From positions 5,020 through 69,019 of the forward strand of contig JBAVYM010000009.1 in assembly GCA_049698775.1 (NCBI GenBank): a stretch of 64,000 bases of DNA. The letters are read 5' to 3'. The notes below the pieces were generated by a model. It had not been told where the DNA came from. It did no database searches and saw only the letters and a list, made by a program, of their open reading frames with translations. Shown piece by piece: positions 1 to 64,000 of the stretch; the first letter of the stretch is position 1; each line of letters starts with the position of its first letter. Position numbers and translations under genes: made by a program. The DNA comes from Gammaproteobacteria bacterium. GTDB taxonomy: Bacteria > Pseudomonadota > Gammaproteobacteria > Natronospirales > REEB76.

Positions 1-1281
1 CGCGGTCCAATCGCCGATGCCGGCGATGCTCGTGAGCCGGCTTGGGAATTCTTCATCGGGAACACTCGTGTCGAAATTCAAATCGCCCGCGGCGACTGCG
101 CGCGCCAATGACTGTATGGTTCGTATCCGAGATAACGGCATACCTTTGAGATTCGCATTTGCCAAAGCACCGGCGTGTGGGAATACATGCGTCAGACCGC
201 CTGTATCCGGGAACGCCAGCGGCTCGCCGTGGGCCTGCACCAACCTCCCCGCCAGGGTGCTGGCGCCGCGTACCGTTATCTGCTGGCCGAGGACGGCGCG
301 CACCGTCAGATCGAAACTATCCCAGTGCCCAGGCACCCGTAATCCAGGATGACGTTTCACAACTGGACCCAGCAGGGAATCGTCACGAAAATGCCGCACA
401 ATCGCCGTGGGATCGGCCGCCAGATCGAACATGGCCCGTACCCGCGCCACGATCTGCAGCAGGCAGGCGGGTTCTGGAAAACGGATGCATGCCTCCAGTG
501 CATGCGCACGTTTCAATGACCTCACTTCCAGAATACCGTGTTGATTCTTGAACACGATGCTGCGGCGGTAAGCGCCATCGCGCACTTCTTCCACACCCGG
601 CGTGGCGCGTGCCGCGAGGAACGCGAGCAGCGCGTCCCAATCGTAGGGCGGGCGGTACGCCAATCGGAAAACATATTCGCCGCGTGCCGCTGGCGTGGCA
701 GTGGCTTGACGCAACCGCCGCAATTCCGACGGCGTGCGCCCGTACAGCTTGCGGAACACATCGTTGAAACGCCGGATACTCTGAAAACCGGACGCCAGCG
801 CGACCTGCGCCATGGGCAGCGCAGTCTCGTCAATGAGCTGCTTCGCGAAATGCAGCCGCCGTGTCTGTGCCACCGCGACCGGCGGTGCACCCAGGTGCTG
901 CAGGAACAGCCGATGCAGATGGCGCGCGCTGACGCCCAGGCGTACGGCCAGGACATCCACGCCATCCTCATCCAGCACACCTTCGGAAATCAGCCTCAGG
1001 CCGCGGCTGACGGTCGCCGACGTACCGTTCCAGGCGGGACTGCCGGGCGCGGTTTCGGGCCGGCAGCGCAGGCAGGGACGAAAACCGGCTTCCGCCGCCG
1101 CGGCCGCCGACGGGAAATAGCGCACGTTGAGCCGCTTCGCGGTCGGCGATGGACAGATCGGCCGGCAATAAATGCCGGTGGAGGTTACGCCGATGAAAAA
1201 ACGCCCGTCGAAATGCGGATCGCGCGCCAGGCGCGCGCGGTCGCACACGCGAGGATCAAGTGATGTCGGGACCGGGTCCAT
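1..1281 (-). CDS. Ada-type Zn/AraC-family regulator fused to DNA-3-methyladenine glycosylase II (AlkA-like); C-terminus runs off the left edge
   Basis: Hand translation of the minus strand from ATG at 1281 stays open to position 1 (427 codons). It is absent from the ORF track because it is edge-truncated. Reads MDPVPTSLDPRVCDRARLARDPHFDGRFFIGVTSTGIYCRPICPS...FRPCLRCRP (Ada Zn Cys cluster), then an AraC HTH (ARHLHRLF...GFQSIRRFNDVFRKLYGRTPSELR), then AlkA_N/HhH-GPD ending ...LTSIAGIGDWTA. The plus-strand ORFs listed at 17-1263 are shadow ORFs. Confidence 0.85.
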   Translation of the reverse strand, partial: MDPVPTSLDPRVCDRARLARDPHFDGRFFIGVTSTGIYCRPICPSPTAKRLNVRYFPSAAAAAEAGFRPCLRCRPETAPGSPAWNGTSATVSRGLRLISEGVLDEDGVDVLAVRLGVSARHLHRLFLQHLGAPPVAVAQTRRLHFAKQLIDETALPMAQVALASGFQSIRRFNDVFRKLYGRTPSELRRLRQATATPAARGEYVFRLAYRPPYDWDALLAFLAARATPGVEEVRDGAYRRSIVFKNQHGILEVRSLKRAHALEACIRFPEPACLLQIVARVRAMFDLAADPTAIVRHFRDDSLLGPVVKRHPGLRVPGHWDSFDLTVRAVLGQQITVRGASTLAGRLVQAHGEPLAFPDTGGLTHVFPHAGALANANLKGMPLSRIRTIQSLARAVAAGDLNFDTSVPDEEFPSRLTSIAGIGDWTA

Positions 1282-1396
1282 GGGCGGGTACTATACCTCC
1301 GCCCGCGTCCTTCGCTAGCCATTTTCGGACATGGGTGTGGCTTCCCGAAAGCGCCCGAGGTGCGGCTGGCGGACCGCACCGGCGTGCATCAGACTC

Positions 1397-1431
1397 ATAA
1401 AAAAGACAGCGGCCCCGTTGCGGGGCCGCTG
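1397..1431 (-). terminator. Rho-independent terminator after the TonB-dependent receptor gene
   Basis: Perfect 11-bp stem cagcggccccg/cggggccgctg (1407-1417 / 1421-1431) with a 3-nt loop, followed on the minus strand by a T-run (plus-strand a-run 1399-1404). Confidence 0.75.
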
Positions 1432-1459
1432 ACTGCACTCAATCACCTGTTATATTGGT

Positions 1460-4400
1460 TCAGAACTTCACGCCGATGCGTGCGTAGAAGAACCGGCCGG
1501 GGGCCCGGTAGAACGTCGGCAGGAAGCTATTGGCAAAGGCCGACATGGCAATCGGCGGCTCCTTGTCGAACAGGTTGCGGATGCCGAACGTGAAGTCGCT
1601 ATTCCAGCTGTCCATATGGTAGGTCACCGCCACGTCGTGGTAGGTGGTCGCACCAATGTGGTTGGCGAGTACCCTGCCGTTCGGGCCCGTGCCTGGGTCG
1701 TACGGGAAGGAGAAGTTCGGCATATTGCAACGCGCTAAAGCCAGCGCGGCCGTGGGTGTCGAACCGGGACCATCCTCACCGTAGAGCGCATCGCAGTCCT
1801 CAATCAAGTGACTGATGTATTCCACGTTCCACACCGCCGACCAGTCGCCATAGTTCCAGTTCAAGCCAAAATTGGCGCGTTGTTTAGGCACGCCGCCTAA
1901 TACCGTACCCGTGCCACCTATATCGGCACCGGTACCGCCGGTAGTGCCGGATATTTCCTGGCTGCTCAAGGCGCCCGAACCGTAAGGCTGAGTCAGCACC
2001 CATTGCTTGGTGAAGTTGACGTTCAGGCTCGCCTTGAAATCACCCACACTGGTAGATGGGAACTTGTAGTCGGTCACTACGTCCACACCCTCGGTCTTGA
2101 TGCCGCCGATGTTCACATTGGTATTGATAATATTGGTAATCGAGCCGGCGGCGTTGTACGGGCCACCGACGCCGCGGGTAATCAGACTACAGTAGTACGG
2201 ATTACCGCCGTAGTAGCAGCCGTTCACGATGGTCTGGGCGCCTATCGTAGACACGGCGTTCAGTAGGTTGATCTTGTAGTAGTCGGCGCTGAAGTCAAAG
2301 CCCGGCAACCAGTCGGGGCTGTACACAAACCCGCCGGTTTCCGAGATGGAGCGCTCCGGCGTCAAGTTCGGATTGCCGCCCACTGTGGTCCGGATCTGCG
2401 CATTCGGCTGGGTAGAAGCCGGACTGCAGAATCCGGGCTTGGTTCCCACGCCCCCCCCTACACACGGATCGGTTACGCCCGGGAAGCTCTGGCTGTTACC
2501 CAAAAAGAACTCGCTGATGCTTGGGATACGAAATCCCTGCGACCAGGATCCTCGCAGCAGCAACTCGTCGGTGGCCTGCCAGCGCAGCGCCGCGCGTCCC
2601 GAAGCGTTAGCGGCGCTATGTTCGATACCGGCCCCGGTTGTGTCGGCATTACCGCCTTCCCACTGGAACTGCGACCAGCGATCGGCGATGTCCAGACTCA
2701 CACTCTTCATGAACGGCATATCCGCGACGAGTGGGATGTTGAGCTCGATGTATTCCGCCTTGGTGCTTTCCTCGCCATTGGTGGATTCAATCACATTCCC
2801 GCTGGTATTACCTTCCTGCACCAGTGCATCGGGATGTGCTAACGCATTGTGCCCCAACGATTCGGCACCCAGGGCGAGCCCAACCGGACCCGCCGGCAGG
2901 TTGAACAGGGTACCGGTGATATTGGCGGTGTAGTCCCGCATGGTCTCTTCAATGACATCATGTTCTTCGAAAAGCACGTATTGCGCCATCGCCGGGGTGA
3001 TGCTGCCCTGGCCGGTGACCAGGTTGTAGCCGCCGAAAATGTTGAATGGCACGCAATCGCCTGACCCTCCTGTCGGTAACCCGGCACATGGCGCTTCACC
3101 CGGATAGCCTAGAGCCTGCTGCAGCCGTTCGGTATTAACTAAGCCGTTGGTGACATCAGAATCGTAGTTATTACCGTAGTTGTAGGTAGCGTCCCAGTCC
3201 CATTCGCTGCCCAGTAGGTTGAAGTAGCCCGTGAACCCGCCGCGGAACGCGAAGCTTTGCACGTTCTGATTGAACAGGCGGTTACCGAGTTCCAGCGGCC
3301 GGCGGCCCAGGAACTGCAACACGTCGCAGTTGTCTTTGGCTGCGCAGGTGGCGGCCGTGCCGGTGCTGCCGCCGGTCAGGTCCACTCCGAAGGGGTTATA
3401 GGGGTTCTTGCCCGAGATCGTGATGGGCTCACCATTGACGTCGCTGGTACCGCTGCGGCCCAAGAACAGTGGCGAGGGCGCCAATTGCAATTGCGATACC
3501 CGGTTGTTGTAAATCGCCATGGTGTTGAAGGTCAGGTTGTCGGCCAGATCGTAATGGCCCTGCACATACAGGCTGGTGCGTTCGTTGGGCGTCACCAGGT
3601 AGTTCAGTGGCGCGAAGTTGAAGTGGTCGGAGTTCTGGAAATCCCGGAAATTGCTCAAGGAAGGATTATTGTCCGGGGTGTTGATCAACGACATGTCGCA
3701 GGTAGTGGAATTGGGATTGACGTTGGTGGTCACGCCCGCTGGGCAGGTGGTGCCCTTGGGAATACCGATGAAAAACCGCCCCGCGGCCGCACCCGAACTG
3801 CCCACCGAAGCTCCGCCCCCGACACTCGGTTCCTTGGAAATAGAACGGTTACCGGCATAGATGGGTGACTGGTTTACATACTCCACGTTCATAACCACGC
3901 CGGAGCGGTCACCGCTGGAGCCAATGGTGAAGTTGTAATCCTGGGTCTTGCCGTCCCAGCCACCGCCGTCGTTCTTGCCGTCAAACATACCCATATAGGC
4001 ACTGGCCTCGGCGCCGTTGTAGTTCTTAACGGTGATGATATTCACCACGCCCGTGATGGCATCGGACCCATAAATGGCCGAGGCGCCGTCCTGCAGCACC
4101 TCGATATGGTCCACGATAGAAATCGGGATGTTGTTCAGATCCACTGTTCCATCTATCCCCGCATCCACCCGCTGGCCATTCAATAGCACCAAAAGGCGCT
4201 GCGATCCCACGTTGCGCAGGTTTAACTCTACCGAACCATTACCGCCATTATTAAACTGGGTATTTATGGCTGCACCAACGGACGACAGCTGCTGTAGCAC
4301 ATCGCCAATGGAAGTCAGACCTGTGGCCTTTATCTGGGCTTGGGTGACGATGGTCACCGGCTGGGCGGTTTCTACGTCGGTGCGCTTGATGCGCGTGCCC

Positions 4401-4567
4401 GTGACCTCGATCTTGCCGAGCTCGGCGGTGTTGGCGTTCTGGTTTTGATTCTGATTGGCGGTGCTCTGCGCGGCGTCCTGGGCGAAGACCGCCGGGGCCG
4501 CGAGAGCGGTGGCCACGCCTGTGACCAGGGCGTAACGCACGGCTTTAGTGATTAAATCTGTTTTCAT
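1460..4567 (-). CDS. TonB-dependent outer-membrane receptor (1035 aa)
   Basis: Signal peptide (MKTDLITKAVRYALVTGVATALAAPAVFAQD). Plug-domain motifs (IEVTGTRIKR, DVLQQLSSV, LVLLNGQRV, IEVLQDGASAIYGSDAITGVVNIIT). Long beta-barrel with C-terminal ...FYARIGVKF ending in Phe. Confidence 0.9.
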   Translation of the reverse strand: MKTDLITKAVRYALVTGVATALAAPAVFAQDAAQSTANQNQNQNANTAELGKIEVTGTRIKRTDVETAQPVTIVTQAQIKATGLTSIGDVLQQLSSVGAAINTQFNNGGNGSVELNLRNVGSQRLLVLLNGQRVDAGIDGTVDLNNIPISIVDHIEVLQDGASAIYGSDAITGVVNIITVKNYNGAEASAYMGMFDGKNDGGGWDGKTQDYNFTIGSSGDRSGVVMNVEYVNQSPIYAGNRSISKEPSVGGGASVGSSGAAAGRFFIGIPKGTTCPAGVTTNVNPNSTTCDMSLINTPDNNPSLSNFRDFQNSDHFNFAPLNYLVTPNERTSLYVQGHYDLADNLTFNTMAIYNNRVSQLQLAPSPLFLGRSGTSDVNGEPITISGKNPYNPFGVDLTGGSTGTAATCAAKDNCDVLQFLGRRPLELGNRLFNQNVQSFAFRGGFTGYFNLLGSEWDWDATYNYGNNYDSDVTNGLVNTERLQQALGYPGEAPCAGLPTGGSGDCVPFNIFGGYNLVTGQGSITPAMAQYVLFEEHDVIEETMRDYTANITGTLFNLPAGPVGLALGAESLGHNALAHPDALVQEGNTSGNVIESTNGEESTKAEYIELNIPLVADMPFMKSVSLDIADRWSQFQWEGGNADTTGAGIEHSAANASGRAALRWQATDELLLRGSWSQGFRIPSISEFFLGNSQSFPGVTDPCVGGGVGTKPGFCSPASTQPNAQIRTTVGGNPNLTPERSISETGGFVYSPDWLPGFDFSADYYKINLLNAVSTIGAQTIVNGCYYGGNPYYCSLITRGVGGPYNAAGSITNIINTNVNIGGIKTEGVDVVTDYKFPSTSVGDFKASLNVNFTKQWVLTQPYGSGALSSQEISGTTGGTGADIGGTGTVLGGVPKQRANFGLNWNYGDWSAVWNVEYISHLIEDCDALYGEDGPGSTPTAALALARCNMPNFSFPYDPGTGPNGRVLANHIGATTYHDVAVTYHMDSWNSDFTFGIRNLFDKEPPIAMSAFANSFLPTFYRAPGRFFYARIGVKF

Positions 4568-5250
4568 GAGTAGTTCCTCGATAAAGTAGATTGGGACTTA
4601 AGAATTGTGCAATTCACCAAGCTCAAGGAATCGCGCAAGTGGTTCGATAACGAACATCGCAATGTTTGTTTTTAACAACACCGAAGTCACCTTGAACAAT
4701 GAGTAATTCATGAGTTGTATCAAAAATACCCTAGCTTGGAAGTCGCGCATATTCTTGGCTTGCGACTCGGACAATTCCAGAGGTGAAAGGCGTGAATTCA
4801 TGCTACTAGCCATCTCATTCAAGGTCTTCACATATAAAAATTATCTGTTCGTCCCCTCGGTTCAATCGTTTCATGCATTAACTTCATTGTGTTTTCGACG
4901 CTTATTCCGCCGAATCTTGTGTTCAGAATTATTGATTCGGTTTGAAAGTCAGAAAGACTCCCCATACGAGGAGTCAATCCGCGCTAATGGCGCAATGACT
5001 GAAGAAAATATGCACGAATGACACGAACCGGGGGCCGAAGGATTACAGGAAACTGTGCAACTGGTGGATTTGGATGCTGAACCGGTATTTCCAGACTGGA
5101 AATCCGTGACATCCCAAACTATATTTGCCGACGCGTTGCGTTGGCAATGCGCTGGCGCCGGCTATTCTGGAAGTCGTTGTTACGTTGCTGTTCTCCGCCT
5201 TCTCTGCTAGCCGGCGCCTTTTATTTCCGAGTAGCCTGAAGGAATCACTC

Positions 5251-5340
5251 TTGTACCGTCTTTACGGCATGTCTGGTTCGGGCAATTGCTACAAACCGAG
5301 GCTCTTGCTGGCGCAACTGGACCTGCCGCTCGTCTGGAAT
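5251..5340 (+). pseudogene. Glutathione S-transferase N-terminal fragment (~30 codons only)
   Basis: Reads (L)YRLYGMSGSGNCYKPRLLLAQLDLPLVWN, which resembles the conserved N-terminus of a bacterial GST subfamily (..LYG...SGNCYKVRLLL..LGLPYEW). Similarity stops after ~30 codons and no continuation is seen in any frame. Confidence 0.4.
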
Positions 5341-5447
5341 TCAGGGACCAGTCAATGTGGCCATGGCCTGAAGCGGCTTGCCCGCTGGTGTCGCGAGGGT
5401 CCGCCGCAAGCCCGTGCATTCACAAACATTCACGATGTAATCACCGC

Positions 5448-6227
5448 ATGGCTTCAACAACCCTATTGGCATGGCTCCTCATTGGTGGGGTCTTTGCGAC
5501 TACAGCGGCCATGGCACAGGATTCCGCGCCGCCCGATCCCTTCACCGGCTATGTGCAGTTCATGAGCAACTACATTGGCCGGGGTCTGGCGCAAAGCGTC
5601 GGCAATCCCTCGGTGCAGGGCGAGCTCGACTATTACTCCCCAAGCGGCTTCTATATCAATCTCGACGGCACCAGTATCAACTGGGTTGATCAAGTCTATC
5701 CCGGCGACAGCGTCAGCATGGAGGTGGACGGTATCGTCGGTTATCGTCAGGCTTTCGCCCAGGACTGGCTGTGGAAGGCAGGCGTGTTGCGTCTGCAATT
5801 TCCCGGCCGCTACGTGCCGCAATCGCCGCCAGTCGATCAGCCCAACACCACCGAGGTGTTCGGCTATATAAGTTGGAAAGGCCTGAGCGCCAAGCTTAAT
5901 TACTCGGTGACCAACAACGTCGCTACGCCGGACTCGCGTGGCACGATATACGCGGACTTGTCTGCTACGCAGCCGCTGGTCGGCGGCTGGAGCCTGGGCG
6001 CACATCTGGGTCGCAGACAATTCAGCGGCACAAATACAACCACCGGCCAGTCGAATGCGCGCATGGACTATACGGACTACAAGCTGTTGGTAGCCTACGC
6101 GTTCCGACCCGACCTCAGTCTCACGCTGGCCGAGACTTGGACCAACGGCAATCCCGTCATCTATACCCTGAACGGCTATAACGTCGGCGGCCATCATTTG
6201 GCCTTGACTCTGGAAAAAGACTTCTGA
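5448..6227 (+). CDS. TorF-family putative outer-membrane porin (TIGR02001/Gcw_chp-like), 259 aa
   Basis: Internal ATG at 5448 of ORF 5286-6227 gives signal peptide MASTTLLAWLLIGGVFATTAAMAQD. Then FTGYVQFMSNYIGRGLAQS..., alternating beta-strand pattern, C-terminal ...LALTLEKDF (terminal Phe). Confidence 0.7.
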   Translation: MASTTLLAWLLIGGVFATTAAMAQDSAPPDPFTGYVQFMSNYIGRGLAQSVGNPSVQGELDYYSPSGFYINLDGTSINWVDQVYPGDSVSMEVDGIVGYRQAFAQDWLWKAGVLRLQFPGRYVPQSPPVDQPNTTEVFGYISWKGLSAKLNYSVTNNVATPDSRGTIYADLSATQPLVGGWSLGAHLGRRQFSGTNTTTGQSNARMDYTDYKLLVAYAFRPDLSLTLAETWTNGNPVIYTLNGYNVGGHHLALTLEKDF

Positions 6228-6305
6228 GCCGTTGACGAATCATGGAAGCAACTCACACAAATGACACGGATATAGATATTCTCAACTCTCATAATAGGAA
6301 TTCCC

Positions 6306-6595
6306 ATGAAACTACCTGTAACCACGACATTTACCAAGCCGGACGAAGTACGCCGGTCTGAGAAAGGAAGGTTTGAAATCATTCACGTTGGCGGCATGAC
6401 GCTTGGACGTGCCACCTATGAACCTGGTTGGATATGGTCGAAGCACGTCGGGGCAGCGCTCCATATAAACCTGTGCAACGTTGAGCATGTCGGTATGGTG
6501 TTGTCAGGGCGCATGCTCCTGCAGATGGCCGATGGAGCAATGCTCTAACTTAATGCCGGTACTGTCTTTTACATTCCTCCTGGTCATGACAGTTA
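6306..6595 (+). pseudogene. Cupin-domain protein, disrupted (in-frame TAA at 6546 and TAG at 6592)
   Basis: MKLPVTTTFTKPDEVRRSEKGRFEIIHVGGMTLGRATYEPGWIWSKHVGAAL...VEHVGMVLSG...DGAML*LNAGTVFYIPPGHDS*. The cupin motif FYIPPGHDS continues in frame after the first stop, and the Trp expected after HDS is a TAG. Confidence 0.7.
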
Positions 6596-6616
6596 GGCGT
6601 CGGTGAAGGTACAGCC

Positions 6617-6955
6617 GTGCACCTTGACGCGATCTCGCTAAAATCACTGCTGTCGCTGGGTTACCTGATCGTGTTCGGCTCGCTCGCCGGGTTCTCCGCC
6701 TATGTGTGGTTGCTTAAAGTCTCGACGCCAGCACGCGTGTCCACATATGCATTTGTGAACCCGGTAATCGCAGTGATGCTCGGTTGGTTGTTCGCCAGCG
6801 AGCCATTGACACCGCGCGTGCTCATCGCTGGTACCATCATCGTCGCGGCCGTGTCACAGATCCAGTATTTTGGTTCAGCGACTGCCCCGAATGTAGCATC
6901 ATCGAAAGAAGCGTTAGCCCCCAATGGCACCAGTACCGCCGACAAGCCTACATAA
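6617..6955 (+). pseudogene. C-terminal fragment of an EamA/DMT-family transporter (last ~3 TM helices only)
   Basis: LGYLIVFGSLAGFSAYVWLLKVSTPARVSTYAFVNPVIAVMLGWLFASEPLTPRVLIAGTIIVAAV matches the C-terminal EamA repeat. No N-terminal half lies upstream; it abuts the cupin remnant. Confidence 0.65.
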
Positions 6956-7017
6956 GATGACTGGTCTGTATAACAAGCCCAAGAACGGAGATGCAAGAAA
7001 TTTGAGGTAATCGCTGG

Positions 7018-7416
7018 TCATATGATTGCATCGGCTTCGATTTCAACCAGCCATTCTCGGCTTATGAAGCAGGTCACCTGGATAATAGATGTTACGGGCT
7101 TAATTTCCCAAAAGTAATCACCGTGTGCGCGCGCTACTACTTTCCAATCTTTTATTCTGGTTAGCAATATGCGAGTCCGAATCACGTTCTCTAGGCTTGC
7201 GCCAGCCCCCTCAAGCGTATCCTTGATGATTATAATGCAGCTTCGTGCCTGCCCTTCCGCATCACCGATTGCGACAGTCTTCCCGTAATGATCAATGGGT
7301 GCTGTGCCAGCGACTGAAACAAAATTCCCCACACGAACAGCTCTTGAAAAACCAACGATTGATTCGTATGGACTTCCATTTGCGACGAGTTGTCTGTTCA
7401 TTTTTATTTCCCGCAA
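7018..7416 (-). CDS. RidA/YjgF (endoribonuclease L-PSP) family protein
   Basis: SPYESIVGFSRAVRVGNFVSVAGTAPID...GDAEGQARSCIIIIKDTLEGAGASLENVIRTRILL...REWLVEIEADAII. Start could be 7416 or ATG 7401. Confidence 0.85.
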   Translation of the reverse strand: MREIKMNRQLVANGSPYESIVGFSRAVRVGNFVSVAGTAPIDHYGKTVAIGDAEGQARSCIIIIKDTLEGAGASLENVIRTRILLTRIKDWKVVARAHGDYFWEIKPVTSIIQVTCFISREWLVEIEADAII

Positions 7417-7469
7417 ATGAAAACTTGATCTCGGCGAATCATCAGATACAGCAAGGCACAGTCTATCTT

Positions 7470-7600
7470 CTTTTGCAGTTGCTCATGAACTACACGTAAC
7501 TGGCGAATGGATCAAGGGCGGCGGAATCTTGCGCCGTGCCTGCGACGGCGTGAAATGTACAACAGGCCGTGAGAAAAATTGGCAGAATTTTTGTTTTCAT
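7470..7600 (-). pseudogene. 5' fragment of a second TorF-family porin gene (paralog of 5448-6227), nonsense-interrupted and truncated
   Basis: Minus strand from ATG 7600 reads MKTKILPIFLTACCTFHAVAGTAQDSAALDPFASYV*FMSNCK, compared with AQDSAPPDPFTGYVQFMSNYIGRG in the intact gene. TAG (7490-7492) replaces the Gln codon, a 14-nt identical run gttcatgagcaact is shared, and homology ends ~7470. Confidence 0.55.
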
Positions 7601-7673
7601 TTAACCGGTAGTAGTTCCCAGCGTCTAAATCTTATCTCAGTCGCACGGTTTTCTGTCTGATACATGACGGAAC

Positions 7674-8804
7674 TCAGTGCGCTTTGTCAGATTCATCTTT
7701 TATCCGTGTGTCCGTCGCGACCCAATTTACTTCCCAAGTCTTGCCTCCATCATCCGAGAACGCCTGATCGAATCTGACTGCATTCCGAGTGATATCCGAA
7801 ATATCAAATCGAACCAAAATGGTTCTGCCGTTAAATGATTCCTGATCTATAAATTCATCGCGTCCATTTTTGAACTCGCCAATCGTGGGTGCATTCAGGG
7901 TACCGCCGCTGCTGTTGGCAACATTGAGGCTCCACTGCCGGGATTGGGGATTGAATAGACGCAGCGACAGAAGTTCAAGGTGACCTGCTGGGCCACCGGC
8001 CTCAAGCTCTGCCAGATTGGCGCGGCCGTTCCAAACCGAGCGGACGACGGTAGTGCCTTCATATCTGACCCAGGCAGCGGAGCCGGTCAGTGGATGCAGG
8101 AGCCGCCGTATATGACTTTTCCAGGTACCAATCTCGAAGTCAAAATCGCGTTGGCCGCCGCGCTCTGTGCCGGCATGCCGCCATCCTGTTTTGGCGGCGA
8201 CGTGCTTTTCTCGCGTCACCGTTACAATCCAGTTCGGTTCCCAAGTCTTGCCGCCATCCTTTGAGAAAGCCTGCTGCCAGTGATAGGAATTCGGTGTGAT
8301 GTCCGACCAGGCATGTCGAACAAAGATGGCCCTGCCGTTGAATTGTTCCTGGTCATAAAATAGGCCGCGCCCATTCTTGAACTCGCCAATCATGGGTGGA
8401 CTGAGGACGCCATCCCGACTATTCGCCATATACAAATACCACTGATGGGACTGGGGGTTGTAGAGGCATAACCGTAGCTCTTCAATTGGCCCCGTTGGAG
8501 TATCAACTTCGATCTCCTGCAGATTGGAACGGCCGCCCCAAACCTTGCGAACGACGACAGTGCCATTGAATTCAGTCCATGTTTTTGAGTCAGTAAGCGG
8601 GTGCTGGAGATGCAATATGTGGACTTTCCAGGTACCAATCGCGAAATCAAAATCGTGTTGCTCGTCCCGTTCCGACGCAGCCTGTTTAGGGCTGAGGTTC
8701 GATGTATTGGAACTCTGCTGTGCGAATCCCTGCAGGGGCAGCGCAATAGTAACCAGGCTGCACACCAGGAGATAAGCCCGAATACGTTTGAGCGCATTCA
8801 TCAC
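7674..8804 (-). CDS. Secreted protein of unknown function built from two tandem ~160-aa homologous domains
   Basis: Signal peptide MMNALKRIRAYLLVCSLVTIALPLQGFAQQ. Domain 1 reads HDFDFAIGTWKVHI...IGEFKNGRGLFYDQEQFNGRAIFVRHAWSDIT...FSKDGGKTWEPNW. Domain 2 reads RDFDFEIGTWKSHI...IGEFKNGRDEFIDQESFNGRTILVRFDISDIT...FSDDGGKTWEVNW. Confidence 0.75.
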   Translation of the reverse strand: MMNALKRIRAYLLVCSLVTIALPLQGFAQQSSNTSNLSPKQAASERDEQHDFDFAIGTWKVHILHLQHPLTDSKTWTEFNGTVVVRKVWGGRSNLQEIEVDTPTGPIEELRLCLYNPQSHQWYLYMANSRDGVLSPPMIGEFKNGRGLFYDQEQFNGRAIFVRHAWSDITPNSYHWQQAFSKDGGKTWEPNWIVTVTREKHVAAKTGWRHAGTERGGQRDFDFEIGTWKSHIRRLLHPLTGSAAWVRYEGTTVVRSVWNGRANLAELEAGGPAGHLELLSLRLFNPQSRQWSLNVANSSGGTLNAPTIGEFKNGRDEFIDQESFNGRTILVRFDISDITRNAVRFDQAFSDDGGKTWEVNWVATDTRIKDESDKAH

Positions 8805-8904
8805 TGCCTCCTTAAAGTCGTCTGTCTATCCGGCCTGGAAAGCAAGTCGCCGAGAACCTGAAGATCATCTACACCGTCGCCATAGCGGATTACGACACCG
8901 ACGG

Positions 8905-9372
8905 TCAGGTTTTTGGCGCATCCGCCAGGCGCTGCGCGGACTGGGCAAACGTGTAACGCCAGCCGGTGGCAGTACAGAGGTACATGTCGCTAAACCAGGC
9001 GCGATACTCGAAGGGTTTGCCGCCTTCGCTGCCCTTGGCCCAGAGCAGCGCAGTGAGGACCGCGGTCTTGCCCCAGACCCGCACCTTCTGCCGGCTGTCG
9101 TCCTGCCTCTCGTAGATGATGCGGCCGCTGCGCGCTTCCGTCAGAAAATCGGCTTTCGTGTAGACCGCACCCTTGCCGTTGACCAGTATGAAATCATTTG
9201 CCAATAGCCGGTCCATAGTGGCAGCGTCATTCTTTGCTACCGCCGCTTGGTATTCAGTATCGAGCGCCGCCACCAGGGCTAGGGCATGCTCTGGCGAGCA
9301 GTCAGGCCCAGGCGCGGCCAGGACAGAAAAACCGGAGATGAGTAGGGCCAAGGCGAGTAACAATTTTTCCAT
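8905..9372 (-). CDS. Secreted DUF4440/SnoaL-like (NTF2-fold) protein
   Basis: Signal peptide MEKLLLALALLISGFSVLAAP. Then LDTEYQAAVAKNDAATMDRLLANDFILVNGKG...WRYTFAQSAQ, typical of nuclear transport factor 2-like DUF4440 proteins. Confidence 0.65.
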   Translation of the reverse strand: MEKLLLALALLISGFSVLAAPGPDCSPEHALALVAALDTEYQAAVAKNDAATMDRLLANDFILVNGKGAVYTKADFLTEARSGRIIYERQDDSRQKVRVWGKTAVLTALLWAKGSEGGKPFEYRAWFSDMYLCTATGWRYTFAQSAQRLADAPKT

Positions 9373-9563
9373 GATGAACTCTTCTTTACGGGCAGGCGTT
9401 GCCCGGATCTGGCTGGTGGAACGGTTCTTTATTTGGTTTTAATGGCAACGGCGGCTCCGTATGATGTGTATTGGTCATTTCTACGTCAGTAGAGAATGCA
9501 TCAACGATCTATACCTCCAGAACTACATTCGATTAAGTATTCGCAGCCATGCCTCAAACGGCA

Positions 9564-10565
9564 TCAGATTTCAAAACCAAAGACGAGATCATCGTAATCG
9601 TGGTCCCCGCCCCGGCAAAGATATTCACCCACCGGTCGGAATCCCAAGCGTTGGTAGAAATCCGTGGCCCGGTCGTTATATTTGTAGTCACCGAGCAATA
9701 TGCGTTTGAATCCGTTTTGCTTTGCAAACTGAATCGCTTTTGTCATGAGGCTCTTGCCCAAGCCGCCGCCCTGGAAGTGCTTCAGCAGGTAGATGCGGTG
9801 AATCTCCAAATCATCAGGTTGCACGCCGTTAAACGGCAGGCTGGGCGGCGCCGCCACGAGATAGCCCACCGGTGCATTGCAGGTTTCGGTCTCCGCCATC
9901 CAGGTTCGCGCCTTGGCATTTTCGAGCCATCTCCGGTAAGTACCGGGCGAATCGTGGTTAACACAATGTGCGAGGATGTCCTCGTCCGCAAAAGCGCCCG
10001 TGTAGGTTTCCATGAACGTGACTTTCCCCAAGAAAGTCAGGGCATCCTCATCACCTGGAGCGCATGCACGTATGTGTGTGCACTTGGACAGTCGGTGATA
10101 TTTCCCGTGTGCAACAGGCATTGGATGGAAATCAACAACATTATTGTCGGTACGCTGATTGAGCACAGGCTTGCGGTCATGCTGCGGTTTGATTAAAAGC
10201 TGTGCGCGAATGTCTTTTCTGTAAGTTGATCCGGAAATAATCTTGACGTTACCAGTCAGGGTCAATTCATAGCCGTTTTGCTGGGCCCGGATTTCATTGA
10301 CACACCTGATATTGACAATGAAAGACCGGTGTACTCTCGCGAATGGGGGCGTTGGCAATCTGCCTTCAATGTGGGTTATGGTTTCCTTGGTGTGGATTGT
10401 CTCTCCACTGACCATGACAATGCCAATGTAATTGCCGGAGGCTTCCACATACATGATCTGTGCCGGGTCAATAAGCTTGATGCGGGTTCCGACTTTTACA
10501 GAAAGCTTGTCCGCCATGATTTTTGTCTCACTGGGAACAAGGTCATCAACTTCTGGATTAAACAT
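9564..10565 (-). CDS. Fusion protein: N-terminal LytTR DNA-binding domain + C-terminal GNAT N-acetyltransferase domain
   Basis: LytTR: KLSVKVGTRIKLIDPAQIMYVEASGNYIGIVMVSGETIHTKETITHIEGRLPTPPFARVHRSFIVNIRCVNEI. GNAT: LEIHRIYLLKHFQGGGLGKSLMTKAIQFAKQNGFKRILLGDYKYNDRATDFYQRLGFRPVG (Q/RxxGxG/A acetyl-CoA loop). Visibly lower GC than upstream genes. Confidence 0.8.
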   Translation of the reverse strand: MFNPEVDDLVPSETKIMADKLSVKVGTRIKLIDPAQIMYVEASGNYIGIVMVSGETIHTKETITHIEGRLPTPPFARVHRSFIVNIRCVNEIRAQQNGYELTLTGNVKIISGSTYRKDIRAQLLIKPQHDRKPVLNQRTDNNVVDFHPMPVAHGKYHRLSKCTHIRACAPGDEDALTFLGKVTFMETYTGAFADEDILAHCVNHDSPGTYRRWLENAKARTWMAETETCNAPVGYLVAAPPSLPFNGVQPDDLEIHRIYLLKHFQGGGLGKSLMTKAIQFAKQNGFKRILLGDYKYNDRATDFYQRLGFRPVGEYLCRGGDHDYDDLVFGFEI

Positions 10566-10577
10566 ATCTTGGGTTCC

Positions 10578-11321
10578 TCATGTGCTGGCAAAATCAAAGA
10601 CAGCGTCAATGTGCGCTGCAGTGGTATTGATGTAGGTGACGCCATCAATCTCGAACATTGCAAGGGTTTTCAGTTCAGGGAATGCCAGCGGCAGTTCGGT
10701 GCAGGCCAGGCACACAACCGGCGGTGCCGCGAACTGCTGTTCGCAGCATCGCCTCGCGATGTCTCCCAGGCGCACATCCGTTCCCCCGGTTTTCCCGTGT
10801 TGCAGTTGTTCACTGAGCCGGATGGTCATGGCCCTGGCGTCCGGATCCTCCGGCCCCGTCGCTTCGATTCCCTGAGCGGCAAAGATCTCACGGAGTCTTG
10901 CTGACCGCATGGTCGTGGCCGTGCCCAGTATCAGGACCTGTTTGGCTTCGATGCGCGCACATTCCCTGGCGGCGACCTCGAACATGTTGATGACGGGAAT
11001 CCCGATGCCGCGCACGATCTCCGCGAACCGGTGGTGAGATGTATTGCTGGCTATCAGTGCAACACACGCGCTGCTTACTTCCAGGCGTTGCAGCGCGGCG
11101 CGATGGTATTGGTCAAATCGCGACCAAGACGCCTCATCGTCGTCAGTGCCAAGGTAGGCAACGGCCTTGTCGTGATCCAGCGATTCGATGACCATCTCCG
11201 GCATGGCGTGACCGGCGTGCGGATGGCTATGGTTCCACAACTCGCCCAGGCGACAGAGTTCGCTGTAATACTCGACGGTGGACGGCCAGGCGATGCCACC
11301 GACGATCCCGATTTTCTTCAT
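10578..11321 (-). CDS. Asp/Glu/hydantoin racemase superfamily protein (first catalytic Cys position is Ser)
   Basis: MKKIGIVGGIAWPSTVEYY...; motif 1 LIASNTSHH (canonical xCNTAH); motif 2 VCLACTELP (canonical GCTE). 4-nt overlap with the upstream gene. Confidence 0.8.
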   Translation of the reverse strand: MKKIGIVGGIAWPSTVEYYSELCRLGELWNHSHPHAGHAMPEMVIESLDHDKAVAYLGTDDDEASWSRFDQYHRAALQRLEVSSACVALIASNTSHHRFAEIVRGIGIPVINMFEVAARECARIEAKQVLILGTATTMRSARLREIFAAQGIEATGPEDPDARAMTIRLSEQLQHGKTGGTDVRLGDIARRCCEQQFAAPPVVCLACTELPLAFPELKTLAMFEIDGVTYINTTAAHIDAVFDFAST

Positions 11322-12196
11322 TGCGCCCTCCGCTTTTCAACGACGCGATGGATGAGCCGTTGCGCGGCTGCGGTATCGGTCTTGAATAAAGTATTGATAT
11401 CCCGGTAGCTCACCGCGTCATCTGCGAACGAAAAGCTGCCATGCTCAAGCATCTCCCTAGCCGCGCGCAGGAAAGTGCCGAGGGCGGCGCGCGCGAGCGC
11501 GCTGCCGACGCTGATGCGTTTGACCCCGATGGCGGATAGATCCGCGAGATTCAAGCGGATGCCTTGCAGGCCCATGACCACGTTTACGGGGCGATCTACT
11601 GAGTTGACCACGGCGGCGATGTCTCCCCGGCTCGCGAGACCAGGCGCGTAGAGCACGTCTGCGCCCGCTTCCTGGTAAGCCTGAAGCCGCTTGATCGTAT
11701 CCCTGATATCCGGCCTGCCGACGAGATAATTTTCGGCTCGCCCAGTCAGCATGAATGAGAACGGCAATGCGTGTGCCGCCTCTGCTGCCGCGCGGACCCG
11801 CTCGACCGCATGCTCAAACTCATAAACCGGATGATCCGGTCGGCCGGTTGAATCCTCGATTGAGCCGCCGACAGCACCGGTGGCGGCCGCGAGTCGGATG
11901 GTTTCCGCAACCGTTGCGGGATCATCTCCATAACCGTTCTCGAGATCGGCACTGACCGGCAGATCAGTGGCAGATGCGATACCGGCGACATGAGCCAGCA
12001 TCTCATCACGCGGAATCGAATTGTCCGGCCTGCCGGCAGAAAACGCATAACCGGCGCTAGTGGTCGCCAGTGCCTCGAAACCCAGATACGCAAGCAGCTG
12101 GGCCGTACCCACATCCCACGGGTTGGGGATAATGAATGCGCCTTCGCGCGCATGCAGCGCGCGGAAGGCTCTGCCCTTTTCAGCCTGGGTAAGCAT
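11318..12196 (-). CDS. Isocitrate lyase/PEP mutase superfamily protein (no KRCGH loop)
   Basis: MLTQAEKGRAFRALHAREGAFIIPNPWDVGTAQLLAYLGFEALATTSAGYAF...LPVSADLENGYGD...VGGSIEDS. The internal ATG at 12196 is preferred over the ORF-track start at 12235. Confidence 0.8.
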   Translation of the reverse strand: MLTQAEKGRAFRALHAREGAFIIPNPWDVGTAQLLAYLGFEALATTSAGYAFSAGRPDNSIPRDEMLAHVAGIASATDLPVSADLENGYGDDPATVAETIRLAAATGAVGGSIEDSTGRPDHPVYEFEHAVERVRAAAEAAHALPFSFMLTGRAENYLVGRPDIRDTIKRLQAYQEAGADVLYAPGLASRGDIAAVVNSVDRPVNVVMGLQGIRLNLADLSAIGVKRISVGSALARAALGTFLRAAREMLEHGSFSFADDAVSYRDINTLFKTDTAAAQRLIHRVVEKRRAQ

Positions 12197-12336
12197 TTGG
12201 CATCTCGCTCCTCGAATGGCCGGAAACCATGCCACACCGCTTTATGGCACGGATTTCCCTGTCACCGAGGCAGGTATAGTTCATTTGCGTTGTCGCTAGC
12301 CGCTGGATTTCTGAAATAACTCCGATTTATTTCTTA

Positions 12337-12669
12337 CTACACGGTCGAGGGAATTCCCAGTGTGCCGTCCACGACTGCCACGAAATTCCTTTCCTCACGG
12401 AGAATCAGCCGCTTGGCCTCGGCCATGGCAAAATTCTCACGTCCTTCCGGATCCGATCGCAGGCGTAATTGGTACGCCTCATAGGAGGCCAAGCTGTCAA
12501 ACGCAATCAAACCCCAGGCAATATTGTTCGTCCCCTGATGCGGCAGAAAGTACCCAATGAGGTGCCCGCCGCAACGCGGGATGATGTGCCCCCAGTTCTC
12601 CGCGTATTCTTTGAACGCGTTACGCTGGAACGGATCAATCTCATAGCGGATGATGCAAGTAATCGTCAT
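12337..12669 (-). CDS. NIPSNAP-family protein
   Basis: [80 protein letters not shown]. Internal ATG 12669. Confidence 0.75.
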
Positions 12670-12793
12670 GTGCTCTCTCCTGATGTGGTCGGAACCGCAT
12701 ACAGGGCGGATGGCTGTTCGTCCGGCTTGAGGCGGTAAATCCGGAGCAAGTATCTCCATTGCGAGACAAACACACTTCGTTTACGATAAAACT

Positions 12794-13492
12794 ATGAATG
12801 CAGCGACGCCTGACGCTCTGGTGGCTGGAATTGCCGCGGCCATCGCCGAACCGGCCCGCACCCGCATGCTCTATTGCCTGATGGACGGCCACGCGCGCAC
12901 CAGCACTGAGCTCGCGATCGTGGCGGAGGTCGGCCCCTCGACAGCCAGCGTGCATTTGGCGCGCCTGAAGGAGCAGCGCCTCATAAAAGTTGTGATTCAG
13001 GGAAAATATCGCTACTACAGCTTGGAAAACGAAAGCGTGGCGAAGGCGCTTGAAGCCCTGACGGTCGTTGCCGGCATATCCCGTGGCGGGTTCGTTCCGA
13101 ATACCCCAACCCGCCTGCGCGCCGCGCGCACCTGCTACGACCACATGGCGGGCAGCTTGGCCGTAGCACTGCACGACCGCTTCGTGGACATGGGATGGTT
13201 GTCAAACGCTTCGGCAGACACTGGCGAATACGCCGTCACCAGCGAGGGAGCCAAGGCACTGAAAGAGTTTGGCGTTGACATGCAAGCGGCCAGCGGGCGG
13301 CGGCGCCGTTTCGCCTATGCCTGCCTCGATTGGAGCGAACGCCGGCCGCACATCGCCGGTGCGCTCGGCGCAGCGTTGTTGAAGCTCGCGCTGAAACGCA
13401 AATGGGTTGTCAAAGACCTTGATAGCCGTGCCTTGCGGATTACCACAGCCGGCCGCAAGGAGCTTCTGCGCCAATTCGGCCTGCAAGTTTGA
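12794..13492 (+). CDS. ArsR/SmtB-type winged-helix transcriptional regulator with C-terminal extension
   Basis: AIAEPARTRMLYCLMDGHARTSTELAIVAEVGPSTASVHLARLKEQRLIKVVIQGKYRYYSL. Divergent from the NIPSNAP gene. Confidence 0.8.
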   Translation: MNAATPDALVAGIAAAIAEPARTRMLYCLMDGHARTSTELAIVAEVGPSTASVHLARLKEQRLIKVVIQGKYRYYSLENESVAKALEALTVVAGISRGGFVPNTPTRLRAARTCYDHMAGSLAVALHDRFVDMGWLSNASADTGEYAVTSEGAKALKEFGVDMQAASGRRRRFAYACLDWSERRPHIAGALGAALLKLALKRKWVVKDLDSRALRITTAGRKELLRQFGLQV

Positions 13493-13608
13493 GTGCGGGA
13501 GCGAGACCATCGCCCAGAATCAGGAATTTTCCCGCATGATCGCATCACCCGCGTCAAAAGAATTCAAACGCGGGAACCCGGGATCTTTATCCTGAAGAAA
13601 AAACAACC

Positions 13609-13630
13609 GGGCGGACCGCAAAGTCCGCCC
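13609..13630. terminator. Bidirectional hairpin terminator between convergent genes
   Basis: gggcggac-cgcaaa-gtccgccc (8-bp stem), flanked by an a-run upstream (13598-13605) and gttttct downstream, so each strand sees a T-rich tail. Confidence 0.7.
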
Positions 13631-13656
13631 AGTGTTTTCTGACTATCGAATGCTTA

Positions 13657-14136
13657 TCAGCCGCAGGCCGGCGCGTTGCGCTGCGTCACATTGAAGTTCA
13701 CCTGCTTGGTGGTTGCGGGCGCCGAGGCAAACGCATACGGCTCGGATGTGCCGGAAGGAAAACGGCAATTCGTCCCCGGAATGGTGACTTCCACCGTCAC
13801 GTTCACGGTGGCACCCGATGCATCGAAATTCGTGAACCGGATAATGTAACCGCCGTGCTTTTGCTCACCGAGGAACATGGTCAACACCATGTTATTTGAA
13901 AAATCCACGGCCGGTTTGGATGGCGCGCTCGATTGATTTGCAAAGGCCTGTTGCCACAAAGCATCGAAATCCGCCTGGTTATGGACGTCCTTGTACTGCT
14001 CATCCTTCATGTTGCTGTGATTGCCCGTGCTTAACATTTCGGTGCCAGAACTGCTGCCGCCCATGCTAGCGCAACCGGCGAGCAGTAGCATCAGCGTCGC
14101 GGCCGCCGTCAAAGTTTTAACAAAATTGCTTTTCAC
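13657..14136 (-). CDS. Lipoprotein, PrcB C-terminal-domain-like
   Basis: Lipobox LLLAGC in MKSNFVKTLTAAATLMLLLAGCAS. DFDALWQQAF...MVLTMFLGEQKHGGYIIRFTNFD resembles the PrcB_C family. Confidence 0.6.
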   Translation of the reverse strand: MKSNFVKTLTAAATLMLLLAGCASMGGSSSGTEMLSTGNHSNMKDEQYKDVHNQADFDALWQQAFANQSSAPSKPAVDFSNNMVLTMFLGEQKHGGYIIRFTNFDASGATVNVTVEVTIPGTNCRFPSGTSEPYAFASAPATTKQVNFNVTQRNAPACG

Positions 14137-14183
14137 GATACACCTCCACTATCGGTTAAGATTTAATTGTACTCCAGCCATAC

Positions 14184-14879
14184 TCAACGCGCTTGCTTGA
14201 GCAGATACACAACGGTGACGTCGGCGGTGATTTCAATGGTGCCTGGCTCGTATTCCGCGCCATCGGAAGCAGGTGCCACCCGGAATCCCGTCACAATCGG
14301 GCGCGGCGCGAAGCCGGTATTCTCGGTGATGCTGTACACGGAGCCCAAGTTTACGTTGGCCGCCTTCGCCAAGGCTAGAGCCCGGGCGTGGGCGTCGTCC
14401 ACCGCCTGGGCCAGTGCCTGCCGACGCAGCTCTGGCATGTCGCTGCGATCCAGCGAGGTGTTGCTTACATTGTTCACGCCCGCTTTCACCAGAGCGCTCA
14501 CCAAGTCCGCGTATCGGTCCAGGTCGTGCAGCGTTATCTCGATGCGCCGGCTTACATGCTGGCCCACAAAGATCTGGGTATTGTTCTGCCACCGGTATTC
14601 GGGCCAGATGGACAGGGTGTTCGCGCTGATGTCACGTTCCGCTACACCCAGCCGCTTTGCGGAAGCGATGACCTGGCTGGTGCGGCGTTCCACATCCGCG
14701 CGTGCGGCGGACATATCCTCGCCGGTCTTTTCCACCGTGACGGAGACATGCGCCATATCCGGCACTACCGTAAGCGAACCATGACCTGTCACCTGGACGT
14801 AAGGTACCGATGGCAACGCATCCGCGAGTGCCGCCAAAGGCAGCAGGCAGGCAAGCAACAAAACGGTGATGTGTTTCAT
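14184..14879 (-). CDS. SIMPL/DUF541 (YggE-like) periplasmic protein
   Basis: Signal peptide, then YVQVTGHGSLTVVPDMAHVSVTVEKTGEDMSAARADVERRTSQVIASAKRLGV...ALAQAVDDAHARALALAKAANVNLG...PGTIEITADVTVVYLL. Confidence 0.85.
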   Translation of the reverse strand: MKHITVLLLACLLPLAALADALPSVPYVQVTGHGSLTVVPDMAHVSVTVEKTGEDMSAARADVERRTSQVIASAKRLGVAERDISANTLSIWPEYRWQNNTQIFVGQHVSRRIEITLHDLDRYADLVSALVKAGVNNVSNTSLDRSDMPELRRQALAQAVDDAHARALALAKAANVNLGSVYSITENTGFAPRPIVTGFRVAPASDGAEYEPGTIEITADVTVVYLLKQAR

Positions 14880-14889
14880 ATCGCAGCCT

Positions 14890-15867
14890 TCATTCAGCCA
14901 GCAAATAGGCGAACATCAGCGGCGCCACGATGGTGGCGTCAGATTCAATGATGTAGCGTGGCGTGTCCTTGCCGAGCTTGCCCCAGGTGATTTTTTCGTT
15001 GGGCACGGCGCCCGAATAGGAGCCGTAGCTCGTCGTGGAGTCGCTGATCTGGCAGAAATACGCCCATAGCGGCGTTTCCTGCTCCATGTCCTGCTCCAGC
15101 ATCGGCACCACGCAGATGGGGAAATCGCCGGCGATGCCGCCGCCAATCTGGAAGAAGCCCACGCCCTGACCGGCGGCATTCTTCCGGTACCAATCGGACA
15201 GCAGCATCATGTACTCGATGCCGGTGCGCACCGTGTGCACGTTTTTCACGTCGCTTTTCATGCAGTGCGCCGCGAAAATGTTGCCGAGTGTGGAATCTTC
15301 CCAGCCCGGCACGATGATGGGCAGGTTCTTCTCGCACGCCGCCACCATCCAGGAATCCTTCGGGTCAATCTGATGGAACTGCTTGAGCACGCCGCTGCGG
15401 ATAATTTTGTACATGAACTCATGCGGGAAAAGCCGTTCGCCTTTCCGGTCCGCCGCGGTCCATTCCTGCAGCACGGCTTTCTCAATGCGACGGATGGCTT
15501 CGCCTTCCGGAATGCAGGTATCGGTGACCCGGTTCAGATGCTGATCCAGCAACTTTTCTTCCTCGGCGGGAGAAAGCTGGCGATAATGCGGCACGCGCAC
15601 GTAATGATCGTGGGCCACGAGATTGAAGATGTCCTCTTCCAGATTCGCGCCGGTACAGGTGATGATCTGCACCTGGTCGCGGCGGATCATCTCGGCCAGC
15701 GACAATCCCAGTTCCGCGGTGCTCATGGCGCCTGCCAGCGTCAGCATCATCTTGCCGCCTGCGGCCATGTGACGCTTGTAGGCTTCGGCGGCGTCAATCA
15801 ATGCCGCGGCATTGAAGTGCCGGTAGTGGTGGCGGATGAATTCGGCGACAGCTTGGCTGTGCTTCAC
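14890..15867 (-). CDS. Deoxyhypusine synthase-like protein (DHS family)
   Basis: MLTLAGAMSTAELGLSLAEMIRRDQVQIITCTGANLEEDIFNLVAH...NRVTDTCIPE...ISDSTTSYGSYSGAVPNEKITWGKL. Confidence 0.85.
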   Translation of the reverse strand: MKHSQAVAEFIRHHYRHFNAAALIDAAEAYKRHMAAGGKMMLTLAGAMSTAELGLSLAEMIRRDQVQIITCTGANLEEDIFNLVAHDHYVRVPHYRQLSPAEEEKLLDQHLNRVTDTCIPEGEAIRRIEKAVLQEWTAADRKGERLFPHEFMYKIIRSGVLKQFHQIDPKDSWMVAACEKNLPIIVPGWEDSTLGNIFAAHCMKSDVKNVHTVRTGIEYMMLLSDWYRKNAAGQGVGFFQIGGGIAGDFPICVVPMLEQDMEQETPLWAYFCQISDSTTSYGSYSGAVPNEKITWGKLGKDTPRYIIESDATIVAPLMFAYLLAE

Positions 15868-15937
15868 GTCTCGGGTCTCCCGGTAACAAAGTTTGCGGCA
15901 AGAATTGTAGCGGCTGGCGTGGATTTGACCATGCCCT

Positions 15938-16138
15938 TCAGGTCTTCTTTTCTGCCGGCACGACCGGCTCTGTCAGCACTTGGTCGAGTTTGAGGGCGCG
16001 GATCGCACCCAGCGAAGCTTCCACGGCGCCCTCGTGACACAGGCCGCTTATGGCCGCGGATTCATAGCCCTCGCGTGCTGCCTTGAGGCAGGCGGCGCGC
16101 ACCGCCTCCGCCAATGCCCGCGCTTCGGCTGCGTTCAC
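15938..16138 (-). CDS. Small hypothetical protein (66 aa), translationally coupled to the upstream beta-propeller gene
   Basis: GTG start overlaps the upstream TGA (GTGA, 16135-16138). Protein-like Ala/Glu-rich helical sequence MNAAEARALAEAVRAACLKAAREGYESAAISGLCHEGAVEASLGAIRAL. No family recognised. Confidence 0.5.
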   Translation of the reverse strand: MNAAEARALAEAVRAACLKAAREGYESAAISGLCHEGAVEASLGAIRALKLDQVLTEPVVPAEKKT

Positions 16139-17163
16139 GAGGTATTCCCGTGATCCGGCGCAGTTACCACATATACGCGAATCTCCGCCACGCGTTTGCC
16201 CCGGGCCGGAACCGCCAGGTAATAGCGGCCGGTGGCGGTATCCAGCAATGCTGTGCCAGCGCCGCGCGCCGTATGGATATCCGCGCTCTCGCGCAGCCGG
16301 CCTTCCCGGCCTTCGGCGTACACCGCGATCCGGCCCACGCCGCCCGAGGCGTACAGTTCGCCGCTCGCGGCGTTGTAAAACAAACCCTCCACGTCACCCG
16401 GCGCCACCAGCGTCTGCACTACTCGCCCGCTGCGGGTTTCCAGCACCAGCAATTCGTCGGGATCACGGGTAGCGATGAACAACCTGCCGTGTGCACTATC
16501 CAGCGCCATGGGAAAATTTGTGCCACTCTCAATACCCAGCTCCCAAGTGGCAATGCGCTTGTTGCTCATCAGATTGAATATCGCGATCTCGTGGCTGGCG
16601 GGCAAGTTCACGTACAGATGCTTGGCGTCCGCATCCGCCGTAAAACCGGCCGGATGGTTGTCCAGCGACAGTTGCGTCAGGGGGCGACCGTCGCTGTCCA
16701 TGATGGCGATGCCGCTGGCATGCCCTTCACCATAGCCGAGATAGAGGCGTTTGGTGGCGGCGTCGTAGTATAGGCCATCGGCATCACCGCCGAACGTGAT
16801 GCTGCCGCCGGGCATCAGGGTATCCGCGTCATAGAAATCGAGATCGCCGTTGCCGGCGTTGCTCACGGCCAGCCGTTTGCTTTGCGGAAGATACACCACG
16901 TCCACCGGCTGAGCGAGGCTCGTGATGCTGGCGCTTATCTTGCCGGTTGCGAGGTTCAACACCAGCAGTGTGTCGCTACCTGTGACACACACGAACAGAC
17001 GCCGATGTGCTGCATCCACGGCCATGTGCCCAAACACGCCGCGCACATTCGGCAGCATGGAAACGCTGTTGAGACCAAGTCCGGCGCGGGCCAGGGGGGC
17101 CATGAGCAACAGCAACATGCCCAAAGCCGCATGGAAACATAGCCGCATCATGTTTACTGCCAA
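16135..17163 (-). CDS. Secreted YncE/YVTN-type beta-propeller repeat protein
   Basis: Signal peptide MRLCFHAALGMLLLLMAPLARAG. Repeated ...RLFV/RLAVSN/KRLYLGY/KHLYVNL/GRLFIAT/GELYASG/GRYYLAV blade motifs. Confidence 0.75.
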   Translation of the reverse strand: MAVNMMRLCFHAALGMLLLLMAPLARAGLGLNSVSMLPNVRGVFGHMAVDAAHRRLFVCVTGSDTLLVLNLATGKISASITSLAQPVDVVYLPQSKRLAVSNAGNGDLDFYDADTLMPGGSITFGGDADGLYYDAATKRLYLGYGEGHASGIAIMDSDGRPLTQLSLDNHPAGFTADADAKHLYVNLPASHEIAIFNLMSNKRIATWELGIESGTNFPMALDSAHGRLFIATRDPDELLVLETRSGRVVQTLVAPGDVEGLFYNAASGELYASGGVGRIAVYAEGREGRLRESADIHTARGAGTALLDTATGRYYLAVPARGKRVAEIRVYVVTAPDHGNTS

Positions 17164-17243
17164 CTATCCTGCATCAAACTTGCAAAATTACCCGCTACAT
17201 TCCGCTACAATCTCCGCGGCCCGTAACTCCCGGACGCCTACCC

Positions 17244-18581
17244 ATGCCAAACCAGCGCAGTCTCGGTCTTGCCACCACCACCTCCATTGTACTCGGCAAC
17301 ATGGTGGGCTCGGGGGTGTTCCTGCTGCCCGCTTCGCTCGCGCTGTACGGCGTGTACAGCTTGTGGGGCTGGGGGTTCAGCACTGTCGGCGCGCTGTTGC
17401 TGGCTTGGGTGTTCAGCAGCCTGTCGCGCCGCCTGCCGAAGGCCGGCGGTCCTTATGCTTACACACGCGAAGCGTTCGGCGATTTCGCGGGCTTTACCAT
17501 CGCCTGGATTTACTGGATCAGCATCCTCGCCGCCAACGCCGCCATTGCGGTCGCGTTTGCCAGCTACCTGACCGCGTATTTCCCGGCGTTGTCCGCTGAG
17601 CCGATATACGGCGGCCTGGCGGCCATCGTCGCGCTGTGGGTACTCACCGGACTCAACATCTGGGGTGTGCGTGCGGCAGGGAAAATGCAGCTTATCACCG
17701 TGATCCTCAAACTCGCGCCGCTCTTGGCGCTGGCGATATTCGGTTTCTTTCACTTTGATCCAAAGCTGCTGGAATCCGGCCACCTCAGCGGCTCACCGGT
17801 TTCCGCCATCAACACGGCGGCCGCCTTCACCATGTTCGCGTTCCTGGGACTCGAGTGCGCCACCATCCCCGCCGCGCACGTGAAGAATCCGGAAAAAACC
17901 ATCCCGCGCGCCACGATATTGGGCACGGTGATTGCCGCGGTGTTTTATATCGTGTGCACTACCGTGGTCATGGGCCTGATCCCGAGCGCCACGCTCGCGC
18001 ATTCCACCGCGCCGTTTGCCGACGCCGCCAAACTGATATGGGGAAACTGGGGAGGCTACGTTATCGCCGCAGCCGCACTGATTTCCTGTTTCGGTGCGCT
18101 CAACGGCTGGATCCTGATGCAGGGACAATTCCCCCAAGCGGTAGCGAATGACGGTTTATTTCCACGATTCTTCGCGCGCGAATCACGCCGTGGCACACCA
18201 GCAGTGGGTCTGGCGGTCTCGAGCGTACTGGGCACGCTGCTCATCCTCATGAATTACAGCCACGGACTCGTCGGCATGTTCAACATTATCGTGCTGCTGG
18301 ACACGTTTTTCGTACTGGTGCCGTACATGTTCTGCGCCATGGCCGAAATCGTATTGAGCCGCAATCAAAAACACACTATCAAATCGCCGGTGCGCAGGCT
18401 GGTGCTGGCCTGTCTCGCGTTCGCCTTCGCGCTATGGGCCGCCGCCGGCACCGGTGAGGATTCCCTGTACTGGGGTACGCTGTTGCTGCTCGTGGGACTC
18501 CCCATTTACGTCTGGCAAAAACGACATCAGAAACAGTCCGCCCCAGTTCATGTTGAGAATCTAGATACCAATATCGGCTGA
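17244..18581 (+). CDS. APC-superfamily amino acid/polyamine permease (basic amino acid-polyamine antiporter-like)
   Basis: LGLATTTSIVLGNMVGSGVFLLPASLALYG..., ~12 predicted TM segments, 445 aa. Confidence 0.9.
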   Translation: MPNQRSLGLATTTSIVLGNMVGSGVFLLPASLALYGVYSLWGWGFSTVGALLLAWVFSSLSRRLPKAGGPYAYTREAFGDFAGFTIAWIYWISILAANAAIAVAFASYLTAYFPALSAEPIYGGLAAIVALWVLTGLNIWGVRAAGKMQLITVILKLAPLLALAIFGFFHFDPKLLESGHLSGSPVSAINTAAAFTMFAFLGLECATIPAAHVKNPEKTIPRATILGTVIAAVFYIVCTTVVMGLIPSATLAHSTAPFADAAKLIWGNWGGYVIAAAALISCFGALNGWILMQGQFPQAVANDGLFPRFFARESRRGTPAVGLAVSSVLGTLLILMNYSHGLVGMFNIIVLLDTFFVLVPYMFCAMAEIVLSRNQKHTIKSPVRRLVLACLAFAFALWAAAGTGEDSLYWGTLLLLVGLPIYVWQKRHQKQSAPVHVENLDTNIG

Positions 18582-18586
18582 GTCTC

Positions 18587-19228
18587 TCAGACTGCATCCC
18601 AGAAAAAACGGCCAATTGAAAAACTGGCGATCTCAATGCGATCACCCGGCAACAGCGGCCCTACGCCAGCCGGCGTGCCGGTATAGATCAGATCGCCCGG
18701 CAACAGCCGCCAGTAATGGCTTAGAAATGCAACGATCTCCGCCACCGGAAACAGCATGTCACGGGTGTTGCCCTGCTGGCGCAGTACGTCATTCACACGG
18801 CACTGCATATCAATGTTCTGTATATCCAGATTCGCCGGCCACGCAACGAGATTTCCGATCACCGCGCTGCCGTCGAAAGATTTGGACAACTCCCAGGGCT
18901 GGCCCGCCTGTTTCAGCTTAGCTTGCAGTTCCCGCAACGTGAGATCAATTCCGAGTGTCACACCGGCCACATGATCAAGCGCGTCGCCGGCTGAAATTTC
19001 TTTTCCCTCGCGCCCGATGGCCACTACCAGCTCCAGCTCGTGATGTACGCTGCCCTGGTCTTTGGGCAGCTTCAGAGGCTCGCCGACTGCCACCAGACTG
19101 GTTGCAGGTTTCATGAACACCACCGGCTGCGCCGGTTTCGGCGCGCCCATCTCCTTCGCATGCTCGGCATAATTGCGGCCGATACAGAATATACGTGGTG
19201 GAACTACAGGATGGCTCATATCAGTCAT
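18587..19228 (-). CDS. Fumarylacetoacetate hydrolase (FAH) family protein
   Basis: RIFCIGRNYAEHAKEMG...VVFMKPATSLV...HHELELVVAIG...GVTLGIDLTLRELQ...PWELSKSFDGSA...GDLIYTGTPAGVGPL. Confidence 0.9.
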   Translation of the reverse strand: MTDMSHPVVPPRIFCIGRNYAEHAKEMGAPKPAQPVVFMKPATSLVAVGEPLKLPKDQGSVHHELELVVAIGREGKEISAGDALDHVAGVTLGIDLTLRELQAKLKQAGQPWELSKSFDGSAVIGNLVAWPANLDIQNIDMQCRVNDVLRQQGNTRDMLFPVAEIVAFLSHYWRLLPGDLIYTGTPAGVGPLLPGDRIEIASFSIGRFFWDAV

Positions 19229-19276
19229 GTCTGCGTGTTTACCTGATTCAAATCCGGCAATACGCAGGAGTCAATC

Positions 19277-19591
19277 TCACAAACGATCCAGCGGGCTGAG
19301 CACGCCTTTACCACCCTTGTTCATCACGTGCGTATATATCATGGTGGTGCTCACATCCTTGTGTCCCAGCAATTCCTGCACCGTGCGGATATCGTAACCC
19401 GCCTGCAAGAGATGTGTGGCAAAGGAATGCCGCAGGACATGCAGCGTCTGCGGTTTAAATCCGTCACCGATGTACGGCAGCGCCCGATCCAAGATCACGT
19501 ACCTGGAAAAATCCAGGTACGCCTTCTCGGTGAAGGCCTTCAGCGGCTGGCGCTCGGCGCCTGCGACGGCAAGGATGGACGTATTACTCAT
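19277..19591 (-). pseudogene. Chimeric ORF: topoisomerase IV subunit A (ParC) N-terminal ~48 codons fused in frame to the last ~56 codons of an integron integrase (IntI)
   Basis: N-part [36 protein letters not shown], compared with E. coli ParC ERLALHEFTENAYLNYSMYVIMDRALPFIGDGLKP. C-part [52 protein letters not shown] is the IntI/tyrosine-recombinase box II with catalytic Tyr. Junction ~19441-19450. Confidence 0.75.
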
Positions 19592-19755
19592 GGCTTAACC
19601 CGCGGACAATGCCGGAACCGCGCTATCACGCGGCTTGCGGGCGTCATGATACCGGGTGAAAGCGCCAGTTGTAACAGGGCGTATGCAGAGGCAGAGTTTC
19701 TCTAGGTCGTGCACTGACCTCACGATTCAAACCTCCGCCATGCTAAACTCTTTGA

Positions 19756-19944
19756 ATGAAGGTCAGGGAACTTGTGACCTTGATTGAGAAGGACGGCTGG
19801 AAGCAGGTTCGCCAGAAAGGCAGCCACCGGCAATTTCACCACGTTTCCAAACCCGGCACGGTTACAATCTCAGGCAATCCGGGAGTTGATGTTCCACCGG
19901 GAACATTAAACAGCGTTTTGAAACAGGCCGGCCTTAAAAAGTAG
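19756..19944 (+). CDS. hicA: HicA-family mRNA interferase toxin
   Basis: MKVRELVTLIEKDGWKQVRQKGSHRQFHHVSKPGTVTISGNPGVDVPPGTLNSVLKQAGL. Confidence 0.85.
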   Translation: MKVRELVTLIEKDGWKQVRQKGSHRQFHHVSKPGTVTISGNPGVDVPPGTLNSVLKQAGLKK

Positions 19945-19953
19945 GTGATTCCT

Positions 19954-20172
19954 ATGCGATACATGGTTGTGGTTGAAGAAGGACCATCCAGCTTCGGTGC
20001 CTATGTACCGGATCTTCCGGGCTGCGTGGCCGTCGGAAAATCGCAACAGGAAGTCCTGAAACTTATCCAAGAAGCGATTGAGTTCCACCTGGAAGGAATC
20101 ATGGAGAAAGGGAAATCCATGCCTACACCGCATTCATCCAGCATCTTCGTTGAGATTCATCCAACACAGTAA
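19954..20172 (+). CDS. hicB: HicB-family antitoxin
   Basis: MRYMVVVEEGPSSFGAYVPDLPGCVAVGKSQQEVLKLIQEAIEFHLEGIMEKG. ATG 19954 is preceded by aggtga, and the ORF track starts at GTG 19945. Confidence 0.8.
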   Translation: MRYMVVVEEGPSSFGAYVPDLPGCVAVGKSQQEVLKLIQEAIEFHLEGIMEKGKSMPTPHSSSIFVEIHPTQ

Positions 20173-20315
20173 AATGTAGTGTCTGTTGATTGTTCCCGCG
20201 CATACCAGTGCACGGGAACCAAATTACGATTCTTTGCGCCCACGGTATGCATGGAGTTCATTCAAGAGCAGTCCGGTAACAGTTCGTCCGCAGAAATCTG
20301 GCGCGAACTCGCCTT

Positions 20316-20552
20316 TCATTTCATGGCGGAGTGCGGAACAGCTTTGCGCTCTGCTGCCGGGTGAGTCAGAAACCGTTCCACCTCGGCAGCACCCAGTTCG
20401 CGTGGATACCGCTTGCCGTGGAACAGAATAAATCGCCTGGCCCAATCCACATAAGCATCTTCCGTCCGGATGCTGTAATGCCTGAGCCGGATTGCTTCTC
20501 GAATCTGGTCGAGCAGCTTGAGTGGCTTGGAGACAGTGGTTGGAGAATCCAT
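20316..20552 (-). pseudogene. intI: Integron integrase N-terminal fragment (~65 IntI-like codons, then divergence and stop)
   Basis: LLDQIREAIRLRHYSIRTEDAYVDWARRFILFHGKRYPRELGAAEVERFLTH is the conserved IntI N-terminus. Divergently oriented to the cassette array. Confidence 0.85.
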
Positions 20553-20629
20553 ACGGAAGATTTTAGGCCGCCCTAAAATTCAAATCAAACGGTAAATTGG
20601 CACGAGATGTAGAGCCCGACCTGCTTTTG

Positions 20630-20659
20630 TTGACATTAGACGACAAAGCTCACTAAAAT
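20630..20659 (+). promoter_or_regulatory. Candidate cassette promoter (Pc-like), sigma-70 type
   Basis: TTGACA (20630-20635), 18-nt spacer, TAAAAT (20654-20659), reading toward attI and the cassettes. Confidence 0.55.
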
Positions 20660-20676
20660 CTCTCGGTCTAATTCAA

Positions 20677-20683
20677 GTTAGGC
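20677..20683 (+). other. attI core recombination site (GTTAGGC)
   Basis: GTTRRRY match gttaggc between intI and the first cassette ORF. A nearby inverted repeat ttttagg-ccgc-cctaaaa (20564-20581) contains a TTAGGC-like half site. Confidence 0.5.
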
Positions 20684-20742
20684 CGCAAAAAGTATCTGCT
20701 GTCACATGACCACACCTCCGCGTCCCGCAAATAGGCATATCT

Positions 20743-21156
20743 ATGAGTAAAGCTATTGAGAATCTGAAGTCGGCCCAGCAGCGAGCGATGGCTGGTCGTC
20801 CCAAGGTCGGCGGGTTTCCCTACCTTGCGGAAACGCTTCGCAAAGCGGGTGTAACGCGCAACATCTGGTCGCTGCCCGCCTGCCAAAGCTTGTATTTGAC
20901 CGAGCAAGGCCCGGTCGTGACGCAAGGAAGTCCTCTTATCACCGGCATGGAGGACGTACCGTCATTCAATCAAGATGCTCTCATCACAGCACTGCGGACT
21001 GACCAGGCTGGCGAAAGCACTTTCCCAGAGTTCTTGGTGGCCACTTGGAAGGCGGGCGTCGTAAGCTACGACGTGGATTTCAGCAAAAGGACCGTCACCT
21101 ACTACGGGTCGGGCGGAGAAAGTTATGTCGAGTCGTATCCTGCTGCAAAGTTGTAG
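20743..21156 (+). CDS. Cassette 1: DUF1398-family protein
   Basis: FPYLAETLRKAGV...FPEFLVATWKAGVVSYDVDFSKRTVTYYGSGGESYVESYP. Confidence 0.7.
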   Translation: MSKAIENLKSAQQRAMAGRPKVGGFPYLAETLRKAGVTRNIWSLPACQSLYLTEQGPVVTQGSPLITGMEDVPSFNQDALITALRTDQAGESTFPEFLVATWKAGVVSYDVDFSKRTVTYYGSGGESYVESYPAAKL

Positions 21157-21184
21157 GCGCATTGCGATGATCAAGACGGTTGCG

Positions 21185-21196
21185 GCCTAACAATTC
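21185..21196 (+). repeat. attC of cassette 1, left part (R'' gcctaac + aattc), interrupted by the IS
   Basis: gcctaacaattc aligns with ggctaacaactc (attC4) and gcataacagttc (attC2). It continues at 22722. Confidence 0.65.
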
Positions 21197-21538
21197 TGTA
21201 AGAGACTTCCTGTCAACAGTGCGTGCTTGACTCTCTCGTCTTAAGCTTTCAGGCGTTTGCTCGTCATCATCGCGTTGTGCGCCTTGACGGGAGGCGGCAT
21301 TGCCAGTGCGATGCGATGTTCAACGGTGCCAGACTGCATTTCTGTAAACGGTCTTGTTGAGCCGATTCTGTCGGCTCGGACCAAGGTATAAACCGCGCCC
21401 GGAGACCTCGTTCGTCCAGCGGTGTCGCCCGTGACCGGGGATCAACCGGAACACGTGGATGACGACCGGATAGTTAGTCAGGTTCTCTCTGGGTGGGTCT
21501 GACCCGTGACTACCGCTTCGCGCTGACGTAGAACCCAT
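21197..21538 (-). ncRNA. Putative bridge RNA / seekRNA encoded in the IS 3' non-coding arm
   Basis: No credible ORF. Position (downstream of the recombinase) matches IS1111-group guide RNAs. Compared with the paralogous copy at 25243-25497, hairpin 21359-21377 (GAGCC...GGCTC) versus 25402-25420 (GCACC...GGTGC) shows two compensatory pair changes. Internal ttctgtaa (21339-21346) equals core + IS terminus (21194-21201). Exact RNA ends and strand are not determinable from sequence. Confidence 0.5.
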
Positions 21539-22636
21539 TCATATCATGGCAGCGACCGTGCGAGCCTGTTTGCCGGCCGGGCGCTGCACCATGGGGTGCT
21601 TCAGCCAGGCGTCGGCGTCGTAGGCCTCGTCGTGCGCGAGCATCGCCCACAGTTGCCGCGCATGCTTGTTGGCGATAGCCACCAGCACTTTGCCAAATGG
21701 CATCCGGCAGGCCAACTGGCGGATCCAGATCTGCTCGGGCGTGGACTTCTCGGCGCTCACTGCTTGGGCACGCTGCAGGCTGCTGCGTGCGCCCTGGATC
21801 AGCAGCGTGCGCAGGTACGCATCGCCCCGGCAGCTGATGGTGCCAAGGCGCGTGTGCCCGCCACTCGAGTGCTGCGTCGGCACCAAACCGAGCCAGGCCG
21901 CGAGCTGCCGTCCGTTGCGAAAATCCTTGGCTGAGCCGAGAGTCGCGACTGCGGCGTCGGCCGTGAGCGGCCCGATCCCTGTGATGGCGCGCAGCCGCAC
22001 GCAGCGTTCATCGGCCTTGGCGTGCGCTTCAATGCGTGCATCGCAGGCACCGATACGCTCCCGCACCTCGGCCCAGTGCGCACCGAGCTCATTCAGGAGT
22101 TCGTGCGTTTCCGCAGGCAGCGCCGCGAGCTGCTCCGGATTCGCCAGCACACGACGTAGCGCCACCTCGCTCTTCGCCACCACGATCCCGAATTCGGCGA
22201 GCAGTCCGCGCAGGCGGTTGCCGATTGCGAGGCTCTCCACTTTGTAGCCCTCGCGCACCCGGTGCCACGACAGCCGCGCTTGTTGCTCGACGCTCTTCAC
22301 CGGCACAAACCGCATGTTGCCCTGCCGGGCGGCCGTGGCAATCGCCTCGGCATCGCTGCGGTCGTTCTTGGCTGTGCTGTTCTTGCGAAAGGGCTTCACG
22401 AACTGCGCCGCCATCAGCCGCGGCTGCAGGCCATAGTCCAGGCAGCGCCGTGCCCAGTGATGCGCCCCACTGCAGGCCTCCATCGCCACCACCGTACCGC
22501 CCGGTACCTGGGCGAGCCACACGCTAAACGCCTCACGCCCCAAATCCCGCCAGCCCAGTACGCGGCCTGCCGCGTCCACCTCGCACACCGAAAACACGCT
22601 CTTTGCCAAATCCACACCGATGGTTATAGTGTTCAT
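21539..22636 (-). CDS. IS110/IS1111-family DEDD transposase (recombinase), 365 aa
   Basis: MNTITIGVDLAKSVFSV...VVAMEACSGAHHW...KNDRSDAEAIATAA (DEDD RuvC-like), C-terminal Transposase_20 region ITGIGPLTADAAVA...GLVPTQHSSGGHTRLGTISCRGDAYLR. ATG 22636 is preceded by gaggaag. Confidence 0.9.
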   Translation of the reverse strand: MNTITIGVDLAKSVFSVCEVDAAGRVLGWRDLGREAFSVWLAQVPGGTVVAMEACSGAHHWARRCLDYGLQPRLMAAQFVKPFRKNSTAKNDRSDAEAIATAARQGNMRFVPVKSVEQQARLSWHRVREGYKVESLAIGNRLRGLLAEFGIVVAKSEVALRRVLANPEQLAALPAETHELLNELGAHWAEVRERIGACDARIEAHAKADERCVRLRAITGIGPLTADAAVATLGSAKDFRNGRQLAAWLGLVPTQHSSGGHTRLGTISCRGDAYLRTLLIQGARSSLQRAQAVSAEKSTPEQIWIRQLACRMPFGKVLVAIANKHARQLWAMLAHDEAYDADAWLKHPMVQRPAGKQARTVAAMI

Positions 22637-22721
22637 GGAGACTTCCTCTTCTGCTGACGGTTGTATACACACACCATCATGGCCCTCGAGGCCGTAGGGA
22701 GCAGGAAGTCTCTTTTTACTC

Positions 22722-22767
22722 AATCAAGCGGACGCGGTTCCCGCGCCGCTTATTTCAAGCGTTATGC
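22722..22767 (+). repeat. attC of cassette 1, right part (L''-L'-R' gttatgc)
   Basis: aatcaagcgg-a-cgcgg ttc ccgcgccgctt atttcaagc gttatgc, the same architecture as the other attCs. Confidence 0.7.
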
Positions 22768-22785
22768 CCCTCAAGGAGAGTTTCG

Positions 22786-23133
22786 ATGATCCCGCTGCAA
22801 GAGGTTGATGTTCACACCGACAAAAAGGTGTTCTATAAGCTGCATCTTGTCGCACCAACTGGCGCGGCCCCTTTCTCTTCCGAGGTTCTCGTTTACGACT
22901 CCGAGTTCAATCCTGCTTTTGCATCCACCGTGTCGTTTCATCAACATTTCCCAGACGCTGCTGCTGCTTTCGCCCACGCTATCAGTTGGGTCAAAGGTTA
23001 TAGCCATGCCCATGGTTACACCATCAACCGCATCGACAATCCGTGCAATTGCGAGTTTCTTTCGCAAGCCGACCAACAGCAAACCATTAACGCGGCAGGG
23101 TTCACGTTACAGGTGCAGGTAAACGGGGCATAA
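22786..23133 (+). CDS. Cassette 2: hypothetical protein (115 aa), no family recognised
   Basis: Strong RBS aaggagag 6 nt upstream. The ORF fills the cassette and ends inside attC2. Confidence 0.6.
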   Translation: MIPLQEVDVHTDKKVFYKLHLVAPTGAAPFSSEVLVYDSEFNPAFASTVSFHQHFPDAAAAFAHAISWVKGYSHAHGYTINRIDNPCNCEFLSQADQQQTINAAGFTLQVQVNGA

Positions 23134-23183
23134 CAGTTCATTCAAGCGGACGGCTACGCCGCCGCTTAATTCAGGCGTTAGGC
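23128..23183 (+). repeat. attC of cassette 2
   Basis: gcataac agttcattc aagcgg-a-cggc tac gccgccgctt aattcaggc gttaggc (R'' 23128-23134, R' 23177-23183). Confidence 0.8.
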
Positions 23184-23217
23184 CGCGCAAGCCACCGCCT
23201 CAGCAGGGTCGCCCTAT

Positions 23218-23646
23218 ATGAACACCCGGAAGCAGATCGAAGAACATATTGCCACTCAGCCCGAACCAAAACGCGGCGATATGCAAGAACTGCACCGCGT
23301 CATTCTGGCACAAATGCCAAAGTGCAAGTTGTGGTTCCTAGATGGCAAAGACGAACAGGGCAAGGTTGTCTCCAACCCAAACATAGGATACGGACTGCAG
23401 ATCATCAAATATGCCGACGGAAGAACCAAGGACTTCTATCAAATTGGCATGAGCGCAAACACGACAGGAATCTCCATCTACATCCTTGGCATCGAAGACA
23501 AGAAGTATTTGGCCCAAGCGTATGGAAAGGAGCTCGGCAAGGCGAGTGTCACCGGCTATTGCATCAAGTTCAAAAAGCTCAAGGATATAGACACTGACGT
23601 ACTCGTCGCCGCAATACGGTATGGAGTTGAGCAAACAAGCATCTAA
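23218..23646 (+). CDS. Cassette 3: DUF1801 (YdhG-like) domain protein
   Basis: MNTRKQIEEHIATQPEPKRGDMQELHRVILAQMPKCKLWF...GISIYILG...ASVTGYCIKFKKLKDIDTDVLVAAIRYG. Confidence 0.7.
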   Translation: MNTRKQIEEHIATQPEPKRGDMQELHRVILAQMPKCKLWFLDGKDEQGKVVSNPNIGYGLQIIKYADGRTKDFYQIGMSANTTGISIYILGIEDKKYLAQAYGKELGKASVTGYCIKFKKLKDIDTDVLVAAIRYGVEQTSI

Positions 23647-23670
23647 CAACTCGGTCGAGGCACGAGCGCG

Positions 23671-23727
23671 GCCTAACCCCTCGTTCAAGGCGGACGGCTG
23701 CGCCGCCGCTTAACTCCAGCGTTAGCC
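23671..23727 (+). repeat. attC of cassette 3
   Basis: gcctaac ccctcgttc aaggcgg-a-cggc tgc gccgccgctt aactccagc gttagcc. Confidence 0.75.
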
Positions 23728-23750
23728 TCCTTCCAATCATTGGGACACAA

Positions 23751-24659
23751 ATGAAACGCCTTCTTCTCGTTGCATTGCTCGCAATCTCGTTCACGGCCAG
23801 CGCCGTCGTTATTCGTAGCGATGTCAAGGATGCCAAGTATCGAGTTCCGGCTTCGGCATTTCCCGCGCTGGTCGACATGCCTGGTGAGGGACATGGCGTC
23901 CTAATTGCACCTCAGTGGGTCGTAACCGCAGCTCACGCGGCGCCAATGCAAGGCATGGAAGAAGACGTAACTATCGGCGGTGTGGCGCGCAAGGTCAAAC
24001 GTGTCATCACTTATCCGGGCTACAAGAGACTGCCTGACCAGCTGGTCAAGCAGGCCTTGGCATCCGGCGATTTCTCCAAGGCGCATGCATTTCTTGCGTC
24101 GTCCAACGATATCGCGCTGATCGAACTTGTGTCTCCAGTAACGGATGTAGCTCCCGTTCCCCTCTATCGCGGGAACAAAGAGGTGGGGATGACCGTAGAG
24201 CTTGTGGGCAAGGGCGCCACGGGCAATGGCACCGAAGGCCAGGATCCTCACAGCTCGCATCGCACCGTCTTGCGCCGTGCCTTCAACGTGATTGTCGGTG
24301 CCGACGCCCGCTATGTTTGGTATCGTTTTGACCCGCCTCCATCTGCTTTGCCGCTTGAAGGCGCGACGGGAAGCGGCGACAGCGGCGGCCCCTTGCTCAT
24401 CGGAAATGGGAGTTCAAGGCAACTCGTCGGCCTGGCCTCTTGGAGCAAATATCCACCGGGCCATCCATTTTTGAGCAAATATGCACCGGGTCGCCCATTC
24501 GTGGAAGGCCTCTACGGCGAAATCGTGTACGCCGTTCGCATCTCAAGCTACATCCAATGGATAGAAGGCGTGATATCTGTGCCCGCGAGTGCCCGTACTC
24601 GGCTTCAGCCAGCGGAGGCTAACAACTCAATCCAGCGGACGCGCTATGCGCGCCGCTGA
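23751..24659 (+). CDS. Cassette 4: secreted trypsin-like (S1 family) serine protease
   Basis: Signal peptide MKRLLLVALLAISFTASA. Catalytic triad contexts WVVTAAHA (His), NDIALIEL (Asp), GDSGGPLL (Ser). The last ~14 codons are encoded by attC4. Confidence 0.85.
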   Translation: MKRLLLVALLAISFTASAVVIRSDVKDAKYRVPASAFPALVDMPGEGHGVLIAPQWVVTAAHAAPMQGMEEDVTIGGVARKVKRVITYPGYKRLPDQLVKQALASGDFSKAHAFLASSNDIALIELVSPVTDVAPVPLYRGNKEVGMTVELVGKGATGNGTEGQDPHSSHRTVLRRAFNVIVGADARYVWYRFDPPPSALPLEGATGSGDSGGPLLIGNGSSRQLVGLASWSKYPPGHPFLSKYAPGRPFVEGLYGEIVYAVRISSYIQWIEGVISVPASARTRLQPAEANNSIQRTRYARR

Positions 24660-24672
24660 TTTCCAGTTAGCG
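24617..24672 (+). repeat. attC of cassette 4
   Basis: ggctaac aactcaatc cagcgg-a-cgcgc tat gcgcgccgctg atttcca gttagcg. Confidence 0.75.
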
Positions 24673-24690
24673 CCCACAGTAACGTTTCGG

Positions 24691-24719
24691 TTGATACGTA
24701 ACTACATTGTAGTTATAAT
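24691..24719 (+). promoter_or_regulatory. Cassette-internal sigma-70 promoter with palindromic operator for the brnTA cassette
   Basis: TTGATA (24691-24696), 17 nt, TATAAT (24714-24719). The spacer contains a 7-bp-arm palindrome aactaca-t-tgtagtt (24700-24714). Confidence 0.6.
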
Positions 24720-24725
24720 CTGTGC

Positions 24726-25004
24726 ATGACCGAGCTGCGCTTCGAGTGGGATCCGGCCAAGGCCGCCGCAAACATCAAGAAGCATGGCATCGGCTTCGAT
24801 GAAGCCAAGTCCGTGTTTGCTGACGAGCGGGCCAAGCTCATCGCTGATCCGCAGCATTCGGATAACGAGGACCGGTTCGTCCTGCTCGGGCTAAGCACAA
24901 GGCTCAGATTGCTTGTCGTTTGCCACTGTTATCGCAGCAAGAGCAACACGATCCGAATCATTTCGGCCAGAAAGGCTACGGCCACTGAGTCTCGGCAATA
25001 CTGA
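24726..25004 (+). CDS. brnT: Cassette 5: BrnT (DUF497) toxin
   Basis: MTELRFEWDPAKAAANIKKHGIGFDEAKSVFADE...RFVLLGLS...LLVVCHCYR...IRIISARKAT. Confidence 0.85.
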   Translation: MTELRFEWDPAKAAANIKKHGIGFDEAKSVFADERAKLIADPQHSDNEDRFVLLGLSTRLRLLVVCHCYRSKSNTIRIISARKATATESRQY

Positions 25005-25015
25005 TAGGTGCTCCC

Positions 25016-25225
25016 ATGCGCAAAGAATACGATTTCTCCAAAGCCAAGAAGAACCCCTACGCTCCTCAGCTCAAGAAGCAAATCACTATTCGCTTGGACG
25101 GTGATGCGATTGATTACTTCAAGTCAGTTTCGGAGGAGGTCGGGATCCCATACCAGAGCCTGATCAACCTTTACTTGCGAGATTGCGCTGCCACTCACAA
25201 GCAGCTCGACTTGTCGTGGAAGTAA
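25016..25225 (+). CDS. brnA: Cassette 5: BrnA-like (CopG/RHH) antitoxin
   Basis: MRKEYDFSKAKKNPYAPQLKKQITIRLDGDAIDYFKSVSEEVGIPYQSLINLYLRDCA. Confidence 0.8.
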   Translation: MRKEYDFSKAKKNPYAPQLKKQITIRLDGDAIDYFKSVSEEVGIPYQSLINLYLRDCAATHKQLDLSWK

Positions 25226-25242
25226 GCGGGCGCTGACAGTTC

Positions 25243-25497
25243 CGTAAGAGACTTCCTGTCAATACCGCGCGCCTCATGTTCTGGCCTTGAGCTTTCAGGC
25301 ATTTGCTGTTCAGCGTGGTGTTCTCGTGGCCGAATGCGGCTTCGTCAGTTCGATGCGGTGTTGCAACGTTGCCAGACTGCATTTCCGTAAGCGGTCTTGT
25401 TGCACCGATGGTGCGGGTGCGGACCAGAGTATAAACCGCGTCCGGAGACCTCATTCATCCAGCGGTTTCGTCGGTGTTTCGGAGATCGGCCACCCGG
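25243..25497 (-). mobile_element. Orphan, diverged copy of the IS1111-attC 3' non-coding (guide-RNA) arm, with no transposase; it interrupts the decayed attC of cassette 5
   Basis: Block-wise homology to 21197-~21450: cgtaagagacttcctgtcaa, ttgagctttcaggcatttgct, ttgccagactgcatttccgtaagcggtcttgtt..., ggaccagagtataaaccgcgtccggagacctc. Preceded by the attC start cgctgacagttc. It ends against the 3' end of ltaE. Confidence 0.7.
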
Positions 25498-25514
25498 AAA
25501 GAAGGGCGGCGCAT

Positions 25515-26528
25515 TCAGCCGGCGTGGAAATACGCACGGAATGCCGCAATGACCCGCTCCACATCTGCCGCGCTGACATCCAGGTGCGTAACCAAGCGCA
25601 AATTAGCATTGGGCAGGATCAGAATACTGGCGTTCTTCAAGTGTGCGGTCAGTGGCTGCACATGCTCCGCTGCTATGCTCGCAAAAACCATGTTGGTCTG
25701 CACGGCGGCCGGATCAATTTTTATCTGCTTTATCTGTGCCAGACCTTCAGCAAGTTTCCGGGCATTGGCGTGATCTTCCGCCAAACGTTCAACGTGGTGT
25801 TCCAGCGCGTATAAGCCCGCCGCGGCCAGGACGCCCGCCTGACGCATACCGCCGCCGAGAATCTTACGCGCGCGGTGCGCTTTGCGGATCAGCTCGCGCT
25901 TGCCCACCAGCACCGTGCCGACCGGACAGCCAAGCCCTTTTGAAAGACAGATGGAAACGCTGTCAAAATGGCGGGTGATGTCCTTTACCGGCACGCCGAG
26001 TTTCACCGCCGCGTTGAACACCCGCGCGCCGTCCAGATGGATGCCAAGTCCATGCTGGCGTGCAAAGTCCGCGGCATCTTTGAGATAGGCCAGCGGCAAC
26101 ACGCGGCCGTTCTGGGTGTTTTCCAGCACCAGCAGGCGCGTGCGGGCGAAATGCGCATCATCGGGTTTGATGGCAGCCTTGATTTTTTTCAGGTCCAGCG
26201 TGCCATCGGCTTCATATTCAACGGGGCACGGCCACAAACTTCCCAGTACCGCCGCGCCACCGGCTTCGTATTTGTAGCTGTGGCCGAGTGAGCCGATGAT
26301 GAATTCCTCACCACGTTCACAGTGCGCCATAAGCGCTGCGAGATTGGATTGCGTACCGCTCGGGAAGAACAGACCGGCCTCGTGGCCGGTCAGCTCCGCG
26401 AGTTTTTCCTGCAGGCGATTGACCGTCGGATCGTCGCCGAACACGTCATCGCCTACCTCGGCCGCGGCCATGGCGGCGCGCATCGCCGCCGTCGGCCGCG
26501 TCACCGTATCACTGCGCAAGTCAACCAT
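25515..26528 (-). CDS. ltaE: Low-specificity L-threonine aldolase
   Basis: MVDLRSDTVTRPTAAMRAAMAAAEVGDDVFGDDPTVNRLQEKLAELTGHEAGLFFPSGTQSNL...LENTQNGRV...HLDGARVFNAAV...DSVSICLSKGLG. Confidence 0.9.
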   Translation of the reverse strand: MVDLRSDTVTRPTAAMRAAMAAAEVGDDVFGDDPTVNRLQEKLAELTGHEAGLFFPSGTQSNLAALMAHCERGEEFIIGSLGHSYKYEAGGAAVLGSLWPCPVEYEADGTLDLKKIKAAIKPDDAHFARTRLLVLENTQNGRVLPLAYLKDAADFARQHGLGIHLDGARVFNAAVKLGVPVKDITRHFDSVSICLSKGLGCPVGTVLVGKRELIRKAHRARKILGGGMRQAGVLAAAGLYALEHHVERLAEDHANARKLAEGLAQIKQIKIDPAAVQTNMVFASIAAEHVQPLTAHLKNASILILPNANLRLVTHLDVSAADVERVIAAFRAYFHAG

Positions 26529-26557
26529 ATTGGCCGTGCTGAAAGCACACTTCGTTC

Positions 26558-26583
26558 TCTCTCCCCCTAAAAGGGGGGAGAGA
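26558..26583 (-). terminator. Stable hairpin downstream of the skp-like gene (possible terminator/REP-type hairpin)
   Basis: tctctccccc-taaaag-gggggagaga, 10-bp perfect stem. No clear T-run on the minus strand, hence low confidence as a terminator. Confidence 0.4.
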
Positions 26584-26600
26584 CAAAAGTGAAGGGGTGA

Positions 26601-27173
26601 TTAACCTCCGCCACTCTTCGCGGCAGGCGCCTTGCTCTGCTGCTGTTTCTGCGCCTGCGCCCAATCTTTGTCCAGGGCATCGGTCAGGCCTTGAGTCACA
26701 TCGTATTTGCCCGAGGCATACACCGCACCAGCGGCATCCTTGCTGAGCAGGATGTCGTAACGGTGGGTCTTGGCATATTGGTCCAGCACCTTGCCCAGTT
26801 CCTGTTCGATGGGTTGCAATAATTCCTGACGGCGCTGCTCCAGATCCTGGCGGCTCATCAGCACGTATTGCTGCAGGTTATTGCGGCTGTCATCGTAGCT
26901 CTTCTGCAATTGCTGGTAATTCGCGGCTTTTGAATCGGTCTTGTCCAGTTGCTGCTTCAATACGTTCAGCTTGTTATTCTGATCGTTGGCCTGGTCCTGG
27001 AATTTCTTGACGATGGTCTGCAATTGCTGGTTGGCTTGCTGGCCCGCCTGGGATTTGGCGAGCACTTCCTGAAGATTGACGACGCCGATGCGCGGCGCTT
27101 CCGCGGCTTGCGCCGAAGTCATTGAAAACGCAGCGACCGCCAGTACGCCGGCGGCAAGAAATCCGTAACGCAT
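26601..27173 (-). CDS. OmpH/Skp-family periplasmic chaperone
   Basis: Internal ATG 27173 gives MRYGFLAAGVLAVAAFSMTSAQAAEAPRIGVVNLQEVLAKSQAGQQANQQLQ..., coiled-coil Q/K/D-rich body. Confidence 0.8.
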   Translation of the reverse strand: MRYGFLAAGVLAVAAFSMTSAQAAEAPRIGVVNLQEVLAKSQAGQQANQQLQTIVKKFQDQANDQNNKLNVLKQQLDKTDSKAANYQQLQKSYDDSRNNLQQYVLMSRQDLEQRRQELLQPIEQELGKVLDQYAKTHRYDILLSKDAAGAVYASGKYDVTQGLTDALDKDWAQAQKQQQSKAPAAKSGGG

Positions 27174-27292
27174 GATGGAATACTCCTGAAATGTGGGAAT
27201 AGACAAAGCCCGCCGGGTGGCGGGGCAGGTGGAAAGCACGTCTAGGATAACGCACCCAGGGCGGTGCGGACTACCGCACCGCCCCGCGATGC

Positions 27293-27694
27293 TCAGGCTT
27301 TTTTCAGGTTCACAAACAGATTGATGGTAAAAAACAGGATGCCGATAACCGCCAACACTGCGCCCACCGCCACCACCGGTATGGCTCCCACATGGCCGCT
27401 ATTCACGAAAAACAGGCCGATGACAAATATCGGCAGACCGATATTGTGCAACCAGAAATGGGCCAACCCCAGCCAGTGGCCGCCGGCTCGGGGGCATAGC
27501 CAGTAAATGACACCCGCAAGACCCAGCGAAGCCCAGCCCAACAGGTTGATGTGGGCGTGCACCGGGGCGTACTGGAATTGATGGCTCAGGCCCATGACCA
27601 GACCGAAAATCACCCCGATCAGCAGATACAGCACGGCGATTTTCAGCCAGATTGGCGCCATGCGAGCGCCGCGCTGTTCGATAAGACTGTCCAT
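27293..27694 (-). CDS. Small His-rich 4-TM membrane protein (133 aa), function unknown
   Basis: ATG 27694 is preceded by a perfect aaggag. MDSLIEQRGARMAPIWLKIAVLYLLIGVIFGLVMG...PVHAHINLLGWASLGLAGVIYWL...HFWLHNIGLPIFVIGLFF. Confidence 0.6.
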   Translation of the reverse strand: MDSLIEQRGARMAPIWLKIAVLYLLIGVIFGLVMGLSHQFQYAPVHAHINLLGWASLGLAGVIYWLCPRAGGHWLGLAHFWLHNIGLPIFVIGLFFVNSGHVGAIPVVAVGAVLAVIGILFFTINLFVNLKKA

Positions 27695-27847
27695 AACTAA
27701 CTCCTTGTCTTGATTTGCAATTTCGTTTACGGGCGCCGCCGTCTGACGGCGCCCGGCGCAGCATATCAGAGCGGCGGTTGAACCCACAGCCTGCTCTGGT
27801 GTCATACTTGCCACCCTTTTCGCTTTCATAACAAAAGGAATATACCC

Positions 27848-30800
27848 ATGTTCCGGAACTGCTTTTCCCTTCGGGCCGTATGGCTGCCCGCTTTGATCCT
27901 CCTAGGTTTGGCGGCAGGCACCGCCCAAGCCAGCAATACCCTCATGCGCTATCCCACTCTGCACGGTGATTCCGTGGTGTTTGAGGCGCATAGCAATCTG
28001 TGGGAAGTGAACCGTGCCGGCGGTACCGCCCGCCGGCTCACCACCGACCCCGGTTTCGATATCATGCCGCGCTTCTCGCCAGACGGGCAGTGGATCGCCT
28101 TCACCGGCCAGTACCGCGGCAACACCGACGTGTATGTGATTCCCGCGGGCGGCGGCAACGCCAAGCGCCTCACCTTCCATTCCGACGTGGTGGCAAACGC
28201 GCCGCTGCGCTGGGGACCGGACAACATGGTGGTCACCTGGACGCCGGACAGCAAAAACATCGTGTTCCTGTCACGCCGCACCACCTTCAATTCCTGGTTC
28301 GGCCAGTTATTCACGGTGCCGCTAGACGGCGGACTGCCCACACAACTGCCGCTGCCCAAAGGCGGCATGCTGACCTATTCGCCAGACGGACAATCCATCG
28401 CTTATAACCGCATCTTCCGCAACTTCCGCACCTGGAAGCGCTACAAGGGTGGTTTGGCGCAGGACGTGTGGCTGTACAACTTCGCCACCAAGAAAAGCAC
28501 GCGTGTCACCGATTATCCCGGCGCCGACATGGACCCCATGTGGTACGGGCATGTGATTTATTTCATTTCCGACCGCGGCCCGGAGGAACGCAAAAATCTT
28601 TGGGTCTATGATCTGAACACCAAACAGTTCCGCCAGGTCACGCACTTCAAGGATTTCGACATTGACTGGCCGAGCCTCGGCGACACCGGTATCGCGTTCC
28701 AGGATGGCGGCGATCTCTACGTCATGGACCTGCCGTCCGAACAACTGCACAAGCTCGACGTGAGCGTACCGGACGACGGTAGCCGCACCGGTCTGCGCTG
28801 GGTGGACGCCTCCAAATACATCCAGGTGATGGATACCGCAGGCGACACCAATCTGGCGCTTTCGCCCAATGGCAAGCGCGCGCTGTTGCAGGCACGCGGC
28901 GACATCTGGTCGCTGCCGAAAGAGCACGGTCCAAGCCGTGACTTGACCGACACCAGCAACTCCGAGGAGGAATATCCTGCCTGGTCGCCGGACGGCAAAT
29001 GGATCACCTACGCCACCGACATTAGTGGCGAAGACCAGATCGCGGTGCGTCCGGCCGATAATTCCGGCCCGCAACAAACTCTGACCAATTTCAAAACCGG
29101 CTATTTCTACGGTCCCAGTTGGTCGCCCGCAAGCGACATGCTCGCGTTCTCGGACAACGAGCATCGCCTGTGGTATCTCAACGTGAAGAGCCGCAAGCTC
29201 ACGCAGGTGGCGCAGGACAAGTACAGCGAGATGCACGACTACAGTTGGTCGCCGGACGGACGCTGGCTCGCTTACAGCGTCACCGCGCCGAACCAGATGC
29301 GCCAGATTTATCTCTACAATCTGGCGGACGACCAAGCGACGCTCATTAGCTCGCCCATGGACAACGATCAGGGTCCGGTGTTCGATCCGGATGGCAAGTA
29401 CCTGTATTTCGTATCCGCACGTCACGAGAACCCGACCTTCAGCCAAAGCGAGTTCAACATCGCGACCTTGCAGATGGACGGCGTGTATGTCACCACGCTG
29501 ACCAAGGATGAGGCTTCGCCGTTCGCGCCGCGCAATGACGAAGGCACGCTTTCGGAACAGAAAGAGCAGAAGCCCGGCGAATGGAAACCGGGCAACAGCA
29601 AGCCCATCAAGATTGATCTCGATGGCCTGATGGCGCGCGCCGTACCGCTGCCGATTCCGGCAGCCAATATCTCGGGGCTTACCGCGACGCCGGGCCACGT
29701 GTTCTACAGCACCACACCCAACCAAACCATCGCCGGACCGCTGACCGGCATGCAGCCGGAATTGCATGTCTATGATCTCGCTAAGCGTGAGGACAAGACG
29801 CTGGTGACGGGCCTGGCCGGCTGGACGCTTTCAGCCGACGGCTCCACGATTCTCTACAACAACCCCGACGGCAAACTGTTCACGCAGGACGCCATGCCGG
29901 ATGCGAAACCCAAGCCGCTCGACACCTCGCACATGTGGGTGCAGATCAATCCGGTCGCGGAATGGAACGAGATGTATCACATGGCCTGGCGGCTGGACCG
30001 GGATTTCTTCGTCAACCGCAAGATGAACGGTGTGGACTGGGATGCGGTGCAGGCCAAGTACTCGAAGCTCCTGCCGCTCATGGGTTCGCGTGAGGATTTG
30101 AATTATTTCATCGGCCAGACCATCGGCGAACTCAGCAACTCCCACACCTATGTGGGTGGCGGCGACATGGATTACGCCGTGCACCGCACGCCGACGGGCT
30201 TGCTGGGCGTGGATTTCGGCCTGGATGAAAATTCCGGCCGCTATTACTTCAAAACGATTTACCCCGGCGACAACACTCGCGAAAACTACCGCTCGCCCTT
30301 GACTGAGCCGGGCGTAAATGTGAAAACCGGCGATTATCTGCTGGCGGTGAATGGCCGCGAGTTGAAAGCACCCGTGAATCCCTACAGCCTATTCGTGGAC
30401 ACCGCCAACGATGACGTGGAACTCACCATCGCGGACAATGCCGCCGGCAAGAACACGCGCCGGGTGCTGATCAAGACCATCCCCAATGAACTGGACATCC
30501 GCCTCAAGGCCTGGATAGATCATAATCGCGAAGAGGTAAACAAGCTCTCAGGCGGCCAGATCGGTTACATCTATATGTCCGATATGGAAGCCCAGGGCAT
30601 GGACCAGTTCATCCGCCAGTTCTACCCGCAGCTCACCAAGCAGGGCCTGATCATAGATGACCGCTACAACGGCGGCGGTTTCATTGACCAGATCGTGCTG
30701 GAGCGACTGCGGCGGGTATTGATCGGCATGAACAGCGACCGTCAGCAGATCGCCTCGCCGATCCCGCAGCAGGTGAGCAACAGTTACAAGGTGACGCTCA

Positions 30801-31171
30801 TCAACCACTACTCGGCGTCCGACGGCGACATCTTCCCGTATTTCTTCAGGAAATACGGCTTGGGGCCGTTGATCGGCACCCGCACTTGGGGCGGGGTGCG
30901 TGGCATCCGCGGGCCATGGCCGCTGCTCGACAACGGCTACATCACCATCCCCGAAAGCACCATGTACGGCCTCGACTCCCAGTGGGTAATCGAAAACCAT
31001 GGCGTGGATCCGGACATGGAAGTGGACGATCTGCCGGAGGATGTTATGCGCGGCTACGACGCACAACTGCACACCGCGGTGGATTACCTGATGGGGAAAA
31101 TCAAGGCGCATCCGCTGCACCTGCCGCCGCCGCCGCTGATCCCGGCCTATCCGCCGCCGGGCCACGACTGA
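27848..31171 (+). CDS. Tricorn protease homolog (beta-propellers + PDZ + S41 peptidase), secreted, 1107 aa
   Basis: Signal peptide, then LMRYPTLHGDSVVFEAHSNLWEVNRAGGTARRLTTDPGFDIMPRFSPDGQWIAFTGQYRGNTDVYVIPAGGG. C-terminal S41 region ...INHYSASDGDIFPYFFRKYGLGPLIGTRTWGG. Confidence 0.85.
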   Translation: MFRNCFSLRAVWLPALILLGLAAGTAQASNTLMRYPTLHGDSVVFEAHSNLWEVNRAGGTARRLTTDPGFDIMPRFSPDGQWIAFTGQYRGNTDVYVIPAGGGNAKRLTFHSDVVANAPLRWGPDNMVVTWTPDSKNIVFLSRRTTFNSWFGQLFTVPLDGGLPTQLPLPKGGMLTYSPDGQSIAYNRIFRNFRTWKRYKGGLAQDVWLYNFATKKSTRVTDYPGADMDPMWYGHVIYFISDRGPEERKNLWVYDLNTKQFRQVTHFKDFDIDWPSLGDTGIAFQDGGDLYVMDLPSEQLHKLDVSVPDDGSRTGLRWVDASKYIQVMDTAGDTNLALSPNGKRALLQARGDIWSLPKEHGPSRDLTDTSNSEEEYPAWSPDGKWITYATDISGEDQIAVRPADNSGPQQTLTNFKTGYFYGPSWSPASDMLAFSDNEHRLWYLNVKSRKLTQVAQDKYSEMHDYSWSPDGRWLAYSVTAPNQMRQIYLYNLADDQATLISSPMDNDQGPVFDPDGKYLYFVSARHENPTFSQSEFNIATLQMDGVYVTTLTKDEASPFAPRNDEGTLSEQKEQKPGEWKPGNSKPIKIDLDGLMARAVPLPIPAANISGLTATPGHVFYSTTPNQTIAGPLTGMQPELHVYDLAKREDKTLVTGLAGWTLSADGSTILYNNPDGKLFTQDAMPDAKPKPLDTSHMWVQINPVAEWNEMYHMAWRLDRDFFVNRKMNGVDWDAVQAKYSKLLPLMGSREDLNYFIGQTIGELSNSHTYVGGGDMDYAVHRTPTGLLGVDFGLDENSGRYYFKTIYPGDNTRENYRSPLTEPGVNVKTGDYLLAVNGRELKAPVNPYSLFVDTANDDVELTIADNAAGKNTRRVLIKTIPNELDIRLKAWIDHNREEVNKLSGGQIGYIYMSDMEAQGMDQFIRQFYPQLTKQGLIIDDRYNGGGFIDQIVLERLRRVLIGMNSDRQQIASPIPQQVSNSYKVTLINHYSASDGDIFPYFFRKYGLGPLIGTRTWGGVRGIRGPWPLLDNGYITIPESTMYGLDSQWVIENHGVDPDMEVDDLPEDVMRGYDAQLHTAVDYLMGKIKAHPLHLPPPPLIPAYPPPGHD

Positions 31172-31200
31172 AAATCGCCAGAACGATAACGGTGAATGTT

Positions 31201-31231
31201 TGCGGCGGCCATCCGGCCGCCGCATTTTTTT
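31201..31231 (+). terminator. Rho-independent terminator of the tricorn-like gene
   Basis: tgcggcggcc-atcc-ggccgccgca (10-bp perfect stem) followed by ttttttt (31225-31231). Confidence 0.85.
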
Positions 31232-31403
31232 GCGCACGCAGTCAATACGAGATCAGCCGATCCGCTGCCCAGGTGTCCGGTCGGACACTTCGGCATGTCC
31301 GCGGGCGCCATCAATGCCGCTTTCATGGATGCAACATGCAATCACATGGTGGTTCTATGGCCTGAATACAGGCCCGGCGACCGGAGAAACTCACTGCGAA
31401 GAT

Positions 31404-31419
31404 TGGCACGCGGCTTGCT
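31404..31419 (+). promoter_or_regulatory. Sigma-54 (-24/-12) promoter upstream of the HlyD/ABC exporter operon
   Basis: tTGGCACgcggcTTGCTt matches YTGGCACGrNNNTTGCW. It lies 12 nt before ATG 31431. The candidate activator gene with GAFTGA is in the same cluster. Confidence 0.7.
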
Positions 31420-31430
31420 TGATGGTTTGC

Positions 31431-32738
31431 ATGAGCACAAACAACCCAAAAAAAATCGTCAGTATCCACGATAACACCGCTAGCCAGGACGTGGCGATTG
31501 ACAACCGGGCGCATCGCCGACGCAAGCGCCTGTTCCTAATAGGCGGCAGCGTGATTTTGCTGGTGGTGCTGGGGCTGTTGGTGCCGGCAATCATGCGCAT
31601 GCTCTCCGCGGATGCCTCGGTCAGCACCTCACGGTTGCAGTTCGCCACCGTCGAACGCGGCCTGTTTGTGCGTGACATCGCTGCCGACGGGCGCGTGGTC
31701 GCGGCGGTCAGCCCAACCCTGTACGCGACCGCGGGCGGCGCAGTGACGCTGAAGGTGCACGCCGGTGACAGCGTGAAGAAAGGTCAGGTGCTGGCGGTGA
31801 TTGACAGTCCCGAATTGACCAGCAAGCTCGCACAGGAGGAGAACAACGCCGACGCGCTGCAGGTGGCGTACGAGCAGGCCAAAGTGGACGCCCGCCAGCA
31901 GCGTTTCAAACTGCAGGAGACATTCGATAACGCACAAATCGACGAGCAGAGCGCCGCGCGCGATCTGGCTCGCTACAAGCAAGCCTTCGAATTGGGCGCG
32001 GTGTCAAAGATGGACTTGGACCATTACAGCGATGCCCTGGAGAAGGCGCAGATCGCGCTGCACCACGCACACGATAACCTGGGCATGGACAACGACAGTC
32101 TCAATCTGGAGATCAAGGCCAAGAAACTGGCATTTCAGCGCCAGACGCTACTGGTCAAGGACCTGCAACGCCAGGTGGGCGACTTGAACGAGCAATCGCC
32201 GGTCAACGGCCAGGTTGGGCAATTGTTCATCGCGCAGACCGCGACGGTCGCCAAGGACGCCAAGCTGCTGACCGTGGTGGATCTGTCCGCGCTGGAGGTG
32301 GAAGTGACGGTGCCGGAAAGTTTCGCACGCGATCTCGCGCCCGGCATGCCCGCCGATATCAGCGGCAACGACCGTGACTGGAAAGGCGCGGTCAGCGCAA
32401 TCTCGCCGGAAGTGGTCAACGGCGAAGTCGTGGCGCGCGTGCGTTTCGAGGGCGGCAAGCCGCAGCAGTTGCGTCAGAACCAGCGTCTCTCGGTACGCAT
32501 CCTGCTCGACAAGCGCGACAACGTGCTGACCGTGACGCGCGGCTCGTTTGTTGATGAATCCGGCGGCCGTTACGCCTACGTGGTGCGCGAAGGCATCGCC
32601 TACAAGGCGCCAGTGACGCTCGGACCCAGCTCCATCGACAAGGTCGAAATTCTGCAAGGGCTGAAGGCCGGAGACAAGGTCGTGATTTCCGGCACCGACA
32701 GCTTCAGCGGCGCTGCGCGCGTGGCCATCAGCAATTAA
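31431..32738 (+). CDS. HlyD/MacA-family periplasmic adaptor (membrane fusion protein)
   Basis: N-terminal TM (RLFLIGGSVILLVVLGLLVPAI), coiled-coil hairpin and beta-barrel motifs (GQVLAVIDSPEL..., VTVPESFARDLAPGMPADI). Start is uncertain (ATG 31431 or GTG 31491), and the ORF-track start 31200 is rejected because it spans the terminator. Confidence 0.8.
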   Translation: MSTNNPKKIVSIHDNTASQDVAIDNRAHRRRKRLFLIGGSVILLVVLGLLVPAIMRMLSADASVSTSRLQFATVERGLFVRDIAADGRVVAAVSPTLYATAGGAVTLKVHAGDSVKKGQVLAVIDSPELTSKLAQEENNADALQVAYEQAKVDARQQRFKLQETFDNAQIDEQSAARDLARYKQAFELGAVSKMDLDHYSDALEKAQIALHHAHDNLGMDNDSLNLEIKAKKLAFQRQTLLVKDLQRQVGDLNEQSPVNGQVGQLFIAQTATVAKDAKLLTVVDLSALEVEVTVPESFARDLAPGMPADISGNDRDWKGAVSAISPEVVNGEVVARVRFEGGKPQQLRQNQRLSVRILLDKRDNVLTVTRGSFVDESGGRYAYVVREGIAYKAPVTLGPSSIDKVEILQGLKAGDKVVISGTDSFSGAARVAISN

Positions 32739-32836
32739 GAACCAGGAACAGGGAATCGGAATGCATCCATCCATCTACCGCGTGGCTGACCACCTCGCTC
32801 GTCTTTCCGGGCTATCCTGGCTTCATCGGGATGGAA

Positions 32837-32935
32837 CCCGGAATCCAGCATCTTCATTTTTCCGCATCGCCGCAAAGCAAAGTTGCCGGATTCCCGCTTG
32901 CGCGGCAATGACCAGCTTCGGATCACGCGAATCCT
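32837..32935. repeat. REP/MITE-like hairpin repeat cluster in the adaptor-ATPase intergenic spacer
   Basis: cccggaatccagcatc (32837-32852) and hairpin attcccgc-ttgc-gcggcaat (32890-32909, 7/8 bp) belong to the same family as 45308-45389 (attcccgcc...ggcgggaatccagcaatatc). Confidence 0.5.
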
Positions 32936-32993
32936 GGATCCCGAACCCCGGCTTTAGCCAATATCCATCACCTCACAAAAAGGAATCTTTGCC

Positions 32994-33710
32994 ATGCTCA
33001 AGATGAACCACCTGTCCAAAATCTACCGCACCGAAGTAGTGGAAACCTATGCCTTGCGGGATTTCAGCATTGATGTGAAAGAAGGCGAGTTCGTCGCGGT
33101 CATGGGGCCTTCGGGTTCCGGCAAGACCACCTTTCTGACCATCGCCGGGCTGCTGGAAAGTTTCACTGGTGGTGAGTATCACCTGGACGGCAAGGATGTC
33201 AGCAGACTCAGCGACAACGCACGCTCGAAGATCCGCAACGAGAAAATCGGTTTCATCTTCCAGAGCTTCAACCTGATCCCTGACCTCAACGTGGCCGACA
33301 ACGTGGACGTGCCATTGCGCTATCGCGGCTTCAAGGCTGCGGAACGGGGTCGCCGGATTCGCGAAGCGCTAGAAGTGGTCGGCCTTGCTTCGCGCATGAA
33401 GCACTACCCGGCCGAGCTTTCCGGCGGCCAGCAGCAGCGCGTCGCCATCGCCCGCGCACTGGCGGGTGAACCGCGCATCCTGCTGGCGGACGAACCCACC
33501 GGCAACCTGGATTCGCTGATGGCACGGCAGGTACTGGACCTGATTGAGCACATCAACGAGAGCGGCACCACTGTCGTCATGGTTACGCACGATCCGGAGC
33601 TGGCGCACCGCGCGCACCGCAGCGTGCACGTACTCGACGGTCAAGTCACGGACATGCAAGCCGATACCGCCTACGAACTTCCTCAGGCTGAGACCACGGT
33701 CCGCGCGTGA
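32994..33710 (+). CDS. ABC transporter ATP-binding protein (MacB/LolD-type)
   Basis: Walker A GPSGSGKTT, signature LSGGQQQRVAIARAL, Walker B ILLADEPTGNLD, H-loop VTHD. Confidence 0.9.
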   Translation: MLKMNHLSKIYRTEVVETYALRDFSIDVKEGEFVAVMGPSGSGKTTFLTIAGLLESFTGGEYHLDGKDVSRLSDNARSKIRNEKIGFIFQSFNLIPDLNVADNVDVPLRYRGFKAAERGRRIREALEVVGLASRMKHYPAELSGGQQQRVAIARALAGEPRILLADEPTGNLDSLMARQVLDLIEHINESGTTVVMVTHDPELAHRAHRSVHVLDGQVTDMQADTAYELPQAETTVRA

Positions 33711-33722
33711 CTCGATAACACA

Positions 33723-35039
33723 ATGTTCACCTACTACCTCGATCTGGCCCTGCGCAGCCTCAAGCGTACGCCGATCCTGACCGGCCTGATGGTGCTGGCG
33801 ATTGGACTCGGCATCGGCGCCAGCATGACCATGATCACCGTGTTGCACGTGATGACGGACGATCCGCTGCCGGGACGCAGCGCGCATCTGTTTTATCCCT
33901 ACCTCGACCCGTTGCCGCTGAAATTCTCCACCGTGCCGATCGCTGCCGACCCGAGGAACAGCCTGACCTGGCCGGATGCGATGGCGCTGCTGCGCGCACA
34001 TCGCGGCGTGCGGCAGGCGGCGATGTCGGGCGGCACCTTGCTGGACTGGCCGCAACGCACCGACCTGCAACCGTTCTACGTCGATGGCCGCTACACCACG
34101 CCGGATTTCTTCGCGATGTTCAGAGTGCCGTTCGTCGCAGGCATCGGCTGGACGGATGCCGAGGAAAGCGCGCAGGCGAATGTTGTCGTGCTGGCCCAAT
34201 CCCTGGCGCAAAAACTGTTCGGCACCGCGGATGCCGTGGGCCGCAGCGTACGGTTGGGCGACCACGACTATCGCGTGGTGGGCGTCATCAAGGACTGGAT
34301 GCCCACGCCGATGTTCTACGCCGCGGCCGACGATTCCTTACAATATTCCGACGCCGACAAGTTCTTCTTGCCGCTGTCGGTGGCGGTGCAACGCAAATTG
34401 TGGAGAAATGGCAATGTGTCGGGCTGGAGCGAGGATGGCGCACCCGACAATTTTCGTGACCCGAACACGAGCTGGCTGCAATTCTGGGTGCAACTTGATA
34501 CCCCCGCGCAGGTCGCGGCCTATCGGCAATTCCTGGTCAACTATTCCGCGCAACAGAAGGCGCTCGGCCGTTTCCAGCGGCCGCCCACGAACGCGCGCTT
34601 GTTCAACCTGATGGGTTGGCTCAGTTATCAGAACCTGGTGCCCGACGACGTGTGGCTGCAACTGTGGCTGGCGCTGGGGTTCATGTTCGTGTGCATGGTG
34701 AACATCGTGGCACTGTTGCTGGCAAAGTTCCTGCGCCGCAGCGGCGAGATCAGCATGCGCCGCGCCCTCGGCGCACGTAAACGCGACATCTTCCTGCAGT
34801 TCGGGATCGAATCAGCGCTGATCGGCATGGTCGGCGGCGTTTTGGGCTTCGCGATCGCGCAGATCGGTTTGTGGAGCATTCGGCAACGTCCCGATGACTA
34901 TGCGCATCTGGCCACGATGGATCCGGCGATGCTGTTCGGGACACTGGCGTTGGCCATCGTCGCCAGCGTGCTGGCCGGACTGTTGCCGGCATGGCGTGCG
35001 TGCCGGGTGCCCCCGGCGTTGCAACTGAAATCACTGTGA
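33723..35039 (+). CDS. ABC transporter permease, FtsX/MacB-type with large periplasmic domain
   Basis: LALRSLKRTPILTGLMVLAIGLGIG... C-terminal FtsX motif MRRALGARKRDIFLQFGIESALIGMVGGVLG. Confidence 0.85.
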   Translation: MFTYYLDLALRSLKRTPILTGLMVLAIGLGIGASMTMITVLHVMTDDPLPGRSAHLFYPYLDPLPLKFSTVPIAADPRNSLTWPDAMALLRAHRGVRQAAMSGGTLLDWPQRTDLQPFYVDGRYTTPDFFAMFRVPFVAGIGWTDAEESAQANVVVLAQSLAQKLFGTADAVGRSVRLGDHDYRVVGVIKDWMPTPMFYAAADDSLQYSDADKFFLPLSVAVQRKLWRNGNVSGWSEDGAPDNFRDPNTSWLQFWVQLDTPAQVAAYRQFLVNYSAQQKALGRFQRPPTNARLFNLMGWLSYQNLVPDDVWLQLWLALGFMFVCMVNIVALLLAKFLRRSGEISMRRALGARKRDIFLQFGIESALIGMVGGVLGFAIAQIGLWSIRQRPDDYAHLATMDPAMLFGTLALAIVASVLAGLLPAWRACRVPPALQLKSL

Positions 35040-35050
35040 GGGAAACGACG

Positions 35051-36283
35051 ATGGAAATCCGGCCGATCCTTTCCACGCTGCGCCGCCACCGTCTTACCGC
35101 CGCATTACTTATATTGCAGGTCGCCTTCACCTGCGCGATCGTGTGCAACGTCACGTTCATGATTGTTCAGCGCGTGCAGCGGATTTCGCTGCCCACCGGC
35201 ATCGCCGAAAAGGAATTGTCGGTGATTCACGCGGCCGGTATCGGCAAGAACGAGAATCCGCAGGTGCGTCACGCGGAGGATGTGGCCGCGTTGCGCGCGA
35301 TTCCGGGTGTCGAATCGGTGGTCGCGGTGAGCTTTCCGCTGCCGCTGGACAACAGCATGGACATGTACGGTGTGTGCCCCGATCTGGCGGCCATGCAGCG
35401 CGTGATGCAAACCATGTCAACCAAGGACACGGGCTGCCTGGAGTCCAGCGTGTACGACAGCTCGCCCGGATTGCTGCAAACGCTCGGGCTCGACCTGGTC
35501 GCCGGTCGCGATTTCCAGCCCGACGAGTACGTGACGGATCAAAAGAACGTCGCGGTCGTGATCATCAGCAGCGCGTCGGCGCAACAGTTGTATCCCGACC
35601 AGAACGCGTTGGGCAAGGAGATGTACATGGGCCCGAAGCACGTCGTGCGCGTCGTCGGCATCGTGAAAACATTGTTGAGTCCAGTTCTGCTGGGCAAAGG
35701 CACCGACTACGACACGATAATCTGGCCGCGACTGCCGCACGCCATGGACTACGTGCTGCGCAGTGCGCCGCAGGATCGCGCGCGAGTGCTGAGGGCTGCG
35801 TCCGTGACGTTGCTGAAACTCGACCCGAGCCGCCTCATCAATCGCGACCGCACAGAGACTTACGCGCACATTCGCGCGCGGTATTTCCAGCGCGACCGCA
35901 CCATGATCGGCCTGCTGATCGCCTCGGCGCTCGGACTGCTGTTCGTCTCCGCGCTGGGCATCACCGGACTGGCGAACTTCTGGGTGCAGCAGCGCACGCA
36001 CAGCATCGGCATCCGCCGCGCGTTGGGCGCAACCCGCGGCGACATCCTGCGTTACTTCCAGACCGAGAACTTCCTGATCGTCAGCGGCGGTATCGTGCTT
36101 GGCATCATATTGGCGGTGGCATTGAACCTGACCCTGATGCAGCACTACGAACTGCCGCGCTTGCCATTGTGGTATTTACCGGTCGGCGCGCTGGTGCTGT
36201 GGCTGCTGGGGCAACTTGCGGTGCTGGCGCCTGCGCTGCACGCTTCGCACGTGCCTCCGGCCACTGCCACACGCTCCGCATAA
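35051..36283 (+). CDS. Second FtsX/MacB-type ABC permease
   Basis: MEIRPILSTLRRHRLTAALLILQVAFTCAIV... IRRALGATRGDILRYFQTENFLIVSGGIVLG. Internal ATG 35051 is preferred. Confidence 0.85.
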   Translation: MEIRPILSTLRRHRLTAALLILQVAFTCAIVCNVTFMIVQRVQRISLPTGIAEKELSVIHAAGIGKNENPQVRHAEDVAALRAIPGVESVVAVSFPLPLDNSMDMYGVCPDLAAMQRVMQTMSTKDTGCLESSVYDSSPGLLQTLGLDLVAGRDFQPDEYVTDQKNVAVVIISSASAQQLYPDQNALGKEMYMGPKHVVRVVGIVKTLLSPVLLGKGTDYDTIIWPRLPHAMDYVLRSAPQDRARVLRAASVTLLKLDPSRLINRDRTETYAHIRARYFQRDRTMIGLLIASALGLLFVSALGITGLANFWVQQRTHSIGIRRALGATRGDILRYFQTENFLIVSGGIVLGIILAVALNLTLMQHYELPRLPLWYLPVGALVLWLLGQLAVLAPALHASHVPPATATRSA

Positions 36284-36371
36284 GGCTGTTTATGCCGCAG
36301 GAAAACCCTTAGACTTCAGTCAGCCTGACCGGCACCGGTCACACACTTCCGGTTGCGAATTCGGGGTTTGC

Positions 36372-37709
36372 ATGGCGACCATCCTGATTATTGACGACAA
36401 CCGCGCCATCGGCCAGGCATTGACGGTATTGCTCGACTTGCACGGTCTCGGCACCTTGAGCGCGGTTTCGCCCGCGGAAGGACTCACGATGCTGGAACGC
36501 GAAGCCGTGGACCTCGTGATCCAGGACATGAACTTCACCGGCAGCGACACCTCCGGCCGTGAAGGCGCTGCCTTGTTTGCCGAGATTCGCCGCCGCGACC
36601 CGGACCTGCCCATCATCCTGCTGACTGCCTGGACCCATCTCGAACATGCCGTGGAACTGGTCAAGGCCGGCGCAGCGGACTATCTCGCCAAACCCTGGGA
36701 CGACGACAAGCTCATCACCACGCTGAAAAACCTGCTGCAACTGGGTGGCTTGCAACGTGAGCATCGCCGCACACACGCAGCGCGACAGGTAGCACGTCGC
36801 AAGCTGGCGGAAAGTTTCGATCTGTGCGGCATTGTTTATGAAAGCGATGCCATGCAGCAGGTGGTCAGTATCGCCACCCAGGTTGCGCATGCGGATGTGC
36901 CGGTAATCTTGACCGGCGCCAGTGGCGTGGGCAAGGAGAAGATCGCCGACATCCTCCAGATAAACTCTGCGTGCAAAAACGGGCCTTACATAAAAGTGAA
37001 CATGGGCGCATTGCCGGCCGAACTGATGGAGAGCGAATTGTTCGGCAACGAGGTCGGTGCATTCACCGGCGCGCAGAGAGCGCGCGCCGGACGTTTCGAG
37101 GCGGCTGACAACGGCACCCTGTTCCTTGACGAGATTGGTACGCTGCCCCCGGCCGGGCAGATCAAACTGCTGCGGGTTCTTCAGACCGGCGAATTCGAAC
37201 GGCTCGGTAGCAACCAGACCCGACACACGCGGGTACGCATCATCACCGCCACCAACAGCGATCTGCGCGCGGCCATCGCCGCCGGAAGTTTTCGCGAAGA
37301 TCTGTATTACCGTCTGAACGTGATCGAGATCCATGTGCCGCCTCTGGCTGAACGACGTGAAGACATCCTGCCGCTGGCACGCGCATTTCTCGGCAGCACT
37401 CACCAATTGAGCCGGGAAGCCGAACAGGCGCTCGCTGAGCACGACTGGCCGGGCAATGTGCGCGAATTGCAGAACTGCATGAGGCGTGCCGTGTTGTTGA
37501 GTGACAGCACGCAAATTACACCGCAGGCGCTGGGGCTGGTGGATGACGCCGTGACTGGCGCCAAATCCGCAAAAGAGCCCTCGCGCGCAGATATCGAAAC
37601 CGCGTTGACGCGTCATGCCGGCGTGATCGCATCGGCGGCGCAGGAACTCGGCTTGAGCCGCCAGGCACTGTATCGCCGCATGGAAAAGTTCGGCATCGGC
37701 AAGACGTGA
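36372..37709 (+). CDS. Sigma-54-dependent response regulator (NtrC family: REC + AAA+ + Fis HTH)
   Basis: [14 protein letters not shown]...DLVIQDMNF (REC). GASGVGKE Walker A, GAFTGA sigma-54 contact loop, [10 protein letters not shown]-terminal [21 protein letters not shown]. Confidence 0.9.
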
Positions 37710-39022
37710 AACTGCACCAATCCCTTGAAGGCAAGTTCGCATTGCTCACCGGCGTGCTGGTATTGGCAGCGATCCTGATCGCCGCATTCCTGTTCCGATT
37801 ATTTGACTCGTTTGCCACCAGTTTGGTCATCTCGCTGCTTGTGATGCTGCCCATCCTCATTTACGCGGTACGCCGCTTCATGCAGCCGATATACCGCATG
37901 CTCACGGCACTCGGTAACGGCGTGTCCAGTTTCAAGGACGGCGATTTCAGCCTCAGCCTGAACGCGACGCGCGAAGATGAACTCGGCGAACTGGCACACC
38001 AATACAATCAGATGGGGGAGATACTGCGCCAGGAGCGCTATAACCTTTATCAGCGTGAATTGCTGCTTGATACCGTGATCCAGAACACACCTTGGGCGCT
38101 GCTGCTCACCAACGCCGGCGAGCGGGTGATTTACAGCAACATCGCCGCACGCCAGTTGTTCAATGCCGGGCGTAAGCTGGAAGGCCATAGCCTTGCAAAG
38201 CTGTTGGAACAAGCCCCAAAGGCGATGCAAGAAGCGGTTACGGGTGATAACGACGGCATGTTCAGTGTGCGCAACAAGGAAGAGGAAGAAATCTATTACC
38301 TCAGCCGCGAACGCTTCACCTTGAATGCACAGCCACACCATTTGTACATCTTCAAACAGCTCACCCGGGAACTGAACCGTCAGGAAGTGGCTGTATGGAA
38401 AAAGGTAATCCGCGTCATCAGCCATGAACTCAATAATTCGCTGGCACCGATCTCGTCGCTGGCGCATTCCGGGCAGCTCCTGGCAGGACAGCCGGATTCC
38501 GTGAAGCTCAGGAACGTGTTCGGAAACATTGAGGAACGCACCACCCACCTCAAGAAATTCATAGACGGGTATGCGCGCTTTGCCAAACTGCCGTCGCCGC
38601 AGATCGCGCTGGTGGACTGGACGCCGTTTATCGCCTCGCTGCATGCGCTCATACCCTTCACGCTGCGCGGAGGCCTGCCCGGGCAGCCCGCACATTTCGA
38701 TCCGGCGCAACTCCAGCAGGCGCTCATCAATCTGCTCAAGAATGCCCACGAATCCGGCTCGCCGCCGGCAGCGGTCACGCTCGGCGTGCGCCAAAACGCG
38801 GAAGGTGTGCGGCTCGACATCAGCGATGCGGGGCCGGGTATGGCACCCGAGGTGCTCGAACAATCGCTGCTGCCATTCTATTCGACCAAGCAGTCCGGCT
38901 CGGGCTTGGGATTGCCCTTGTGCCGCGAGATCGTGGAAGCGCACGGTGGGCGTATTAGCGTTGCCAATCGCGCGCAAGGCGGATTGACCGTAAGCATCTG
39001 GTTGCCGGCGCCTGCACCGTAA
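37706..39022 (+). CDS. Sensor histidine kinase (TM-HAMP-PAS-HisKA-HATPase)
   Basis: GTG start overlaps the RR stop (GTGA). H-box ISHELNNSLAPI, N/G boxes LLKNAHES, DAGPGM, GSGLGLPLCREIVEAHGG. Confidence 0.9.
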   Translation: MKLHQSLEGKFALLTGVLVLAAILIAAFLFRLFDSFATSLVISLLVMLPILIYAVRRFMQPIYRMLTALGNGVSSFKDGDFSLSLNATREDELGELAHQYNQMGEILRQERYNLYQRELLLDTVIQNTPWALLLTNAGERVIYSNIAARQLFNAGRKLEGHSLAKLLEQAPKAMQEAVTGDNDGMFSVRNKEEEEIYYLSRERFTLNAQPHHLYIFKQLTRELNRQEVAVWKKVIRVISHELNNSLAPISSLAHSGQLLAGQPDSVKLRNVFGNIEERTTHLKKFIDGYARFAKLPSPQIALVDWTPFIASLHALIPFTLRGGLPGQPAHFDPAQLQQALINLLKNAHESGSPPAAVTLGVRQNAEGVRLDISDAGPGMAPEVLEQSLLPFYSTKQSGSGLGLPLCREIVEAHGGRISVANRAQGGLTVSIWLPAPAP

Positions 39023-39173
39023 TCGCGCTTGGACAAACTGGAACGCACGGCAGTCCGGAATACCGTCAGCAAGCCATCGCATGGCTCTCTTACTGCTACC
39101 TCACCCGCCTGTAGGAAAAGTGGGGCGAGAGGAAACGATGCATCATCTCACCCGACGCACTTGAGGTTTTAAT

Positions 39174-39677
39174 ATGCACGTCAGCTATAAGACAACATTT
39201 GCCGCCGTACTTTATGGTGGCTTTATTGCAGGCACCATTGATATCGGGGCCGCGTCGCTCATCAACTGGCTCAGTCCCGTGGTCATCCTGCATGCGATCA
39301 CCAGCGGCCTGCTGGGTGCAGACTCGTTCCGTGCGGGTGCATCCGCCGCGCTGCTGGGATTGCTTCTGCAATGGGCCATGTCGCTGGTAATCGCGGCGAT
39401 CTTCGTGTTCGCGGCGCACGCGCTACCCTGGTTGAAACGCCATTGGATGCCAGCCGGATTGATGTACGGCGTGGTGATTTTCTTTGTCATGAACTACATG
39501 GTGGTGCCGTTGTCCGCCGCGTCGTTCAAAGCGCATCACTTTGGAGCCACGAAATTCGTAGAGAATCTGCTGGCCATGCTGCTGTTTGGCCTGATTGTGG
39601 CATTCTGTGCATGCCGGCTTCTTTCTGGAAATAAAACTGCGAAACCTGCTTATACCGCTGCCAGCGAAGACGACTGA
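39174..39677 (+). CDS. Hypothetical multi-pass membrane protein (167 aa)
   Basis: 4-5 hydrophobic segments (FAAVLYGGFIAGTIDIG..., LLGLLLQWAMSLVIAAIFVFAA..., YGVVIFFVMNYMVVPL..., LLAMLLFGLIVAF). No family recognised. Confidence 0.6.
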   Translation: MHVSYKTTFAAVLYGGFIAGTIDIGAASLINWLSPVVILHAITSGLLGADSFRAGASAALLGLLLQWAMSLVIAAIFVFAAHALPWLKRHWMPAGLMYGVVIFFVMNYMVVPLSAASFKAHHFGATKFVENLLAMLLFGLIVAFCACRLLSGNKTAKPAYTAASEDD

Positions 39678-39684
39678 ATCCGCG

Positions 39685-40569
39685 TCAGGTGCTCAACTCC
39701 GACAGCAATCGCACCATCAATTGCTGCGCCTGATCGAGATAATTCACGCCGAAAAAATTGAGGTGATTCAGCACGTGATAGAGGTTGTAGAGATCGCGGC
39801 GCGTTTGGTACCCAGCGTCCAGCGGCCACACGCCGTTGTAGGCAGCGTAAAATTCCGGCGCGAAGCCGCCGAACAATTCGGTCATGGCAATATCCGCCTC
39901 GCGGTCGCCGTAATATATCGCTGGATCGAATATCACCGGTTCGCTATTGTCCAGCGCGCCCCAGTCGCCGCCCCATAGATCACCGTGCAGCAGTGAAACT
40001 TGCGGTATGTAACCTGCAAAAAGTGCCGGCAGCGTTTCCATGAGCCGCGCGCCTTGTTCCTGCAATTCGCCGCGATAACCGTTTTCAGCCGCCAGACGCA
40101 GTTGAAAACCAAGGCGGTGATCGCGGAAGAACTTTACCCAATCATCCGTTGGCCAGTTGAACTGTGGCGTGGCGCCGATAAAATTGTTGCGCCGCCATCC
40201 GAAACGCTCGCCAAGGCAGCGGTGCTGCCGGGCGAGTTGTTCACCCAGTTTCGCGGCGGCGGGTGCGTTCTTGGTACTGAACGCCAGCCACTCCATGAGC
40301 AGATAGGCTTCGCCGTCGCACGCTTCCGCCGCCAGTACCTGCGGCACGCGTACCGCGCCACATTGTGTTAGCGCCCGCAGCCCGTCGGCTTCGGCGATCA
40401 GCATCTGCGGATCGTCTGCCGTAGTCTTCACGCACCAGCCCATATCGGCGGATTGCACCTGCCACAGCGCGCCGCCCACCCCGCGACCCCTCGCCTTCCA
40501 GCGGAACGGCCCGGGATGCTCGGCACCTAAAAGACGCTCAACAATCGCGTGGGTTCCTGCGTCGGACAT
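39685..40569 (-). CDS. Fructosamine/ketosamine-3-kinase family protein
   Basis: Internal ATG 40569. ...EADGLRAL...AYLLMEWL...SLLHGDLWGGDWG...VIFDPAIYYGDREADIAMTELFGGF... Confidence 0.85.
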   Translation of the reverse strand: MSDAGTHAIVERLLGAEHPGPFRWKARGRGVGGALWQVQSADMGWCVKTTADDPQMLIAEADGLRALTQCGAVRVPQVLAAEACDGEAYLLMEWLAFSTKNAPAAAKLGEQLARQHRCLGERFGWRRNNFIGATPQFNWPTDDWVKFFRDHRLGFQLRLAAENGYRGELQEQGARLMETLPALFAGYIPQVSLLHGDLWGGDWGALDNSEPVIFDPAIYYGDREADIAMTELFGGFAPEFYAAYNGVWPLDAGYQTRRDLYNLYHVLNHLNFFGVNYLDQAQQLMVRLLSELST

Positions 40570-40634
40570 AAACGGAAGCTTAAACGAAAACGGGCGCAGT
40601 GCGCCCGGTTCATCGTCGGTTCGCCAGTAAGGGT

Positions 40635-41249
40635 TCAGGCAAGCAACTGTTTCACTCTGAGATGCAACGGACTCGAACGCGGGAAATGCGCCAGCAGGAA
40701 TTCCATCTGGTCGGCGAGGATGCGCCGGCCTTTGAGGAAAATGTACTCGGCGTAATTGGGGGTGAACGGCACCGCCAGCAACTGCATGCCGGATCCCTCC
40801 GGCGTGCGACCGGCCTTGTGGTTGTTGCAGCGCTTGCAAGCCGTAACCACGTTGTTCCAGGTATCGGTGCCGCCGCGGCTCAGGGGCGTCACGTGTTCGC
40901 GCGACAGATCGTGCGCGGAAAACCGCTGGCCGCAGTACATGCACAGATTGGCGTCACGCCTGAACAGTGTGTGGTTGTTGAGCGGCGGCACGTAATGTTC
41001 GCGCGCCTTGGCGAGCGCGTGGTTGTTGCCGTAAGTCGCAATGATGGAATTGACTTCGACCACGCTCTGCCGGCCGGTTTTAGCGCTGATGCCGCCGTGC
41101 AGACAATACAGCAGCGTGCCGCAGCCATAGGCTACCTGTTCGAGGTAATACAGCCTGACGGCATCCTCATAGCCGATCCACTCGAGCGGCATACCCGCCG
41201 CATCGGTGCGCAACACTTCTTGGGATAGATCGTACACGGACAGTTCCAC
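40635..41249 (-). CDS. HNH endonuclease-domain protein
   Basis: CMYCGQRFSAHDLSREHVTPLSRGGTDTWNNVVTACKRCNNHKAGRTPE (HNH with CxxC...CxxC). Confidence 0.8.
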   Translation of the reverse strand: MELSVYDLSQEVLRTDAAGMPLEWIGYEDAVRLYYLEQVAYGCGTLLYCLHGGISAKTGRQSVVEVNSIIATYGNNHALAKAREHYVPPLNNHTLFRRDANLCMYCGQRFSAHDLSREHVTPLSRGGTDTWNNVVTACKRCNNHKAGRTPEGSGMQLLAVPFTPNYAEYIFLKGRRILADQMEFLLAHFPRSSPLHLRVKQLLA

Positions 41250-41431
41250 AGCGCCACTAAGCGGCGGATGTTATTACAGAAATCACCTTAAAATGCAACG
41301 ATAAGTCGTTCCGGGAACATATCTTACTCCGGTCGCAGTGGCAAAAACCGGGGTCCGCGCCTACACTTCACGCAGTCAACGGGTATCCACGGACCGCGCC
41401 GGACGCCGCGCGGCGGCTTAACGAGAACAAC

Positions 41432-42556
41432 ATGGCCATCCAGCTATTCATTCCCAAAGAACAGGCTGCCGGCGAACGCCGGGTGGCGCTTTGCCCGCCG
41501 GTGGCCGTCAAACTCAAGTTGCTGGGCGTGGAGCTGCTGTTGGAATCCGGTGCGGGTTTGGCGGCCGGTTTTCCCGATAGCCTGTTTCCAGACGCACGTT
41601 TGGTGAGCGCCGCTGACGGCGCGGCGGCGGCCGACGTGGTGTTCAAATTCTTGGCGCCGCTGCCGGCGAACATCGCGCACATGCAAGCAGGTTCCGTGCT
41701 GATCGGCCTGCTCAATCCGCACCGCAATCTCGACGCCGTAAAAGCGCTACGCGATCGCAAAGTCACCAGCTTCGCCATGGAACTGGTGCCGAGAATTTCC
41801 CGTGCCCAAGCGATGGATGCGCTCTCCTCGCAGGCCGCCGCGGCCGGTTACAAGGCCGCGCTCATCGCCGCGGAAAAACTCGGCCGCTTCTTCCCCATGC
41901 TCACCACCGCCGCTGGCACGATGCGGCCGGCAAAAGTGCTGGTGATCGGCGCGGGCGTGGCCGGTTTGCAGGCGATTGCCACCGCGCGGCGGCTGGGCGC
42001 GATGGTCGAGGGTTACGACGTGCGCGCGGCGGCGCGTGAACAGGTGGAATCGCTGGGCGCGAAGTTCGTGGACACCGGCGTATCCGCGGAAGGCGTGGGC
42101 GGCTATGCACGCGAATTGACGGCTGAAGAAAAACAGAAACAGCAGGACGCACTGGCGAAGCACATCGCCCAGGCCGATGCGGTCATTACTGCCGCCGCGG
42201 TTCCGGGCCGGGCCGCACCACGCATCATTACTAGAGCGATGGTGGACGCCATGAAACCCGGCTCCGTCATCGTGGACCTGGCGGCCGAATCCGGCGGCAA
42301 TTGCGAATTGACCAAGCCCGGCGAAGACGTGCAGCACGGACACGTACTGGTGAGCGGTCCGCTGAACCTGCCGAGCCTGCTTGCAGAACACGCGAGCGAC
42401 ATGTACGCCCGCAACCTGCTGAATTTCTTTACGCCGCTGGTAAAGGACGAGAAGCTGACCATAGACTGGAACGACGAGGTCTATGCCAAAAGCGTATTGA
42501 CCCACGACGGCGTGATCAAACACGAGCCGACGAGGAAATTAATCGAGGGTAATTAG
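41432..42556 (+). CDS. pntAA: NAD(P) transhydrogenase subunit alpha, part 1 (dI)
   Basis: ERRVALCPPVAVKL..., Rossmann VLVIGAGVAGLQAIATARRLGA, ...GSVIVDLAAESGGNCE. Confidence 0.9.
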   Translation: MAIQLFIPKEQAAGERRVALCPPVAVKLKLLGVELLLESGAGLAAGFPDSLFPDARLVSAADGAAAADVVFKFLAPLPANIAHMQAGSVLIGLLNPHRNLDAVKALRDRKVTSFAMELVPRISRAQAMDALSSQAAAAGYKAALIAAEKLGRFFPMLTTAAGTMRPAKVLVIGAGVAGLQAIATARRLGAMVEGYDVRAAAREQVESLGAKFVDTGVSAEGVGGYARELTAEEKQKQQDALAKHIAQADAVITAAAVPGRAAPRIITRAMVDAMKPGSVIVDLAAESGGNCELTKPGEDVQHGHVLVSGPLNLPSLLAEHASDMYARNLLNFFTPLVKDEKLTIDWNDEVYAKSVLTHDGVIKHEPTRKLIEGN

Positions 42557-42707
42557 AAATGTTTTCGGCCTCTCAAACGCCGCAGATTTTGTCATCTGGC
42601 AAGGCGCGGACGGCCGAGAAACCGGAGTGTACACGGCAGTACATGAGGATTTCGAGGCCAGCCGCAACGCCGACAGAGGACAAAAGATCAAGTTTGAGAG
42701 GTCGAAA

Positions 42708-43013
42708 ATGATTAGCGGATTCCTAGCATTATATATTTTCATGCTCGCCGCCTTCACCGGTTACGAGGTGATTTCGCGCGTGCCGGTGATCCTGCACACG
42801 CCGCTCATGTCAGGCTCGAATTTCGTGCACGGCATCGTGCTGGTGGGCGCCATGGTGGCGCTCGGCAATGCGCACACCACCGCGGAACAGGTCATTGGTT
42901 TCATCGGCGTGCTGCTCGCGGCCGGCAACGTGGTCGGCGGTTACGTGTCCACCGAGCGCATGCTGGCCATGTTCAAGACCAGCGAGAAAAAGAAACCGGA
43001 AAGCCGCGCATGA
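42708..43013 (+). CDS. pntAB: NAD(P) transhydrogenase subunit alpha, part 2 (membrane dII-a)
   Basis: MISGFLALYIFMLAAFTGYEVISRVPVILHTPLMSGSNFVHGIVLVGAM... Internal ATG 42708 with gagagg RBS. Confidence 0.85.
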   Translation: MISGFLALYIFMLAAFTGYEVISRVPVILHTPLMSGSNFVHGIVLVGAMVALGNAHTTAEQVIGFIGVLLAAGNVVGGYVSTERMLAMFKTSEKKKPESRA

Positions 43014-44410
43014 ATCATTTCCTATCGCCCAAAGTCACCAACGATCTGATCCAAGCGGCGTATTTCATCGCCGCATTGCTGTTCATCATCGGTTTGAAAC
43101 GCATGAGTTCGCCGAAAGGCGCCAAGACCGGCATCATCTGGGCCGGCGTCGGCATGCTCATCGCCGGCCTCATCACCTTCCTGTGGCCGGGGATGCACAA
43201 CTACATCCTGATCATCGTCGCCATTTTCATCGGCGGCGTGGCCGCGTGGTGGAGCGGCAAGCGCGTGCCCATGACCGCCATGCCGCAGATGGTGGCGCTC
43301 TACAATGGCATGGGCGGCGGCGCGGCGGCGGCCATTGCCGCGGAGGAATTAATCCGCAATCAACCGTTTGCCATAGCGCCGGTGGTGCTGGCGGTCATCG
43401 GCGCGATCATCGGTGCGGTGTCCTTCAGCGGCAGTCTGATCGCGTTTGCCAAACTGCAGGGGCTCATCAGGAAATCCCTGCGCTACCGCGTCCAGCAGAT
43501 CGTGAATTCGCTGGTGCTGCTCGTGACGGTGGCGCTTGGCATCTGGATCATGGTGTTGCACGGCGCCGCGCCCATGTACGTGGTGATTCCGTTCTTCGCG
43601 CTGGCGCTCTTGTTCGGCATCCTGGTCACGCTGCCCATCGGTGGCGCGGATATGCCGGTGGTGATTTCGCTGTACAACGCCTGCACCGGCCTTGCGGTCG
43701 CCTTTGAGGGTTTCGTGCTCGGCAATGCCGCCATGATCATCGCCGGCATGGTGGTGGGCGCGGCCGGCACACTATTGACACAACTCATGGCGAAAGCCAT
43801 GAACCGTTCCATCGCCAACGTGTTGTTCAGCAACTTCGGCGAGACCGTGAGCGGCGGTGCGGAGAGCGTCAGCGGCAGCCTCAAGCCGATTGACGCCGCG
43901 GATGCCGGCACCATGATGGCTTACGCCAACAAGGTCATCATCGTGCCGGGTTACGGCATGGCCGTGGCCCAAGCCCAGCACAAGGTCTGGGAACTCACGC
44001 AGTTGCTGCAATCCCGCGACGTGCAGGTAAAATTCGCCATCCATCCGGTGGCAGGCCGCATGCCGGGCCACATGAACGTGCTGCTGGCGGAAGCCGGTGT
44101 GCCTTACGATCTGATTTCTGATTTGGAAGATATCAATCCGGAATTCGCCAGCGCCGACGTGGCACTCATCATCGGTGCCAACGACGTAGTGAATCCCGAC
44201 GCCCGCAACAAAAAGGACAGCCCCATCTACGGCATGCCCATCCTGAACGCCGACAAAGCCAGGAACGTCATCGTCATCAAGCGCGGACAGGGACGCGGCT
44301 TCTCCGGTATCGAGAACACGCTGTTCTACATGGACAACACCCGCATGCTCTACGGCGATGGCCAGGAAGCCGTAACGCGGCTGATTCAGAGCATCAAGTC
44401 GCTGGAATAG
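43010..44410 (+). CDS. pntB: NAD(P) transhydrogenase subunit beta
   Basis: ...MPQMVALYNGMGGGAAA..., C-terminal dIII IVPGYGMAVAQAQHKV...FAIHPVAGRMPGHMNVLLAEA...GANDVVNP. Confidence 0.9.
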   Translation: MNHFLSPKVTNDLIQAAYFIAALLFIIGLKRMSSPKGAKTGIIWAGVGMLIAGLITFLWPGMHNYILIIVAIFIGGVAAWWSGKRVPMTAMPQMVALYNGMGGGAAAAIAAEELIRNQPFAIAPVVLAVIGAIIGAVSFSGSLIAFAKLQGLIRKSLRYRVQQIVNSLVLLVTVALGIWIMVLHGAAPMYVVIPFFALALLFGILVTLPIGGADMPVVISLYNACTGLAVAFEGFVLGNAAMIIAGMVVGAAGTLLTQLMAKAMNRSIANVLFSNFGETVSGGAESVSGSLKPIDAADAGTMMAYANKVIIVPGYGMAVAQAQHKVWELTQLLQSRDVQVKFAIHPVAGRMPGHMNVLLAEAGVPYDLISDLEDINPEFASADVALIIGANDVVNPDARNKKDSPIYGMPILNADKARNVIVIKRGQGRGFSGIENTLFYMDNTRMLYGDGQEAVTRLIQSIKSLE

Positions 44411-44477
44411 ACCTGGCCGCATTCGCGCACAACAAAAGCTCCGCTGTTGCGGGACTTTTATTTGGATCCGGAACGTT

Positions 44478-44993
44478 TCAACCCGGCGGATGATGGGCGC
44501 GCATGCGCTGGCGGAACTGTTCGCGTTGGGCCGGCGTCATGTTCTGCCAACGTTGCCGCAGCGCCGCGCGCTTGTCCGGCGGCAGTTGCTGGAATTTCTG
44601 GAATTCCCCGCGGATCTGCTGCTGCTCCGCCGGCGGCAGTTTCTGGAAAGCCTCGAAGCGCTGACGGATCTGCGCACGATTCGCCGGTGACAGCTTGCGC
44701 CAGCGCGCCTGGCGCTGACGCGCGCGGGCGCGCTGCTCCGGCGTCATCTGCGCCCAGCGATCCGCGCCGCGCGCCAACTTGGCCTGCCGGTCCGCCGGCA
44801 AGCTCGTCCATTTGTTCTGCAAGGGTGCCAGTAATTGCTGCTGTTGCGGCGTCAGACTGGTCCACGGTACCGGTGCGGCGGGTGCAGCGACCGGCGCTTG
44901 CGGGCTAGGCATAGTGGCGGGTGGATCGGCGAATGCCAAGCCGCCGGCAGTCGCCAAGACTACGGCCAGAAATGAAGTTGCAAGTACACGCAT
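44478..44993 (-). CDS. DUF3106-domain periplasmic protein
   Basis: Signal peptide, then repeated W..L.P.Q/R..R helical units (WTSLTPQQQQLLAPL, WAQMTPEQRARARQR, FQKLPPAEQQQIRGEF, WQNMTPAQREQFRQR). Confidence 0.8.
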   Translation of the reverse strand: MRVLATSFLAVVLATAGGLAFADPPATMPSPQAPVAAPAAPVPWTSLTPQQQQLLAPLQNKWTSLPADRQAKLARGADRWAQMTPEQRARARQRQARWRKLSPANRAQIRQRFEAFQKLPPAEQQQIRGEFQKFQQLPPDKRAALRQRWQNMTPAQREQFRQRMRAHHPPG

Positions 44994-45289
44994 CACAGAC
45001 CGTGGCTCTCTGCATCCGGCGGAGTTTTGCCGGCATTGGCATCCTTGGAAGGTGGCAACGGCTTGCCTTCGCGGCGGGCGTGCTCCGCGGCCAGCTTGTC
45101 CGGATCAATGCGCGCGAAGGTCATGGGATCCACCCATTTGCCATCCGCGCCCTGCCAGGAGCCGAGGAACTCCAGCAACGCCGGATCCGCCTTGGGTGGC
45201 GGCACGACGGATTTTTGCTGGCTCGCGAACACCGGCGCGCTGAACAACAGCGCAGTCAACAGCCAGCCTGTGAATTTAGGGAAGCCCAG
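44993..45289 (-). CDS. Possible small secreted protein (~98 aa); start codon unresolved
   Basis: Stop overlaps the DUF3106 start (TGATG). Contains a signal-peptide-like FPKFTGWLLTALLFSAPVFASQQ. No ATG/GTG sits between the REP element and the signal peptide, so CTG 45289 or TTG are the only options. Confidence 0.3.
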   Translation of the reverse strand: MGFPKFTGWLLTALLFSAPVFASQQKSVVPPPKADPALLEFLGSWQGADGKWVDPMTFARIDPDKLAAEHARREGKPLPPSKDANAGKTPPDAESHGL

Positions 45290-45307
45290 ATTTATTCCAT
45301 TTCTGTC

Positions 45308-45389
45308 ATTCCCGCCCCCGCTACGCGAGGGCAGGCTCCGGCGGGAATCCAGCAATATCAAGAACCTGGATACCCGCTTCCGCGGGTAT
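45308..45389. repeat. REP-like double hairpin element
   Basis: attcccgcc-N23-ggcgggaat (45308-45348, 9-bp stem) and atacccgc-ttcc-gcgggtat (45370-45389, 8-bp stem). Related to 32837-32935. Confidence 0.6.
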
Positions 45390-45410
45390 GACGGATAAAT
45401 CAGAGGTTCC

Positions 45411-45818
45411 TTAGCCATTGTTGTTGGCTCCGGCATCGGTGGGTGACTCATTTTGCTGCTGCTGTTGCGCTTGCAGCCAGCGGTAGAAATCCATGTCAGC
45501 GTACATGTCCAGATTGTCGCTGGACAACACAATGGCCATATCTTCGTTGTTGGTAGTGGCGAAGGGCACGGCCGGCTGTGAACCGAGATTCCACCAGACC
45601 AGGCCGCCCGCCACCAGGGCGAACACAACGGCGATGGCGCCGGCCGGTAACGTCCAGCGGCGGATGCGCCAGAATGGCTGACGCCGCTCGGCGGCCTCCA
45701 CCGCGCGGGCACGGGCCTCGCGCAGGCGCGCCAAGATGCGGGCATCGAGTCCCGCGGCGCTGTCGGTGAAAAGCCTGCGGGCTTTATTGAGGAAAATCAT
45801 TTCGGTTTCAGTGTTCAT
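45411..45818 (-). CDS. DUF3619-family membrane protein (putative anti-sigma partner)
   Basis: MNTETEMIFLNKARRLFTDSAAGLDARILARLREARARAV..., single TM LPAGAIAVVFALVAGGLVWW. Start overlaps the sigma gene stop. Confidence 0.75.
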   Translation of the reverse strand: MNTETEMIFLNKARRLFTDSAAGLDARILARLREARARAVEAAERRQPFWRIRRWTLPAGAIAVVFALVAGGLVWWNLGSQPAVPFATTNNEDMAIVLSSDNLDMYADMDFYRWLQAQQQQQNESPTDAGANNNG

Positions 45819-46414
45819 TACCAGTGTTCTCCCAAGCTGTTCCGCAGGCTGTGTACCGCCCGCGAAAGATGGGTTTTGACGCTGCCCTCGGAGCAGCCCA
45901 TGGAGCGCGCGGTTTCAGCCACGTCCAGCCCCTCCAATATACGCAGCACAAAGGCCTCCCGTTGACGCCCTGGCAGGCCGTCCAGTGCGGTTTCCAGGGC
46001 TTTCATGGCCTCGCCCTGGGCCACCTGTTCGGACGGATCCCGGCCCGCCGGATCGGCCGCCGCCTCCACGGGGTCCGGCGGGTCGTCATCGGCATACCGC
46101 TGGCCGCCGAAAAAGCTCATCACCCGGTTGCGCACCGCCCGGCGACGCTGGCAGTCGCGGATGCGGCTTTGCAGGATGCAGTAGAACAGCGGCGGCCACT
46201 CGGCCTCGGGGCGTTGGGCGTAGCGCTTGGCCAGTTGCAGCATGGTGTCCTGCACAGCATCCAGAGCGTCGTCGGGATTACGCAAGGCCATCTGGGCGAT
46301 GCGGAAGGCGCGCCGCTCGACACCGGCCAGAAATGCGTTCAGATGGACTGCGGTATCCAGAAAGCCCCCCCGGGGGTGAAGTCGGACACGGCGGAACCGT
46401 GACATCGGCGTCAA
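45818..46414 (-). CDS. ECF-type RNA polymerase sigma-70 family factor
   Basis: Region 2 DALDAVQDTMLQLAKRY...LFYCILQSRIRDCQRR. Region 4 LPGRQREAFVLRILEGLDVAETARSMGCSEGSVKTHLSRAVHSLR. Confidence 0.85.
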   Translation of the reverse strand: MTPMSRFRRVRLHPRGGFLDTAVHLNAFLAGVERRAFRIAQMALRNPDDALDAVQDTMLQLAKRYAQRPEAEWPPLFYCILQSRIRDCQRRRAVRNRVMSFFGGQRYADDDPPDPVEAAADPAGRDPSEQVAQGEAMKALETALDGLPGRQREAFVLRILEGLDVAETARSMGCSEGSVKTHLSRAVHSLRNSLGEHW

Positions 46415-46673
46415 AGGTTATCATGCCGTCTCGCGCGGGTGCGGCCGGGCTGGCGCGCTGTGCCAGGGCGCGGCTTATTTTACCGGCCGACCCCGATAAA
46501 CAAACATCGCAAGTGCTTGATTAAAATTTCAAACGATTGATTCCCATGCAAAATTGCAGCGGACAAAATTTGCCCAAACTGATATTCACACACGGTAAAT
46601 CGGGAATCGCGGTATCTTCCGACAAAACATCCACAAACTTATCCACAGATAATGTGAATAAGACCCTACGCCT

Positions 46674-48884
46674 GTGACCGTGACGCCCCCACTCTACCTG
46701 CGGGTAGCGGTGCCTTCGCCTTTATACCGGCACTTTGATTATCTGCCGCCAGTAGACACGGACCCGAGCGCACTCATTCCCGGCGTGCGGGTACGGGTGC
46801 CGTTTGGCAGGCGTGCCATGGTGGGCGTGCTGCTGGAAACCGCCGCACACTCGGATATCCCGGCGGCCAGACTCAAGCCGGCGCTGCAAGTGCTGGATGC
46901 AGCGCCGCTGATTCCGGCGGACATGCTGGCGCTGGCACGTTGGGCGGCGGAGTACTACCGCCACCCGATCGGCGAAGTCATTCAGGCGCTGTTGCCGCTG
47001 CCCTTGCGCCGGGGAAAATCCACCTTGCAAACGCAGGTATTCCAATGGCGGCTCACGCCGCAAGGTACGGCGGCGGATACCACCCTGCTGAAGCGCGCAC
47101 CGAAACAGTTGGCGCTGTGGAAATTGCTGCAACAATATCCCGCGGGGCTGGATACCAACACACTCGATACCCATTTCAAAAACTGGAGTACGGCGCTCAA
47201 TGCGTTGCGAAAACGCGGCTGGGTGGAACGCATTCCGCTGACCTTCGAACCACCGGCCAGTCCGGTTTACACGGCTGCGGCGGTGCCACTCAACGCCGCC
47301 CAGCAAGACGCGGCGGGGAAAATCCGCGCTGCACTCGGAACCTATCAGGCATTCCTGCTGGACGGTGTCACCGGCAGCGGCAAAACCGAGGTGTACCTGG
47401 ACATCATGGCCGAAGTGGTGAAGCGCGGCCGACAGGCACTGGTGCTGGTGCCTGAAATCGGCCTCACACCGCAATTGCTGGATCGCCTGCGCGCACGTTT
47501 CGGCCAGGTGGCGGTGTTTCATTCGGGGCTGAGTGACGGCGAACATCTTGAAACCTGGCTCGCCGCTCGCGACGGGCGTGCGCCGGTGGTGGTCGGCACG
47601 CGCTCGGCGGTGTTCGTGCCACTGAAGAATCCCGGCGTGATCGTGGTGGACGAGGAACACGATGCTTCGTTCAAACAACAGGACGGTTTCCGTTACTCGG
47701 CGCGCGATCTGGCCGTAGTGCGCGCCCAACGCCACCGGATTCCGGTGGTGCTGGGTTCCGCCACGCCGTCACTGGAATCGCTGCACAACGTGGATCAACT
47801 GCGCTACGCACATCTTGTGCTGCCGGAGCGTGCCGGGAATGCCAAACATCCGGCGATGCGCCTGCTCGACATCCGCAGCCGGCCGCTGGATGAAGGTCTG
47901 TCCGATCTGCTGCTGGTCGCCATGCGCGAACATCTGCGCGCGAACGGCCAAGTGTTGCTGTTCCTCAACCGGCGCGGTTATGCGCCCACGGTCATGTGTC
48001 ACGGCTGCGGGCACAGCTTGAAGTGCAAACGTTGCGACGCACGCATGACGCTGCACGGCAACCGGCGTTTGCAATGCCATCACTGTGGCGCCGAGCGCGC
48101 GTTGCCGGCGCGTTGCGAACACTGTGGCGGCAGCGAGTTCGGTCACTTCGGTGCGGGCACCGAGCGCATTGAACGGGCACTGGTGCGGTTATTCCCGGAT
48201 ACCGGCATTGCGCGCATGGATCGCGACAGTACCCGCCGCAAGGGCAGCATGACAGCCTTGCTGGATGGCGTGCGCCGCGGCGAGCATCAAATTCTGATCG
48301 GCACGCAGATGCTCGCCAAGGGCCACGATTTTCCGAACGTAACCCTGGTCGGCATCCTGGATGCGGATCAGGGCCTGTTCGGTGTGGATTTCCGCGCCAG
48401 TGAGCGCATGGCGCAACTCATCATCCAGGTGGCGGGCCGGGCCGGCCGCGCCGAGCGTCCCGGCGAGGTATTGATCCAGACCCATCATCCGGATCACCCG
48501 CTGCTCAACCATCTGGTGCGCGAGGGCTACACCAGTTTTGCCACGGTGGCGTTGACGGAACGCCGCAACGCCGGACTGCCGCCCTATGCCGCCATGGCCC
48601 TGTTGCGCGCTGAGGCGGCCACCGGGAGCGCCCCGCACACGTTCCTGGAAGCTGCCAAAGCCAGATTGGCGCCGGCCTGCGGCCGCCAGGTGCAGTTGCT
48701 GGGTCCGGTGCCGGCGCCCATGGAACGCCGCGCCGGCCGTTTCCGCGCCCAGTTGCTGCTGCTGGCCAGCCAGCGCGCGCTCTTGCAACAGGCACTGGCC
48801 ACAGCTCTGCCGGCTATTGAAACGCTGAAGGCGACACGGCGTGTGCGCTGGTCCATAGATATTGATCCGGCTGAAACCTATTGA
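46674..48884 (+). CDS. priA: Primosomal replication-restart helicase PriA
   Basis: [16 protein letters not shown]..., Walker [17 protein letters not shown], Zn-finger region [31 protein letters not shown]...CEHCG, ...[18 protein letters not shown]. Confidence 0.9.
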
Positions 48885-48963
48885 AACCGGTTTTGCTTCT
48901 ACGCCCGCAACGCAACCGGTAGAATTCAGCCCCGGTTTCATTCCTGCCGGCAGGAATCGTGTT

Positions 48964-50640
48964 TTGAAACAAGCGCTCGAAACTCTGCTGCACACGACGC
49001 TCAAACATCTGGCCGGCGACCTGTTCCCGAAAGCGGCTTTGCCCGAGGCGGCGTTGCTGGAACGCACGCGCGACCGCAGTCACGGCGATTTCGCCACCAA
49101 CGTGGCCTTGATGTTGGCGAAACACGCCGGCAAAAAGCCGCGCGAACTGGCGGAACAAATCATCCGGGCACTGCCGCAGTCCGATCTTGTTGCCAAAGTC
49201 GAAATCGCCGGCCCCGGTTTCATCAATTTCTTCCTCGCGCCATCCGCCTATTACGCGGAAGTGAAACAAATACTGGCAGCCAGCAACACATACGGCCGCA
49301 ACAATTCCGGCAGCGGCGCGCGCGCCATGCTGGAATTCGTGTCCGCCAATCCGACCGGACCTTTGCACGTGGGCCACGGCCGCGCTGCCGCCATCGGCGA
49401 TACGCTGGCGCGGCTGCTGGACGCGACTGGCTGGAAGGTGACGCGCGAGTTCTATTACAACGATGCTGGCGCACAGATAGACAACCTGGCCTTGTCGGTG
49501 CAGGCGCGTTGCAAACACATCGAACCCGATCAAGCCGGCTGGCCGAAAGACGGTTACCGCGGCGAATACATCCAGGAGGTGGCGCGTGCATACATGCAGC
49601 GCGAAACCGTTCAGACGGACGGAACCAGCGTCACCGGCGCCGCCGATCTGGACGCCATCTGCCGGTTCGCAGTCGCATATCTCAGGCGCGAACAGGATCT
49701 GGACTTGCGCGCATTCGGCGTGGAGTTCGATGCTTATTACCTTGAATCCTCGCTCTATACTGGCGGCAAGGTGGACGAAACCGTGCGCCAGCTCGTGGCG
49801 CACGGCCACACCTACGAGGAAGGCGGTGCGCTGTGGCTCAAGACCACCGACTTCGGCGATGACAAGGACCGCGTGATGCGCAAGTCCGACGGCAGCTACA
49901 CCTATTTCCTGCCGGACGTGGCGTACCACCTGAGCAAATGGCAACGCGGTTACCAGCGCGCCATCACCGAGCTGGGTGCCGATCACCACGGCTCGCTCAT
50001 GCGCGTACACGCCGGTTTGCAGGCACTCGAAGCGGGCATCCCGAACGGTTGGCCGGAATACGTGCTGCACCAGATGGTGACCGTGATGCGCGGCGGCGCG
50101 GAAGTGAAACTCTCCAAGCGCGCCGGCAGCTACGTCACGCTGCGCGACCTCATAGACGAAGTGGGCCGCGACGCCACGCGCTACTTCCTGGTGGCGCGCA
50201 AGAGCGATTCGCAACTCACCTTTGATATTGATCTGGCGCGTTCGCGGACCAACGAAAATCCGGTGTACTACATCCAGTACTCACATGCGCGCGTCGCCAG
50301 CGTATTCCGGCAACTGGCGGAGAAAGGCTACGTCTGGGACGCGGACAATGGCAAACGAAACCTGCCGAAACTAACCGAAAGTCATGAACAAGCCTTGCTG
50401 GTCAGCCTGTCACGCTTTCCGGAAATGGTGGACATCGCCGCGCGCAACCTGGAACCGCATCTCGTCGCTCAGTATCTGCGGGAACTGGCCAACGATTTCC
50501 ACACCTATTACGACGCCCACCACTTCATCGTGGAAGATGCAATGCTGCGCGATGCGCGCCTTACGCTTATCGCCGCTACCAAACAAGTGTTACGCAACGG
50601 ACTGGCATTGCTGGGCGTATCAGCGCCCGAGAGTATGTAA
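48964..50640 (+). CDS. argS: Arginine--tRNA ligase
   Basis: TTG 48964 gives (M)[15 protein letters not shown]... aligned to ArgS N-termini. HIGH-type [14 protein letters not shown], ...[14 protein letters not shown]..., MSKR-like KLSKRAG, C-terminal anticodon-binding domain. Confidence 0.9.
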
Positions 50641-51218
50641 TGGCGAAAGACTACAAGCATTCTCCCAAACCCAAAGACAAGCCGCCCAGAAAAAACGGCA
50701 GCCTGCCCGGCTGGGGCTGGTTCATCATCGGCATCATCGTGACGGTGGTAATCATCAAGGCTGCACCGCAAATGTGGAAGAAAGCCGAGCAGCGTTTCCA
50801 TTTCGGCAATCTGCAAACGGCGCAATCGGTTCCGAAAACTGGCAACAAGGCGTCCGCTGCAAGCACAGCGCCGTCAGAACCGCATTTCGATTTTTACAAA
50901 CTGCTGCCGTCCTTCCAGGTGGTCATCCCCAGCCAGGACAAGGAAACCCGCTCTGGTGATGTGCCCGGCCCCGTCAGCCAACCCGGCATCTATATCCTGC
51001 AAGTGGGCTCGTTCCAGAACTACGCCGAAGCCGACAAACTCAAGGCCAATCTCGCGCTGCTCGGCGTCGAGTCCAGCATCCAGCAGGTGACGGTCTCCAA
51101 CGGCAGCACCTGGAACCGGGTGCGCATCGGACCCATCAACAACCTGCCGCAACTCAATTCACTGCGCGCGAAACTCGCTCAGAATCACATCGAACCGCTG
51201 GTCATCAAGACCAATTAA
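50640..51218 (+). CDS. SPOR-domain (FtsN-like) cell-division protein
   Basis: N-terminal TM GWGWFIIGIIVTVVII. C-terminal SPOR YILQVGSFQNYAEADKLKANLALLGVESSIQQVTVSNGSTWNRVRIGP. Confidence 0.85.
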   Translation: MAKDYKHSPKPKDKPPRKNGSLPGWGWFIIGIIVTVVIIKAAPQMWKKAEQRFHFGNLQTAQSVPKTGNKASAASTAPSEPHFDFYKLLPSFQVVIPSQDKETRSGDVPGPVSQPGIYILQVGSFQNYAEADKLKANLALLGVESSIQQVTVSNGSTWNRVRIGPINNLPQLNSLRAKLAQNHIEPLVIKTN

Positions 51219-51411
51219 GCGCGTTCAACAAAATAAACGCCCGTCTCTCATGGCTTCCCTCTCGATGCCCTCGCCCCCTGGCGGGAGATGACTGCGCGGA
51301 TGCAGGAGGTACGGCAACACATGCAGTAGTTGCCGAGGCCAGGTGAGACATTTTCTTATACGCATTAGACGCTATACTGTCCCCTACGCGCTCTGCATCA
51401 GGCCACGGAAG

Positions 51412-51642
51412 ATGATCCGGTACGACCCCCATGCCCTGTTCCAAATGACACGGCGTGGCATTCAAACGGAATGGGTGGAAGCAGCCGTTCTGGCGCCTGA
51501 GGAACAGGAAACGCGGGACGACAAACGCTCCTTTTTCAAATGCCATAGGGACCGGGGTAAAATGTTGCGTGTAGTCACGCGGCTGGATGACCCTGAGTAT
51601 GTCATCACCGTTTATTTTGACAGGAGAAGACCATGCGGGTAA
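51412..51642 (+). CDS. DUF4258-domain protein (putative toxin)
   Basis: MIRYDPHALFQMTRRGIQTEWVEAAVLAPEEQETRDD...LRVVTRLDDPEYVITVYFDRR. Internal ATG 51412. Confidence 0.65.
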   Translation: MIRYDPHALFQMTRRGIQTEWVEAAVLAPEEQETRDDKRSFFKCHRDRGKMLRVVTRLDDPEYVITVYFDRRRPCG

Positions 51643-51869
51643 GAGTGGATAAGGGTTCCGATGCGGTGTACCTGGATCTAACCGGCGCCCCGATTGAAAG
51701 CAGCGAAGAAGTCGCGCCGGGGATGATTGCCGACTACGATGCCAAAGGTCATCTCGTTGGTATTGAACTTCTGGATGCCTCCAAACACGCAGGGGATATC
51801 GGCATTCTCGAAGAAATCACCGTGCTAAGCAAAACCAAGCCATCAGGTAAAACACCTGCGCACCTATAG
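51633..51869 (+). CDS. DUF2283-domain protein (putative antitoxin)
   Basis: MRVRVDKGSDAVYLDLTGAPIESSEEVAPGMIADYDAKGHLVGIELLDASKH. 10-nt overlap with the upstream ORF. Confidence 0.7.
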   Translation: MRVRVDKGSDAVYLDLTGAPIESSEEVAPGMIADYDAKGHLVGIELLDASKHAGDIGILEEITVLSKTKPSGKTPAHL

Positions 51870-52011
51870 TGCTTGACTTGGGAAACGTTTGGCGCTTCAA
51901 CATACGACATCTCCTCAGGCAGTATGTGCCTATCTGGGTGTCCGTTAAATCGGGGGCAGTTCAGACTACGGTTATTCGTATCGCAAAAGCTCGCACGTTA
52001 AATCACCACCC

Positions 52012-53391
52012 TCACGAAGCATCCTGTTCATCGCCACCCAGACTGCGGAAATCAATGCCTAGGGCATTGAGCTTGCGGTATAAATGGGTGCGTTCCATGC
52101 CGACACGCTCGGCGAGCTTGCCGACCTTGCCGCCGCAGAGTTGCAACTGCTGTTCGAGGTACGCGCGCTCGAAGAGTTCGCGCGCCTCGCGCAGCGGCAG
52201 GGATAGCAAATCCTGTTTTACCAGCGGTCCGTCGGCGTTGTAGGGCGTGAGCGCGCCTTCCACTTCTTGCAGCGACACTTCGCTGTCGTCGCCCAGCATC
52301 AGGAAGCGCTGCACCAGATTCCTGAATTCCTGCAGATTGCCCGGCCAGGGATAATTGCGCAGACGGTTCTGGGCGGCGACGCTGAAACGCCGGTATTTGA
52401 GGTGGCCGCCGTCCGCCAAGGCATCGGTGTAATGACGCAGCAGCTCCGGCACGTCTTCCAGGTAGTCGCGCAGCGGCGGCACTTGTAGCAGCACGCCCTC
52501 GAGGCGCGCGTACAGATCGCGGCGGAAACGTCCGTCCGCCAACTGTTTTTCGATGTCCGGCAGCGCCGAAGACATGATGCGCAGATCCAGGGTTTCGGAC
52601 TTCTGCCCGCCGATACGCGTATAGCTGCCCTGCTCAAGCACACTCAACAGTAATTGCTGCGCCGGTGGCGGCATGTCGGTAAGTTCATTCAGGAACAAGG
52701 TGCCTTCGCGCGCGGCATCGAACCAGCCCGGCTCGATCTGGCCGTTGTGTTCGCGGCCAAGCAAACGGATTTCGGCTGCCTCGGCGGACAGCCCCGCCAG
52801 CACCGCGTTCACGAACGGACCAGCGGCGCGCGCGCTCAGGGCATGCATGTGGCCCGCGATGCTCTCACGGCCGGTACCGGCTTCGCCCATCAGCAGCACC
52901 GGCGCGTCATGCGGCGCGAGGCGGCGGCATTGATCGCGCAGTCTTTGCATGGCGCGGCTCTTGCCGAGCGGTTCGAGCGGCGTCTGCGCACTGCGGTTGG
53001 CATACTGACTGCGCGTCTGCCGCCCGGTCTCGATGGCGTGCTCCACGGTGCTCAGCAGTTTGGCCAGCGCCAGGGGTTTTTCGACGAAATCCAGCGCGCC
53101 AAGTTTGGTGGCTTCGATGGCGGCATCCACGGTGCCGTGACCCGACATCATCACCACCGGGAATGGCAGTGTGTTTTCGCGGCTCCATTCCTTGAGCAGG
53201 CTGATGCCGTCCATGTCCGGCATCCAGATATCCAGCAACACCAGATCCGGTTCGGATTTGGTGCGCGCCGCGCGCGCTTCCGCGGCGTTGCCCGCCACGC
53301 GCACCTCATAACCTTCGTCGGTGAGGATTTCCTGGACCATGTCGCGGATGTCCGCTTCATCATCCACCACCAGAATCTGCGAAGCCCGCAT
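52012..53391 (-). CDS. ntrX: NtrX-like response regulator (REC + AAA+ lacking GAFTGA + Fis HTH)
   Basis: ILVVDDEADIRDMVQEILTDEGYEV...DLVLLDIWMPDMDG. GEAGTGRE Walker A with no GAFTGA loop. C-terminal KLAERVGMERTHLYRKLNALGI. Confidence 0.8.
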   Translation of the reverse strand: MRASQILVVDDEADIRDMVQEILTDEGYEVRVAGNAAEARAARTKSEPDLVLLDIWMPDMDGISLLKEWSRENTLPFPVVMMSGHGTVDAAIEATKLGALDFVEKPLALAKLLSTVEHAIETGRQTRSQYANRSAQTPLEPLGKSRAMQRLRDQCRRLAPHDAPVLLMGEAGTGRESIAGHMHALSARAAGPFVNAVLAGLSAEAAEIRLLGREHNGQIEPGWFDAAREGTLFLNELTDMPPPAQQLLLSVLEQGSYTRIGGQKSETLDLRIMSSALPDIEKQLADGRFRRDLYARLEGVLLQVPPLRDYLEDVPELLRHYTDALADGGHLKYRRFSVAAQNRLRNYPWPGNLQEFRNLVQRFLMLGDDSEVSLQEVEGALTPYNADGPLVKQDLLSLPLREARELFERAYLEQQLQLCGGKVGKLAERVGMERTHLYRKLNALGIDFRSLGGDEQDAS

Positions 53392-53400
53392 CTGATCCTC

Positions 53401-55608
53401 CTACGCGCCGGAACGCCGCTGCAGACCGCCGAGCAACGCACTGCTGCGCCCTGCCTCGGTCACCGGCAGACGGATGATGAGCAAGGCGCCGCCTTCGGGA
53501 TTGTTCTGGGCGCGAATGTTGCCGCCGTGCTCTTCGGCGAGCTTCTTCACGATCGCGAGACCCAGGCCCGTGCCCTTGGGCTTGCTGGTCACGTAGGGTT
53601 CGAACGCGTGACCGAGAATCTCGGTGTTGAAACCGGGACCGTTGTCTTCCACTGTAATCTCCGCCATTTCCTCGTCGCCTCGATGATAGTAATGAGTGGT
53701 GATTTTCACGCGGCCGCCCTTGCGGCCTTCGAGCGCTTCCTGGGAATTCTTGAGCAGATTATGCAGCATCTGGCGTACCCGGCCGGAATCCGCGCGCACC
53801 GGGGGCAGCTTGTCATCCAGCACCAGCTGGATGCTCATGCCGGATTCTCGCACCCGGTAGAGTTCGGTGACTTCGCCGATCAAAGCGTTCAAGTCCAGCG
53901 GTACGAATTCGAGCGCCGGGGTGTGCGCATATTCGCTGAACGCGTTGACCATGGATTTCATGGCCTCCACCTGCTGCACGATGGTGTGGGTGGCGCGCTC
54001 CAGCACGTCGGCATCCGCACCCTTGAGCAGTCCCAGGTATTTGCGGCGCATGCGCTCGGCCGCCAGCCGGATGGGTGTGAGCGGGTTCTTGATCTCATGC
54101 GCCAGGCGCCGCGCCACCTCGCCCCAGGCGGCGTCGCGTTGCGCCTCGATGAGTGCGGTCAGGTCATCGAACACGATCACGTGGCCGGGCGGTGCCTCGC
54201 CGCTGCCCGGCAGCGCGGTGCAGCTCACCATGAGCATACGCCGGCCGGTGGCGCCGTGCAGCAGCATTTCCTCGCGCCATTCGGTCTCGCGCGCTTCCAG
54301 ACGCGCGCGGCAGGCGCTCGCGAATTGGCCGAACAGCGAATCGTCACCGGCCGGCGGCGTCAGGGATTTGTTCAGATGCCGCCGCAGGTCGGCGCCGAGG
54401 ATCGCGTCGGCAGCGGGATTCGCGGTCTTGAGCACCAGATTCGCGTCCACGGAAATCACGCCTGAGGACAGGCGCGTCAACACCGCGTCCAAGTAACTGC
54501 GCTCGCTTTCCACCTGCGCACGGCTCTTGCGCGCCGCATCCTGCGCCAGCGACAGCCGTTGCGTCATCTCATTGAAGGATGACACCAGATAGCCCACCTC
54601 GTCGCGCGAAGGCAGCGGCAGGCGCGTGCTGAAATCCCCGCGCGCCACGCTGCGGGTACCTTCCACCAGGTTCTGGATCGGCTCCACCAGTTTGCGCGCC
54701 GCCACGAACGCGACCCACACCGCCATCAGCACCGACAACAACAGCACCAGCGACAAGGTGAGCATGAAACTGTACTTGAGCGGCCGACGCAGCACCGTGA
54801 GTTCGCGGTAATTGGAATACGCCGCCTGCACACGGTTGGCGAGCGCGCTCTGCTGATCGGCCACCGGGAAAATCGCCTGCAAGACTTCCGGACGCCACCA
54901 CAAACCACCGGTGGTCACCGGCACCAGCGCGCGGATATGCAGACCGTTGTCACCTACCGGGTCCAGACCGACATAGACGCGGCCGTTTCGCACCTGCATG
55001 AGCATTTCCTGGCCCGGCAGGTCCGGAATCAACTGCGCCGCCATCGAGGAGCTGGTGGCGACGATATGGCCGTCCATGCCGCTCAGCAGCGTCAGTTCTG
55101 TAGCGCCGCTCTGACGCCGCAAGCCGTCCAACGTCACCGCCACGTCGCCGGGGCTGGTGATCGTAAGACTGTTACCCATCTGTTCAGTGCGCGCCAGCAG
55201 TTCCCGCACCCGCAGTTGCAGCGCGGTGCGCGACAACTCGATGGCGTCGCTCAGAGCACGCTCTACGCGCACGTCAAACCAGGAATCTATGCCGCGGCTG
55301 ATAAATTGGACGGAAAAATAGTACACCAGCACCACCGGCACGATGGCCAGCATCACGAACATGATTACCAGGCGGGTGGTGAGCCGCGAACCGGTCACGT
55401 TGCGCCGGTATTGGACTATCAGCCGCACCAGATTGAAGCCGATGACGCTCAACAGCACCAGCACGGCGATGGCGTTGAGCAGCAGCAGGCCGCCGTGCAG
55501 ATGGTCGAACGCGGCTGAATTCGAAGTGCTCTTGCTCAACAGGATGAGCGACACCAGCATGACGACCACGCCGGCGGCGATCACGAGAGGCATGAGATAA
55601 CGTCTCAT
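53401..55608 (-). CDS. ntrY: NtrY-like sensor histidine kinase (multi-TM, HAMP, PAS, HisKA, HATPase)
   Basis: LAHEIKNPLTPIRLAAERMRRK H-box. LLKNSQEAL, DNGPGF, GTGLGLAIVKKLAEEHGG. Confidence 0.8.
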   Translation of the reverse strand: MRRYLMPLVIAAGVVVMLVSLILLSKSTSNSAAFDHLHGGLLLLNAIAVLVLLSVIGFNLVRLIVQYRRNVTGSRLTTRLVIMFVMLAIVPVVLVYYFSVQFISRGIDSWFDVRVERALSDAIELSRTALQLRVRELLARTEQMGNSLTITSPGDVAVTLDGLRRQSGATELTLLSGMDGHIVATSSSMAAQLIPDLPGQEMLMQVRNGRVYVGLDPVGDNGLHIRALVPVTTGGLWWRPEVLQAIFPVADQQSALANRVQAAYSNYRELTVLRRPLKYSFMLTLSLVLLLSVLMAVWVAFVAARKLVEPIQNLVEGTRSVARGDFSTRLPLPSRDEVGYLVSSFNEMTQRLSLAQDAARKSRAQVESERSYLDAVLTRLSSGVISVDANLVLKTANPAADAILGADLRRHLNKSLTPPAGDDSLFGQFASACRARLEARETEWREEMLLHGATGRRMLMVSCTALPGSGEAPPGHVIVFDDLTALIEAQRDAAWGEVARRLAHEIKNPLTPIRLAAERMRRKYLGLLKGADADVLERATHTIVQQVEAMKSMVNAFSEYAHTPALEFVPLDLNALIGEVTELYRVRESGMSIQLVLDDKLPPVRADSGRVRQMLHNLLKNSQEALEGRKGGRVKITTHYYHRGDEEMAEITVEDNGPGFNTEILGHAFEPYVTSKPKGTGLGLAIVKKLAEEHGGNIRAQNNPEGGALLIIRLPVTEAGRSSALLGGLQRRSGA

Positions 55609-56207
55609 GAAGCCAGCTCCCAGGCGTACCAGTCGCTGGACAGATCCCAGCCCTTGAACAACGAAGCGATGAGTTTCAGCGGTCCGGGAAAATCCGTGAT
55701 GTCCAGTACCGCGCGCATGCGAATCATGTACTGGGTGTGCGGCTCCAGCAGGCCCGCGTCTATCACCGGCAGATCATTCACCTGGCCGAGGTTGGTGATG
55801 GCGTCGCGGTAACTGGCGAAGCTCTGTTGCTCGCCGCTGTTCAGGTTCTTGATGACAAAACGGCGCGTGAGCGGATGGTAGCTGATCTGGTAGCGTTCGG
55901 TGAGCGTCGCCACGGTCTTGTTCCAGATGAAGCGGCGGTGCCGAATCACCTCGATCTGCCATTCCACCGTGAGTGGCACGCCGTTTTCAAGTGCGTTGAG
56001 CGCGTCCTCGCTCATGCCCAGGTCCACGTCGGCGCTCAGGTAGTACACGCCATTGAGGAGTTCCGTGTACGCGGTGCGGATCACAAATCCGCCCTGGGTG
56101 TTTTCCGCGTGAACCACGGGCATCAGACAAGCCGCGCTCAACACGCAGGCCAGTACGGTCAAGCCGGTACGGCGCAAGATACGATTAAAGTGCGGCACGT
56201 GCTTCAT
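55605..56207 (-). CDS. DUF4390-domain periplasmic protein
   Basis: Signal peptide. ...YYLSADVDLGMSEDALNALENGVPLTVEWQIEVIRHRRFIWNKTVATLTERYQISYHPLTRRF. Conserved position between rsmB and ntrY. Confidence 0.8.
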   Translation of the reverse strand: MKHVPHFNRILRRTGLTVLACVLSAACLMPVVHAENTQGGFVIRTAYTELLNGVYYLSADVDLGMSEDALNALENGVPLTVEWQIEVIRHRRFIWNKTVATLTERYQISYHPLTRRFVIKNLNSGEQQSFASYRDAITNLGQVNDLPVIDAGLLEPHTQYMIRMRAVLDITDFPGPLKLIASLFKGWDLSSDWYAWELAS

Positions 56208-57526
56208 GCATCGGACAGTCGTTCAGTTTTTTCCAGACAAGCATAATAAAACCCGTCCATGCGATTCCGGCCGGTGAGAGTCTGCCGGCCGGGAGGCGCA
56301 TTCACGCCCCAGCCGCAGCGCAACTCTACCGGCCGCGCATCCGGGTGGGCCGCCAGGAAAGTTTGCGCCTGGCGGGCGTTCTCCTCGTCCAGCACCGAAC
56401 AGGTGGCGTACAGCAGCTTACCGCCGCGGGCCAGCAGCGGCCAGAGCGCCGTGAGCAGGCGGCCTTGCAGCGCGGTGGCCGCGGCAATGTCCTGTGGGCG
56501 GCGACGTATCTTGATGTCGGGATGACGGCGGATCACGCCCGTGGCGCTGCAAGGTGCGTCCAACAAGATGCGCTCGAAGGGCCGCCGGTCCCACCAATCC
56601 TGCGGGCGGGTGGCGTCTGCCACCTTGACCTCGGCGGCGAGGCCCAGGCGTTGCAGATTCTGGTGGATCTTCTGGACACGCGGCGCGTCGTTGTCCAGGG
56701 CCAGGACTTGCGCGCCGGGACAATGTTCCAGCACATGGCAAGTCTTGCCGCCGGGCGCCGCGCACGCATCCAGTACCCGCATGCCCGCGTGTATATCCAG
56801 CAACTGCGCCGCGAGTTGCGCCGCCTCGTCCTGTACGGAAAATTTTCCCGCACCAAATCCGGGCAGCGTTTCCACATCCAGCGGCTTCGCCAGCGTCAGC
56901 CCAGCTTCGGAAAATTCGCACGCCTGCGCACCGATGCCGGCGGCTGCGAATTCCGCAAGCAGTCCGTCACGCGTGGTGGCGCGGCGATTGACGCGCAGCG
57001 TCAACGGCGGCCGGGCATTGTTGGCTTCGAGAATCCCTTGCCAGTCGTCGGGCCAGGATGCCTGGATGCGTTCGATCAACCAGTCGGGATGGGCGTAATA
57101 CGCGGCTGCATGTCGAGGCAAATCCGATTGGAACTGCACCTGCTCCCGCTGGAAACGGCGCAGCACCGCATTCACCAATTTCACGGCCCAGGGTTTGTGC
57201 AAAAGCCGGGCGGCCTCGGCGCTTTCTTGAACCGCGGCATGCGCCGGCACCCGCATTTCCGTGAGTTGATACAGGCCCAGCACCAGCAGCGCCTGAATAT
57301 CACGATCCCGATCCTTGAGGGATTGTTCCAGCAACTGCGAGACCCAGAATTCCAGCCGCGGCAGGAATCGCAGCGTGCCGTAACAAAGTTCCCGCACCAG
57401 TGACGCATCGCGCTTCGCGAGCGTGAGCGGAATCAACTGGCGCAGCGCGGCATCGAGATACTGGCCATCATGCAACACCGCCACCAGCACCTGGGCTGCC
57501 ACGGCGCGCGGCGAGGCGGCCGGCAT
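56204..57526 (-). CDS. rsmB: 16S rRNA (cytosine967-C5)-methyltransferase
   Basis: N-terminal NusB-like domain. SAM motif DACAAPGGKT, ...ILLDAPCSATGVIRRHPDIK..., LLYATCS. Confidence 0.9.
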   Translation of the reverse strand: MPAASPRAVAAQVLVAVLHDGQYLDAALRQLIPLTLAKRDASLVRELCYGTLRFLPRLEFWVSQLLEQSLKDRDRDIQALLVLGLYQLTEMRVPAHAAVQESAEAARLLHKPWAVKLVNAVLRRFQREQVQFQSDLPRHAAAYYAHPDWLIERIQASWPDDWQGILEANNARPPLTLRVNRRATTRDGLLAEFAAAGIGAQACEFSEAGLTLAKPLDVETLPGFGAGKFSVQDEAAQLAAQLLDIHAGMRVLDACAAPGGKTCHVLEHCPGAQVLALDNDAPRVQKIHQNLQRLGLAAEVKVADATRPQDWWDRRPFERILLDAPCSATGVIRRHPDIKIRRRPQDIAAATALQGRLLTALWPLLARGGKLLYATCSVLDEENARQAQTFLAAHPDARPVELRCGWGVNAPPGRQTLTGRNRMDGFYYACLEKTERLSDA

Positions 57527-58458
57527 CAGTCAAAACACCGGCCAACCAGGGCGCGGGCATGCGCAAACTCCGCCGCCGGCATGCGGCGCCCGCCGGCGGC
57601 CTGCAATTCACTGATGCGCAATACGCCGTTGCCCGTGGCCACATCAATACCGTCACGGCCGGTCTCGATGATGCTGCCGGACTTGGCGGAAACTACGGCG
57701 GAAATCGCCCGTGCGCGCCAGATGCGCAAGGGCTCACCCTGCCAGCGGGTATGCGCGACCGGCCAGGGATTGTATGCGCGCACCTGCCGCGCCAGCTCCG
57801 ATGCCGGCAGTGGCCAATCGAGACGGGATTCCTCGCGGGTGAGTTTTGCCGCATAGGTGGTTCTCGATTCATCCTGCGGTACAGGTTTGGCATCCGGCAT
57901 TTGCGCCAGCCATTCCACGATCGCGTCCGCACCCAATGCCGCCAGCCGGTCATGCAGGGTTTGTGCGGTATCGTCGTCGTGAATCGCCGTGCGGCGCGTG
58001 CTCAACAGGTCGCCGGTATCCAGACCCCGATTCATTTGCATGAGCGTGATGCCGCTTTCCGCATCACCCGCCAGGATTGCGCGCTGAATGGGCGCGGCGC
58101 CGCGCCAGCGCGGCAACAGCGAGGCATGGATGTTGACGCAACCGTAGCGCGGAATCTCGAGCACCGCGGCGGGCAGCAACAAACCATACGCCGCCACCAC
58201 CATCACATCGGGCCCCGTGGATTTGATTTGCGCGCGTGCATCGGTGTGCTTGAGTGTGTCCGGCTGATACACCGGCAGGTTCAACTCGAGCGCACGGCGT
58301 TTCACCGGCGAGCTGCGGAGTTTGCGGCCGCGGCCGGCCGGCCGGTCCGGCTGGGTCCAAACGCCGACCACGGCATGCTGCGTGGCCACCAACGCCTCGA
58401 GCGTCGGCATGGCAAACTCAGGCGTGCCGGCGAAGGCGATACGTAAGGACGTTGTCAT
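57526..58458 (-). CDS. fmt: Methionyl-tRNA formyltransferase
   Basis: MTTSLRIAFAGTPEFAMPTLEAL...VVAAYGLLLP...GCVNIHASLLPRWRGAAPIQRAI. ATG 58458 is preferred. Confidence 0.9.
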   Translation of the reverse strand: MTTSLRIAFAGTPEFAMPTLEALVATQHAVVGVWTQPDRPAGRGRKLRSSPVKRRALELNLPVYQPDTLKHTDARAQIKSTGPDVMVVAAYGLLLPAAVLEIPRYGCVNIHASLLPRWRGAAPIQRAILAGDAESGITLMQMNRGLDTGDLLSTRRTAIHDDDTAQTLHDRLAALGADAIVEWLAQMPDAKPVPQDESRTTYAAKLTREESRLDWPLPASELARQVRAYNPWPVAHTRWQGEPLRIWRARAISAVVSAKSGSIIETGRDGIDVATGNGVLRISELQAAGGRRMPAAEFAHARALVGRCFD

Positions 58459-58497
58459 GAACGGCCTCGGCAAAACGGAGATGGGCCGGGAAAGAAA

Positions 58498-59031
58498 TCA
58501 GATGGCCGGTGCGGCGTCATGCACGCCGTCGCGTTCATCGCGCTGTTCTTTTTCCAATTTCTTGCGGATACGCCGGCGCTTGAGTTCCGAGAGATAGTCC
58601 ACGAACAGCTTGCCGTCCAGATGATCTATTTCATGCTGAATACACACCGCCAATAAACCATCCGCGTTGAATTCGAGAACCTTGCCGTCGCGGTCCAAGG
58701 CGCGCACCCGGATACGCTCGGCGCGCTGCACGTCCTCGAACACCCCCGGCACCGACAGACAGCCTTCCTGCATGGTTTCGCTGCCCTCCCGCGACAGGAT
58801 TTCCGGATTGATGAACACGCGCGCTTCGTTGCCCTTCTCGGATACGTCCACCACCATGACGCGCTCGTCCACCCCCACCTGGGTGGCCGCCAAGCCGATG
58901 CCCGGTGCGGCATACATGGTTTCCAACATAGCGTCCGCGAGCCGGCGGGTCTCGGCGCTCACCGCCGGCAGCGGCCGGGCACGGATTCGCAGCCGCGGGT
59001 CGGGGTAATGCAGGATGGTCAACAAGGCCAT
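58498..59031 (-). CDS. def: Peptide deformylase
   Basis: [15 protein letters not shown]...[10 protein letters not shown]...EGCLSVPG...QHEIDHLDG (three PDF motifs). ATG 59031. Confidence 0.9.
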
Positions 59032-59232
59032 GGTTCTATCCGGATGGGGTGGGGAGCCCCGGTTTCTCAAGGGGGCCGCTGCAATCTTCATGCACTTTTG
59101 CACAAAATGCTGCTAAAGTTATGATGCTACTAACAAGTTGCCCGGCACATCCACCATTCTGGAGGCCCGCCGCCGTCGCGGGAAGAGGCCTGAAAACGTG
59201 GGGACCGCCAGGCGCGTCGTGGAGATTGCCCG

Positions 59233-60405
59233 ATGAAAGATTATAGCGCGACCCGCTGTCTAACCGCCCTGTGCCTGGCCGGCTTGCTCGCCGCCTGCGC
59301 GCACGCGCCGCAAAAACCTGTGGCTGCAGCCGCACCGCCACCCGCGCAGCCGCCTCCCCAGGAACAACCCGCGGCTCCGCCACCGGCGCCGGTCATGCAA
59401 CCGCAGGCGCCACGCTCCTACGTGGTGAAGAAGGGCGATACCCTGTGGGGCATCGCTTCCATGTATCTGCAGGATCCTTGGCACTGGCCGGACATCTGGT
59501 ACGCCAATTCGGCCATCAAGAACCCCCACCTTATTTATCCCGGTGACCAGTTGATGCTGGGCTACATCAATGGGCGGCCGAGCCTCACCGTAGTGCGTAA
59601 CGGCAAGGTCGTCACCGAAGCAACGGAAGCAGCAGCCGAGACCACCCTGCCGACCGAGAAGCTGGAACCACAGATTCGCTATTCGCCTCTCAATCAGGCC
59701 ATCCCGGCGATTCCGCTTAATTCCATCAGCCAATTCATAACCGGCACACGCGTGGTGAGCAGCGACGAGCTCAATGATGCGGGCTATCTGCTGCGTGCTC
59801 TCGACAACCGGCCGGTAATCGGCGCGGGCAGCAAAGTGTATGCGCGCGGTCTCAAGCAATCCGAAGGCGGCCGCTACAACCTGTTCCGTTTGGGCGAGAA
59901 ATACGTGGACCCCGACAACGGCGACACACTCGGCTACGAGGCCACTTACATCGGTGACGGCAGTGTCGAAGTCTGGGGCGATCCCTCGAAAGTGCTGCTC
60001 ACCGCTACCGCCCAGGAAGCCATGGCGGGAGACCGTTTCCTGGCGGTGACCGCCCATCAGCTCAACCAGAACTACATGCCCCACGCACCCGCGCAACCGG
60101 TGAAGGGCAACATCATTTCGGTGCTGGGCGGCGTGCTGGAAATCGGTCAATACCAGGTGGTCGTGCTGGATCGTGGCAGCGACGCGGGCCTCGATCAAGG
60201 CACCGTGCTGGGCATTTACAGCCGTGGCGACAAGGTCAGCGATTCTTATGCTTTCGACGGCCTCAGCAGTTCCGTGAAACTGCCGGAAGAGCGCGAAGGT
60301 ACGCTGTTGGTGTTCCGCACTTTCCCGAAGGTGAGCTACGGTCTGGTGATGGAAGCCAAGAGCGAAATTCATCTGCTCGATGTAGTCAAAAATCCGGCTC
60401 CTTAA
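59233..60405 (+). CDS. LysM-domain lipoprotein
   Basis: Lipobox LLAAC. LysM YVVKKGDTLWGIASMYLQDPWHWPDIWYANSAIKNPHLIYPGDQL. Conserved def-LysM-dprA context. Confidence 0.85.
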   Translation: MKDYSATRCLTALCLAGLLAACAHAPQKPVAAAAPPPAQPPPQEQPAAPPPAPVMQPQAPRSYVVKKGDTLWGIASMYLQDPWHWPDIWYANSAIKNPHLIYPGDQLMLGYINGRPSLTVVRNGKVVTEATEAAAETTLPTEKLEPQIRYSPLNQAIPAIPLNSISQFITGTRVVSSDELNDAGYLLRALDNRPVIGAGSKVYARGLKQSEGGRYNLFRLGEKYVDPDNGDTLGYEATYIGDGSVEVWGDPSKVLLTATAQEAMAGDRFLAVTAHQLNQNYMPHAPAQPVKGNIISVLGGVLEIGQYQVVVLDRGSDAGLDQGTVLGIYSRGDKVSDSYAFDGLSSSVKLPEEREGTLLVFRTFPKVSYGLVMEAKSEIHLLDVVKNPAP

Positions 60406-60426
60406 CCCCAGAAGAGGGATCGGGAC

Positions 60427-61551
60427 ATAGACGCACAGGACGCGACTTACTGGCTGGCGCTGGTCCGGGCTCCCGGCCTCGGACCCGCAGCCTTCTCTAC
60501 GCTGCTGACGCACTGCGGCACGCCAGCGGGAATTTTCGCCGCGACTCCCCATGATCTTGCCGGACTTGGCCTGCGCACGGAAACCAGTGAATGGCTGAAG
60601 ACGCCCGATTGGGCGGCCCTGGAAAAAGACCGGCATTGGCTGGAAAATTCCGGCGCAAGTTTGCTGCCGTGCACCGATCCCGCCTACCCGTCACTACTCA
60701 AGCAGATTTCCGATCCGCCCATTGCGCTGTTTCTGCGCGGTAACGCGAGCCTGCTCGGTAATCCGCAGCTCGCCATCGTGGGCAGCCGCAATCCCAGCAC
60801 CGAAGGCCGGCGCAACGCAGAAGAATTTGCCGCGTATCTCGCGCGTTGCGGCTTGACCATCACCAGCGGCATGGCGCTCGGCATTGATGCCGCCGGTCAT
60901 CGCGGCGCGCTCAAAGCGGGCGGAACCACGATTGCGATTCTTGGCACCGGTCTCGACAAAGTGTATCCGCCGAGCCATCGGGAACTGTGCGAAGAAATCG
61001 CGGTCAAGGGTCTGGTGGTCTCGGAATTCCCGCCCGGCACGCCACCATTGCCACACAATTTTCCGCGCCGCAACCGGTTGATCAGCGGACTGTCCGTGGG
61101 CGTGCTGGTGGTGGAAGCGGCACAATCCAGCGGTTCGCTCATCACCGCCCGGCTTGCCAGCGAACAGGGCCGCGAAGTGTTCGCCATCCCCGGTTCCATC
61201 CACAATCCGCTGGCGCGCGGCTGTCATCGCTTGATCCGCGAGGGCGCCAAGCTGGTGGAATCCGCCGGCGACATCCTCGAGGAACTGGCGCCGTTGCTGA
61301 AACTGGAACCGATGCGTGTGCTTGAACAAAATCAAACCCGCACGACGACGACCGCGGCCGAGGATCCCGAATACCGGCTGCTCTTGAATTCGATGGATTA
61401 CGCACCCACTTCGGTGGATGCTTTGGTGGAGCGCACCGGATTGACGCCCGACGTGGTTTCCTCCATGCTGCTGATGCTCGAGCTTCAGGGCCAAGTGGAA
61501 GCAGCACCGGGCGGACATTATTCCCGGGTCAACAAGAGGCCAACGTCATGA
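60427..61551 (+). CDS. dprA: DNA-processing protein DprA (Smf); 5' end uncertain because there is no canonical start codon
   Basis: The frame is open from 60406. Conserved N-terminus WLALVRAPGLGPAAFSTLLTHCG lies upstream of the ORF-track TTG (60661). Rossmann-like core LAIVGSRNPS..., GLTITSGMALGIDAAGHRGAL, ...GSLITARLASEQGREVFAIPG. Confidence 0.75.
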   Translation: MDAQDATYWLALVRAPGLGPAAFSTLLTHCGTPAGIFAATPHDLAGLGLRTETSEWLKTPDWAALEKDRHWLENSGASLLPCTDPAYPSLLKQISDPPIALFLRGNASLLGNPQLAIVGSRNPSTEGRRNAEEFAAYLARCGLTITSGMALGIDAAGHRGALKAGGTTIAILGTGLDKVYPPSHRELCEEIAVKGLVVSEFPPGTPPLPHNFPRRNRLISGLSVGVLVVEAAQSSGSLITARLASEQGREVFAIPGSIHNPLARGCHRLIREGAKLVESAGDILEELAPLLKLEPMRVLEQNQTRTTTTAAEDPEYRLLLNSMDYAPTSVDALVERTGLTPDVVSSMLLMLELQGQVEAAPGGHYSRVNKRPTS

Positions 61552-62030
61552 TGAAAGAAAATGTGCTTGACGTGCTCATGTACCTGTTCGAGAACTACCT
61601 GGACGATGACGAGGAAGAAACGGAGACCGACCGCGAATCGCTGACCGTGGAACTGGAAGAAGCCGGTTTCCCCAAAGCCGAAATCAACAAGGCCTTCGAC
61701 TGGCTGGAGAATCTGGCGACGAATCCGCCGGAAACCGAACCGGTACTCAACCGCCACGATGGCTTTCGCGTGTACGCCGAAGCCGAGCTGGAACGCCTCA
61801 CCACCGAATGCCGCGGCTTCATGCAGTATCTGGAAAACATCGGCATCCTCGACGCCGCACAGCGTGAAGTGGTGATCGAGCGCATCATGGCGCTGGACAG
61901 CAGCGAGATTGACCTGGAACAGGTGAAGTGGATCATCCTCATGGTGTTGTTCAACCGGCCCGGACAGGAAGACGCGTATTCACGCATGGAAGATCTGGTA
62001 TTCGATGATTCACTCGGCGTGATGCACTGA
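61548..62030 (+). CDS. smg: Smg (DUF494) protein
   Basis: MMKENVLDVLMYLFENYLDDD...LEEAGFPKAEINKAFDWLENL. Overlaps the dprA stop. Confidence 0.85.
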   Translation: MMKENVLDVLMYLFENYLDDDEEETETDRESLTVELEEAGFPKAEINKAFDWLENLATNPPETEPVLNRHDGFRVYAEAELERLTTECRGFMQYLENIGILDAAQREVVIERIMALDSSEIDLEQVKWIILMVLFNRPGQEDAYSRMEDLVFDDSLGVMH

Positions 62031-62152
62031 TTTACAGCGCGCCATGAGACCCGTCACGGCGATCCCGCGGCGGGTTTTTGTTGCCGCTGTGTACGCCTGA
62101 CGACCCCTCGGACTTGCCGCCGCACTGACATTTGTAGTATTGCTGTATATAT

Positions 62153-64000
62153 ATGAGTGAAAATCTGGTCATCGTCGAGTCTCCGGCCAAAGCCAAGACC
62201 ATCAAGAAGTACCTGGGCAACGGCTTCGAGGTGCTGGCGTCCTACGGTCACGTGCGCGATCTGGTGCCCAAGGAAGGCGCGGTGGATCCAGAAAAGGATT
62301 TCGCGATGAAGTACGCGCCCATCGAACGCAATGAAAAACACGTGGACGCCATCGTCAAGGCGCTCAAGAAGGCCGATGCGCTGTACCTCGCCACTGACCC
62401 GGACCGCGAAGGCGAGGCCATTTCCTGGCATTTGCATGAAATCCTCAAGGACAAGGGCGCGCTCAAGAACAAGGACGTGCACCGCGTGGTGTTCCACGAA
62501 ATCACGCAGCGCGCCGTGAATGATGCGGTGGCGCATCCGCGCGCGCTGTCCATCGAACTGGTGAATGCCCAGCAGGCGCGGCGCGCGCTGGATTACCTGG
62601 TCGGCTTCAACCTGTCGCCGCTGCTGTGGAAGAAAATCCGCCGCGGCCTGTCCGCCGGCCGCGTGCAAAGCCCGGCACTGCGCCTGATCGTGGAGCGCGA
62701 GAACGAGATAGACAAATTCAAGACCGAAGAATACTGGACGCTCCTCGCCAATGTGGAGAAAGAGGCGCAGCCCTTCAGTGCGCGGCTGTACCGCTATGCC
62801 GGCGACAAAGTGGAACAGTTCAGCTTCCGCGATGAAAAATCCACGCGCGCCGCCGAACAGGCGCTGCTCAAGTCCGCAGACGGTCAGCTCACTGTCGCCT
62901 CGGTCGAAAAGAAGCAGCGCAAACGCAATGCTGCACCGCCATTCACCACCTCTACCTTGCAGCAGGAAGCCGCGCGCAAACTCGGCTTCACCGCGCAACG
63001 TACCATGCGCACCGCCCAGCAGTTGTATGAAGGCATAGACCTGAGCGGCGAAGGCCCGGTCGGCCTGATTTCCTACATGCGCACCGACTCGGTGTCGCTG
63101 GCGGCGGAAGCCGTGGCCGAAATCCGCGAGGTGATTCTCAAGCGTTACGGCCAGGATCATCTGCCGGAAGAGCCGCGGGTGTACAAGACCAAATCCAAGA
63201 ACGCGCAGGAAGCCCACGAAGCCATCCGCCCCACTTCCGCGGCGCGCGCGCCGGAGGATGTGCATGGCAAGCTCACGGATGAACAGCGCAAGCTCTACGA
63301 TCTCATCTGGAAACGTACCGTCGCCTGCCAGATGGAACAGGCGGTGTTCGACACCGTTACCGCCGATCTGGATGCCGGCCATGACAGCAGTTTCCGTGCC
63401 ACCGGCTCGGTGCTGGTGGTGCCGGGATTCATGGCCGTGTACCAGGAAGGCCATGACGACAACGGCATGGACGAGGAAGAACGCCTGCTGCCTCCGCTCA
63501 CGCAAGGCGAACACATCGCGCTCAAGGATATATTGTGCGAACAGCATTTCACCGAGCCGCCGCCGCGTTACACGGAAGCCAGCCTGGTCAAGGCGCTGGA
63601 GGAATTCGGCATCGGCCGTCCGTCCACCTACGCAACCATCATCTCCACGCTGCAACAGCGCGAATACGTGGAAATGGACCGCAAGCGTTTCAAACCCACC
63701 GACGTGGGCCGCGTGGTCGCGAAATTCCTCACCGAGCACTTTACCCAGTACGTGGATTACGATTTCACCGCGAAGATGGAAGATGAGCTGGATGCCGTGT
63801 CGCGCGGCGAGAAGGAATGGGTGCCGGTGATGCACGAGTTCTGGGGTCCGTTCAAGAAACTTGTGGACCACAAGGAAGAGAACGTCTCGCGCAAGGATGT
63901 CACTACCGAGAAGATGGATGAGAAGTGCCCGAAATGCGGCAAACCGCTGTCCATCCGCCTGGGGCGGCGCGGGCGTTTCATCGGCTGCACCGGCTATCCG
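62153..64000 (+). CDS. topA: DNA topoisomerase I; 3' end runs off the right edge
   Basis: Hand translation from ATG 62153 reads MSENLVIVESPAKAKTIKKYLGNGFEVLASYGHVRDL (Toprim). ...ATDPDREGEAISWH..., ...YEG.....GLISYMRTDS (active-site Tyr region). The first Zn-finger CPKCGKPL...GCTGYP is at the edge. Absent from the ORF track because it is truncated, and the minus ORF 62054-63871 is its shadow. Confidence 0.9.
   Translation, partial: MSENLVIVESPAKAKTIKKYLGNGFEVLASYGHVRDLVPKEGAVDPEKDFAMKYAPIERNEKHVDAIVKALKKADALYLATDPDREGEAISWHLHEILKDKGALKNKDVHRVVFHEITQRAVNDAVAHPRALSIELVNAQQARRALDYLVGFNLSPLLWKKIRRGLSAGRVQSPALRLIVERENEIDKFKTEEYWTLLANVEKEAQPFSARLYRYAGDKVEQFSFRDEKSTRAAEQALLKSADGQLTVASVEKKQRKRNAAPPFTTSTLQQEAARKLGFTAQRTMRTAQQLYEGIDLSGEGPVGLISYMRTDSVSLAAEAVAEIREVILKRYGQDHLPEEPRVYKTKSKNAQEAHEAIRPTSAARAPEDVHGKLTDEQRKLYDLIWKRTVACQMEQAVFDTVTADLDAGHDSSFRATGSVLVVPGFMAVYQEGHDDNGMDEEERLLPPLTQGEHIALKDILCEQHFTEPPPRYTEASLVKALEEFGIGRPSTYATIISTLQQREYVEMDRKRFKPTDVGRVVAKFLTEHFTQYVDYDFTAKMEDELDAVSRGEKEWVPVMHEFWGPFKKLVDHKEENVSRKDVTTEKMDEKCPKCGKPLSIRLGRRGRFIGCTGYP

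Follow-up and report, generated by a model that had tools for sequence, protein, structure and literature searches.

Copy B, the roughly 250 bp that interrupt the last attC site of a degraded chromosomal integron, is very probably a deletion remnant of a second attC-targeting insertion sequence (IS), which kept the 3' part of its guide-RNA region and is no stand-alone gene. It lies in the same 64-kb window (the whole stretch of DNA that was analysed) as copy A, an element of the same family that is still complete. Truncated IS ends are a routine kind of genome debris, and copy B is an ordinary case, left by an IS1111-type element.

The integron and its immediate surroundings consist of the following features.
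19.3-25.5 kb: degraded chromosomal integron
19277-19591, minus strand: integron integrase remnant ORF, with the last ~60 residues only (TIGR02249 positions 257-315)
~19.7 to 25.24 kb, plus strand: cassette array, with attC sites of one type between the cassettes
25232-25242, plus strand: first half (GCTGAC-AGT) of the last cassette's attC and core TC, assigned by sequence, with the junction type found in all relatives
25515-26528, minus strand: ltaE, encoding a low-specificity L-threonine aldolase (Beta_elim_lyase, E=2e-109)

An example of the attC sites in the array, at ~23128-23190, reads cataac-agt-tc-attcaagcggacgg...gttaggc. The sequence-only reading, made from the letters of the window before this analysis, had described the attC of the last cassette as interrupted. 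This is the case: the first half and the TC are present at 25232-25242 and the second half is absent, and a search for the second-half motif after copy B found none. The ltaE gene is located directly upstream of copy B and encoded in the same sense as the copy B RNA, and the ~20-25 nt between its stop codon and the copy B arm resemble native ltaE downstream sequence.

Copy A is an intact attC-targeting IS1111-type element with the following parts.
21197-22719, minus strand: copy A, an intact IS1111-type insertion sequence inside an attC
21197-21201: right-end tip TGTAA
21202-21212 and 22702-22712: sub-terminal inverted repeats, GAGACTTCCTG and CAGGAAGTCTC, respectively
22713-22719: left end TTTTTAC
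21195-21196 and 22720-22721: core TC at both sides of the element
21539-22636, minus strand: DEDD transposase (RNA-guided recombinase) gene, 365 aa, identified with Pfam and NCBIfam

The element has sub-terminal inverted repeats, no target-site duplication and a site-specific insertion point. When its flanks are joined with one shared TC they restore an attC of the same length as the neighbouring attCs. The sub-terminal inverted repeats, together with a short 5' non-coding end (~83 nt) and a 342-nt 3' arm, place copy A in the IS1111 group. Its transposase has the DEDD_Tnp_IS110 (PF01548) and Transposase_20 (PF02371) domains of Pfam and scores 317 bits against the NCBIfam model NF033542, 'IS110 family RNA-guided transposase' (cut-off 140). 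The attC target is shared with the IS1111-attC group (ISPst6, ISPa21, ISKpn4 and ISPa25; Tetu & Holmes, Post & Hall), with transposase identities of 36-42% for ISKpn4 and ISPa25. As the protein is only 36% identical to TnpKpn4 and 42% identical to TnpPa25, copy A appears to belong to a separate attC-targeting lineage.

Relatives of the copy A arm were gathered from genomes and metagenomes. A genome scan with the right-end 16-mer returned 115 loci, of which ~15 are true relatives (mostly from Rhodanobacter, Lysobacterales and uncultured Gammaproteobacteria) and the remainder mostly chance matches. A metagenome scan with a structured 45-nt pattern added at least 120 further loci, and the family sample comprises about 130 arm relatives. 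In all relatives among the matches listed, the right-end junction is CTAAC-NNN-TC followed by the tip and AGAGACTTCC, and the junction type of copy A was seen in more than 70 relatives. Where the left-end junction was on the contig, it reads GGAAGTCTC-TTTTTAC-TC followed by RTTCAAGSCGGAC, the remainder of an attC (also given as TTTTTAC-TC followed by RTTCAAG). Against the 72,556 plasmids of PLSDB, blastn with the copy B arm gave no match, and the full IS matched plasmids inside transposase genes only, at 66-74% identity. No match to Rfam 15 was obtained for the whole window at the gathering threshold, and a search of 21000-25700 at E<=10 returned chance-level matches only (E above 2).

The 3' arm of copy A encodes a predicted guide RNA (seekRNA or bridge RNA) of ~205 nt, modelled as closed by helix P1. 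Two data sets were used to define it: alignment A2, which holds 37 transposase-linked arms with <90% mutual identity, oriented in the sense of the transposase gene, and covariance model R1, built from 35 relatives with the window left out. The copy A region has the following parts, with the guides given in plus-strand coordinates.
21325-21531, minus strand: full-length guide (seek/bridge) RNA region (R1: 215.1 bits, E=3e-61, model positions 1-208)
21469-21479: target-loop 5' guide, GACUAACUAUC
21410-21420: target-loop 3' guide, GCUGGACGAAC
21386-21393: donor-loop 5' guide, UUUAUAC
21359-21377: hairpin P8, which follows helix P7
21340-21347: donor-loop 3' guide, UUACAGAA

The sequence-only reading had suggested a covariation-aware folding of the arm together with homologs, and this folding bore out a structured RNA. 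RNAalifold on the 37 arms gave 43 pairs in nine helices. The proportion of cells that are paired is 98.0%, compared with 92.8% in shuffles and 32-48% in slid controls, and 17 pairs have changed on both sides (8.3+/-1.5 in shuffles, 3-4 in slid controls); 0 of 500 shuffles reach what was observed. The covariation is mostly in P3, P6 and P8. P1, P2 and P7 are nearly invariant and simply consistent with the model. Single-sequence folding was uninformative (z = 0.07 for copy B and 0.32 for copy A), so the structural evidence is covariation alone.

In the predicted fold, P1 closes the whole structure. P2-P4 extend to an internal loop that is shut distally by P5 and P6, and a second stem, P7/P8, would follow P2 with a single strand on either side. 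The P8 hairpin had been noticed from the two copies as one that keeps its shape while its sequence changes: GAGCC/GGCTC in copy A (21359-21377) and GCACC/GGTGC in copy B (25402-25420) differ by two compensatory pairs, and across the 37 relatives compensatory changes occur in 4 of the 5 stem pairs. By analogy with ISKpn4, ISEc11 and IS621, the RNA of copy A would be made and used as theirs are. Its expression, processing, binding by the transposase and need in transposition are likewise expected from ISEc11, ISKpn4, ISPst6 and ISPa11 (PMC11187229).

The two single strands beside P7/P8 appear to constitute a donor loop. The 3' single strand next to P7, GUUUAC(G/A)GAAAU, reads TTC-NNNNN on the plus strand. 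In copy A, the junction TC-TGTAA (21195-21201) is identical to the internal TC-TGTAA (21341-21347), and in copy B the junction TC-CGTAAG (25241-25248) is identical to the internal TC-CGTAAG (25384-25391). Among the matches listed, 44 of 45 transposase-linked arms have an internal pentamer identical to their right-end tip, with eight different tips, and the non-majority tips (CTTAG, CTCAA, CGTAG, CTTGG, CATAA, CCTAG and the TGTAA of copy A) were matched in 17 of 18 cases. Random pairing of tips and pentamers (10,000 permutations) gave a mean of 18 matches and a maximum of 27, and a chance match is thereby ruled out. The earlier proposals that an internal segment mirrors core and tip and changes with the tip, and that the loop is a donor-type guide tracking the right-end tip within an IS1111-type guide-RNA region, are thus upheld by the covariation of both tip and structure.

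The 5' single strand of the donor loop, GGUUUAUACC (GGUUUUUACC in some relatives), matches, on the opposite strand, the TTTTTAC of the left end. As this end does not vary, the agreement of TTTTTAC with UUUAUAC or UUUUUAC is a sequence match without covariation. In the mechanism that we propose, the donor loop flanking P7 and P8 would match the left end through UUUAUAC, and UUAC(A/G)-GA would be complementary to the right-end tip and core. Judged by these matches, the two donor single strands together would read both sides of the circle junction TTTTTAC-TC-tip.

Two further candidate guides lie on the sides of the internal loop. The 3' side, (A)UGAA(C/U)GA, is identical to the target's left flank together with the core, and it tracks the flank: GAAC occurs with GTTC sites and GAAU with ATTC sites, and at unusual sites the guide reads UGAGC-GA (L128), UGAUU-GA (L009), CGCGG-GA (L119) or CCGACA-GA (L227). 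On its 5' side the loop carries CUGACUAAC and another 2-3 nt; this segment is the complement of GTTAG in the attC R'' box and tends to change with the bases that adjoin GTTAG. For copy A at its own site, the match of the 3' target guide is only partial. The 5' guide, CUAAC(+2-3 nt), would pair with one strand of the attC R'' box, and the 3' guide, UGAAY-GA, with the opposite strand on the other side of the core. The target matches are ordered with the top-strand match 5' of the bottom-strand match, in agreement with what PMC11187229 reports for IS1111 seekRNAs.

The guide architecture is that of the published seekRNA and bridge RNA logic of IS1111 and IS110 elements and is not new: two reports of 2024 described it for IS1111 elements, attC-targeting ones among them (PMC11208160, PMC11187229). 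As described by Siddiquee et al. 2024 (PMC11187229), ISKpn4, ISPst6 and ISPa25 likewise have an RNA encoded downstream of the DEDD transposase gene, sub-terminal inverted repeats, no target duplication, insertion at one attC end, and two short target matches in the same strand order. The stem-loop of the target loop here is about the size of the 82-86-nt short seekRNA of that report, and the whole ~205 nt is comparable to its 'long seekRNA'. The likeness of the seekRNAs was judged from their published description, and the transposases of ISKpn4 and ISPa25 are distant, at the 36% and 42% identity given above. Expression and co-purification are described for seekRNAs in that report, and the RNA of copy A is a prediction from sequence.

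The bridge RNA of IS621 and other IS110 elements (Durrant et al. 2024, PMC11208160; Hiraizumi et al. 2026, PMC13626964) is similarly bispecific, with a target loop and a donor loop. Each loop has two guides that address opposite strands around a shared core dinucleotide, and the donor guides covary with the element ends. A bridge RNA has been predicted in the right end of 93% of IS1111 elements (PMC11208160). The system studied here differs from IS621/IS110 in that its RNA is in the right end, 3' of the gene, rather than in the left end; in its long sub-terminal repeats; and in its core, which is TC (GA in the orientation of the IS) instead of CT. In addition, a long-range P1 is predicted to enclose both loops in a three-way junction, whereas the bridge RNA of IS621 has two successive stem-loops.

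Measured against this complete element, copy B is the outer part of an arm.
25243-25492, minus strand: copy B, right-end arm remnant of a different IS lineage, with tip CGTAA (25243-25247) and the right-end sub-terminal repeat only
25384-25391, 25402-25420 and 25429-25436: copy B donor loop, with guide TC-CGTAAG, hairpin and GTATAAAC, respectively

The ~250 bp of copy B are homologous to the first ~250 nt of the copy A arm, counted from the right-end tip. MAFFT alignment of 21185-21545 with 25225-25520 gave 79% column identity up to ~25490, and blastn gave 77% over 248 nt (E=1e-49), in agreement with the homology to the 3' arm that had been noted from the letters. The homology ends at ~25490-25497. 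Two long words, the 19-mer GTAAGAGACTTCCTGTCAA and the 24-mer GTATAAACCGCGYCCGGAGACCTC, are each present at exactly two places in the window (~0 expected), and blastn across the window found no third arm copy. No recombinase gene accompanies copy B, as the sequence-only reading had stated: tblastn with the copy A transposase matched 21542-22636 only and nothing near copy B. A left-end repeat and a transposase remnant were also sought beside copy B, and none was found.

The statement that the two copies are not duplicates also stands. Copy B comes from another IS lineage and is not a diverged duplicate of copy A, and its nearest sampled relatives are only 84% identical; among the matches listed, these are the closest, and none of them is both full-length and close. 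The compensatory stem changes and the co-changed tip and guide are accounted for if each lineage was selected for a working RNA while it was active. The differences in stem and tip between the copies therefore reflect past selection, not a present function of copy B. What had been described as replaced blocks between the copies are not replacements, however. These blocks align with reduced identity, belong to the least conserved stretch of the family and lie 3' of the modelled RNA, in the weakly conserved spacer that leads from the structured RNA to the sub-terminal repeat. A role of the blocks as guides is likewise not borne out, since those of copy B share no 7-mers, direct or complementary, with the flanks. 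For copy A, two 7-mers shared between block and flanks (GCATTGC and TGCGATG) were judged to be chance matches within a family-typical motif.

Copy B retains the variable spacer and, of the RNA, the complete donor loop, P7/P8 included, the 3' target half-guide, the 3' strands of P1-P5, and the loop and 3' strand of P6. It has lost the CUAAC target guide, the 5' strands of P1-P5 and most of the 5' strand of P6. Scored by covariance model R1, copy A reaches 215.1 bits over its full length and transposase-linked relatives 170-242 bits, and copy B reaches 88.7 bits. The copy B alignment has high posterior (~1) only at model positions ~90-208, with the 5' strands of P2-P6 flagged as broken, and model positions 1 to ~90 fall on ltaE sequence with low posterior. 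The retained part carries 1 change in 68 near-invariant family columns, which suggests that the truncation is fairly recent. Such near-absence of decay would fit constraint, too.

The idea raised from the sequence that copy B might be a stand-alone guide-RNA gene, complete in itself and serving in trans the recombinase 3 kb away, is highly improbable on this evidence. Guide RNAs can act in trans from another plasmid (PMC11208160, PMC11187229), and an intact recombinase gene is close by. Copy B nevertheless lacks ~90 nt at the 5' end of the RNA, and with them one target guide of the pair as well as the 5' strands of P1-P5. No sigma-70-like site was predicted on either strand of 25100-25750, a scan that covers promoters of the sigma-70 type and leaves other types outside it. 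The arm is also absent downstream of ltaE in all sampled relatives, and a gene of this kind would bring no gain in specificity, since the target half-guide that remains is of the ordinary family type.

The deletion remnant, which the sequence-only reading had offered as its other option, is favoured by the same losses, namely the 5' part of the RNA, the left end, the transposase and the second attC half. A second element, from a different lineage of the copy A family, would have entered the array's last attC at the equivalent point. One deletion of ~1.4 kb would then have taken away the transposase gene and the left end, together with ~90 nt from the 5' side of the RNA region and what remained of the attC, and would have stopped ~20-25 nt past the ltaE stop codon. 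That the truncation was a single deletion is probable rather than directly visible.

The ltaE locus of host relatives fits this course of events. Relatives whose LtaE is up to ~90% identical to that of the window share the gene order Tricorn-OmpH-ltaE, and arm sequence downstream of ltaE is absent from all seven that were sampled. Two of them (L244/L245 and L246/L247) show an empty site, where the FAA_hydrolase and permease genes come immediately after ltaE, and L237 and L238 have other cassettes in the interval from ltaE to FAA_hydrolase. As no arm stands beside ltaE in these relatives, insertion and truncation appear specific to the lineage of the window. One further locus with an arm beside ltaE, L236 (SRR27973342), is identical to the window and hence no relative.

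Loss of the transposase is common in the family. Counting only arms whose flank on the transposase side is at least 1500 nt long, and with a pattern that lies in the arm and to which left-end-only remnants are invisible, the matches listed contain 63 distinct arms: the transposase is full in 38, partial in 10 (the C-terminal part only in 8) and absent in 15. Transposase-less arms are thus about 1 in 4 of the arms sampled among these matches. Their inner ends, among the matches listed, are scattered over reference positions 209-444, and their model scores range from 42 to 236 bits. On this sequence evidence they seem to form a continuum of one-sided decay and no discrete RNA-only module.

The only arms among the matches listed that look like mini-elements are L143 and L210/L221, in which ~50 nt separate the arm from a second attC half. 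Copy B could in principle be a MITE-like non-autonomous derivative of this type, with both ends and the RNA kept and mobilised by the copy A recombinase, and MITEPpu9/ssr9 offers a precedent (PMC12288879). We regard this as extremely improbable, the least probable of the readings considered, as copy B lacks a left end, the left-end sub-terminal repeat and the second attC half, and its inner end adjoins native ltaE downstream sequence. MITEPpu9/ssr9 of ISPpu9 (Pares-Guillen et al. 2025, PMC12288879) resembles copy B as an IS110-family sRNA module present elsewhere in a genome without a transposase gene. It differs in having its own copies of both IS ends, in forming minicircles, and in being neither required for transposition nor a guide RNA, whereas copy B is a fragment of a guide-RNA region with a single IS end. 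We also considered ssr9 as a model for solo RNA modules and set it aside, as it is a MITE with both ends and not a guide RNA (PMC12288879).

A feature of ltaE bears on whether the remnant could still act.
25550-25577, minus strand: mimic in the 3' coding end of ltaE, GTCAGCGCG-N12-CGGGTCA, not derived from the IS

Both blocks of the mimic and their spacing are as in the 5' region of the arm and stand at the distance of a full-length arm, and the stretch resembles the missing 5' strand of P1. It is genuine ltaE (...THLDVSAADVERVIAAF..., conserved in relatives). The relatives read GTG AGY GCC ... CGN GTG/GTA at this place, and the match is made by three lineage-specific synonymous codons. A crossover between the mimic and the 5' region of the arm was considered as the origin of the deletion and rejected, because ~60 nt of native ltaE follow the mimic and the junction is elsewhere. 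We rate the mimic a coincidence, at very roughly 1e-3 when the many ways of finding one are allowed for, and the resemblance remains unexplained.

No terminator-like or promoter-like site was predicted on the minus strand between ltaE and copy B. Since copy B is directly downstream of ltaE on the same strand, a read-through transcript from ltaE that carries its intact donor loop is likely. Donor-loop-only action, as seen with IS622, is the one route by which copy B could be active. The donor-loop-only RNA that would arise in this way could occupy the recombinase of copy A, where it would be a decoy or the donor half of a split bridge RNA, with ltaE supplying the closing helix. To our knowledge, no natural donor-loop-only locus has been described. 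Loss of the target loop alone does not prove inertness, because split and donor-loop-only bridge RNAs are active with IS622, where the donor loop alone loads the recombinase and drives donor-donor recombination (bioRxiv 10.1101/2025.05.14.653916). Those constructs differ from copy B in being engineered, with strong promoters, in human cells and for an enzyme of the IS110 group.

Consistent with a donor-loop-only RNA, P7/P8 and both donor guides are intact, with the single change in 68 near-invariant positions noted above, and the minimum-free-energy fold pairs GTCAGCGCG-N12-CGGGTCA, which is at the expected distance, with GCAGUCUGGC. Diverged transposases also tolerate seekRNAs (PMC11187229). 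We nonetheless consider this reading very unlikely. The copy B guide specifies CGTAA whereas the copy A tip is TGTAA, and a G-T wobble would be needed. A left end or donor junction of the copy B type that could be its partner is absent from the window, the sampled relatives do not share the arm beside ltaE, and other transposase-less arms, among the matches listed, stop at arbitrary points. Synonymous sites of ltaE are near saturation between the window and its relatives, and the chance of meeting the three 'helpful' codons is ~2% when the protein is conserved. A wider proposal, that the truncated arm is not inert and is a natural donor-loop-only bridge RNA made via ltaE, and that the transposase-less arms of the family form a pool of trans-acting or hitch-hiking guide modules, has a slimmer chance still.

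If copy B is the deletion remnant that we favour, little changes for the understanding of these elements, as RNA-guided IS110/IS1111 recombinases and their bispecific guides have been known since 2024. The family itself is an abundant attC-targeting IS1111 lineage of uncultured Gammaproteobacteria. Its eight natural pairs of tip and donor guide, together with a few natural retargeting events, make up a covariation data set for donor and target recognition in IS1111. As seen by arm-based sampling, its elements often decay from the left-end side, with the RNA arm left stuck in the attC. An arm left in this position permanently disables the recombination site, and it can mark the frozen end of a degraded chromosomal integron.

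Intact transposase genes are missing from 25 of the 63 distinct right-end arms that have at least 1500 nt of flank among the matches listed from the genome and metagenome scans (loci L116-L235 and L009-L112); 10 of these retain a partial gene and 15 none. Decay of the IS seems to start at the left-end side, with the RNA arm, the 3' non-coding part that encodes the guide RNA, staying behind in attC. L143 and L210/L221 look like mini-elements in which the transposase gene has been lost but the guide RNA and the two element ends remain:

L143, ~1420-1900: candidate mini-element; full arm, ~50 nt, then the second half of attC
L210, ~470-950 (= L221, ~2390-2900): candidate mini-element; full arm, ~50 nt, then the second half of attC

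The guides themselves vary within the family. One sub-lineage (L016, L074, L126, L131, L134, L136, L147, L184, L198, L205 and L210) has an insertion of ~27 nt within the 3' donor guide, in the donor-loop region. It is composed of a small hairpin (CCCGCAAGGGG type) and UUCCUUCGGUCA, and splits the donor guide after TTC-CGT. At L119 (~1400-1740) and L227 (~8200-9900) the element flanks are unlike attC, and the target-loop 3' guides are altered to fit their own flanks (CGCGG-GA and CCGACA-GA, respectively), which amounts to natural retargeting.

Two elements lie end to end at some loci, left end against right end (TTTTTAC-TC-GTAAGAGAC); at others the right-end tip, the terminal pentamer of the IS, is present in duplicate (GGAAGTCTCTTGCG-GGGAAGTCTCTTACG). 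Loci with such abutting ends or duplicated tips are L176, where a second arm match scores 180.7 bits (~1650-1910), L167/L232, and the right-end junctions of L127 and L137. Together, these arrangements suggest that the same junction is hit by insertion repeatedly. In an inferred circle of copy A, the intact element, the joined ends (window 21211-21216 with 22711-22716) would give TTGACA-N17-TAAAAA, by its sequence a putative junction promoter of the same kind as that described for ISEc11 and IS492.

The ltaE gene, which adjoins the truncated arm of copy B, includes a stretch resembling the 5' region of the arm RNA:

Window 25550-25577, minus strand: GTCAGCGCG-N12-CGGGTCA, inside ltaE

This stretch repeats the copy A sequence at window 21500-21527 with identical spacing, and its distance from copy B is that expected in a full-length arm. 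The match is made by three synonymous codons, a combination found in none of seven relatives, and the resemblance is probably due to chance.

The cassette array lies between ltaE and a FAA_hydrolase gene (window 18587-26528) and includes one integrase fragment:

Window 19277-19591, minus strand: integron integrase fragment ORF (TIGR02249 positions 257-315, E=4e-31)

Only the C-terminal ~60 residues are kept, and the array is therefore an integron with a decapitated integrase gene. The integron is truncated at its two ends. In the relatives L244/L245 and L246/L247 the site is empty, with FAA_hydrolase directly after ltaE, and in L237 and L238 other cassettes occupy it. Two small two-gene cassettes in the window (19756-20172 and 24726-25225) are toxin-antitoxin-like. 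The BrnA-like protein is the only member of these putative toxin-antitoxin cassettes with an NCBIfam match, a weak one below the cut-off (E=3e-4), and by eye we judged the cassettes to be HicA/HicB-like and BrnT/BrnA-like.
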